Below the pieces are notes generated by a model, which was given only the letters and a program-made list of their open reading frames with translations, did not search any database and was not told the origin of the DNA. A stretch of DNA of 39,802 bases from Candidatus Hermodarchaeota archaeon (lineage in GTDB: Archaea; Asgardarchaeota; Hermodarchaeia; Hermodarchaeales; Hermodarchaeaceae), in assembly GCA_016840065.1 (NCBI GenBank), contig JAEOTB010000088.1, positions 1-39,802 of the forward strand, given 5' to 3'. The translations under genes were made by a program, and so were the position numbers. Numbering within the stretch: the stretch's first letter is position 1; each line of letters opens with the position of its first letter. Of this stretch, positions 1-39,802 are shown one piece after another.

Positions 1-396
1 CGAGTTAAAATGCTTGGACTCCCGGTTAACAAGGCTGAACAATTCCTTCTTGATGTAGAGTACCGTCTACCAAGGTCTCTTTGCTTGAATGCTGTTCAAG
101 CTGGTGATCTTGAGGGGTGTATTCAAATCCTGATGGAGAGCAGATACAAAGGCGTGTTAATTGAGGGCTGGGAAGCATATAAGCAGTTTCAAACGCTTCG
201 TGTCTTTGAGCAGAGATTCTACAAGCAAATACAGGCTACCAGTCTTGATGCGATGATTGGTTTTCCCTTCCATTTTGGTGTCATCTTGGGCTATCTTAAC
301 CTGAAGTGGTTTGAAACACTCAACCTCAAAGCTGTGATGCATGGAAAGGCTGAAAAACTCGACCCTAGCCTGATTCGCCGCGCCCTAATTCTCTAA
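1..396 (+). CDS. atpC: A/V-type ATP synthase subunit C (V0 d-like), 3' part; gene begins upstream of the window
   Basis: The frame is open from base 1 (RVKMLG...). The C-terminus GVILGYLNLKWFETLNLKAVMHGKAEKLDPSLIRRAL matches the AtpC/NtpC pattern GYLxLKxxExxNLxxxxxGK. Confidence 0.85.
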   Translation, partial: RVKMLGLPVNKAEQFLLDVEYRLPRSLCLNAVQAGDLEGCIQILMESRYKGVLIEGWEAYKQFQTLRVFEQRFYKQIQATSLDAMIGFPFHFGVILGYLNLKWFETLNLKAVMHGKAEKLDPSLIRRALIL

Positions 397-449
397 AGGT
401 AGTTGTTACTAGGAAAACTTAATGGGAGCAGTTAGCATTTGGCTCTCTT

Positions 450-827
450 ATGGGACAAAAGCATCTTCTTTTCGATGAGAACTTAGGCACTTCGCCTAAA
501 ACCCTAAGCGGACAATTATACCAACTGCTCGAAAAGCGCGGATGGGTTTGCCACTCCGTCCACGATTTTCCCAATCTTCTAGGACAACCAGATGAAGAAA
601 TTATTGCTTTCGCGAAAGAGAATGGCTATGCTCTTTTGACCATGGACAAACGCGCAGCTTATCTAGCCCTAAAGCACAGCGTTGATATTTACCTCATCTT
701 ACATGAGAAACATACTGGTGAAACCGGTGAAACAGAGGAGTTTACCGTCGTCCATCTAGAACCATTCGCTAGCGTTCAAGCTCAAACCAGCTACCATGCC
801 GAGTTATCCACCAAGGATGAGCCATGA
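450..827 (+). CDS. DUF5615/Mut7-C-like PIN-domain protein
   Basis: Motifs LLFDENLG, GWVCHSV, PDEEIIAFAKENGYALLTMDK are typical of the small DUF5615 PIN-like family. Confidence 0.75.
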   Translation: MGQKHLLFDENLGTSPKTLSGQLYQLLEKRGWVCHSVHDFPNLLGQPDEEIIAFAKENGYALLTMDKRAAYLALKHSVDIYLILHEKHTGETGETEEFTVVHLEPFASVQAQTSYHAELSTKDEP

Positions 828-830
828 ACT

Positions 831-1790
831 ATGCCCAACTCTTCTTCCGGAAATCAATGCAAAATATGCAGTCAGCCATCGTTTTTTACACGCCCCTACT
901 CAGGGGAAGTTCTTTGCGAGACGTGTTTCCGAGCCTCCATCGAATCAAAGATACGGGAAGCGATATCTAGATGGCAAATGCTACAGCGTACAGATCAAAT
1001 AGCTGTAGCCTTCTCTGGTGGAAAGGATAGTCTCTCACTCCTCGCGGCTCTTGTTAATAACCAGCGGAGATTCCCGGAAAGTAAGATTATTGCTATCACT
1101 TTAGAGGAAGGTATAGCTGCAGCAAAAGAGCGTATGCTAACTGTACGAACGGTGACACAACTACTCGGAGTGGAACTTGTAGTCTCTTCGTACGAGGAGC
1201 TGTACTCCGTCACAATGGAAGATGTTGTAGAACGCATCCGTGAAACAGGTTATCCCTACGCACCCTGTGTCTACTGTGGCGTAATGAGGCGACAGGGATT
1301 GAATATCCTTGCCCGTCAGATAAACGCTGACAAACTCGCTCTTGGTCACAACCTTGATGATGAAGTGCAATCCATGCTTATGAACCTCATCCGTGGAGAT
1401 GTCCAGCGACTATCACGCTTAACTCCTTTTCTGCAGGAATCCTCAGCAAAATTAGTACCCCGGATCAAACCTCTATACCATATTCCCGAGAAAGATGTCG
1501 CCTTGTACGCCGATAAGCTTGAGCTCCCCATCTATGAATGTCCCTGCCCTTTTGGTGGAGAATCGCTTCGGACAGAGATTCGTCAATGGCTGAATGCTTT
1601 TGAAGAACTGCACCCTGGAACCAAGTATAACCTTTACGCAACAATCTCTAGACTTGCTAGTCCACACCAAAGTCAAGACACTGCACCATTCCGAGAATGT
1701 AATGTTTGTGGCGAGCCCACCTCACGTTCAGTTTGTGCTGTATGTGAATCGCTTCAAAGACTAGGGTTTGGAACCAGGAGAAAACTGTAA
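831..1790 (+). CDS. ncsA: tRNA 2-thiolation protein, TtuA/Ncs6/NcsA (TIGR00269) family
   Basis: N- and C-terminal CxxC zinc fingers, PP-loop SGGKDS, CVYCGVMRR, GHNLDDE, RIKPL, CPCP. Confidence 0.9.
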   Translation: MPNSSSGNQCKICSQPSFFTRPYSGEVLCETCFRASIESKIREAISRWQMLQRTDQIAVAFSGGKDSLSLLAALVNNQRRFPESKIIAITLEEGIAAAKERMLTVRTVTQLLGVELVVSSYEELYSVTMEDVVERIRETGYPYAPCVYCGVMRRQGLNILARQINADKLALGHNLDDEVQSMLMNLIRGDVQRLSRLTPFLQESSAKLVPRIKPLYHIPEKDVALYADKLELPIYECPCPFGGESLRTEIRQWLNAFEELHPGTKYNLYATISRLASPHQSQDTAPFRECNVCGEPTSRSVCAVCESLQRLGFGTRRKL

Positions 1791-1838
1791 GAGAGGTTTT
1801 TCTTCAAAGGAATGGACAGTCAGAAGACTGACTAGAAT

Positions 1839-3458
1839 CTAAGCCATTAGTAGCATGAAGGCTACGAGTAGGGTGTAAATCGCTAGTGCTTCTGCAAGTA
1901 CTACCGCAACCATAGACTTGCTGAAGGATTCAGGGCGCCTCTCCACCGAACCCGTCATCGCACTTCCTCCCCATCCGATTGCCAACCCAGCGAAGAATCC
2001 GCCAAGACCGACAGTTAGGGCTGCCGTAACTGCTACAAAGACCTGTACCATTGTCACTGCAGTACCTATTCGCATAATTACAATAAACGAAACAAGCAAT
2101 CCATAGATTGAAAGAGCTTCAGCTAATACAACACTGACAAGAGCCTTCGAGAAAGCCTCTGGGCGATATTGAAGACTCCAGCATAATGCAGAACCAGCAC
2201 TAGCGATTCCAATCCCCGCGCCTATACCTGCCAGACCAATGGCGATTCCTGCAGCAATTGATAGAACCCCTTCACTAACAGGCATAAGAGGATCCACTCT
2301 CATAATTACCATGAACGCGCAGAGCAAACCGTAGATTGAAAGAGCTTCTGCCAATACTACACTAATCATTCCTTTGCTGAAAGCCTCTGGTTTCCGTCGA
2401 ACAGTCCCTATCATAGCGTTGCCGCTGTACCCGATTCCTAAGGCCGCTCCTAGGGAAGCCAACGCGATGGCGATTGCACTCCCAAAGGCTGCCAACATCA
2501 TACCACCTGCTTGCTGAAACCGAACGGTAATGTCAAAGTCAACAGGTACATCTGATGTGACTATGAAAGTCCACACTGCACTGTAATCGGGACTGGTTAT
2601 CCCTGGAAACCAAGCGTCAGGAGTTGCTTCGAGAATCATCTGATCAAAGGGGCCTTCGATAGTGACGTTCCCTATACCTGTAAGTGTTAGGGGGGTGGTT
2701 CGTCCGAGTGCACGACCAAGACTGAAGACAAAGACGTTTTCGTCCTCTTGAACTGTAGCGTTCTCAATCAAGTATGAAAAACGGAGTAGATGATGTGAAG
2801 CATTCCACTGCATGAGGAACCGATACTCTGAAAGATTCTCAGCTATCCCCTCAGGATCAAATCCATCAATCAGGTACGTGGAGGCATTTTCAACGAGCCG
2901 AAAAGTATTGTTAAGTAATGAAGTAGTAGAAGCGATGAATGCAGCCTGTGTCCCATTGTCAACGATAGTGTCGTTGAAGCTCCAGTGCATCTGGTTCTCG
3001 TAGTCAGCAAAATTATAGATACTTAGAGAAGGCCAGTTGCTACATTGTACATAGTGTTCCATTGTATAGTTAAGAAACTCTGTTACCTCTGTTTCATTGT
3101 ATGTGTCATTGGGGTAGACATCGATGGTCGCATTTCCAACTGAACCCGTACCAAGTATGCCTGAAATTGTACCATTGAGCGTCCAGTTGAGTAGGGGCAA
3201 GTAGGGTGACGACTCGTTCAGAGGCCTCCCTTCCCACATCACGCTTACAGCGTCATCATAGGAATAACGTGCATACAAAGTAGCACTCCAGTTTTCTGCT
3301 TGAGGCACAGGAGGCTGGACCGCCGCGACACGATAGTCCTTTTGAGGTGTGCTTAGTTGTAATGGTGTAGTACCCTGGGACATTAGAACTGAGTATGGTC
3401 CAACAACTAGACAGGCGACTAAGACTAGTAATAACAGTGGCTTGCTGTTTCGGACCAT
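1839..3458 (-). CDS. atpK: A/V-type ATP synthase proteolipid (subunit K/c) with 3 hairpins, fused behind a signal peptide and a ~290-aa extracellular glycosylated domain
   Basis: Three FSKxxxxVVLAEALxIY motifs at 228-nt spacing in residues ~320-539. The N-terminus has a hydrophobic signal (LLLLVLVACLVVG). Residues ~55-270 hold 16 N-x-S/T sequons. Confidence 0.9.
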   Translation of the reverse strand: MVRNSKPLLLLVLVACLVVGPYSVLMSQGTTPLQLSTPQKDYRVAAVQPPVPQAENWSATLYARYSYDDAVSVMWEGRPLNESSPYLPLLNWTLNGTISGILGTGSVGNATIDVYPNDTYNETEVTEFLNYTMEHYVQCSNWPSLSIYNFADYENQMHWSFNDTIVDNGTQAAFIASTTSLLNNTFRLVENASTYLIDGFDPEGIAENLSEYRFLMQWNASHHLLRFSYLIENATVQEDENVFVFSLGRALGRTTPLTLTGIGNVTIEGPFDQMILEATPDAWFPGITSPDYSAVWTFIVTSDVPVDFDITVRFQQAGGMMLAAFGSAIAIALASLGAALGIGYSGNAMIGTVRRKPEAFSKGMISVVLAEALSIYGLLCAFMVIMRVDPLMPVSEGVLSIAAGIAIGLAGIGAGIGIASAGSALCWSLQYRPEAFSKALVSVVLAEALSIYGLLVSFIVIMRIGTAVTMVQVFVAVTAALTVGLGGFFAGLAIGWGGSAMTGSVERRPESFSKSMVAVVLAEALAIYTLLVAFMLLMA

Positions 3459-3474
3459 CCTTTCGCACCATCTA

Positions 3475-5082
3475 TTATATTCGCATTATGAGCATGAATG
3501 CAACGAGCAATGTGTATATTGCGAGAGCTTCTGCAAGAACGACTGGAACCATTGATTTGCTAAAGACACCGGGCTGATCCACCATAGCACGAATCATAGC
3601 CCGTCCAGCTAACCCTATGGCTAAACCAGCACAGAATCCGCCTATACCGACTGTCATTGCCGCCGCAAAGCCTACAAAGGCTGAGCTAACCGTCTCGATA
3701 GCCTCAATCCTCATTATCAACATAAAAGCTGCAAGAAGACCGTAAATCGCCAAGGCCTCCGCTAGCACAACCGCTACTAGAGATTTGCTGAAAGTTTCAG
3801 GCGCTTCGCGCAGTGATGCACAGAGCGCCTCACCACCCAGTGCAATTCCGATACCGCCACCAATAGCCGCGATGCCGATACCCAACCCACTGGACATTGC
3901 AAGGATTCCTTCAGCAATGCTAGTTGCAGTGTCTACCCTCATGATTATCATGAAGGATATCAAGAGCCCGTAAATAGCAAGAGCCTCAGCAAGAACCACA
4001 GCAACCAAGCCTTTGCTGAAGGTGGCAGGAGCTTCTGCAACGCTCTGGCAGAGAGAAGCACCAGCACGGGCAATACCGTATCCACCACCAATAGCTGCCA
4101 GCCCAACGCCAATTGCTGCGCCCATAGCCATCATCCATTGGGCGTCAAGAGTTACAGCGTCTAACCTCATCACAAGCATAAAGCTAGCAAGAAGTCCATA
4201 AATCGCGAGGGCCTCAGCTAGCACTACGGCGACTAGTCCCTTACTGAAAGATTCAGGCGCGTCTACTAAGCCACGGCAAAGGGAGGCTCCAGCGCGTGCG
4301 ATTCCTATGCCGCCACCGAGGGCAGCCAACCCGATAGCCATTGCCGCAGCCATTCCCGTCATAGCCTGTGGGATGAGTGTTACTGTATCAATTCGCATGA
4401 TTAGCATGAAGCCGGCTAGAAGCCCGTAGATTGCTAAGGCTTCTGCTAGAACAGTGCTCACTAGTCCCTTACTGAAGGTTCCTGGAGCCTTGACTAGTGA
4501 TTCGCTGAGCGCAGAGCCACTGCTTGCAATACCGAGTCCTCCGCCTAGAGTGGCTAGCCCAACACCAAGCGCTGCTGCCATACCGAGTAAACCTTGAGCA
4601 TCATAAGTGACTTGATCAATCCTCATAATCAGCATAAATGACGAAAGAAGACCATAAATCGCCAAGGCCTCTGCAAGTACGACGCTTACCAAGGATTTGC
4701 TGAAAGTTTCTGGCGCCTCTGCAATTGCTGTGCACATACTACTACCAGCCTTTGCGATACCGATTCCGCCGCCAATGGCTGCTAGACCGATAGCGAGACC
4801 CGCGGACAGGGCAATGAGTCCTTGGGCAAAACTTAGTGTATCGGACAGCCGCATGATAATCATAAAGGCACTCAAAAGACCGTAGATAGCCAAGGCTTCA
4901 GCTAATACGACACTAATCATAGCTTTGCTAAAGGTTGCTGGTTTTTCAGCGACTGTTCCTATCATAGAGCTTCCACTGTAACCTATACCGATAGCTGCAC
5001 CTAGAGCACCGAGAGAGGCTGCGAGAACCGCGCCAAGGGATGCGAGGACTGGTCCGCTGAGAAGGGGTGAGAACGAACTCAT
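3475..5082 (-). CDS. atpK: A/V-type ATP synthase proteolipid (subunit K/c), 7-hairpin concatemer
   Basis: Seven 76-aa units, each with a Gly-rich inner helix and an FSK...VLAEALAIY outer helix. The gene lies directly downstream of atpI. Confidence 0.95.
   Translation of the reverse strand: MSSFSPLLSGPVLASLGAVLAASLGALGAAIGIGYSGSSMIGTVAEKPATFSKAMISVVLAEALAIYGLLSAFMIIMRLSDTLSFAQGLIALSAGLAIGLAAIGGGIGIAKAGSSMCTAIAEAPETFSKSLVSVVLAEALAIYGLLSSFMLIMRIDQVTYDAQGLLGMAAALGVGLATLGGGLGIASSGSALSESLVKAPGTFSKGLVSTVLAEALAIYGLLAGFMLIMRIDTVTLIPQAMTGMAAAMAIGLAALGGGIGIARAGASLCRGLVDAPESFSKGLVAVVLAEALAIYGLLASFMLVMRLDAVTLDAQWMMAMGAAIGVGLAAIGGGYGIARAGASLCQSVAEAPATFSKGLVAVVLAEALAIYGLLISFMIIMRVDTATSIAEGILAMSSGLGIGIAAIGGGIGIALGGEALCASLREAPETFSKSLVAVVLAEALAIYGLLAAFMLIMRIEAIETVSSAFVGFAAAMTVGIGGFCAGLAIGLAGRAMIRAMVDQPGVFSKSMVPVVLAEALAIYTLLVAFMLIMRI
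3475..5082 (-). repeat. Intragenic tandem repeat, 7 x 228 nt (diverged at DNA level)
   Basis: The FSK-encoding segment recurs at 3557, 3785, 4013, 4241, 4469, 4697 and 4925. The same period occurs at 1918, 2146 and 2374 in the neighbouring gene. Confidence 0.9.
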
Positions 5083-5093
5083 AGTGTTTCACT

Positions 5094-7001
5094 TCAGATG
5101 ATTACAGTCCATTTGGAAGGAACGGAGAGGGGTTCAAAGGCATAGCCAGTTCCAGCGTAGAACTTCAGATATGCTTCTACCCAATGTAAACGTAGGGTGT
5201 GGATGAAGCTGAGAAGTCCTTCCATGAATAGGACAAAGATTGTACCAACAAGAAGCATGATTATGAACATCATCATACTGAGTTGACCAGTAGTAAGGTC
5301 ATCTATGATATGGAGAATCTCCGTATGCGCAACGCCACCAATAAAGAGGAACGTTTTTGCAAAACCTGCGTGGGCCATATTTAATGCGAGTATCCGTGCG
5401 TAGCTGATTGTGTTGCTTATGCTTGCGATGAGGTGCTCAAGGGCTTCCATAAAACCTTCCATTACCCCAGCGGCGAGCATGCCGCCAACTATCATAATTA
5501 TTAGTGGAAGGATGAGGAATACAAGGGCATCGATTATACCAGACCCGAGGATATTAGGTTGGAGTCCACTGGGGTCGTTATAGCTGAACCATTCCATGAA
5601 ATTAATGCCTTTGGTGAAAAGGAGGACTGCAAGGCCCCAGAAAAACCAAAGCCAGATGCCAGGTCCGAAGATAGCATGTTTCCATTCTCGTTGGCGGACC
5701 TTGTTGACGAGGTCCATGATAATAGCGATTGAGAGGTGTATGAAGCCTATAATTATACTTAGTACGAAAAGCACCCAAGTAGGAGATGCTACATTGTAGG
5801 GGAGGTTAGCAGGAGATTCGAACGCACTAAACCAGATGGGACCATAACCATGATCTGCTAGGTAAGCATCGCTGCCTGGACTTTCAGGGTGAATAAACCA
5901 GTTTACTCCGCCATCGAAGTCGAAGAACCGGAATAGTGCTAGTAATCCTCCACGCATAACCATTGCGAAGGGTGATGAGCGTAACCCGATGTATACGCTA
6001 TGGTGAATTATGTCGATTCCAAGGAATTCACCGTATAATATCCCGAAGAATATGGCGGATACAGAACATACCATTAGCATTCCTGAGCCTTGGACGAAGT
6101 AGTTCACCATTTCGCCAGCATCTACACCTTTCTTCTTTGCCAAGAACCCGAGCCCCGAGAAGAATAGGAGGAGTAAGCCGTGACCGATATCACCAAACAT
6201 TAGTCCAAATATAATTGGGAAGCCTATTGCCATGAACAAGCTGGGATCTATTTCCTTGTGGCTAGGCATACCAAAGGCGCTGGTGAGGATTTCAAAGGAT
6301 CTGATGAAGCGTGAATTCTTGAGTTTGGTCGGGGGCCTATCGACTGGTTCTTCCTCCTCGCCGTGACCGTGATGGGGTTCATGGTAATCACCTAACTCAA
6401 GGGCTACTGATTTACCGCAGTGTTTCTGAACAGCTTCTTTGAAGTCTTTAGCTTGTTTAGCGGGGACCCAACCAGCCATGATGTAGGTTCGCTTTGTTTT
6501 TCCGAAGAGAGTCTTTGTTTCCTCAAAGTGGTGTTCCCGCTGGAGTAGTTCCTCCCACGCGAAATAGAGGAGTCTTTTCTCTGATGCACGCTTTTTGATT
6601 GCCTTCTCAGCCTTTTTCCTTGCTGATTTGTCATCGGCCTCCTGCGCTGCCTCGAGAGAGCGGGTGAGGTCTGCGAATGCATCCTCCTCGCGTTTAAGGT
6701 CTTTCTCTAAGGAAGCAAGATAGGAGTCCTTAGGAGCCTCAGGAACCTCCTTAGGTTGTTTAGTACTACCTCCACGAACCACGCCCATATCTGAAATTAA
6801 GGCAGTAACTCGGGTCAGGAGATTAGAGATTCTATAATAGCGATCAGAAGCCTCTACAGGCTCTAGCTTGACATCTAGTTCCTCGCTGCGATGTTGGATA
6901 TCAATGAAATGAGCTACACCGAGACTAGCGATGAACCGGAGAGTTTTTTCTAGCTCTCTGTCAAGTACGACCGCATTGAATTTCTTCATTTTCGCTGGCA
7001 T
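5094..7001 (-). CDS. atpI: A/V-type ATP synthase subunit I (a)
   Basis: Motifs AGWVP, PPTKLKN, EIDPS, FGLMFGDIGHG, SNTISYARILAL (essential Arg) and HTLRLHWVE. Confidence 0.95.
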   Translation of the reverse strand: MPAKMKKFNAVVLDRELEKTLRFIASLGVAHFIDIQHRSEELDVKLEPVEASDRYYRISNLLTRVTALISDMGVVRGGSTKQPKEVPEAPKDSYLASLEKDLKREEDAFADLTRSLEAAQEADDKSARKKAEKAIKKRASEKRLLYFAWEELLQREHHFEETKTLFGKTKRTYIMAGWVPAKQAKDFKEAVQKHCGKSVALELGDYHEPHHGHGEEEEPVDRPPTKLKNSRFIRSFEILTSAFGMPSHKEIDPSLFMAIGFPIIFGLMFGDIGHGLLLLFFSGLGFLAKKKGVDAGEMVNYFVQGSGMLMVCSVSAIFFGILYGEFLGIDIIHHSVYIGLRSSPFAMVMRGGLLALFRFFDFDGGVNWFIHPESPGSDAYLADHGYGPIWFSAFESPANLPYNVASPTWVLFVLSIIIGFIHLSIAIIMDLVNKVRQREWKHAIFGPGIWLWFFWGLAVLLFTKGINFMEWFSYNDPSGLQPNILGSGIIDALVFLILPLIIMIVGGMLAAGVMEGFMEALEHLIASISNTISYARILALNMAHAGFAKTFLFIGGVAHTEILHIIDDLTTGQLSMMMFIIMLLVGTIFVLFMEGLLSFIHTLRLHWVEAYLKFYAGTGYAFEPLSVPSKWTVII

Positions 7002-7290
7002 AGGGGATGACTCCCAAAAGCACTCTGATTACCCATCGGAAGTAGATACCCAATAATGCTTCACTAAAAAAGCCTTGCTCTCATTTGGAATATGTCGAGT
7101 TGTTGAAGGCATAACACTTATGAGAGCGATAGTTGTACCCCGCAGTAGGTGTAAACTAATGGGGTATCGTGTTTGCTAAGAATAGCCCAATTGTGACACC
7201 ACTCGCCATCTCCTTTTCAATACTGTTAAAACAAGCTTATGTGAAGCTCTTCTTTCTTTTCGAGTATATACACAAGCAGACTGATGGAGG

Positions 7291-8823
7291 GTGGGTTCCC
7301 TGACACCAAAGCCTGTTCGTCGACCAACCAGCACCCAAAACAGCGACCCAGAGTCGCTATTAACAAAGCTGGTCATTTACAACAGTCTCTCCAAAGAGAA
7401 GGAAGATTTCATTCCCTTTCAGGATGATGGGGTAAGAATCTATACTTGTGGTTTGACTGTGAATTATTTGATGCATATTGGCCACGCCAGATGCTACATA
7501 TTCTGGGATATCGTTGATCGATACCTGCGTTACCTAGGATTCAAGGTTAAGCATGTCTCCAATATAACCGATATCAGCGTAGATGATAATATACTCAAAC
7601 GTCTCAGTGAAACTAACGAGAGCTTCCAACGGTTAGTCACCCGTCATACACAGGATTACATCGAAGACCGCCGTTGCCTCGGGATTGCTGACCCTTACAT
7701 TTACTCGATTGCGACGCAGCACATCCACGAAATGGTTGAACTCGTAGAACAACTTCTCGATAGGGGGCACGCCTACATCGCCGATGATGGAGTATACTTC
7801 CGCATTAGCACCTACACGAAATATGGTCAGCTCTCAGGAATAGACCCAAGAAGTCTCAGAACTGGAGCCAGTGGACGCATAACTAAGGATGAATACGACA
7901 AGGAGACAGTAGGCGATTTTGCCCTCTGGAAACGAGCCTCACCCGATGAACCCTATTGGCATAGTCCTTGGGGGCCGGGACGCCCTGGGTGGCACATCGA
8001 ATGCTCAGCCATGTCCATGAAATACTTGGGCGAGACCATTGACATCTCAGGCGGCGGGGAAGACAACATCTTCCCTCATCATGAAAACTCGATAGCCCAG
8101 AGTGAAGCAGCTACAGGTAAACCCTATGTCCGGTTCTGGATGCATGTTCGTCACCTGATGCTTAACGGTGAAAGGATGTCAAAATCGACGGGGAATTTCA
8201 TTACGGCCCGTGAAGCTATAACGAAGTATGGGGCTTCAGTAGTACGGCTTTCACTCCTGTCTAGTCATTACCGGAAACAAATGGACTTCACACGAACACT
8301 AGTAGCTGAAGCTGAAGGAAAAATTAGACAACTTCAACATACCATTGCATCCCTTAGATTCTTCTTCGAGAAAAAGACACCAACACAAACTACAGATGGC
8401 TTGATATCTGAAAAAGTTGAGAACGTCGAAAAACAATTTCGCACAGCAATGAATGACGATTTCAACACTCCTCTGGCTATCACCCAGCTACTTCAGTTTA
8501 TTAATAGCTTTAACCAGCATCTTGACAAATACCACAAAGTGGGCAGCCAGCTAGCAAGAAAGATCTTACCAATAATTGAGCGCATATCCGCAGTTATTTT
8601 CGGAGAACTCTACGAAAAAGAGCTTGCACCATTATATAATCCAGACACCCGCCAATTAATTGAATTCATGTTAGCAAAACGCGAAAAGCTACGACAAGAA
8701 AGGAAGTTCAGCCAAGCTGATGTCCTCCGGAGAATACTCAATGAGTCCAGTATCGCAGTCATCGACACACCAAATGGTCCAATCTGGTGGAAAACTGCAC
8801 TACCTGTGCTAAAAGAGGCTTAA
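7291..8823 (+). CDS. cysS: Cysteine--tRNA ligase (start codon uncertain)
   Basis: IYTCG..HIGH, DFALWK, SPWGPGRPGWHIECSAM, FPHHEN, RMSKS, MNDDFNTP, and a C-terminal anticodon domain. Confidence 0.92.
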   Translation: MGSLTPKPVRRPTSTQNSDPESLLTKLVIYNSLSKEKEDFIPFQDDGVRIYTCGLTVNYLMHIGHARCYIFWDIVDRYLRYLGFKVKHVSNITDISVDDNILKRLSETNESFQRLVTRHTQDYIEDRRCLGIADPYIYSIATQHIHEMVELVEQLLDRGHAYIADDGVYFRISTYTKYGQLSGIDPRSLRTGASGRITKDEYDKETVGDFALWKRASPDEPYWHSPWGPGRPGWHIECSAMSMKYLGETIDISGGGEDNIFPHHENSIAQSEAATGKPYVRFWMHVRHLMLNGERMSKSTGNFITAREAITKYGASVVRLSLLSSHYRKQMDFTRTLVAEAEGKIRQLQHTIASLRFFFEKKTPTQTTDGLISEKVENVEKQFRTAMNDDFNTPLAITQLLQFINSFNQHLDKYHKVGSQLARKILPIIERISAVIFGELYEKELAPLYNPDTRQLIEFMLAKREKLRQERKFSQADVLRRILNESSIAVIDTPNGPIWWKTALPVLKEA

Positions 8824-8880
8824 ACCACCTAGGCAATTAAAAAAGAGGAGACAAGGCCCCCGGGAATAGGAGGCGCTTGT

Positions 8881-10470
8881 TTAAAGTAGACCTAGTACAG
8901 CCTTTGCAGCCAACTCAGCTACTCTGAGGAAGAACTCTGGGAAGATCCCAATGCCAACTATGAAAATAGTTAGCACAACAATGGAAAAGAGCATAGTTGG
9001 TGATGCTCTTTGGGCTTTGCGAACTTCCGGACTCGGTTCTGCGAATACCAGTATCTGAATCATTCTCAGATAATAGACTACGCTGAAAGCACTGCTGAGC
9101 AAGAGTATTGCTGTGGCAAGGTACCAACCAGCAACTACACTTCCCCAGATTATGAAGAACTTGCTGAAGAACCCGATTAGGGGTGGAACCCCTGCCAAGG
9201 AGAGGGCTCCTATGGCAAAGCACACCATTGTAATCGGCATCTTGCGTCCAATGCCTCGGAGTTTATCAAGATCTCGCGTTCCTACCTCATGAAGGAACAC
9301 TCCTGCGCAAAGGAAGAGCATACCCTTCGACAACATGTGTGCCGTTATATGAAATAGCGAACCTGTGACGCTGAGATAACGAATGAAGTCTACAACAGTG
9401 GGGTCAGTGATGTGAGTTAGTGGCATCATACCCACTGCGAATCCAAAAATGATGTAACCCACATTTGTGATTGTCGAGTAAGCTAGAAGACGTTTGATGT
9501 CTTTCTGGGTCAGAGCCATTAGGTTACCATAAATCATGGTAATGATGGCGAACCAGCTGAGGATATAGCCATACAATGGAAAGATAGCGGGGCTGAAGAA
9601 GAGTAAGAAAAGCCTGAGAATGGCATATGCCCCAGTCATGATAACGACACCACTCAGCATTGCACTAATACCACTGGGGGCGGCTGGATGCGCGTCCGGA
9701 AGCCATGTACACAAGGGCGCTATTGCTGCTTTAATCCCGAATCCAATAACTAATCCCATGATTGTTATTGTGGCAATGTTCATCGCTGGTCCTCCAGCAG
9801 GGATAAGTGCTAGATTCACTCCGATTTGGGCTAGATTCAACGTTCTAGTTAAACCATAGAGATATGACATGGAAAAGAGGATCAAAGTTGAGCCGAAGGC
9901 GCTGAGTAGGAAGTATTTGAGACCTGCCTCGACTGGCTCCGTTTTATCCTTTCGAAACGCAACTAGAGCATAACTGCTAACTGACATTGCTTCCCAGAAT
10001 ATGAAGAGTGTTAGGAAGTCACCAGCAAACACTACGCCCACCATGCTACCGACTAAAGTAAGCAGAAGCGGGTAATAGAGTCCCATTCCGTCATCGTGTT
10101 CCATATACTTGATGGAGTAGATGGCAACGAATAGCCCGAGGAAGATGAAAACGACACTCATGTAAACAGCGAGGACATCGATGTAAATGAGTGCAGCACC
10201 CGTAGCTGCATCAAAGGCCCCTGGAGGCCAATACCAAATGCTAAGGGGAGTCCACGTGGCTATACCAGAGCTATTTACAGCCATCACAATGTAAAACAGG
10301 TTCACAACGGAGAGGAGGGCTAGAAGCATGAACACAGCTGTTATTATTCCAACAGCCACGTCCCCTCTTCGTCCTTTCAGAACCTTACCGAGGAGCCCAA
10401 CGATTAGGGCACCGCCGAGAATTAATACAAGTGGGAGCAGATAAATCCATTCAACAAGTCCTACTGACAT
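8881..10470 (-). CDS. nuoN: Antiporter-like membrane subunit (NuoN/MrpD/MbhH-like) of a complex-I-like/group 4 hydrogenase
   Basis: Polytopic; motifs IFWEAMS, EAGLKY, WLPDAHPAAP, DIKRLLAYS, GVPPLIGFFSK. Confidence 0.8.
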   Translation of the reverse strand: MSVGLVEWIYLLPLVLILGGALIVGLLGKVLKGRRGDVAVGIITAVFMLLALLSVVNLFYIVMAVNSSGIATWTPLSIWYWPPGAFDAATGAALIYIDVLAVYMSVVFIFLGLFVAIYSIKYMEHDDGMGLYYPLLLTLVGSMVGVVFAGDFLTLFIFWEAMSVSSYALVAFRKDKTEPVEAGLKYFLLSAFGSTLILFSMSYLYGLTRTLNLAQIGVNLALIPAGGPAMNIATITIMGLVIGFGIKAAIAPLCTWLPDAHPAAPSGISAMLSGVVIMTGAYAILRLFLLFFSPAIFPLYGYILSWFAIITMIYGNLMALTQKDIKRLLAYSTITNVGYIIFGFAVGMMPLTHITDPTVVDFIRYLSVTGSLFHITAHMLSKGMLFLCAGVFLHEVGTRDLDKLRGIGRKMPITMVCFAIGALSLAGVPPLIGFFSKFFIIWGSVVAGWYLATAILLLSSAFSVVYYLRMIQILVFAEPSPEVRKAQRASPTMLFSIVVLTIFIVGIGIFPEFFLRVAELAAKAVLGLL

Positions 10471-10485
10471 CTCTACTCAACTCCA

Positions 10486-12051
10486 TTAGGGAAGAAGTAC
10501 ATATACCGCTTCGAAGAGGCGGTTGATTACAAAGCCTGGCCAGAACCCAATAATTATAATGAGCGCTGCCAAACCAAGCATCGGCGCTCGAACCCACCAA
10601 GTTGTTTCCTTCACCCTACCCATTGTCGTTGGTGTAGGACCGAAGAAAACGCGTTTGATGAACCAGAGCACATAGCTGGCAGTTAAAGCAGTGGAAGCCA
10701 CAGCGAACATTACCATGAAGATGCTACCCGCCATAGCTCCGCCTGCAAAGATTATCCACTCTGAGGCAAAGCCTGCCAGCGGCGGGGTACCCGCAATGCT
10801 TAGAGCGGCGATTAGCGCGATCATGGTGGTCCATGGCATCCTCTTAGCGAGACCACCCATTGCTGTGATGTCTCGTCCACGCTCATGACCCACTTGCATC
10901 ATCAATGCTCCTGCGGTCATAAACAAGAGGCCTTTACCCAGTGCGTGGGTGAATATGTGGAAAGTTGCGCCAGTAATTCCGTACAGTCCAGCCCCGGCAA
11001 GCGTCACACTAGTAAGTCCGAAGAAGATGTAGCCCATCTGGCTAATAGAAGAATAGGCGAAGAGCCTCTTCGTATCCTTTTGAGCTAGCGCCATGATACC
11101 GCCATAGAACATAGTAACAACGGCGAAGATCATAAGGTACCAGGATAGACTGGCAAAGGCATCAAACATGAAGGTCACAAGTATCCTGACAACCGCGTAA
11201 GCCGCTGTCTGGATCATAACGCCAGACAGGATCACGCTTATCGGGGTTGGTGCCTCAGCGTGGGCATCCGGCAACCAAGTATGCAAGGGGAATATCGCCA
11301 TCTTTACCGAAAAGCCTACTAAGAAGAGGACGACTAGCAGTTTGACCAGATTGAAGACAGCCGGGGTTGCCATGGCGGCTGCTAGAGTGATGATAGGTGC
11401 GGCTGGTATCGTGTAGAAGTTGACAATATTCAGAGTCGCTGCACCAGACAAGCTCCAGATACCTGCAATTCCCAGAAGAATACATACTGCGCCGATATGA
11501 GTGAAGATGAAGTACTTCATGGCAATAGTAACAGACTTGGGCTTTGTACCCCACTGGGCGATAAGGAAGTAGCTCGGGATTAGCATCAATTCCCAAAACA
11601 GGTAGAACTGGATTAGGTTGGTTGCTAGTACTACTCCGAGGATTCCGGCGTTGTATAGGAGTAGTAGCCCGAAGAATTTACCTTGTCCAGGTGACTTGGA
11701 CATATAGCCGATGGAGTAGCATGTTGCAGCTGTAGTCAGAATGAAGATAATTGTGACTACTGGGAGGTTTAATCCATCCAGATAGAAGCCGAAGAGGAAT
11801 GTGAAGGGGGAAGCTGTTTCACTGAAGATGTACAAGGGATCTATCCAGAGGAGCACTTCTTCGTAAGTCTGATAGGGACTAATAAAAGCCATTTCAAACC
11901 ACGCTAGAGCGAAGACGAAGAAACTGACAGCCATTATGGCTAGAGCGAAAATTCCGCCATAGCGCCCCTTCTTGCGCCCAATGAGCCAAGCGATTGGGGC
12001 ACCGACGACCATTAACAGTAAACTGAAGGTTAGATATTGAAACAAAGCCAC
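10486..12051 (-). CDS. nuoM: NuoM-like antiporter subunit
   Basis: LFWELMLIPSY, AMKYFIFT, FPLHTWLPDAHAEAP, GTPPLAGFASE. GTG start after GAGGTG. Confidence 0.85.
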   Translation of the reverse strand: MALFQYLTFSLLLMVVGAPIAWLIGRKKGRYGGIFALAIMAVSFFVFALAWFEMAFISPYQTYEEVLLWIDPLYIFSETASPFTFLFGFYLDGLNLPVVTIIFILTTAATCYSIGYMSKSPGQGKFFGLLLLYNAGILGVVLATNLIQFYLFWELMLIPSYFLIAQWGTKPKSVTIAMKYFIFTHIGAVCILLGIAGIWSLSGAATLNIVNFYTIPAAPIITLAAAMATPAVFNLVKLLVVLFLVGFSVKMAIFPLHTWLPDAHAEAPTPISVILSGVMIQTAAYAVVRILVTFMFDAFASLSWYLMIFAVVTMFYGGIMALAQKDTKRLFAYSSISQMGYIFFGLTSVTLAGAGLYGITGATFHIFTHALGKGLLFMTAGALMMQVGHERGRDITAMGGLAKRMPWTTMIALIAALSIAGTPPLAGFASEWIIFAGGAMAGSIFMVMFAVASTALTASYVLWFIKRVFFGPTPTTMGRVKETTWWVRAPMLGLAALIIIIGFWPGFVINRLFEAVYVLLP

Positions 12052-12064
12052 TTTGGTTCACCTC

Positions 12065-14224
12065 TTATGGGAAGAAGAATGCTAGAAACGTCCCCCCGAA
12101 TAACAGGAGGAGTATTAGGGCGAGTGCACCGATGAGCAGCAGAATCATGTTCCAGCTGTGAACACCGGTTTGAAGTTTACGGAAGGCCTTGCTGAGGTCT
12201 TGGAATCCCTCAGCGACTGCGTAGTTGAAGCGGTCAATGCCGCCTGCCTCGACATGTTTGTACATCCCCTCGGAGAACTCTATACCGGTTCTAACGAAGA
12301 TGAAGTAGAGCGCGCGGTTGTAGTACCAACGGTTGTAGAGGAAGCGGTGGAGAGCATTTTTACCGAAGCGTGAGGCATCCCAGCTTCTTCGGATGTAGAA
12401 GAAGTATCCCGGGATTCCACCAAGTAACAGTACACCTATTGTTATGAGGAAGGTCGGTGAAATGATATATGTTGCCGAAGTAAAGGTGTGGGTGAGCCAC
12501 TCAACGTACATTGTTGGAAGCGATGCTAGGTGGATGGGAAGATGGATGTAACTGCTATAGACTGTACCCCATTGTCCGAAGAAATACATGTAGATGAATG
12601 GGTAAAGGAAGCCGAGTACCAATGTGGCGACCGCAAGGATTCCGAGGGGAATCCACATCACCTTAGGTGCCTCGTGTAGTTTATGTTTCCTCTCAAGGTC
12701 TTGGACGTTTCGGCTTTGTGGGCCGTGAAAGACAAGGCCGATCATTCTTAGAGTATAGAAGAATGTGAGAGCGCCAGTAATGGCTGCAGCTGCAAGCAGG
12801 ATAGTGCCTATCAAGCTAGTAGCAGCTGTTGTAGCCAGATGCCAGGCGGAGGCAAAGATTAGTTCCTTGCTCCAGAATCCGACAAAGGGCGGAACACCAC
12901 CCAGACTCAAAGCGCCTGCGAGCATACAGATGTAAGTTATGGGCATCGCCTTTCGCAACCCGCCCATATCGAACATGTCTTTGCTGTGTACCGTGTGGAG
13001 TACAGCACCAGCGGAGAGGAAGAGGAGGGCTTTGAAGACGGCATGAGCTGAGAGATGAAACGTTGCGGCGATGAAGCCTTCAGCGTCGCTTGCGCCTAAA
13101 GCGAAGATGCCAAGCCCCAAGAACATGTAGCCAAGCTGGCTGATGGTGCTGAAAGCGAGAACTTTCTTCAATTCACGTGCAGCTATAGCCATCGTAGCCG
13201 TCATGAAAGCAGTGAATGCCCCGATTACTGCTACGGCTAGGAAGAAGTTAGGCATTACTGTTAGTATTATCGTTTGTGTCGGTCCAGCTGCTCCATGAGC
13301 AAACTCTAGGAACCCAGTAAGAAGGATTGGCATCATCCGGGCGACCAGATAAACACCAGCCTTGACCATGGCTGCTGCGTGGATAAGTGCAGAAACAGTG
13401 GTAGGACCTGCCATGGCTTCAGGGAGCCAGATTTGGAGTGGGAATTGAGCGCTCTTCCCAATGGGTCCGAGGAAGAACAGGAAGAGAACTAGGAGCATTA
13501 GTCCGCCATTTAGGACTAGCGCCAAGTTACCCAGCCATGTAAAGTCAGTTAGGAGTGTCTGGTAGTTGAAGGTAGGAGCGCCAGCGGCTGATGTGAAGAA
13601 GAAAATGAAGATGATTGAGATAAGAAGACCTACGTCGCCAATTCTCGTGACGATGAAGGCTTTCATTCCGCAGTGGCTGTTGTAAGCACCTTCTGAAAGT
13701 TCACCGAGTTGGTCATCTTTGATCGTGTTCTTCTTGTTATACCAGAAACCGATTAGAGCATAGGAGCAGAGTCCAACAATTTCCCAGCCAATAAAGGTCA
13801 TTAGAAGATTGTTAGCCATAACCAGCAAGACCATGCCGCCAATGAAGAATTGCATGAAGAACCAGTATCTGGTTAAGGAATCATCACCTTTCATATAGCC
13901 GAGGCTGAAGACCATGATGAGGAATCCAACACCTGTTGCTATACATGCCATGAAGACTGAGAGGGGATCAACTAGTACACCGAATTCCAGGCTAAAACCA
14001 GGAATTGGTAGCCAGAGATAAGAGTCCTCCAGCCATTGGGTGCCAAGAAAGGCGGTACCGTTCCATATGTCGACTATCATGGAGAAGGCAAATATTACCC
14101 CAAGCAGTACCATAATTACTGCGGCATAATCACGGAGCTTGGGGTGAATCTTTCCAAATAGCGGAGCTAGAAGGGCGCCGATGACAGGGAGCACCCAGCA
14201 AAGCCAAGGAGCATAAGCTAGCAT
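12065..14224 (-). CDS. nuoL: NuoL-like antiporter subunit
   Basis: GWEIVGLCSYALIGFW, RIGDVG, GKSAQFPLQIWLPEAMAGPTTVSALIHAA, and a C-terminal transverse helix (IDRF...LQTG). Confidence 0.9.
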   Translation of the reverse strand: MLAYAPWLCWVLPVIGALLAPLFGKIHPKLRDYAAVIMVLLGVIFAFSMIVDIWNGTAFLGTQWLEDSYLWLPIPGFSLEFGVLVDPLSVFMACIATGVGFLIMVFSLGYMKGDDSLTRYWFFMQFFIGGMVLLVMANNLLMTFIGWEIVGLCSYALIGFWYNKKNTIKDDQLGELSEGAYNSHCGMKAFIVTRIGDVGLLISIIFIFFFTSAAGAPTFNYQTLLTDFTWLGNLALVLNGGLMLLVLFLFFLGPIGKSAQFPLQIWLPEAMAGPTTVSALIHAAAMVKAGVYLVARMMPILLTGFLEFAHGAAGPTQTIILTVMPNFFLAVAVIGAFTAFMTATMAIAARELKKVLAFSTISQLGYMFLGLGIFALGASDAEGFIAATFHLSAHAVFKALLFLSAGAVLHTVHSKDMFDMGGLRKAMPITYICMLAGALSLGGVPPFVGFWSKELIFASAWHLATTAATSLIGTILLAAAAITGALTFFYTLRMIGLVFHGPQSRNVQDLERKHKLHEAPKVMWIPLGILAVATLVLGFLYPFIYMYFFGQWGTVYSSYIHLPIHLASLPTMYVEWLTHTFTSATYIISPTFLITIGVLLLGGIPGYFFYIRRSWDASRFGKNALHRFLYNRWYYNRALYFIFVRTGIEFSEGMYKHVEAGGIDRFNYAVAEGFQDLSKAFRKLQTGVHSWNMILLLIGALALILLLLFGGTFLAFFFP

Positions 14225-14244
14225 TTTTCCATTTTCCTCCTGAT

Positions 14245-14568
14245 TTAATGTCGTAGTTCGTTAAATTTCCGGATGTCAAGTGATCCGCGAAGATTGTAAG
14301 CGCGGATGATGAAAGCAAGCCCGACGGCGATTACACCGCCTCCGATACAGATGCTGATAATGACCAGCGATTGGGCCAAGGGATCTACTAAATATCCATA
14401 CCATGAAGCTGCGAAGGTGACGAAGTTTAGGTGTGCACCATCTAGGAGAAGTTCAAGACCTATGATGAACTTGATCATGTTTCGCTTTGTCACCATTATG
14501 TAGAACCCGATTGCGTAGAGAAACACAGCTGTGATTAGGAAATAAACTATAGGAACACCGTATGGCAT
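14245..14568 (-). CDS. nuoK: NuoK/MnhC-like 3-TM subunit
   Basis: KRNMIKFIIGLELL and a C-terminal RGSLDIRKFNELR. The start is reassigned to ATG 14568, which follows GGAGG. Confidence 0.85.
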   Translation of the reverse strand: MPYGVPIVYFLITAVFLYAIGFYIMVTKRNMIKFIIGLELLLDGAHLNFVTFAASWYGYLVDPLAQSLVIISICIGGGVIAVGLAFIIRAYNLRGSLDIRKFNELRH

Positions 14569-14572
14569 CAAT

Positions 14573-14890
14573 TTATTTTCGCCTCCTTTTTGCTTCACGG
14601 AAGAAGACTGAGGCTGAAAGGGCTGCAGCGAAGAGAAATACGCCCTGAACAACCATGTCAATCCCCCGATAGCCCCACAGCATCTGACTCAGTGCCGTGA
14701 ATAAGATAACAAGGTTACCCGATGAGATATCGATTAACCGGGACATCAGAGAGGTATAATACGAGGGATAACTGCTTGTAAGCAGGTTCGGTAGAGAGTA
14801 GGCAACAACCTCATCGAGACCGTAGACATAGTATCCTATAATTAGGAAGAGAAGTGCCGTGAGTACAGCACCAATTATCTTGATTTTCAT
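14573..14890 (-). CDS. MbhE/MnhB-N-like small membrane subunit (equivalent to the C-terminal part of NuoJ)
   Basis: LWGYRGIDMVVQGVFLF resembles the YRGxDT motif. Position is between the NuoJ-N-like gene and nuoK. Confidence 0.7.
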   Translation of the reverse strand: MKIKIIGAVLTALLFLIIGYYVYGLDEVVAYSLPNLLTSSYPSYYTSLMSRLIDISSGNLVILFTALSQMLWGYRGIDMVVQGVFLFAAALSASVFFREAKRRRK

Positions 14891-15156
14891 GTGACATCTT
14901 CCTCCTCAGGTTTTCCAGTGCCCCGACGCGTGGTCAGGGAGATCGCAGCCACTAGCAGGACTGTAACAGCACCTGCATAGATGGCTAGCTGGAAGAACGC
15001 AACCCAAGGTGCAAATAGTAGTAGGTAAATCAACGCTAGGAAAATTGCAGTAGCCGCAAGGTATAGTGCAGCATGAAGTAAGTCCTTTGCTTCTGCAGCA
15101 AGTAAGGCGAATACCGCCGTGAAGATTAGTAAGCCAACCAGCAGATAAAACGACAT
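14887..15156 (-). CDS. NuoJ N-terminal/MbhD (DUF4040)-like 3-TM subunit
   Basis: KDLLHAALYL...APWVAFFQLAIYAGAVTVL. The start is reassigned to ATG 15156, which follows GAGGT. Confidence 0.8.
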   Translation of the reverse strand: MSFYLLVGLLIFTAVFALLAAEAKDLLHAALYLAATAIFLALIYLLLFAPWVAFFQLAIYAGAVTVLLVAAISLTTRRGTGKPEEEDVT

Positions 15157-15319
15157 TGTTGAAACCTCAACTACAATAACCTGAGTCACCTTTTCAGGAA
15201 CTTACATCCTTCTATCGATTCTCCTTAAAAGAGTAACACTTGGTAGAAATTTTTTGAGGTAAGAAGGGTGTTACTGGAATTTCGAAAACTAAATTAACAG
15301 CCTGACCTGTTCCAAATAC

Positions 15320-15886
15320 ATGCAAGCCAAAACGAGGGACAGATTGACAGAGATGCCACCTATACTTTCTGTTTTCGGTTTCAAGGATTCCGGTAAAACC
15401 ACTATAGCTTCAGCGGCAACAAAGCACTTCACCTCCCAAGGGCATCGTGTTCTAGCTGTCAAACACGTCGGCGAGCCGAATTTCTCTATAGATCGAGAAG
15501 GCACTGACTCCCATCGCCTTACACAAGCTGGGGCTTCTGGTGTTATACTTCACAGCGACAGCTCTATCACCCTCCTACTTCCTCAGCCAGTTAACCAACT
15601 TGTTCATCTACTCCACTTGGGTGTAGCTGCTACATCTGCTGATGTAATCGTTCTTGAGGGATTCAAGTCATGGACACAACATCAGAAAGAGATAGCGAAA
15701 GTCGTCTGTCTTCGATCGAACTCCGAGGCATCAGAACTAGCAACTAATATCCATGGCCAGCTAATCGCCACCTGTTCTCTGACCCCCGATGTCTCAGGAG
15801 CATTACTAATCCCTGATCAATTACCCGAACTCCTACAAAGGCTCGATCACTGGCTTGCTAACGCAACCCCCTACAAGGTGGAATGA
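15320..15886 (+). CDS. mobB: Molybdopterin-guanine dinucleotide biosynthesis protein MobB
   Basis: Walker A GFKDSGKTT, AVKH, DREGTDSHR..AGA, VIVLEGFKS. True start may be ATG 15353. Confidence 0.9.
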   Translation: MQAKTRDRLTEMPPILSVFGFKDSGKTTIASAATKHFTSQGHRVLAVKHVGEPNFSIDREGTDSHRLTQAGASGVILHSDSSITLLLPQPVNQLVHLLHLGVAATSADVIVLEGFKSWTQHQKEIAKVVCLRSNSEASELATNIHGQLIATCSLTPDVSGALLIPDQLPELLQRLDHWLANATPYKVE

Positions 15887-15889
15887 AAA

Positions 15890-16078
15890 ATGATAGATAA
15901 TAATGATGAAGATACTCAGCCCGGCAATCCCACAACACTCATCGTATTTGGTGAGAAAGTACCACTCAACACCTTCGTTGACAAACTTTTTCAGAAACTC
16001 GTGTTCGCCATGGTAACCTCACTTCGTGCACCAGAACTCACAGGAAAAGAGAAGGTTCGAATCGAGATAACAAAATGA
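15890..16078 (+). CDS. Small protein resembling the C-terminal domain normally fused to archaeal MobB
   Basis: LIVFGEKVPLNTFVDKLFQKLVFAMVTSLR matches the VxGxxIPLNxFV...MVxSL pattern. It starts 3 nt after the mobB stop. Confidence 0.65.
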   Translation: MIDNNDEDTQPGNPTTLIVFGEKVPLNTFVDKLFQKLVFAMVTSLRAPELTGKEKVRIEITK

Positions 16079-16196
16079 GCAACAAGGCCGCAGAAGCCTA
16101 GTCACTGGAAATCTCCAGTTAGAGCCCTCACTCAAACTCACCCTATTATCTCCCCTCAGAAATCATGCCATAGAAACTTTGTAGCGTGAGCAAGCC

Positions 16197-16204
16197 TTTT
16201 ATAC
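16197..16204 (+). promoter_or_regulatory. Candidate archaeal TATA box for the nuoA-like gene
   Basis: TTTTATAC lies ~50 nt before ATG 16249. Confidence 0.35.
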
Positions 16205-16248
16205 AAATTCCAACCCTTGGAGAGCTAATAACCAAAGATGGTGAAAAT

Positions 16249-16587
16249 ATGCCTCTACCCCTTGATCTGAATACCAATCTGCTACTTATGTTCTACTTCT
16301 TTATTGCCTTCGCCATCATTCTCATTATAGTTCTACTGATATACGCTATCGGTAAGCGATTGGCCCCCAACAACCCAAACAAGCAGAAGCTGACAACATA
16401 CGCCTGCGGCGAATCGGTGCCAGGAGTAAAAACCCAATTCCACTCACACCTACTACGCTACGCAGTTTACTTCATGATTTTGGATGTCATCGCCTTCATG
16501 GTAGCTACTAGCATGGGTGTGATGGGCTGGGTAGTCGTCATCTACATAATGATTGCCTTCTTTGCCATCATCGTACTCCGCAAATAG
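16249..16587 (+). CDS. nuoA: NuoA-like subunit
   Basis: TM-loop (KLTTYACGE)-YFMILDV-TM architecture. The start is reassigned to ATG 16249, which follows GGTGA. Confidence 0.85.
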   Translation: MPLPLDLNTNLLLMFYFFIAFAIILIIVLLIYAIGKRLAPNNPNKQKLTTYACGESVPGVKTQFHSHLLRYAVYFMILDVIAFMVATSMGVMGWVVVIYIMIAFFAIIVLRK

Positions 16588-16733
16588 GTTAGTAGTCTCA
16601 GATTCGTTGGTACAGATTTCATCGTAGTAGTGTTGAATAGGTAAACGGCTCCTTGTTTTTTTCTAAAAACCCAAAGGAATTTAAGAAGAGTCGGTGGAAG
16701 TGTAGAATTGCCTACAAGGAGGCAGAAATACAA

Positions 16734-17168
16734 ATGGGTGTTCTAACAAAACTCGTAACATGGGCACGCCTCAGCAGCCCTTGGGTCCTTCACCTCAACA
16801 GCGGCGGCTGCAACGGCTGCGACATCGAAATCCTTGACGCGCTAACTCCCCGGTACGACTTGGAGAGGTTTGGCGTGTTGTTGAAGGGAAGTCCACGTCA
16901 TGCTGATGTATTATTGTGCAGTGGACCAATTACAAAACAGACAAAGAAGAGATTTCTGCGCATCTATAACCAGACCCCTGATCCCAAATTTGTAGTTGGA
17001 ATAGGGGCCTGTACAATGTCTGGTGGCGTGTTCCGCGAATGCTACAATGTTGAAGGCGGATTAGAGGGCGTTATTCCAGTAAACGCCTATATTCCTGGAT
17101 GTCCACCAAAGCCTGAGGCTATTATTCACGGCGTTGCTGCACTCCTTGCTAAACTTAAGGGCGGATAA
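16734..17168 (+). CDS. Group 4 [NiFe]-hydrogenase-type small subunit (NuoB family)
   Basis: SPW..GGCNGCDIE, SPRHADVL, GIGACTMSGGVF, IPGCPPKPE. ATG 16734 follows AAGGAGG. Confidence 0.9.
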   Translation: MGVLTKLVTWARLSSPWVLHLNSGGCNGCDIEILDALTPRYDLERFGVLLKGSPRHADVLLCSGPITKQTKKRFLRIYNQTPDPKFVVGIGACTMSGGVFRECYNVEGGLEGVIPVNAYIPGCPPKPEAIIHGVAALLAKLKGG

Positions 17169-17203
17169 TTCTTACAGTAATTTCATGACGGAGGCAAAGA
17201 AGA

Positions 17204-17692
17204 ATGTCAGTTGCACCGAAAGCTAAGAGTCCAACGAAAAGAGAAAGTAAGATGATAAGCGACTTCGAGAAGGCTATGGGATCAGATTGTGTTGAATCTC
17301 AGTTTCTCAGGGAACGCAGCATAATATTCACAATTAAGCCAAGTGCAATGCTGAAAGCAGTTGAGTGGATGAAGCAGAAGTGGGATCTTGTCCATTTGAG
17401 CACAATAACCGGCATGGACTTGGAGGGTGGAAAGCTTGCCGTCATCTACCATTTCGAGGCGAAAGGCGTAACTGTGAGCGTTAAGGAGATTGTTCCCACC
17501 TCGAAGCCTGTAGCTGATTCCATTGTACCATTGATTCCCGGTGCAATCCTGTATGAACGGGAAGTATTCGACATGATTGGCGTTAAATTCGAGGGGCACC
17601 CAGACCTTAGACGACTTGTGCTCCCAGAAGACTTTCCGAAGGGCGTCCATCCTCTACGTAAGTCTTGGAAGTCACCGAGAGAAGACAAGTAG
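17204..17692 (+). CDS. nuoC: NuoC/MbhK-like 30-kDa subunit
   Basis: HLSTITGMD, YEREVFDMIGVKFEGHPDLRRLVLPED, HPLRKS. Confidence 0.9.
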   Translation: MSVAPKAKSPTKRESKMISDFEKAMGSDCVESQFLRERSIIFTIKPSAMLKAVEWMKQKWDLVHLSTITGMDLEGGKLAVIYHFEAKGVTVSVKEIVPTSKPVADSIVPLIPGAILYEREVFDMIGVKFEGHPDLRRLVLPEDFPKGVHPLRKSWKSPREDK

Positions 17693-17824
17693 TCCACGGA
17701 TGGATAAACTCTCAATTCACACTTTCTGTTAACTAGTTAGTGGTTATGTTCTAAACTAGAGGTCTAGTTCTCACTAGATAGGTGTACCACAACAACCTAG
17801 TCCGAGTAGTTTGATGAGATTCCA

Positions 17825-18664
17825 TCAGACCGGCTTTTCGTGAAGCTTGGTTTTCCTACCGATTTTGCCATCTTTCATGTGGGGTGAGCGGCAGACACTG
17901 TCGCCGTCCTTTTCTAGTTCTCGGGCCTCATCAGCAAGTCGTGCTGCAGCTCGCATAATTTCGTGTGCTGCGGCAACTAGCGGTATGTACTTCTCTCGTT
18001 CCTTAGTTTTGAAACAGCCTTTAACCGAGATGTCAGCTACAGACTTTGCCATTTCATATGCTGCATAAGCCTTTGCTTGGGCATAAGGATTCGAAAAATG
18101 CCCTGCCGCCGCTGCCTTTGTAGCATTAATTACAATTTTTGGTAACTCTGGCGTTTTTCCAGCTTGTATCTCAGCAAACACCTTGTCTAGTTCAATCTGC
18201 ACCAAACGGAACGCACCAGTCGCTGCCAATACACGAATTACATCAGCGTTGAAGAGACTCATTTCCACGGGATCAAGAAATTCGCGGCGCGCCCCTATCA
18301 TCGAATCCGCTGGAAGAAGTATATAACCAAATCCTTCTTTAGCAAGCGCCTCCCTCTCATCTTTTTTCAGCATATCTGATAGGAGGATGACAGGGATTCC
18401 TGCAGCTTTTACCATCTCTCGAGCCATTGCTGGACCCGGTAGACTAGCATTAGGACTGGGGATTAGAACCACCTTAGGTTTCTGTTCAATCATGAGTTTG
18501 GCAATTCTTTCAGCCTCAGCCTTGTCCATCTTTGCGCCAGAGCCTACAACAATAACGTCGAAGTTCTTTCGGTCGGCTCGTTCATCAAAGAGGAGTTCAA
18601 GCATGGGCGTAGTTCCGATGTTTCCTAGTTTCAAAACACCTAACAAAAATGGTTTCTCACTCAA
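17825..18664 (-). CDS. mtd: F420-dependent methylene-H4MPT dehydrogenase
   Basis: KLGNIGT, DERADR, GSGAKM, SPNASLPGP, DSMIGARREFLDPVEM, NPYAQAKA, VAAAHE. Confidence 0.95.
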   Translation of the reverse strand: MSEKPFLLGVLKLGNIGTTPMLELLFDERADRKNFDVIVVGSGAKMDKAEAERIAKLMIEQKPKVVLIPSPNASLPGPAMAREMVKAAGIPVILLSDMLKKDEREALAKEGFGYILLPADSMIGARREFLDPVEMSLFNADVIRVLAATGAFRLVQIELDKVFAEIQAGKTPELPKIVINATKAAAAGHFSNPYAQAKAYAAYEMAKSVADISVKGCFKTKEREKYIPLVAAAHEIMRAAARLADEARELEKDGDSVCRSPHMKDGKIGRKTKLHEKPV

Positions 18665-18788
18665 TTCGGTCGCACCTTCATTAGAGAGTATAGTTGGCTT
18701 TTGGCGTGCTTTAATGAGAAAAATGTTTGTGTTCTTGTTGAATCCTGATTTGCATATGAAAAATATTGTGCCGGTGCAAAGGAACAGA

Positions 18789-19799
18789 TCATTCTTCGCC
18801 TAGTACCCAGATATCCGATTCGTAGAACATCCCGCGTCCTGCTACTACGCGATATTTTCCTTTCTTTATGCATTTGAAGAACTCGAGAAAGGCTGATTTG
18901 GGTAACCGTAGAAAATAGGGAAACCTGCCATGGTACATTTGGTCTCGAAGATTCTTTTCTCCAAATTTCTCAAGAAGAGGTGCTATCAAACCTTCGGTTG
19001 GTTGCACCCAGATGACCACCTTCTCCTTTCGCTCCTCTTCCATCCTCTGAAGAGCTGCAAGTTCAAACCTACCAATCCATGTTGCCTTCCCCTCCCTGAG
19101 CAGGACTGTACCTCGACTTGTTGCAAGAGCCATGTATCCCATTGTTTCCAGCTCCACAAGATCCTGCGGCTTGTACTTCCTGTATAATTCCTGGAATTCA
19201 GCATGGGGCTTCACATCCAACTCGAGTGTGAAATCAAGTAGTTTGTGAAGCTTTTCCTGGTAAGCACCTGGAACAACAACCTCGAAAGCGCCCTTCTCAA
19301 CCTTTTGTAGGAACTCGTCGAGACTCTCTAAGCGCTGATATGTGAGTTCTGTTGATCTTGAGGGGGCTACAGGTGCTAGAATTGATTGGGAAGGAGCCTG
19401 ACGTGTTTCGCGAGTCGTTGGGGGCCTACCAGAGACAAAGAGCTGGGATACATTTTCTTCATCTAGTTTCATATATGCTCGCATTACTCGTTTTTGCACT
19501 TTCCCCGATTGAAAGAACCTCACTTGGACCTCTTGGTTAATGGTGGCTTTGGGTGTGAGGGGGTTTAAGATGTGGAAGAAAACGGGACCTGTTGCGCTTT
19601 GAGTCATAGTATTGTAAATTAGGCGATTGCCTTGAACGGAGATACTTCCGTACTTGTTTTCACCCGGAGAGAAAACAAGATAGGAGTCACTGGTATTTGT
19701 GAGCTTGTATGGAACTGAGATGCTTTCTCCTTGGACAATCCGTTTTATTCGCCCAAATTGAACCTTGGTATCTTCAAAGCTCCAGGTCCGTTTTACCAT
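18789..19799 (-). CDS. Hypothetical protein (~336 aa)
   Basis: Long ORF co-oriented with and between the frhB-like gene and mtd. No recognised motif. Confidence 0.7.
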   Translation of the reverse strand: MVKRTWSFEDTKVQFGRIKRIVQGESISVPYKLTNTSDSYLVFSPGENKYGSISVQGNRLIYNTMTQSATGPVFFHILNPLTPKATINQEVQVRFFQSGKVQKRVMRAYMKLDEENVSQLFVSGRPPTTRETRQAPSQSILAPVAPSRSTELTYQRLESLDEFLQKVEKGAFEVVVPGAYQEKLHKLLDFTLELDVKPHAEFQELYRKYKPQDLVELETMGYMALATSRGTVLLREGKATWIGRFELAALQRMEEERKEKVVIWVQPTEGLIAPLLEKFGEKNLRDQMYHGRFPYFLRLPKSAFLEFFKCIKKGKYRVVAGRGMFYESDIWVLGEE

Positions 19800-19836
19800 T
19801 CTAATCACAACATGATAATCGTCTAGATGCTTTCAG

Positions 19837-20877
19837 CTAGTGAGGTTGTCGTGCAACCTTGGGTCTGGCAATGCGACGTAGCATGTCTAAGCTATCGGAG
19901 GAAACTTCTTCTCGGAGGAACTTGTTTGCTGCGAGCATCACCTCAATTAGGTTCTTACCGCGTTCTGTTCGCGCCAAGACAGTGGACCACTTACTTGGGG
20001 TTCCTGCTCCTCCAACAGAGATATCAGCAAAGTCTGAGGCAAAGTCGGTACAATAGTGACAGCTAGGTTCTACCCATTCTGCTACGTCCTTTAATGGGAC
20101 TTTGATAGACTCTTTCGCTCCTCGGGGATAAACTAGTAGCTTACCTTTGATGTCGAGTTTGCGTAACTTTTCCAAAGGTACTCCCAGCTCACCAACAATC
20201 TTTGATTGCATCAAATCGTCGAAGCGAAAGGTTTCACTACAGAAAAGACCGATGGTCATTACAACCGCTCTGTCTATCCGTTTCAGTGGTGCTAGGCGCA
20301 TTCTCTGAACTGCCTGTATGTGGCATGGAGTTCCCACAACTGCTAACTGTTTTAGCTTTCGCACTTTGATGGCTTCAGCCAGTGCAACAAGATTTGCTGA
20401 ACGTGTGTATCGTGATTTACTAGCTGCAATGATTTCTTTGCTTGTCGTCGCTACTTGTGGCATCGGATACCATGGATTATCGGGGTCAACCCCTGAGACT
20501 ACGGCACCGTCGATTTGGTCGGTTTCTAGTAGGTGAAGTAGCATTCCAGTGACAGCTCCACCGTCTTGTGCGCGCTTCCTTACACCTTCATCTGCATTAC
20601 GAAGCGCGTAGGCTTGAAGAAATACGCCTAGCGCGGGGTCTCGTTCAGCGTCACCGAAAACCTCGGTATAGATAGGTCTATAGTCTTCTATCATTCGAGG
20701 ACATGACTTCGTACAAAAGCCGCATTTAGTGTCTTCCCCAACTAGTGTGGGTATCGAGTCCTCCATCTCAATTATGCTCTTTGGACAGGCTGCAACACAG
20801 GCCCCACAGCCACAGCATCGACCTGCATCAATGACCTTCTCTTTTAACGTTTCAAATCCGAGCTTTTCACTTGCCAA
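19837..20877 (-). CDS. Coenzyme F420 hydrogenase/dehydrogenase beta subunit (FrhB/FpoF family) with N-terminal ferredoxin domain
   Basis: CCGCGACVAACP, AQDGGAVT, VGTPCHIQA, IGLFCSETF, CHYCTDFASDFADISVG, WSTVLARTERG. Confidence 0.9.
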   Translation of the reverse strand: MASEKLGFETLKEKVIDAGRCCGCGACVAACPKSIIEMEDSIPTLVGEDTKCGFCTKSCPRMIEDYRPIYTEVFGDAERDPALGVFLQAYALRNADEGVRKRAQDGGAVTGMLLHLLETDQIDGAVVSGVDPDNPWYPMPQVATTSKEIIAASKSRYTRSANLVALAEAIKVRKLKQLAVVGTPCHIQAVQRMRLAPLKRIDRAVVMTIGLFCSETFRFDDLMQSKIVGELGVPLEKLRKLDIKGKLLVYPRGAKESIKVPLKDVAEWVEPSCHYCTDFASDFADISVGGAGTPSKWSTVLARTERGKNLIEVMLAANKFLREEVSSDSLDMLRRIARPKVARQPH

Positions 20878-20977
20878 TATAGCACACCTTTCAGATAGAC
20901 TTCGAAAGAGAAATGTGCAGCTAGGTTACTTAAATCCTTTAGAATCGGAAACCCAGAGTCCATCAGAACATAATTAC

Positions 20978-21439
20978 TCAGGTTTGTATTGGTTGACCGT
21001 TTATCACGAGTTCGATACGGACTGGTCCACTCACAGCGCGAGATACCATACAGTATTTGTCAGTTAGTTTTGCCGCCCGTTTAATCTTCGTGATAGCATC
21101 TTCACCCGAAACCTTGATGATTAGTTTCACTACGATTTCTGTAAAATACCAACCTCCCTCAGGATGTTGTTTGATGATGCCAAAGCTTTCGACATCGAGA
21201 GAGTCGATTGATTGTTTCATTCTTCTAAGTAGTATTCCAAGGAAGGTGCTCTTGGTACACGCTGCAATCGAGGAAACGAATAATTCTTGAGGAGCATAAC
21301 AATCAGGTTCACCCCCAAAGACCTTGGGAGGGGAAATGGGGAGACCAGGCTTACCCTCGAGAACAACATCGCCTAGATACGTGTCAGAATCTGCAATGGT
21401 AGCTTCGAATTTGTGAGAAACTGTTTCGTCAGGACACAC
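20978..21439 (-). CDS. OsmC/Ohr family protein
   Basis: PPKVFGG...PQELFVSSIAAC and KYCMVSRAV. The likely start is GTG 21439, which follows GAGGT. Confidence 0.85.
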   Translation of the reverse strand: MCPDETVSHKFEATIADSDTYLGDVVLEGKPGLPISPPKVFGGEPDCYAPQELFVSSIAACTKSTFLGILLRRMKQSIDSLDVESFGIIKQHPEGGWYFTEIVVKLIIKVSGEDAITKIKRAAKLTDKYCMVSRAVSGPVRIELVINGQPIQT

Positions 21440-21575
21440 GATAGGAACCTCTACTGATTTGTCGATTAGCCATTTGCTTTTGAGTGCTTCCCAAATACCA
21501 CATCCTTTTCTTGTAACCGCTGATTTTCTTAAAAACCAAAACCTGAAGAAGCATGTATCTAAATGTATGGACATT

Positions 21576-22463
21576 ATGGTTCAGGCGAGTCTACAACAAG
21601 TGGCGGAACACATGTTTCTTATTCCAGGTGGAAACAATGGAAGATTCCCATTCTCGCACTCTATCCTAGTTGTAGACGAAGAAACAGTTTTGATAGACAC
21701 CGGGTGCGGAATCGAGACACTACAGCAAATCAAACGGGAATATGACATCGATTATGTGATAAACTCTCACACTCACATTGATCATATTGCAGGCAATTGG
21801 GTATTCAAGGACAAGCCGCTTATAGTACCAGAGGAGGGATTCGCTAGCCGTGGCAGCTTGGTTAAGCTTTCTCAGAGATTTGTTAATGAAGAGCTTGCGC
21901 CTCTTTGGCGAAAATTCGCAAGAGAAGTCCTTCAAGTTCGAGATTGTGAACCATCTGATAGCTACAATGCTCAAAGGACCTTCAGCTTCGGGGAGGTTAG
22001 CCTCAAACCGATCTACACGCCAGGACACACCATTGACCATTATTGTTTCCTAGAAGAGAACGAAAGGATACTCTTCTCCTTTGATTACGATTTGACCTCT
22101 TTCCCTTGGTATGGCCATCGCGAATCTAACTTGCCTGATTTCAGATCCTCGGTGGAAAGGCTGAAAACCCTTTCTCCAAAAATCGTCGTCTCGTCTCATA
22201 AGGGGATTATAACTGAGGATATTGGTGCGAGATTCGATGCATTCTACAACAAACTTGATGAAAGGAATGAAAGAATCCTCACGCTCTTAGGAGGTGGAAA
22301 GACGATTGAGCAACTTGTAGACCTAGCACCAATATATGGAAAGTTTCCTTATGTTGAATCACTGCTGCGGTATTGGGAGGCTTCGATGATTTCGAAGCAT
22401 CTTAAGGAACTGGAAAAGAATGGCAGAGTACAAAGAAGTGGAGAAAGATACGTCCAGATATAA
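21576..22463 (+). CDS. Metallo-beta-lactamase-fold hydrolase with C-terminal winged helix
   Basis: LIDTG, SHTHIDH, TPGHT, SSHKG, and KHLKELEKNGRV at the C-terminus. Start is ATG 21567 or 21576. Confidence 0.88.
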   Translation: MVQASLQQVAEHMFLIPGGNNGRFPFSHSILVVDEETVLIDTGCGIETLQQIKREYDIDYVINSHTHIDHIAGNWVFKDKPLIVPEEGFASRGSLVKLSQRFVNEELAPLWRKFAREVLQVRDCEPSDSYNAQRTFSFGEVSLKPIYTPGHTIDHYCFLEENERILFSFDYDLTSFPWYGHRESNLPDFRSSVERLKTLSPKIVVSSHKGIITEDIGARFDAFYNKLDERNERILTLLGGGKTIEQLVDLAPIYGKFPYVESLLRYWEASMISKHLKELEKNGRVQRSGERYVQI

Positions 22464-22550
22464 ACTCCCCAACCTTTTGATGTAATTGCGAAAGGGCTTT
22501 GAACCCTCTTCAAGACATTTTGAATGATTATTGCTGGTGGCGATTGAATC

Positions 22551-23687
22551 ATGGAAGATAGCTTCGAGAACATGGACCCCCTTCAAATCGGGGAGGATTA
22601 CCGAGACAAGGACCTAGCACTGAAGGCGGGAAAAAGAATCCGAGAGCTTGCCTCAGATGAGAAGCAAACCTACAAGTTCATGCATGTCTGTGGAACCCAC
22701 GAATATACCATCACACACTCGGGGTTGCGGGAATTGTTGCCTCCCAATGTTGAGGTGATTGCTGGTCCTGGATGCCCAGTTTGTGTTACTCCCCCTGAGG
22801 ATATTGCGTTAGCAATTACCATTACTAAACAGCCCAATGTGTTACTCACCACCTTTGGAGATATGATGAGGGTTCCCGCGACAGGGTGGGGCTCATTGAA
22901 CTCTGCCAGATCAAAGGGCGCGAAGATTCAAGTTGTTTATAGTATGATGGATGCCATTGAGATAGCACGGAAGAACCCTGATCTGGAGGTAGTTCATTTT
23001 GCCATTGGTTTTGAGACGACAACACCGCCAACTGCAGTTGAGCTTCTAGCGGGTCCGCCCGAGAATTTCAGCGTAATCGTCAGTCATCGGGTAATTCCGC
23101 CAGCACAGGAACTTCTACTAGAATCGGGAGAGGTGGGGCTGAACGGATTCATTCTGCCTGGACACGTATGCACTATCACAGGGATGCGACCCTATATGCC
23201 TATCTCGGAGAAATGGAAGGTACCTCAGGTCGTAGCGGGGTTTGAGCCCCTCGATGTTCTGCTGGGCCTGGTGATGTTGCTAACACAAATAGATGAGGGG
23301 CGAGCAGAGGTTGAAAATGAATACACGCGTGCTGTTACTTTGGATGGAAATGTTCGAGCGCAAGAAATGATTTCACAGGTCTTTGAGACTGTTGACGCAA
23401 AATGGAGAGCCATTGGTACAATTCCAAAGTCGGGGCTTGCTCTACGCTCTGAATTCGCCTCCTTTGATGTCAGGGAACATGTTTCAGTTGATGTGGAGCC
23501 ACTGAAGTTTGAGGTGCCGCCCGGCTGCCGATGTGGAGAAGTGTTACGCGGTGTAGTTGGTCCAAAGGAGTGTCCCCTCTTTGGTAAGAAGTGTACACCC
23601 CAACAACCAGTCGGCCCTTGCATGGTCGGTCAAGAGGGAACATGTTCAATAGTCTACGGGGCTTTAGCCTCTAAGCCTGATTCCTAG
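22551..23687 (+). CDS. hypD: Hydrogenase maturation protein HypD
   Basis: MHVCGTHE, GPGCPVCVT, GFETTTP, PGHVC, CPLFGKKCTP..PVGPCMV.EGTC. Confidence 0.97.
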   Translation: MEDSFENMDPLQIGEDYRDKDLALKAGKRIRELASDEKQTYKFMHVCGTHEYTITHSGLRELLPPNVEVIAGPGCPVCVTPPEDIALAITITKQPNVLLTTFGDMMRVPATGWGSLNSARSKGAKIQVVYSMMDAIEIARKNPDLEVVHFAIGFETTTPPTAVELLAGPPENFSVIVSHRVIPPAQELLLESGEVGLNGFILPGHVCTITGMRPYMPISEKWKVPQVVAGFEPLDVLLGLVMLLTQIDEGRAEVENEYTRAVTLDGNVRAQEMISQVFETVDAKWRAIGTIPKSGLALRSEFASFDVREHVSVDVEPLKFEVPPGCRCGEVLRGVVGPKECPLFGKKCTPQQPVGPCMVGQEGTCSIVYGALASKPDS

Positions 23688-23688
23688 G

Positions 23689-24036
23689 TTAGGATTTATC
23701 TTCAATGGAGAGACTAGCACGAAAAGCTGGACTAGCTATCCATTGAGCGGCAAGGGCTTCTACCTCAGACACCTTAGCTGCAAGATATCTATCTCTGAGA
23801 CAAGTTGCTTCGATGTCTGGTATCCCTTCTTCTTCCCAGAATGTTGCCGACTCTTTGGGAGGAATCTTCAACGGTTTTCCGTCATCTGACCAGGTGCCTG
23901 GAGCGTGAATTAGAATGTACTTTGCAAGGCGAGTGGCCAGTAGTTTGCTATCAGTAGCTATCAAACGTCCTCTTGACCAAGCAGGACATTTGGCTCGTCC
24001 CTTGCAATAACCTTTAGCTATAGGACAAAAAACCAC
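23689..24036 (-). CDS. Hypothetical protein with N-terminal Cys cluster
   Basis: GTG start after GAGGTG; motif CPx5Cx5CPAW. Fills the gap after hypD. Confidence 0.55.
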   Translation of the reverse strand: MVFCPIAKGYCKGRAKCPAWSRGRLIATDSKLLATRLAKYILIHAPGTWSDDGKPLKIPPKESATFWEEEGIPDIEATCLRDRYLAAKVSEVEALAAQWIASPAFRASLSIEDKS

Positions 24037-24115
24037 ACTTAGGCACCTCGAAGACTGTCCTTCGCCAGCGTGGTAAATTACAGCTTAAACTTTTTGGTGT
24101 TGCAGATGCATTTTA

Positions 24116-25048
24116 TCAGGAGAGGGGATTATAGAATTCCATTGAACCTTTATCTTTTGAAGTCAGAGAAACTACAAGGTCTTTCATGAGGGAAAGAAGA
24201 GTTGATATGTCATAGTTAATGCCTTCACCGATAATGGTCACTCGTTCTTCTCTTGTTTGGAAGGCTTCTTCAGGACGCCAAGCAGTAGGCCAAGAGGGAA
24301 CAGTTTCGAGTTGGAGGAGGGAAAGATCTGGTCCACCAGCTTGTGTCGCAATGAGAGGAACCATTGGGAGGCGGAGAAGATAGTTTTCAGGGCGAAGTAA
24401 GTCATCAACGCCGCTACGCACAACTTGTAGGGGAGGATAGAAGCGTCGACCAATCTCCTCCTCGATTGGATGAGGGATTCTTTGGAGAAGATTATTTGTG
24501 GCCAAGCGGTTGATGTGACTTGTTTCAAGCGATTCCCGAAGGAGAATTGCCGTGCTGATGAGTTCTTTAGGGTCAGTGATAGAGGGAGGAAGACAAGGAG
24601 CGGGGCCGCGATGTCCCTTTAAGGCCCTTAGAGGTTGAAAACCCTTGGAAGTGAAAAAATCTTGGGCTGAATCCATATTGAGCCAAAGAGCAACAGGATC
24701 TCGGAGCTGCGCTTTTGGTAAAACGGTGAGGATTAGTTTGTTGGTAAAGGGGCGGGTCAGATATAGAGTTTTGAAGGGATATCCTGGTTTCAGAGAGCTT
24801 ACTAGAGTGTAGCCTCCAAAGTCAATCAATTCAGGTGTTTTACCTCGCATTTCTAGCTCAACGGCAGCCTCTGCGAGTTCATTTAGTTGCTCGCGGGCGC
24901 TTCTTAATACGAGTAAATCTGAGGTGGCGGAGGTGAAGGGTGACAGCTGTTCAATTAGGTGTTCGAGGAGTTGGTTGTGCTGGTCGGTGGCAAGTTGGTC
25001 AAGAAGACTAAACAGATCAGTTTTTGACCGTCTCAGTTTTTCCATCAT
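24116..25048 (-). CDS. Hypothetical protein (310 aa)
   Basis: Long ORF downstream of aor on the same strand. No motif recognised. Confidence 0.7.
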   Translation of the reverse strand: MMEKLRRSKTDLFSLLDQLATDQHNQLLEHLIEQLSPFTSATSDLLVLRSAREQLNELAEAAVELEMRGKTPELIDFGGYTLVSSLKPGYPFKTLYLTRPFTNKLILTVLPKAQLRDPVALWLNMDSAQDFFTSKGFQPLRALKGHRGPAPCLPPSITDPKELISTAILLRESLETSHINRLATNNLLQRIPHPIEEEIGRRFYPPLQVVRSGVDDLLRPENYLLRLPMVPLIATQAGGPDLSLLQLETVPSWPTAWRPEEAFQTREERVTIIGEGINYDISTLLSLMKDLVVSLTSKDKGSMEFYNPLS

Positions 25049-25110
25049 CGTCGTGCTCTCTTACTTCCATGTTTTGCTGGGTAATGAGGGTTTCGTTTAA
25101 TGATTGGCCA

Positions 25111-26949
25111 TTAGACCAAATCAGATAGGCCTAGCTCTTGGAGTTTATCTTTGGAAGGGTAGCCAGTTTTTAGGTCCCAATCACGATGGGAGTAATAGTC
25201 GCTGAGTTGCTTAGCTAAATCTGGAACTTTACCTTGCGTTCCACCAGTTTCCAGAGGGCGAAGGAGGAGAGGAGGCAGTGTATCGTCCTCTGGAGTAGCT
25301 CCTAACCTGAGGTTAATGAGACGCTTCAGATTGAAGATACGCTCACCAGTTAACATGAGCTCCTGAGGAGAAGTGGAGATACCCGTGACAAATGTATAGA
25401 ACTGAACGATTTCGTTAACTGAGAATGTGGCAAACAAGCACATCATTAACGAGTTAGTAATCATTCTCCAGTTCTGGGTTATCGCAGTTAACTTTCCCAT
25501 TCCATCGTCTGTCTGTGGGTCATCTGCATCTATCCCGAGTTCAGGAATCACTTGACCATTAAGGACCCAGTATATGTCCGCATCGAGATGATGGGCACCT
25601 CGTATGCTCGTAGCGAAAGCAGCTGCCTGTCCAAAGAGAGCTCGTGGACCCCAGCACGCAGGTTCAAGGCCTTTGACATGGATTGCATACTCTTCAGCAT
25701 TGTATCGCTTCCCTAGTTCTCGGGTTCCCTCGGCAAGAACATCACCAAAGCCCTCCCGGAATGCTATCTGTCTTATGAGTTCATGCTGTGGTTCGGGATT
25801 ACCCCATTCCAAAGCCATTCCTACCTCTTTCGGAGTTAGTAAGTTCTTTTCCATAAGATGATATGCAAAACCAATCGTTGTTCCACAGCTAATCGTATCC
25901 AAGCCAAAATCGTCGCAAAGATGAGCGGCATAAGAGACAGCTTCTAAATCGTCACAAAGAATCATAGAACCCAGAGCAGCTAATGTCTCGTATTCAGGAC
26001 CACTCTCTTCGGGTAGCTTATACTTCCCTTCAGGGATTTCTATGACTCGCCCGCACTTAATTGGACAGAGGTAGCATCCGCTGTTACCCTTGGTGATTTT
26101 CTCAAACATCGTTGACCCGCTGATATTATCATAGGGTTCCCACTCACCTTGGGTCCAATACTTGTTTGGTGCTGCCCCCATCTCTTGAGCTGCCCCAAAA
26201 AAGGCTGCAGTACCCATTTCATTATACATTCCGATTTGGAAGTCTTCCATCATCATCTTTGTTGCTGTTCGGATTAGAGCTGAGAGTTCGCCAGGTTTAG
26301 CCACTGGTACGGGTTTGTTCCCAACTGCAACAATGGCTTTGAGTTGCTTGCTACCCATGACTGCCCCTAGCCCCATTCGCCCAGCGGCACGACCGCCCTC
26401 GGACATGATATTTGCGTACTTGACTAGGTTTTCGCCCGCTTGACCTATAGCTAGTGTTGCCATCTGCCGCTCAGCCACATCCTTGTGAAGTTGAGCTATT
26501 GTGTCGTTGATACCAAGAGACCAGAGACTGCCAGCATCCAGTAGTTCAACTTGGTCATTTAGGATTTTGAGGAAAGTAGGTTTGTCAGCACGACCTTTGA
26601 TGAATATTCCATCGTATCCTGCGTGGCGGAGGCGTGCCCCCAAGTTGCCGCCAATGCTGCACTCTCCCCATAGCTTGGTTAAGGGTGAACGGGAACAAAT
26701 AGTAAGACGACTACCGCAGGGTATCTTAGTTCCAGTGAAAGGACCTGCTAAGAGTAGTAGCGGATTGTCTGGACCCAAAGGATCAATTTCAGGACGAAGA
26801 AGAGGAAACAGAATGCGAGCTGCTAGCCCTGAGCCTCCGATGAATTTACGAGCCCATTTGATTGGTGTAGCCATCTCATCTATCTTATTCTGGGTGAGGT
26901 TGATTTCCAATATTCTTCCAGTGAAGCCAAAACTAGTATCTGGAGACAA
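25111..26949 (-). CDS. aor: Tungsten-dependent aldehyde:ferredoxin oxidoreductase family protein
   Basis: FIGGSGLAA, SPLT, AGYDG, RAAGRMGLGAVMGSKQLKA, CYLCPIKC, PEYET, DDFGLDTIS, DDTLP. Confidence 0.95.
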   Translation of the reverse strand: MSPDTSFGFTGRILEINLTQNKIDEMATPIKWARKFIGGSGLAARILFPLLRPEIDPLGPDNPLLLLAGPFTGTKIPCGSRLTICSRSPLTKLWGECSIGGNLGARLRHAGYDGIFIKGRADKPTFLKILNDQVELLDAGSLWSLGINDTIAQLHKDVAERQMATLAIGQAGENLVKYANIMSEGGRAAGRMGLGAVMGSKQLKAIVAVGNKPVPVAKPGELSALIRTATKMMMEDFQIGMYNEMGTAAFFGAAQEMGAAPNKYWTQGEWEPYDNISGSTMFEKITKGNSGCYLCPIKCGRVIEIPEGKYKLPEESGPEYETLAALGSMILCDDLEAVSYAAHLCDDFGLDTISCGTTIGFAYHLMEKNLLTPKEVGMALEWGNPEPQHELIRQIAFREGFGDVLAEGTRELGKRYNAEEYAIHVKGLEPACWGPRALFGQAAAFATSIRGAHHLDADIYWVLNGQVIPELGIDADDPQTDDGMGKLTAITQNWRMITNSLMMCLFATFSVNEIVQFYTFVTGISTSPQELMLTGERIFNLKRLINLRLGATPEDDTLPPLLLRPLETGGTQGKVPDLAKQLSDYYSHRDWDLKTGYPSKDKLQELGLSDLV

Positions 26950-26973
26950 TCATATACACCTCGAAAATATAGA

Positions 26974-28143
26974 TTAGAAGTCGACACTTTTCCCTTCGAA
27001 GATATAACGCCATAGGTTTCTGATATCTTCATTTGTTGGTTCGCGGCAGTTCAGAATATTGGCAGCAGATTCTTCAGTCAATCGAACTAGGTCATCAAAG
27101 GTTTTTTCAAATTTCTCTGAAGTGATTCCGTACTCCTTCAGAGATAAAGGAAGTTTCATTATCCTCATTATTTTTTGAACCGTATCACGCAGTTTCAATG
27201 CTGCTGTATCATCGTCATCCTCAGTGTCAGCAGCACCAACTTCACGGGCAAGTCTGCCGTAAAGGTCAGCATTAGTTTTGAGCCCGTATTCGATTGAGTA
27301 TGGGAGAACCATTCCAACAGAAACTCCATGGGGCATCTTGTACAAGCCACCCATTGCATGTCCGAAGGAGTGGGTGATTCCAAGTTGAGCATTACTCCAT
27401 GAAAGTCCCGCGATTGTCGCTGCGTTGTGAAGCTTTTCTCGGGCTTCCATATCATTGGGGTCCTTATACGCTCGAGGCAGATACGCGAGGAGTAGTTTCA
27501 CTGCATGAATGGCTAGGGCATCACTGAAGTCATTGCGCCATTGAACTGTAAAGGGGTCAACGGCTTGAGCTAGAGCATCCATCCCCGCAGAGGCGGTTAT
27601 TTCTGATGGTGCTGTCTTAGTGTAGTCTGGGTCAAGAATCGATACAGAGGGGATGAGAACCGGATGTATTAATTCCATTTTTCGACCACTTTTACTTTCG
27701 GTGACAACGGCTGCCCAAGTGACATCTGATCCAGTTCCAGAAGTAGTGGGTATTGCCACAAGAGTCATCTTAACTGGAGGGATTGGAGTTAACGGAGTAA
27801 TATCGTCCATAGGAATGTCTGGATGTTCAAATAGTACCATAACCACCTTGGCAACATCGATACAAGAACCACCCCCCAGACCTATTATTAAATCAGGCTT
27901 GAAGGTGCGAACTAGCTCTAGACACTGATTCACGATGGTATCAGGAGGTTCAGGAAGTACCCCGTCAAAGTGAGAAACCTCCTTTCCTGCCCGCTTGAGC
28001 TTCTCTTTGATGCGATCGAGAGCCCCTAACTTGACCATAGTTTTGTCAGTCACAATAAAGGCGCGAGTACCTACAATCTCTTCGATATAATCAACAGCAT
28101 CCTCGCCAAACACAATTAGAGGGGGAGAACGGAAGAACCACAT
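26974..28143 (-). CDS. Iron-containing alcohol dehydrogenase
   Basis: GLGGGSCIDVAK, IPTTSGTGSDVT, GMDAL, LGITHSFGH, PHG. The start is reassigned to ATG 28143. Confidence 0.93.
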   Translation of the reverse strand: MWFFRSPPLIVFGEDAVDYIEEIVGTRAFIVTDKTMVKLGALDRIKEKLKRAGKEVSHFDGVLPEPPDTIVNQCLELVRTFKPDLIIGLGGGSCIDVAKVVMVLFEHPDIPMDDITPLTPIPPVKMTLVAIPTTSGTGSDVTWAAVVTESKSGRKMELIHPVLIPSVSILDPDYTKTAPSEITASAGMDALAQAVDPFTVQWRNDFSDALAIHAVKLLLAYLPRAYKDPNDMEAREKLHNAATIAGLSWSNAQLGITHSFGHAMGGLYKMPHGVSVGMVLPYSIEYGLKTNADLYGRLAREVGAADTEDDDDTAALKLRDTVQKIMRIMKLPLSLKEYGITSEKFEKTFDDLVRLTEESAANILNCREPTNEDIRNLWRYIFEGKSVDF

Positions 28144-28278
28144 ATTCACTTTTCTCCTTGAGATTTGTTGTCTATTCTTGGTCCTACAAGTAGAAAAGTG
28201 CGTAGGCTTGAACACTATATTCCTTAGATGAAAAAGGAATCTGGTACAAATTGAAAAGATGTATATTTGATTAGTTAG

Positions 28279-28686
28279 CTAGAACTCTGTATCAACCATT
28301 TGAGCTGTGCGTACTAGTTCTTTTGCTGCACGAGTAGCGCGCATTACTTTTGCACGATCACCGGTTAACTTCATTTTTCGAGTGAGAAGAGCTTTAATTG
28401 GATCAAGGCGACCTGAGACAATAGCTTCCCAGTTCGCATAGGAACCCTCGTAGATGAATGCCGTCTGTTTTGCGTCTCTTTTTGGTAATACTTCGTGACC
28501 ACGGCACTTACCATGCCAAAGATCCATCCATAATACTAGCTCTTCGGGAACCCCTGCTGCTTCATCAGCCCACACAATGAACAGGAAGTCGCCTTCCCAA
28601 TCGTGAGCCGCTTCTTCATAGGCCTTATTTTCGTTCAACGCTTTGACGTAGGCTTCTAGCCACTCTTCTGTACCAAACTTGACCAT
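28279..28686 (-). CDS. SCP2 sterol/lipid-carrier domain protein
   Basis: FGTEEW...WEGDF...DLWHGKC...GRLDPIKALLTRKMKLTGD. Confidence 0.88.
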   Translation of the reverse strand: MVKFGTEEWLEAYVKALNENKAYEEAAHDWEGDFLFIVWADEAAGVPEELVLWMDLWHGKCRGHEVLPKRDAKQTAFIYEGSYANWEAIVSGRLDPIKALLTRKMKLTGDRAKVMRATRAAKELVRTAQMVDTEF

Positions 28687-28780
28687 TGTAAAATCCACCA
28701 CCGGTAAGATGTATTTTACTAGCTTTAAAGGGTCTTAAAGTGATTTGGTTGAAACAAAATCTGCACGTATCTGCCTTGTT

Positions 28781-29755
28781 TCAGAAGATACCTGAGAGGA
28801 GCGAGGGGTTGATATTAGACCCACTAGCCACTACTACAACCTGTTCTTTGGAGTGATACTTGATTTTTTCTTGGAGAATAGCTGCGACACCAACAACTCC
28901 AGCAGGTTCAAGAATGCGACACTCGTTTTCCAGAGTCCACCGAATCGCTTCAAGTAACTTGGCTTCCTCGACCAATATCACATCATCAACTACTAGTCGG
29001 GCGATGTCAAGGTTGATTTGCTCAGTATTTCCAGCCAATCCATCAGCGATTGTGGGTTCGATGGGTACATGAAACAAGCGTCCTGCTAGGTAGTTTTCGT
29101 AGAAGGCCCGTGTTGCTGTAGTCTGGATGCCAATGACCCTAATCGTGGGGTTGACGGTTTTAGCCCAGATTGCTATGCCGCTGATGAGGCCTCCTCCGCC
29201 AATGGGAACTAGAAGTTTATCCGCTTCGGGAAGATCTTCCAGTACTTCGTAGCCAACCGTTCCCTGGCCTGCGATTACCTCTGGATCAGCATAAGCGTGA
29301 ACCAATGTGGCCCCTGTCTCTTCGACAAGTTGAACGCTGTAAGCCGCTGCTTCATCATAGTTTGCACCTTTGTATACCACATCTGCACCGTAATTCTTAC
29401 ATTTGCCAACCTTTAGCGGCGAGGCGCCAACTGGTACCACAATCGATGCAGGAACACCCCTCTGTTTGGCAGCATAAGCAACCGCAAGCCCATGGTTTCC
29501 TGTAGAAGCTGTAACAACACCTCTGGCAGCTACTCCTGAGGGAAGTGATGCAATTTTGTTATAAGCGCCTCTAAGCTTGAAAACGCCAGTACGCTGTAGA
29601 GACTCCCATTTAACGGAAACAGGAACCCCTGCAATTGAACTAAGCGCAGAAGAGGGCTCTAAAGGCGTATGAAGCACTACTCCTGCTAGACGTTTTCGTG
29701 CCTTGAGAATCATAGTTGGTGTAACCAAGGTCTGGGACATCTTTGATTGCGGCAT
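28781..29755 (-). CDS. ilvA: PLP-dependent threonine/serine dehydratase (short form, no ACT domain)
   Basis: KWESLQRTGVFKLRGA, STGNHG, AGQGT, PIGGGGLISG, TIADGL, EPAG, SGSN. Confidence 0.88.
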   Translation of the reverse strand: MPQSKMSQTLVTPTMILKARKRLAGVVLHTPLEPSSALSSIAGVPVSVKWESLQRTGVFKLRGAYNKIASLPSGVAARGVVTASTGNHGLAVAYAAKQRGVPASIVVPVGASPLKVGKCKNYGADVVYKGANYDEAAAYSVQLVEETGATLVHAYADPEVIAGQGTVGYEVLEDLPEADKLLVPIGGGGLISGIAIWAKTVNPTIRVIGIQTTATRAFYENYLAGRLFHVPIEPTIADGLAGNTEQINLDIARLVVDDVILVEEAKLLEAIRWTLENECRILEPAGVVGVAAILQEKIKYHSKEQVVVVASGSNINPSLLSGIF

Positions 29756-29845
29756 AGCATCACATTCATTCTAAGTGTTTAGTAAGACCATTAATATTTT
29801 GAGAAATGCATACATAGAGAGCTAAGTCTCGCCCTTCTGCACGGG

Positions 29846-29853
29846 TTTATAAG
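29846..29853 (+). promoter_or_regulatory. Candidate TATA box
   Basis: TTTATAAG lies ~50 nt upstream of the zinc-ribbon gene start. An identical octamer sits at 34916. Confidence 0.4.
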
Positions 29854-29902
29854 GGCGGAGTAATTCACTAGACACAAACACCCCAAGAGAAGAGTGATTC
29901 CA

Positions 29903-30451
29903 ATGGCAATGGAAGAATTAATGCATATTACATCATGCCGCAAGTGCGGCGAGCCAAAGGTCATTACTGCCGCTGTTTCAAAAGGAAAGCGCGGCAGGCA
30001 TGGAGAAGTGCTCATAAAATTGGTGCACCGATGCCCTGAACACGGACGAGAAAAAGGGACACTTGTCCCGTTAGGCCTAATCGAAGAGGGCAGACATTTC
30101 ATTAAAGAGAATTTATTCCGATGTAAGCGCTGCGGCGGTCATTGCGACATCGTTGATACCAAACCTGACGGTGGCCATGTCATCTTCAAAATTCGATGTC
30201 CAGACCACGGCACCGGAAAAAGGAAAATCAGTCAATTAGTCTTTGATATGATAATGGATGAACGTCCACCTCATCATCCACCACCTCACCCGCATGACCC
30301 CCATGCTCCTCCGCATGACCCACACGATCCGCATCGTCCACATCCTCCGCACGATCCACATCATCCTCGACCTGGGTTCTGTCCGAGCTGCGGAGCGAAA
30401 AACCCAGATCCTGATAGCAAGTTCTGTGCTCATTGTGGAGCTCCCCTCTAG
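29903..30451 (+). CDS. Multi-metal-binding protein: two CxxC...CxxH domains, His/Pro/Asp-rich linker, C-terminal zinc ribbon
   Basis: CRKC...CPEHG, CKRC...CPDHG, a PHDPH-type repeat, and CPSCG...CAHCG. Start is uncertain (29894, 29903 or 29909). Confidence 0.75.
   Translation: MAMEELMHITSCRKCGEPKVITAAVSKGKRGRHGEVLIKLVHRCPEHGREKGTLVPLGLIEEGRHFIKENLFRCKRCGGHCDIVDTKPDGGHVIFKIRCPDHGTGKRKISQLVFDMIMDERPPHHPPPHPHDPHAPPHDPHDPHRPHPPHDPHHPRPGFCPSCGAKNPDPDSKFCAHCGAPL
30263..30374 (+). repeat. Low-complexity coding repeat (PHDPH/PPH units)
   Basis: Encodes RPPHHPPPHPHDPHAPPHDPHDPHRPHPPHDPHHPRP. Confidence 0.8.
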
Positions 30452-30535
30452 ACTGAATCCATTCATACCTGAGTTATCTTCAGCCAGCGGCAAAACAAAC
30501 CCTAGGTGTGCTGCTTGATTGAAGGTAGTAGTTGA

Positions 30536-31327
30536 CTACTGCTTCAGTTTTGGGGCTGGTGGGATGACCTTACGAGCTGACGTGAGGTAGCCAGTGTGGC
30601 CTATCATCCGTGTGGCAGGTCGAGTCTTTCCAATTCGCGCGTGGATTTCCCTTTCGATGAGTTCACGGGTCTGTATTTCGGCGAAGTGCGACTCGTAGAG
30701 GGCTTGAACAGTCCGCTGAACCTGTTCAATCGTTGGTGAAAATGAGATAAAGACAGTCCCACCCAGTAAGGCGTTATACGCTAGGGGAACTACCTCCCAG
30801 GGCGTCGCCATATCTAGAACCACTGCATCTACTTCTTGTTCCTCTATGCCCTTCAGTATGTCTTGTTGTTTAATTGTAACATACTTCTCTAGCCCCACTC
30901 TTTCAATGTTCTTACGTGCAGTTTCAGAGAAGTCTTCCCGCAATTCGTAGGAGTAGACATGACCCTTGGGTTGAACGTGATACCCAAGGATGCTTGTGAG
31001 GGCTCCGCTTCCTGTCCCTGCCTCCACGACAATTGAACCTGGACCAATCCCTGTCAGAAGAAGGATTAGGCCAGCATCCTTTGGATAGATTATGTTGGTT
31101 TGCCTGCCCATTTTCAGGGCAAGATCACGGGGCAAGGGCGGTAGGGCAGCGATTTGTTTGCCAAGACTAGTCGCGACAAAGCTCCCATACTCTCGCCCAA
31201 TTATGTCGTCAAATTGGATGATTCCCCGATGCAGGTGAAAGGACTTACCTGCTTCAACCCGGAGTAGCCATGTCTTCCCAGGCTCCATATAGAATAAGAC
31301 ATAATCACCCTCAAGAATTTTGGTCAT
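30536..31327 (-). CDS. trmI: tRNA (adenine-57/58-N1)-methyltransferase
   Basis: RQTNIIYPKD, VEAGTGSGALT, LDMATPW, FSPTIEQV, RPATRMIGHTGYL. Confidence 0.95.
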   Translation of the reverse strand: MTKILEGDYVLFYMEPGKTWLLRVEAGKSFHLHRGIIQFDDIIGREYGSFVATSLGKQIAALPPLPRDLALKMGRQTNIIYPKDAGLILLLTGIGPGSIVVEAGTGSGALTSILGYHVQPKGHVYSYELREDFSETARKNIERVGLEKYVTIKQQDILKGIEEQEVDAVVLDMATPWEVVPLAYNALLGGTVFISFSPTIEQVQRTVQALYESHFAEIQTRELIEREIHARIGKTRPATRMIGHTGYLTSARKVIPPAPKLKQ

Positions 31328-31436
31328 TGAAATCCACCAACCTGCCTACCATCTATTCCCCCTTTTTCAGCCTTCCGACAAGAACAACAGAAGCGAAATA
31401 CCAAAAGCCTAGGGTGCATACAACACTATTCTAGAA

Positions 31437-32513
31437 ATGGAAAGCTTGGATTTAGAATCAGTGCAAAGCAACCCCTGTGTCAGGGAAGCCCGTCACTACG
31501 AACAGAGAGAGGATGGTTCTGTTCAATGCGGCGTTTGTGAGAGACGCTGTAAAATGAAGAAGGGGAAACGAGGCTACTGCGGAGCACGAATCAATTTTGA
31601 TGGAACCCTCTACGTTTTGACCTATGGGGATATCAGCTCCATCAACGCGAATCCCATTGAGAAGAAACCTTTTGCCCACTTCCATCCAGGAACGAACGCC
31701 CTAACAATTGGAGGCTGGGGCTGCAACGCTGCCTGTCCTTGGTGCCAGAATTGGAGCATCAGTAAACGTCATCCAAACCCAAGCCGCTGCGATTACCTAT
31801 CCCCTGAAAGGTTTGTAGAACAGATAAAACGGAGAGGCTGCCATGGAACAAGTTACTCATTCAGTGAGCCCACGACTGTCTTTTTCGAGTACTCACTAGA
31901 TGCCATGCCCAAAACCCGTTCTGCTGGCTACTACAGCACCTATGTCACAAACGGCTACATGACGATTGAAACCCTTGAGCGCCTTGCAGAGGCGGGGCTA
32001 GATGCTATGAATATAGATATCAAGGGGTGCCGCGAAGAAATTCAGCGCTATTGCGGACTCGATGTAGAGAAGGTCTGGCGGAACGCACAGTTAGCCCGTA
32101 ATCTTGGAATCTGGGTGGAAATCACCACTCTAGTGATTCCAGGAGTAAACGACACGACCAAGTGCTTATCCACCATTGCAAATCGTATCCACAACGATTT
32201 GGGAGCTGAAGTACCCTGGCACGTGAGTGGTTTTCGTCCAGCCTATAAATCCGAAGAACACGGGTTAACAACACCGACCCCGCTTAAAACCCTCGAAAAA
32301 GCCCACTCCATTGGCCAGAAAGCAGGACTTCACTACGTCTACATCGGGAACGTGTGGAATCATCCCGCCGAAAATACTTACTGCAAGAATACTAGTTGTA
32401 GAGCATTACTCGTAAAAAGAATCGGCTATGACATCCACCTCGTCGACTTAACTTCAACAGGGCACTGTGGCAAATGCCAAACCCAAAACCATTTCATAAT
32501 GCCACCTACTTAG
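31437..32513 (+). CDS. amrS: AmmeMemoRadiSam-system radical SAM enzyme (PFL-activase-like)
   Basis: CGVCERRC, NPIEKKPFAHFHPG, GCNAACPWCQNWSIS, VEITTLVIPGVND, YVYIGNV. Confidence 0.92.
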   Translation: MESLDLESVQSNPCVREARHYEQREDGSVQCGVCERRCKMKKGKRGYCGARINFDGTLYVLTYGDISSINANPIEKKPFAHFHPGTNALTIGGWGCNAACPWCQNWSISKRHPNPSRCDYLSPERFVEQIKRRGCHGTSYSFSEPTTVFFEYSLDAMPKTRSAGYYSTYVTNGYMTIETLERLAEAGLDAMNIDIKGCREEIQRYCGLDVEKVWRNAQLARNLGIWVEITTLVIPGVNDTTKCLSTIANRIHNDLGAEVPWHVSGFRPAYKSEEHGLTTPTPLKTLEKAHSIGQKAGLHYVYIGNVWNHPAENTYCKNTSCRALLVKRIGYDIHLVDLTSTGHCGKCQTQNHFIMPPT

Positions 32514-32552
32514 ACTCGAATAGCCTAGACGGAATAGAGACTAGATACTTGA

Positions 32553-32708
32553 ATGCCAAAAACTTCCAAACAAGTCGGACTATGCCCAAAATGTGACAGC
32601 ATATTAACAAAAAAAGACATCTCACGAATTAAAATTAGAAGCTGACCACACACGTCCTTTGCATTCATATGCAACAAATGCCAGTACATTCTCGGATGCG
32701 GATGGTAA
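32553..32708 (+). pseudogene. Small zinc-finger ORF (CPKC...CNKC) interrupted by in-frame TGA at 32643; pseudogene or recoded gene
   Basis: Manual translation gives MPKTSKQVGLCPKCDSILTKKDISRIKIRS*PHTSFAFICNKCQYILGCGW*. Confidence 0.6.
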
Positions 32709-32835
32709 AAGACTAAACAAAACCCAGTCTCCCTTTCGACATGCGACTCGATTGTTCATGCCTATACTAGTAAAAAGCGGAAACAGTTAAGGGCTCCTAC
32801 ATCTAAGTTTGGACACTCCTATAGGAGGAAAAAGA

Positions 32836-33810
32836 ATGCCAAAAGGAATAGAAGCGTTCAAGTGTTCAAACTGTGACGCTCCCCTTGCTGTCTCTCCCGA
32901 CGACGCAGTAATTACCTGCAACTTCTGCGGTAACACTGTCACCGTTGAAGGCCAGAAAGTCTCTAAACACTTCGTCTTAACACCGACAATCGGTAGCGGC
33001 GAAGTGCAAGACAAAGTTCGTAAATGGGTTGGACGCGGAGGAAAAGCACGAGTTACCGAGGCTCAGCTCAGATTCGTCCCGTATTGGGTTGAGTCGATGA
33101 ATGCGGCTACTCGGTTTCAAGGATACAAGCGCCACGAAGACACTGAATACTACACAGATTCTTCAGGACGACGTCAATCAAAGACAGTTGTAACCTACGC
33201 GCCCATCGATGGTCGCTTCAACGAGGACCGTTCACTAAATGTCCTTGGTCGCCGAGGTGCAATGTTCTACTCATTTGATGAGATGGATAAGGCACTCAAG
33301 GTGACAAAGCGAGACATTAAGACGTTCAAGTATAGTACGATAACCCGAATCGAGAAGAGACCGGTTTTCCTGAACAGTGAGCTGAGCGATGAAGATGCTT
33401 TTGAAATCGCTCGAACCAAGGTATCTCAGGAACACCGATCCCGTGCAGAAAGTGGAGCTACTAAAATCTGGGATTGTAAGACGAATATCCGCAAACTCGG
33501 AGCATATCTACTCCACGTACCACACTGGATGGTCCGCTACCAGTTCGGTTCTGAAACTTATAGGGTCGGAATCGATGGTCACACAAAGAGGGTGCTAAAG
33601 GGCGAGGTTCCAGTCTCAACTGCATTCCGGGGTGGCATGTTCATCCTGAGCATCATCGGCCTTGCTATAGGATCCATTGGTGCACAGGTACTAGCCATGT
33701 ATTTGCCTGGTTTGGAAGCTATAGCATTTGTCCTGATAATTATCGGACTCATCATCGCTTGCATAGGAACCCAGCAATCCTTCAAGATATCGTCCGAAAA
33801 ACGCGAATAG
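32836..33810 (+). CDS. Zinc-ribbon membrane protein (YdjG-like), paralog 1
   Basis: N-terminal CSNCDA..CNFCG, FVPYW, VPHW..Y...IDG..G.VP, two C-terminal TM helices. ATG follows AGGAGG. Confidence 0.75.
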   Translation: MPKGIEAFKCSNCDAPLAVSPDDAVITCNFCGNTVTVEGQKVSKHFVLTPTIGSGEVQDKVRKWVGRGGKARVTEAQLRFVPYWVESMNAATRFQGYKRHEDTEYYTDSSGRRQSKTVVTYAPIDGRFNEDRSLNVLGRRGAMFYSFDEMDKALKVTKRDIKTFKYSTITRIEKRPVFLNSELSDEDAFEIARTKVSQEHRSRAESGATKIWDCKTNIRKLGAYLLHVPHWMVRYQFGSETYRVGIDGHTKRVLKGEVPVSTAFRGGMFILSIIGLAIGSIGAQVLAMYLPGLEAIAFVLIIIGLIIACIGTQQSFKISSEKRE

Positions 33811-33841
33811 AACATAGAATAATGAAAGGTGAAACAAGAAA

Positions 33842-34801
33842 ATGACACAATTAAGATGTCCTAACTGCGATGCTAATCTGAGCGTTCACCCCTCGGACGC
33901 CATCATCACCTGCGAATACTGTGGTTCATCCTTCGAGCCTGGCGGAGAAAAGATGAAGAGACACTACGCAATGAAGGTGAACTTTGGTCAAGGAGAAGCC
34001 TTTGACACCCTTAAAGCCTATCTTGTGAAAGTGCCAGGTGTTTCCAACGACCTCGCATCAATCATCTCGTTCAAGGATGGATACATGACCTACTATCCAT
34101 ACTGGGTCTACAATGTGAAAGGCGTCGTGTCCTATGTGGGGCGCGACCGTAAGGCTACCTTCCGTGATAAGGTTAAACGCCGATATTCCAGCATCCACTG
34201 GGAATGGGTCGACGAAGCAGGTCGCGAAGAACAAACCCGCCAGATACGTCTATACGCTGGTCCCCAAGTACGACGGGAAATCCAGAATTATCCTATTGCC
34301 ACTCGTGGTCGTCGCTACTTCAACCTCAAGGAGGCACAGAAGTACACCGCGAACATCGTCTTCTCACGAGTCCCCGAGGAGCAGGCAAGACGGCAGGCTA
34401 TCGCCAAGACCCGACAGATGATAATGAACCGAATCCAGAAGGAGACCGAACAAATCGACAACATTCGCGAAAGTTTCACAGTCACAGACCACGCCTACGT
34501 ACACGTTCCCATCTACAGCATGAAATTCACTGCAGGAGGCGGGAAGGTTTACGAAGCTGCCCTTGACGCCTCTAATGGTCGTGTCCTATACTCAGACATC
34601 CCACGAACCACAGGCTTCAAGCTGAAAGCTGGCTTCACTACCATCTTCTGGTTCATCTTAGCAGCGGTGGGCGCCGCCATCATATTCCTATTCCCCTCAT
34701 GGCTCTACGCGGGAATAGGACTACTCGTCATTGCCCTAATACTGGGAATCATGACCCTCGTCCTCTCCTTCCGACAAACCGCCGCCGAATCCGCCCGCTA
34801 A
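33842..34801 (+). CDS. Zinc-ribbon membrane protein (YdjG-like), paralog 2
   Basis: CPNCDA..CEYCG, YYPYW, VHVPIY...LDASNG, two C-terminal TM helices. Confidence 0.75.
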   Translation: MTQLRCPNCDANLSVHPSDAIITCEYCGSSFEPGGEKMKRHYAMKVNFGQGEAFDTLKAYLVKVPGVSNDLASIISFKDGYMTYYPYWVYNVKGVVSYVGRDRKATFRDKVKRRYSSIHWEWVDEAGREEQTRQIRLYAGPQVRREIQNYPIATRGRRYFNLKEAQKYTANIVFSRVPEEQARRQAIAKTRQMIMNRIQKETEQIDNIRESFTVTDHAYVHVPIYSMKFTAGGGKVYEAALDASNGRVLYSDIPRTTGFKLKAGFTTIFWFILAAVGAAIIFLFPSWLYAGIGLLVIALILGIMTLVLSFRQTAAESAR

Positions 34802-34915
34802 ACCAGGAAACCCCTCAGTACTCCCCAGAACTCGCTCTAGCGCCACAGGAGTGGAGAAAAGGTAAAACACGCTCTCAAAGGAGATGGAAAACACTCCACA
34901 CGCAACACGATAGAC

Positions 34916-34923
34916 TTTATAAG
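34916..34923 (+). promoter_or_regulatory. Candidate TATA box
   Basis: TTTATAAG lies ~50 nt upstream of TTG 34970, which follows GAGGTGA. Confidence 0.4.
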
Positions 34924-34969
34924 AGCGAAATCCAAACCCTAAAGTAGTCACCACTGAGGTGAACACATT

Positions 34970-35515
34970 TTGTCCCCAGAAGACAAGCCTAGCATTATGG
35001 AAAAGGTTGACGACGAACGGACATTGGGTCAAAAAATTATGAAGCTAATCCCAGGTTGGAGAGGCTATCGTATCAAGGAGGAGCGCCGCAACGCTGACCG
35101 GATTCTCCGCGACCAGCTAGTTGAACGACTCCGCCGAACCCAAGAGACCATCGAAGATATTCGCCGCGAGGTTGTAGAGGCTGAGCTAGAAGGCGCTTAT
35201 ACGACCATCAGGTCACTGACTAGCCGTACTGAGCGGCTCATTAGCAAAATCGAACACGCCGATTATGGATACCGTCCCTTCTTTGATGCCATTAAAATCA
35301 AGGAAGACGATTTGATGAACATGCTTCGGTTCGATTCTTGGTTCGCTGAGGTAATTCAGGATTTCGACAGGTTAGCGGGAGAAGTCTTAGACAGTGTTTA
35401 TGATGATCCCACCGCGGCTCTGAAGCAGATTAAGGAGCTTAGGAGAATGGTCTCCCGGATGACCAAGAAGTGGCGAGACCGCGCCGATGTTATAATGGGC
35501 GTCGAGATAATCTAA
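34970..35515 (+). CDS. Conserved all-helical hypothetical protein associated with SPFH clusters
   Basis: IPGWRGY..KEERRNADRILR and IEHADYGY..FFDA. Predicted amphipathic/coiled-coil helices. Confidence 0.7.
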   Translation: MSPEDKPSIMEKVDDERTLGQKIMKLIPGWRGYRIKEERRNADRILRDQLVERLRRTQETIEDIRREVVEAELEGAYTTIRSLTSRTERLISKIEHADYGYRPFFDAIKIKEDDLMNMLRFDSWFAEVIQDFDRLAGEVLDSVYDDPTAALKQIKELRRMVSRMTKKWRDRADVIMGVEII

Positions 35516-35602
35516 GTCATTCTTGGTGTTTCCCTTTTGTCGAGGAGTAATCCTCGACTTCTCTCTTCTTTTTGTACTTGATATCGAGTTAGGTCAGTTG
35601 CC

Positions 35603-36442
35603 TTATATTTTGAAGTCTATAGCGTGGCGGGCCCGCCTGACAAGAGTAGATAACCGTTTTTGCGTGAGCCCTGTGGAGGAGGCGATGGTTCTCAGCGGCT
35701 TGACCAGTAAATCGTTTAGCGTGTAGATTCGTGCAATAGAGAACTGACGATGTTCAGCTGTGCTTAGGCCCCGGAGAAACGTGATGGGGTAAAAACGGTG
35801 TTTGAGGACAAGAGCATTTAGACTCTCGTTTGCTGGAGTGGACCAGCCAGTGAATCCTAGTCCTCGACAGCTTGCGTATCGTTCAGCCTGGGGGGAGAGT
35901 TTGGTGTTTGATACTATGCGATACTTTGTAAATTTGAGGGAAGTAACACCTCGCTTGTATCCTTCCTGGAAATCCTCAAGTATTGCTCGGGCGATTCTTA
36001 CTACATCAAGCCCAGTTTGAGTATGATAATTGCTATGGTGTTTGACCTCCAAAACAGTGTTTTCCCTTCCTCGGCGAAGGACACCGTCGATCTCGTGTTC
36101 CCCACACCTCCCTGCCCAAATACCTCCTGCCTGCACTTTATAACCAGTGAGTTTAAGTAAGCCTCTGATGAACACTTCAAAATCAGGGTATGGGCGAATC
36201 AATGCGAGGGACTCACGGAGATTAATTCCATACCTTGCGAGAGAGGGAACCCGACGAAGTTCTCGTTGGAGGAGGCGTGCCAATTCGCTGGTGAGAATAC
36301 CGTCAAAGACCTGCTCTTCGACTAAACGCACAACCCTCTCTGCAACCTCTGGCGACGCGCCCATCTGCCTCGCAGACCGCAGCAACTTCTCTCGCTTGAA
36401 AGGCTCTTGGCGCCCATCTGCCTTAACTACCATAATCACCAA
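35603..36442 (-). CDS. ATP-cone domain + Mrr-like PD-(D/E)xK nuclease domain protein
   Basis: N-terminal VKADGRQEPFKREKL (ATP cone); FEVFI...EHEIDG...LEVKHH...VSNTKLS...GW; C-terminal HhH-like segment. Start is 36442, 36439 or 36433. Confidence 0.8.
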   Translation of the reverse strand: MVIMVVKADGRQEPFKREKLLRSARQMGASPEVAERVVRLVEEQVFDGILTSELARLLQRELRRVPSLARYGINLRESLALIRPYPDFEVFIRGLLKLTGYKVQAGGIWAGRCGEHEIDGVLRRGRENTVLEVKHHSNYHTQTGLDVVRIARAILEDFQEGYKRGVTSLKFTKYRIVSNTKLSPQAERYASCRGLGFTGWSTPANESLNALVLKHRFYPITFLRGLSTAEHRQFSIARIYTLNDLLVKPLRTIASSTGLTQKRLSTLVRRARHAIDFKI

Positions 36443-36603
36443 ACACAGGCACCACCAAGTAATCAGACAATTCTTTCCTGTCCATTCACCATCATAAATG
36501 ATAAGACTTTCCCGTCACACACAAACCCGAAAAGTTCAAAAAGCCGAAACAAGACCTCCAATACAGATATTACATACAAATTCCCTAGAGAGTGATTCAA
36601 AAA

Positions 36604-37602
36604 ATGCCCGAAATAATCGAATGGAAACGTATGCGAAAGAACGAAATCATCTTTCGCTGGCCAAACGATACAATCAAATGGGGTTCCCAGTGCCTCGTCC
36701 GCGAGAACCAGAACGCTATCTTCTTCCGAGATGGTAAGGCACTCGACGTGATGGGAGTTGGAAGACACACCATCACAACAGCCAATGTCCCGATTCTCAC
36801 AGGAATTCTACGACGCATCGCAGGATTCAGTAAATCCCCATTTACTGCGGAGGTCTTGTTTCTGAATTTCACCAAGTTTCAGGGTAAATTCGGCGGCAAG
36901 GGACAGACCAAGGACCTTGCTCCCCTGAAGTTCCATGGCGAGTTCTGGTTCGAAATTGAGGATGCCCAGATTTTCGCTAACGAAATCGTCGCTGGTCAGA
37001 ACTACACAACCCAGGATGTCACAGACTTCATTCGGTCAAAGTTCACAGAACTGGTCATTGACGAGCTTTCTGGTTACAAGCTTGTCGACACCATGACCAG
37101 GCTTGATGAAACCAGTATGAAGCTACACACCCGCCTAGAAGACAAGTTTCTAGAATATGGAATGAAGCTGTTAGACGTTGCCTTTGCTGGTGTCGATACT
37201 ACACCAGAGTACCGTGAGCGCCTCTTCTTCACTGCACAGGGTGTTTCTGGTGACGGTTTGCTCACTGCTGAAACTCTGCGACGTAGCGCTGAGGCTATGG
37301 GTCAGGGCGGCGGTGCGGCTAGTGCTGGTGCCAGTATCGTCTTGTTCCCGCAGATGATCGAGATGATGAGGACTTCACAGAAGCCAGCGGATTCGGGCGT
37401 CACACACGTAGCCTGTCCCCACTGTGGTGAAGCGGCACCCCTCAGTAAGGGTAAGCCGCCCAAGTTCTGCCCCAACTGTGGTAAACCGCTCAGAAAACCT
37501 GCCCAGCAGGCTGCTAAGGCGAAGAAATTCTGCCCCGAATGCGGCGCTGCTGTTAAGGGTAAGGGCAAGTTCTGCAGCGAGTGCGGTTCGAAACTTGAAT
37601 AG
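36604..37602 (+). CDS. SPFH (band 7, YdjI-like) domain protein with two C-terminal zinc ribbons
   Basis: IKWGSQCLVRENQNAIFFRDGKALD..G.GRHTITTANVPIL..SPFTAEV; C-terminal CPHCG..CPNCG and CPECG..CSECG. Confidence 0.88.
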   Translation: MPEIIEWKRMRKNEIIFRWPNDTIKWGSQCLVRENQNAIFFRDGKALDVMGVGRHTITTANVPILTGILRRIAGFSKSPFTAEVLFLNFTKFQGKFGGKGQTKDLAPLKFHGEFWFEIEDAQIFANEIVAGQNYTTQDVTDFIRSKFTELVIDELSGYKLVDTMTRLDETSMKLHTRLEDKFLEYGMKLLDVAFAGVDTTPEYRERLFFTAQGVSGDGLLTAETLRRSAEAMGQGGGAASAGASIVLFPQMIEMMRTSQKPADSGVTHVACPHCGEAAPLSKGKPPKFCPNCGKPLRKPAQQAAKAKKFCPECGAAVKGKGKFCSECGSKLE

Positions 37603-37845
37603 TGCTTGAGGGCGACTCGCCCTCCCACTCCTCTTTTTTCCTTGGATATGTGAGTGCAGTTTAGGTTAGTTTGCTCACTCTGTTGATGAAAGTCCACTTC
37701 GTTTAGGCATAGGATTCTTTCCAGCAGGATTGATTTTTCCTTTTCAACTAGGGAAAGTGGGATGTGTTTTCGGCTAGTGTATCGCAGGAAAGCGTTTTTA
37801 TCTACATCCTTTAATGGGTTGGCATTAATTCCGAGAAGGGTTTCT

Positions 37846-39802
37846 ATGAGAACAACTGTAATTCGTCTTCTCTTGTGTACTCTGATTCTACTTCCCCTCC
37901 TTCCAGCCTCACCCACATTCGCAACGAATGGTGCTGCACTTAACACAGCTATTGAGGTGCCTGAGTATGAGGTGGCAGAAGTTGTATCGGAAGGGGTGGA
38001 CACGACACCGCCAGCAATCAATCTAGGGCTGGCAAATTACACTTCTAATCATATTGAGAACAATGGCTTCGAATCATGGAGTAATGCTTATACTCCTGAG
38101 GAATGGAATAGTTTCGCCTCTGGAGACACATATACATGGTTTGCTCAATCCCCCCAGCCAGTTTATGAGGGATCCTATTCAATTGGTATGCAGTGTCGAA
38201 CACCCTATTATCGAGCTACTACGGCCCACTGGCGACAATATGGTCTCAGTGTCGACATGGGCAACCTGAACCTCACTTTTGAATATTACATAGACAAGAA
38301 TGATGATCCCGCCACTGACTATTTCTACCTCATGCTCTATCTCTATAATGGCAGCGATTCTTGGAGAATGTACTACTATTTGAATGGTACAACCTCTTCA
38401 ACTAATTCTAGTTCGAACGCTTACTTCCTATTGAATGAACCATCGCTTCAATGGAATCGTTTTTGCAGGAATATCACCGATGACTTTGTGAATGTTACAA
38501 CGTTTTCTGGTACTGTGGATTCTAATCTTCATCTCCAAGAAATACAGTTCTATGGGTATGCATCTGGAGACGCCGCTGATTATTTACGCACTTTCGTAGA
38601 TGATGTTTATGTTGTCAACGAGACAAACGCTTATGTTTGGATTGGTGGAGCGACAGAAGATGGGAACTTTGAAAGTGGCGTTATTGATCCTTGGTGGCGT
38701 TCGGGTAGCTATGACGCTGCAAGCCTATACCAGAGCAGCGAAGTTCATGGCGGTAGCTGGGGTCTAAACATCACTGCAATCTCATCCGGAAACGATAGTT
38801 ACACTTACGCCTATAGCACAACTAAAACAAGGCTGACCAGTCAAAACCAAGGAATCCTTAGCTTTTGGTGGAACCTCAGCTATCAGAATGCTGACCAAGA
38901 TAGCTTTTCCTTTGTCTATCTGCAGTGCACGAATGGTATAACTAGCTTGTATCTCTATTACTTCTTGGGATATGGTGGAACGAGCTTCCCGCGAAGTAAT
39001 TCCTCGCCGTCTTTGCTTGTCTATAGAGCAGATAGCTTCAATGATACTAGTGGGTGGAACCATTTTCAGAGAAACATCTGGAACGATGCAGCGTCCTTCT
39101 TCGGTACTGATGAAATACTCGTTGAGAGTGTTCGGTTTGAATCGGATGCTGGTAGTGCGGGTTCAGTTACGACCAGCTTAATTGACGATGTTTCCTTGGT
39201 TGCTCGGGCAATCAATGACGGCAACTACGAGGACCAGCGAGGGGCTGGTACCAATATCCGGGGTTGGGATGTCGAGAACTCTTATTTCACGGTGACAGAC
39301 ATCTATTGTGTCTCAGGCAGCAAAGCAGCCAACCTTACTGTACCCACAGGAGAGTCGTGGACTAGAGAACAGCCTCTTCAAGGGCGCCCACTAAATGGCA
39401 CCCGGGAAACATACCTGGATGTCATGTGGCGGCTTGAGAATTATACTGCCCCTGACGAAGTCTGTTTAGAGGTTGTACTAGATGATGGTAAAGTGATGAG
39501 GTACTATATGGCTGCCACTACTCTGCCCGCGAATGGTACAACTGCTTACTTTAACGAGACTGGTGTCGGAACAACTAGCACTTGGATGACAATGCACAGA
39601 GATTTGAACCATGACTATCTAGCCGCCTTTGGTGGTTTACCCAACACAAAGATAGAATCAATCTTCCTGCGTGATACAAGTACAAGCGGTGGACAGCTAC
39701 AGCTCATACTTGATGATCTCTACCTCTACGACGATAATGCACCCTATGTTACAAATGTTGGTCATACTGTTGCCACTCATGACCAGCAAGTCAATGTGAC
39801 AG
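37846..39802 (+). CDS. Large secreted/surface glycoprotein with three CBM-like jelly-roll repeats; 3'-truncated by window end
   Basis: Manual translation is open from ATG 37846 to the end (652 codons). It has a signal peptide MRTTVIRLLLCTLILLPLL, repeats opening NNGFE/DGNFE/DGNYE and closing VDDV/IDDV/LDDL, and many N-x-S/T sequons. Confidence 0.85.
   Translation, partial: MRTTVIRLLLCTLILLPLLPASPTFATNGAALNTAIEVPEYEVAEVVSEGVDTTPPAINLGLANYTSNHIENNGFESWSNAYTPEEWNSFASGDTYTWFAQSPQPVYEGSYSIGMQCRTPYYRATTAHWRQYGLSVDMGNLNLTFEYYIDKNDDPATDYFYLMLYLYNGSDSWRMYYYLNGTTSSTNSSSNAYFLLNEPSLQWNRFCRNITDDFVNVTTFSGTVDSNLHLQEIQFYGYASGDAADYLRTFVDDVYVVNETNAYVWIGGATEDGNFESGVIDPWWRSGSYDAASLYQSSEVHGGSWGLNITAISSGNDSYTYAYSTTKTRLTSQNQGILSFWWNLSYQNADQDSFSFVYLQCTNGITSLYLYYFLGYGGTSFPRSNSSPSLLVYRADSFNDTSGWNHFQRNIWNDAASFFGTDEILVESVRFESDAGSAGSVTTSLIDDVSLVARAINDGNYEDQRGAGTNIRGWDVENSYFTVTDIYCVSGSKAANLTVPTGESWTREQPLQGRPLNGTRETYLDVMWRLENYTAPDEVCLEVVLDDGKVMRYYMAATTLPANGTTAYFNETGVGTTSTWMTMHRDLNHDYLAAFGGLPNTKIESIFLRDTSTSGGQLQLILDDLYLYDDNAPYVTNVGHTVATHDQQVNVT

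Follow-up and report, generated by a model that had tools for sequence, protein, structure and literature searches.

An Asgard archaeon of the class Hermodarchaeia appears to build the rotor of its ATP synthase from two unequal multi-hairpin proteolipids, K7 with seven fused hairpins and K3 with three, which very probably assemble together in one heteromeric ring. The two genes follow atpI in the stretch of DNA analysed here (the window, positions 1 to 39,802 of contig JAEOTB010000088.1 from assembly GCA_016840065.1), and K3 additionally carries a large exported domain that would sit at the outer mouth of the ring. Our best single guess at the stoichiometry, a tentative one, is one K7 and one K3, a c10 ring with 3.3 H+ per ATP. 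The explanation taken whole, comprising an atpI-K7-K3 membrane sector, a two-concatemer ring of ten hairpins, and the ectodomain, is put forward with the same reserve.

Genomic Context

The features of the locus are collected in Table 1. The preliminary description of a proteolipid gene pair placed after atpI, with gaps of 11 and 16 nt, agrees with the coordinates of the open reading frames and their spacers. K7 and K3 lie in different reading frames and are separated by a stop codon as well as the spacer. The atpI gene is the sole copy in the genome (the only atpI match in the metagenome-assembled genome, MAG), and direct reading of its sequence shows that the arginine motifs SYARILAL and TLRLHWVE are kept. 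Matches to PF00137 in the 2.59-Mb MAG, which is 84% complete, are limited to the ten hairpins described here. The genome has one pair of A and B subunit genes, at the start of contig C36, and the remaining ATPase genes lie off the contig of the window apart from the 3′ end of the AC39 gene; the PIN/AC39 neighbourhood was also found in two other loci (L025 and L028). Together, atpI, K7, and K3 would encode the membrane part of an H+-coupled ATP synthase of the A type, the only one that the organism has.

Table 1. Features of the atpI-K7-K3 locus in the window
Feature	Positions	Strand	Description
atpI	5094..7001	(-)	Stator subunit I/a of A/V-type ATP synthase, 635 aa; PF01496 V_ATPase_I, E 1.3e-54
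atpI-K7 spacer	5083..5093	(-)	11 nt
K7	3475..5082	(-)	535 aa, seven fused hairpins, 14 TM helices; seven PF00137 stretches
K7-K3 spacer	3459..3474	(-)	16 nt; GGTG 8-11 nt before ATG
K3, whole gene	1839..3458	(-)	Leader, ectodomain, and three hairpins
K3 residues 1-28	3375..3458	(-)	Signal peptide or uncleaved N-terminal TM helix
K3 residues 29-318	2505..3374	(-)	Exported ectodomain, 16 NxS/T sequons, PIG-T/Gpi16-like beta-sandwich
K3 residues 319-539 and stop	1839..2504	(-)	Three fused hairpins of first, middle, and last type
Rotor subunit C/d (AC39), 3′ end	1..396	(+)	PF01992 match at 34-381; convergent with atpI-K7-K3

Hairpin Repeats and Ion Sites

Both chains belong to the A/V-type proteolipids by their PF00137 profile, the carboxylate in the second helix, and their adjacency to atpI. 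Pfam recognizes seven ATP-synt_C stretches in K7 (E 1.9e-101) and three in K3 (E 2.9e-43), each above the 24-bit cut-off. The VLAEAL motif with its ion-binding Glu begins at residues 59, 135, 211, 287, 363, 439, and 515 of K7 and at residues 368, 444, and 520 of K3, so that the Pfam stretches and the motif spacing bear out the earlier reading of seven plus three hairpins with an exact period of 76 aa (228 nt) and ten Glu residues. That reading held for the short gene at its C-terminal end only, where the three hairpins lie (AF2 predicts six helices over residues 319-538); residues 1-318 are not proteolipid at all and instead comprise a signal peptide and an exported domain. In all ten hairpins the Glu stands in the context E-A-L-(A/S)-I-Y. 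The Na+ motif, defined as E[STQ][STQ]xxY (bioRxiv 10.64898/2026.10.01.756066), is absent from every one of them, and coupling of the K7/K3 rotor to H+ is predicted for this reason. The cytoplasmic loops of K3 are basic (RRKPE, QYRPE, and ERRPE).

The repeats appear to be ancient. Pairwise identity between hairpins is 39-70% for protein and 45-68% for DNA, synonymous codons are largely scrambled between hairpins, and Tandem Repeats Finder detected no 228-nt array; with identity this low and no array detected, an assembler could not have collapsed or inflated the repeats. The hairpins of K7 are positional orthologues of those in the eight- and fifteen-hairpin chains of relatives (K8 and K15), and K7 and K3 each have a first-type and a last-type hairpin of their own.

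The Exported Domain of K3

The leader of K3 has a hydrophobic window centred on residues 10-20 and an AF2 helix at residues 5-28 with low pLDDT, and the same kind of leader is found on free paralogues of the ectodomain. The ectodomain contains 16 NxS/T sequons, compared with 3.5 +/- 1.6 in shuffled sequences. Its AF2 model (pLDDT 75.9, pTM 0.75) resembles the luminal PIG-T/Gpi16 domain: chain 7w72_T was matched with Z 13.0 over 236 aligned residues at an rmsd of 4.7 A (VIA; K3 residues about 55-320), three GPI-transamidase T chains scored Z 13.0, 12.5, and 11.7 with the next fold at 8.6, and the Atlas gave a TM of 0.60 to a PIG-T cluster. The predicted structure thus has a PIG-T/Gpi16-like fold. 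None of the 11 members tested matched a Pfam family at E up to 5, Gpi16 (PF04113) included, and a language-model search on the ectodomain returned weak leads at or below 0.80. The domain is rare, with four 50%-identity clusters among 1.8 billion proteins, and is restricted to one subclade. By sequence it is paralogous to the N-terminal domain found in a surface glycoprotein of Hermodarchaeia, with 43-50% identity to free paralogues, one of them encoded in the same genome (C87:3171-4118). We found no description of PIG-T in Asgard archaea in the literature.

In the AF2 model residue 316 closes the final strand of the ectodomain, and TM1 begins at residue 319. With no linker in between, the domain would thus join the inner helix of hairpin 1 at that helix's outer end and, attached in this way, would have to cover the extracellular mouth of the ring and rotate with it. 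K3 in this lineage would have gained both the signal peptide and the PIG-T-like, heavily N-glycosylated ectodomain, which may act as a cap or plug, or may by its bulk keep a second K3 out of the ring.

K3 as a Partner Chain among Relatives

Rotor genes at the same locus in other Hermodarchaeia vary widely. Sole-gene rotors have 5, 7, 8 (630-644 aa), or 15 hairpins (1147 aa), and the totals per locus are 5, 7, 8, 10 (7+3), 11 (8+3), and 15, with one further locus, an ectodomain form with four hairpins, probably at 11 (7+4). The hairpin sum is thus not conserved across relatives, as the preliminary description had proposed it might be, and its further claim that the genes themselves fix the stoichiometry is not supported in that form. 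A sole five-hairpin chain cannot be a ring alone, which means that chains of this family oligomerise and that the number of hairpins at a locus is not the size of the ring. We found no description of multi-hairpin proteolipids from Asgard archaea or Hermodarchaeota in the literature.

In at least five lineages the gene immediately preceding a K3 orthologue encodes a long chain (K7 or K8), and no K3 was found without a long partner among the loci examined. The ectodomain form accompanies K7 in the window, in L014, and in L028/L029, and K3 without an ectodomain follows K7 in L034 and K8 in L032/L033. The K8 gene of G003b has nothing K3-like in the 358 nt downstream. Across lineages the K3 hairpins are 76-81% identical to those of ectodomain-less K3 genes, which supports a view of K3 as an old paralogue with its own conserved signature. 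The comparison also supports the view that K7 and K3 are inherited together as parts dedicated to the rotor of a single A-type ATP synthase. Locus L028 combines atpI and cysS of clade 2 with K3 and a K7 of clade-1 type (81% identity versus 67-70%); the mismatch suggests that the pair travels as a unit and supports its movement between genera as one cassette.

The sequences of the partnered chains differ from those of sole-gene chains in two respects. Compared with the sole-gene type, the last hairpins of K7 and K3 have changed at conserved positions that are not the same in the two (W23L versus P45S), and a TM1 change in the first hairpin is found in K3 only. This divergence fits two distinct seams, an argument based on about six lineages. 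Second, the middle inner helices of long chains with a K3 partner have GGGxGIA, whereas all sole-gene chains have GAGxGIA. The split tracks the presence of K3, which indicates that helix packing changed together with its arrival. Gly-to-Ala changes enlarge F-type rings (PMC5376962). In the present case the Gly/Ala difference falls at the "x" position of the GxGxG motif, and its effect on ring size is uncertain.

Proposed Assembly and Stoichiometry of the Ring

Distinct, conserved proteolipid paralogues in one operon are a feature of heteromeric rings, and K7 and K3 are such paralogues. Indirect signs that they share one ring are the inheritance of the pair as a cassette, the divergence of the seams, and the altered packing motif. 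They do not form a single-chain rotor of the Methanopyrus kandleri type, being two genes with their own first and last hairpins, nor has the minor member lost ion sites, with Glu kept in three of three K3 hairpins. Seven ion-binding hairpins would come from K7 and three from K3, the latter being a minor component specialised for the ring, with seam hairpins of its own and basic loops that face the d subunit. Such a ring may have arisen from one of two identical long chains, in which the gene was duplicated and one copy shrank to leave two chains and two seams. Two different chains with two seams point to one K7 and one K3 per ring, hence 10 hairpins and 10 H+ per turn. The 1:1 ratio is also the most economical, because the known variants would then differ least (10, 11, and 11). 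Several observations count against c10. To our knowledge no A/V-type ring with fewer than 12 hairpins has been solved (Thermus has 12; Enterococcus and yeast have 20). The simplest multiples of the sole K5, K7, and K8 chains are 15, 14, and 16, K15 is also known as a single chain, and 13-17 hairpins would keep the ring curvature of the relatives. The hairpin sum itself varies among the two-chain loci (7+3, 8+3, and probably 7+4).

Two larger rings are unlikely but deserve consideration, and neither seems to us the more probable. Two copies of K7 with one K3 would give c17 (5.7 H+ per ATP), in which the bulk of the ectodomain leaves room for a single K3 and the curvature comes near the 14-16 hairpins deduced for relatives. 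An ectodomain fixed at the ring's inner rim speaks for a single K3, the K15 single chain and the multiples of K5, K7, and K8 already noted are of similar size, and a natural c17 ring exists in the N-ATPase of B. pseudomallei (PMC5376962). A c17 ring would nevertheless need a seam between the last and first hairpins of K7, and the last hairpin of K7 has diverged from the sole-gene type; the same scheme would make the 8+3 relative c19 and the 7+4 relative c18, and the change from GAG to GGG points to altered, probably tighter packing. Alternatively, several copies of K3 could serve as small change toward a favoured size not divisible by seven, with one K7 joined by two (c13) or three (c16). Units of 7 and 3 can build every size of at least 12, and c13 to c16 is within the range of the relatives and of M. 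kandleri with its 13 hairpins. Such a ring would have to place two or three glycosylated 35-kDa ectodomains on one ring mouth and to form a seam between the last and first hairpins of K3, and the four-hairpin variant of K3 would shift its size by two or three hairpins at once.

It is improbable that the chains form separate alternative rings with two gear ratios (for example, 2xK7 as c14 and four or five K3 as c12-15) or that K3 is only a membrane anchor for the ectodomain. Each chain has the end hairpins with which it could in principle close on itself, and a sole K7 exists in another lineage. Separate rings sit poorly with two genes 16 nt apart in one operon and with a packing motif that changed in the partnered long chains along with the presence of K3. 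Either version must also explain why K3 was never found without a long partner and yet exists without any ectodomain, and why its Glu and loop motifs are held under a dN/dS of 0.02. A strictly alternating ring of two K7 and two K3 is slightly less probable. It would match in size the 20-hairpin V-type rings of Enterococcus, Pyrococcus, and eukaryotes, but with each of its 20 sites active; it would need no seam types beyond the two of the 1:1 ring, and among solved sequences the closest are V-type c″ and c (E about 1e-12), from 20-hairpin rings. Twenty sites per three ATP (6.7 H+ per ATP) is above every known ratio, however, and the single-chain ring of sister species, with 15 hairpins, is smaller.

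The 7+3 layout itself is well documented. It was also assembled in JAEOSX010000064.1, in the JGI and Logan contigs L028/L029, and in several further contigs in which a 540-aa chain has a partner of 518-525 aa, making at least five independent assemblies at 81-95% identity. A Logan unitig bridges the junction between the K7 stop and the K3 start (3240-3508) with zero differences; the Logan contigs come from a single marine-sediment study, probably of the source sample, and as short unitigs they do not by themselves confirm the repeat count. No RNA data set was listed among those containing the stretch. The dN/dS is 0.038 for K7 against L014 and 0.020 for the K3 hairpins, values of 0.02-0.04 that speak for strong purifying selection on the layout. 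Repeat-rich genes do break assemblies in relatives, as in G012, where the gene is merely broken over two contig ends, and in L026, where an apparent 4+11 pair is actually a K15 whose frame shifts within TM1 of hairpin 5, and no two-chain design. A repeat array put together wrongly, or one K10 gene divided by a sequencing error, is nonetheless a negligible prospect given the recurrence of the layout and the selection on it, the low nucleotide identity of the hairpins, the bridged junction, and the lack of any split helix where K7 ends in a last-type hairpin and K3 opens with a signal peptide, followed by the 290-aa domain and a hairpin of first type. The same ends rule out fission of a single K10 gene and indicate that both are complete genes derived from whole-gene duplication.

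Significance

How many ions a rotary ATP synthase uses per ATP is set by the size of its ring, and what determines that size is still argued from few mutants. The Hermodarchaeia offer a natural series at one locus, where single genes encode 5, 7, 8, or 15 hairpins and gene pairs encode 7+3, 8+3, and probably 7+4; covalent linkage restricts the ring sizes possible. The two-chain form described here is the most informative member, since units of 7 and 3 allow few ring sizes and the stoichiometry could be read from one determination of ring mass. The same measurement would reveal whether the change from GAG to GGG in the inner helix re-gears the enzyme. A glycosylated 35-kDa domain rigidly fused to a rotor and turning outside the cell is mechanically surprising; we know of no parallel in print for a rotor-borne glycosylated domain other than Ac45/Voa1 of eukaryotic V-ATPases. 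The Asgard ectodomain rotor could be a tractable analogue, for which the data favour convergence over ancestry. At its boldest, and with somewhat less assurance than we give to c10 itself, our proposal is that the ring is an obligate 1:1 heterodimer with a fixed c10, the smallest A/V-type ring known, that a PIG-T-like glycoprotein domain spins at its mouth as part of an independent Asgard counterpart of the asymmetric eukaryotic V-ATPase rotor, and that it is one of a series (K5, K7, K8, K15, K7+K3, and K8+K3) in which the ring has been repeatedly re-geared among close relatives.

Comparison with Known Systems

The nearest relatives of the locus are those of sister Hermodarchaeia with K15 or K8, which share the arrangement Mrp - cysS <> atpI - K, the VLAEAL site, and orthologous hairpins at the first, second, penultimate, and last positions. 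They differ in having sole genes with GAGxGIA, whereas the window has a GGGxGIA long chain and a short specialised one. Outside the Asgard archaea, subunit K of M. kandleri (1021 aa, 13 hairpins) was deduced to be a monomeric rotor, as cited in bioRxiv 10.64898/2026.10.01.756066. It likewise fuses many A-type hairpins in one polypeptide right after atpI and keeps the ion sites. The Hermodarchaeial system has instead two genes (of 7 and 3 hairpins), neither of which could plausibly supply a whole ring by itself, a separate Asgard origin, and an exported domain on one chain.

Heteromeric rings provide the other line of comparison. The F1Fo ring of Acetobacterium woodii contains nine single-hairpin c2/3 subunits and one double-hairpin c1, and resembles the K7/K3 ring in its side-by-side paralogues in an operon and its one minor member. 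It is F-type, however, and its minor subunit has lost one ion site, whereas all Glu residues are kept in K7 and K3 and both partners are long concatemers. The eukaryotic V-ATPase ring consists of c8, c′, and c″ with Voa1/Ac45 and its glycosylated luminal domain. By analogy, the K7/K3 ring would be asymmetric too, with single-copy special members and a glycosylated domain that rotates along on the non-cytoplasmic face. The V-ATPase luminal domain belongs to a separate protein with its TM helix inside the ring, and half of the ion sites are lost. Relatedness of Ac45 to the ectodomain is not supported; because the ectodomain is PIG-T-like and confined to its subclade, the likeness of the two caps is better regarded as analogy than as ancestry.

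For the ectodomain there are two further points of reference. The PKD + ATP-synt_C proteolipids (P0047, P0048, P0050, and P0053) also place a signal peptide and an exported beta-rich domain N-terminal to a multi-hairpin subunit, but the domain is PKD, the hosts are Thermoplasmata and relatives, and these are sole subunits with partly lost sites, whereas the fusion in the window is on the minor chain of two. PIG-T/Gpi16 (PDB 7w72_T and 7wld_T), the luminal subunit of the eukaryotic GPI transamidase, shares the fold of the ectodomain, and the free paralogue resembles it in its signal peptide, luminal or extracellular domain, and one C-terminal TM helix; identity to the ectodomain is only 11-12%, and the Pfam Gpi16 profile gave no match. 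With these resemblances and differences, the K7/K3 rotor takes its place among known kinds, the fused and the heteromeric rotor rings.

Gene structure of the rotor locus

The window takes in all of contig C75 (39.8 kb), which belongs to a 2.59-Mb metagenome-assembled genome (MAG). The preliminary description of this locus proved exact to the nucleotide in its account of the genes themselves. A seven-hairpin proteolipid gene (K7) and a three-hairpin gene (K3) follow atpI head to tail on the same strand with spacers of 11 nt (atpI/K7) and 16 nt (K7/K3), and the VLAEAL motif recurs in both at an exact 76-residue period with its ion-binding Glu kept in 10/10 hairpins. In the MAG, which is 84% complete, these ten hairpins are the only proteolipid matches, and there is a single atpI and a single A/B pair, the latter on contig C36. 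The ATPase genes fall into two convergent groups, A, B and C/d sharing one strand and atpI-K7-K3 occupying the opposite one (window 1-1790; contig C36:1-3780), and a PIN-like gene and a TtuA-like gene lie between them. This PIN/AC39 neighbourhood is also present in the metagenomic loci L025 and L028.

An assembly artefact as the source of the repeats is ruled out by several observations. Hairpins are only 39-70% identical to one another in protein and 45-68% in DNA, their synonymous codons are scrambled, and TRF detected no 228-nt array. The 7+3 layout also recurs elsewhere: at 95% identity in JAEOSX010000064.1 ("Candidatus Hermodarchaeota archaeon YT_063"), in contigs L028 and L029 from JGI and Logan, with K7 81% identical, and in several further contigs, each with a 540-aa K7 and a 518-525-aa K3. 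A comparison of the window with L014 gives dN/dS values of 0.038 (K7) and 0.020 (K3 hairpins). In a marine-sediment run, a Logan unitig crosses from the K7 stop into the K3 start with zero differences, and no joints or indels turned up, although these runs probably represent the source sample and add little weight.

Genes of the locus and rotor forms in relatives (aa, amino acids; number after K, hairpins per chain)
Feature	Location	Strand	Description
atpI	window 5094-7001	minus	635 aa; V_ATPase_I, E 1.3e-54
K7	window 3475-5082	minus	535 aa; seven ATP-synt_C stretches
K3	window 1839-3458	minus	539 aa; three ATP-synt_C stretches
Rotor subunit C/d, 3' end	window 1-396		convergent with atpI-K7-K3
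PIN-like gene	window 450-827		
TtuA-like gene	window 831-1790		tRNA thiolation
7+3 form	G000 (this genome) and G002; G001 partial		
K15 form	seven genomes and one G003 contig		single 1147-aa gene, 15 hairpins
K8 form			single 630-644-aa gene, 8 hairpins
Sole K5	L025:2753-3931 (ENA)		392 aa; directly after atpI
Sole K5	L031:585-1745 (JGI)		386 aa; directly after atpI
Sole K7	L030		K8 lineage; metagenome search
K7 + bare K3	L034:5163-7482 (JGI)		537 + 225 aa; without ectodomain
K8 + bare K3	L032:6001-8574, L033 (JGI)		616 + 225 aa; without ectodomain
Four-hairpin ectodomain form	L027:1013-2824 (ENA, 2.9-kb contig)		upstream long chain cut by contig end
Surface glycoprotein of this genome	contig C87:3171-4118		Hermodarchaeia-specific family

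K7 and K3 as probable partners in one rotor

The combined evidence gives good support to a heteromeric rotor that includes both chains and is coupled to H+. Coupling to H+ is predicted because the hairpins lack the Na+ motif E[STQ][STQ]xxY, as defined in bioRxiv 10.64898/2026.10.01.756066. The hairpin tree recovers positional orthology of hairpins 1, 2, penultimate and last across K15, K8, K7 and K3; each of K7 and K3 is thus a complete gene derived by whole-gene duplication and internal loss, and the same orthology rules out the two as halves of a split K10. In the loci examined, K3 was found only directly after a long chain, and its lineage-wide signature (AEALSIY, a QYRPE loop and LLMA at the C-terminus) is kept at 76-81% identity whether or not the ectodomain is present. 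The pair also traveled together. Trees of cysS and atpI place L028 (2392-7578, compared with window 1839-7001) inside the other genus, and all three thirds of its atpI belong to the local type, yet its K7 shares 81% identity with the window K7 and only 67-70% with the K8 and K5 found in its own clade, and its ectodomain-bearing K3 is likewise of the window's type. This disagreement between the rotor genes and the flanking-gene phylogeny shows that K7/K3 moved between genera as a cassette.

Sequence differences at the chain ends and in the inner helices fit with partnership. The "last" hairpins have diverged from the consensus of sole-gene chains (those that are the only proteolipid at their locus) at different conserved positions, W23L plus two loop Arg in K7 and P45S in K3, and only K3 has a TM1 change in its "first" hairpin. 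Such divergence is what the conversion of an ancestral homodimeric ring of two chains into a heterodimer with two distinct seams would be expected to leave. In long chains partnered with K3, nearly all the middle inner helices read GGGxGIA, and all sole-gene chains read GAGxGIA outside the penultimate hairpin. Replacing Gly with Ala in the inner helix of F-type rings makes the ring larger (PMC5376962). By analogy, partnered rings may be tighter than sole-gene rings, a comparison weakened by the position of the changed residue at the "x" of the motif.

Rotor forms in relatives and ring size

The GTDB class comprises 19 genomes in two genera, and wherever the gene was assembled it encodes a multi-hairpin proteolipid and lies at the locus Mrp-cysS<>atpI-K. 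The sole K5 genes are complete, with their own first- and last-type hairpins. Two-chain rotors without an ectodomain (L032, L033 and L034) indicate that the two-gene design is older than the ectodomain fusion. The four-hairpin form in L027 has two middle hairpins that are about 80% identical, marking a recent duplication of a middle hairpin; its partner retains at least hairpins 3-7 before the contig end, for a sum of 10 with a K6 partner or, more probably, 11 with a K7. Some entries call for separate comment. The G003 MAG contains two complete cysS-atpI-K loci, K15 and K8, on contigs C282 (L017) and C318 (L018), which the cysS and atpI trees assign to separate clades, and two populations are probably mixed in the bin. 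The K15 of L026:4105-7490 (GCA_012974965.1), called as 298 + 829 aa, was rejected as a functional split; the break falls within hairpin 5 TM1, where the two calls overlap by one base, and is a frameshift or sequencing error.

The proposed test of relatives for a constant hairpin total came out negative, and the proposal that the genes fix the stoichiometry is not supported in the form given. Locus totals are 5, 7, 8, 10, 11, probably 11, and 15. Because a five-hairpin chain is unable to close a ring by itself, the chains of this family must oligomerise, and hairpins per locus are therefore no measure of hairpins per ring. The simplest multiples of sole genes (3x5, 2x7, 2x8 and 1x15) cluster at 14-16, and a sole K5 could form rings of 2x = 10 or 3x = 15. 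Units of 7 and 3 allow 10, 13, 14, 16, 17 and 20. Among these, one K7 plus one K3, a predicted c10 ring with 3.3 H+/ATP, is the best single guess, albeit one held at somewhat less than even chances. A 1:1 pairing is favoured because it leaves each ring with two chains and two seams and because the known variants then differ least (10, 11, 11). It would also be smaller than any solved A/V-type ring known to us; those rings have 12 hairpins in Thermus and 20 in Enterococcus and yeast. Less likely candidates are the c17, c13, c16 and c20 rings that other combinations would give.

The ectodomain of K3

Residues 1-318 of K3 are not proteolipid. A hydrophobic leader at residues about 5-28 precedes a domain of ~290 aa, and the ectodomain has 16 NxS/T sequons compared with 3.5 +/- 1.6 in shuffles. 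It has no Pfam family match, and its AF2 model (pLDDT 75.9, pTM 0.75) has the luminal domain of the GPI-transamidase subunit PIG-T as top structural match (VIA Z 13.0 over 236 residues, rmsd 4.7 A; Foldseek probability 1.0; TM 0.60 to the PIG-T cluster in an Atlas search). The next fold reaches Z 8.6, and ribophorin I/OST1 6.2-6.4. In the full-length model, the final ectodomain strand ends at 316 and the first rotor helix starts at 319, leaving no flexible linker. Proteolipid hairpins have their N-terminus on the non-cytoplasmic side, a topology with which the signal peptide, sequons and fusion point are mutually consistent. As modeled, the ectodomain would lie over the extracellular opening of the ring and have to turn with it, and it might serve there as a cap, a plug or a limiter that lets only a single K3 into each ring. 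Its evolution is faster than that of the hairpins (dN/dS 0.235; about 41% identity between lineages), and it is dispensable, being absent from K3 of L034 and L032.

The ectodomain has a paralogue in the N-terminal domain of a surface glycoprotein, to which it is 43-50% identical. In the glycoprotein, a signal peptide leads into a PIG-T/Gpi16-like domain that is N-glycosylated, followed by a DUF11/TRAP-beta-like Ig domain (PF05753 matches at E 1e-6 to 1e-10), one TM helix near the C-terminus and a tail reading RFRRRIF. The protein is single-copy in 18/19 class genomes and is represented by proteins P0006-P0012. The ectodomain family is tiny: 1.8 billion proteins yielded four clusters at 50% identity. 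That an Asgard archaeon has a protein combining PIG-T-like and TRAP-beta-like parts may be relevant to how the ER-lumen machinery arose.

Comparison with known rotors

Literature searches found no published account of rotors from Hermodarchaeia, of rings built from two concatemers or of rotors bearing a PIG-T-like domain. The interest of the 7+3 rotor is mainly twofold: within the natural series of ring sizes it is the member that constrains most, and it carries a rotating glycoprotein domain. Concatenation of rotor subunits and ectodomain fusion are both more widespread than the literature suggests. Among distant matches, an 11-hairpin proteolipid occurs in Candidatus Gracilibacteria, a CPR bacterium (P0045, 901 aa), and four Thermoplasmata proteins (P0047, P0048, P0050 and P0053) have a PKD domain fused to a multi-hairpin ATP-synt_C proteolipid, a counterpart in other archaea to the K3 ectodomain fusion. 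The nearest solved sequences are V-type c'' and c, followed by Thermus K and E. hirae NtpK. Precedents for each half of the design exist in the fused, 13-hairpin rotor of M. kandleri and in the heteromeric rings of A. woodii and of the V-ATPase (c/c'/c'') (bioRxiv 10.64898/2026.10.01.756066).
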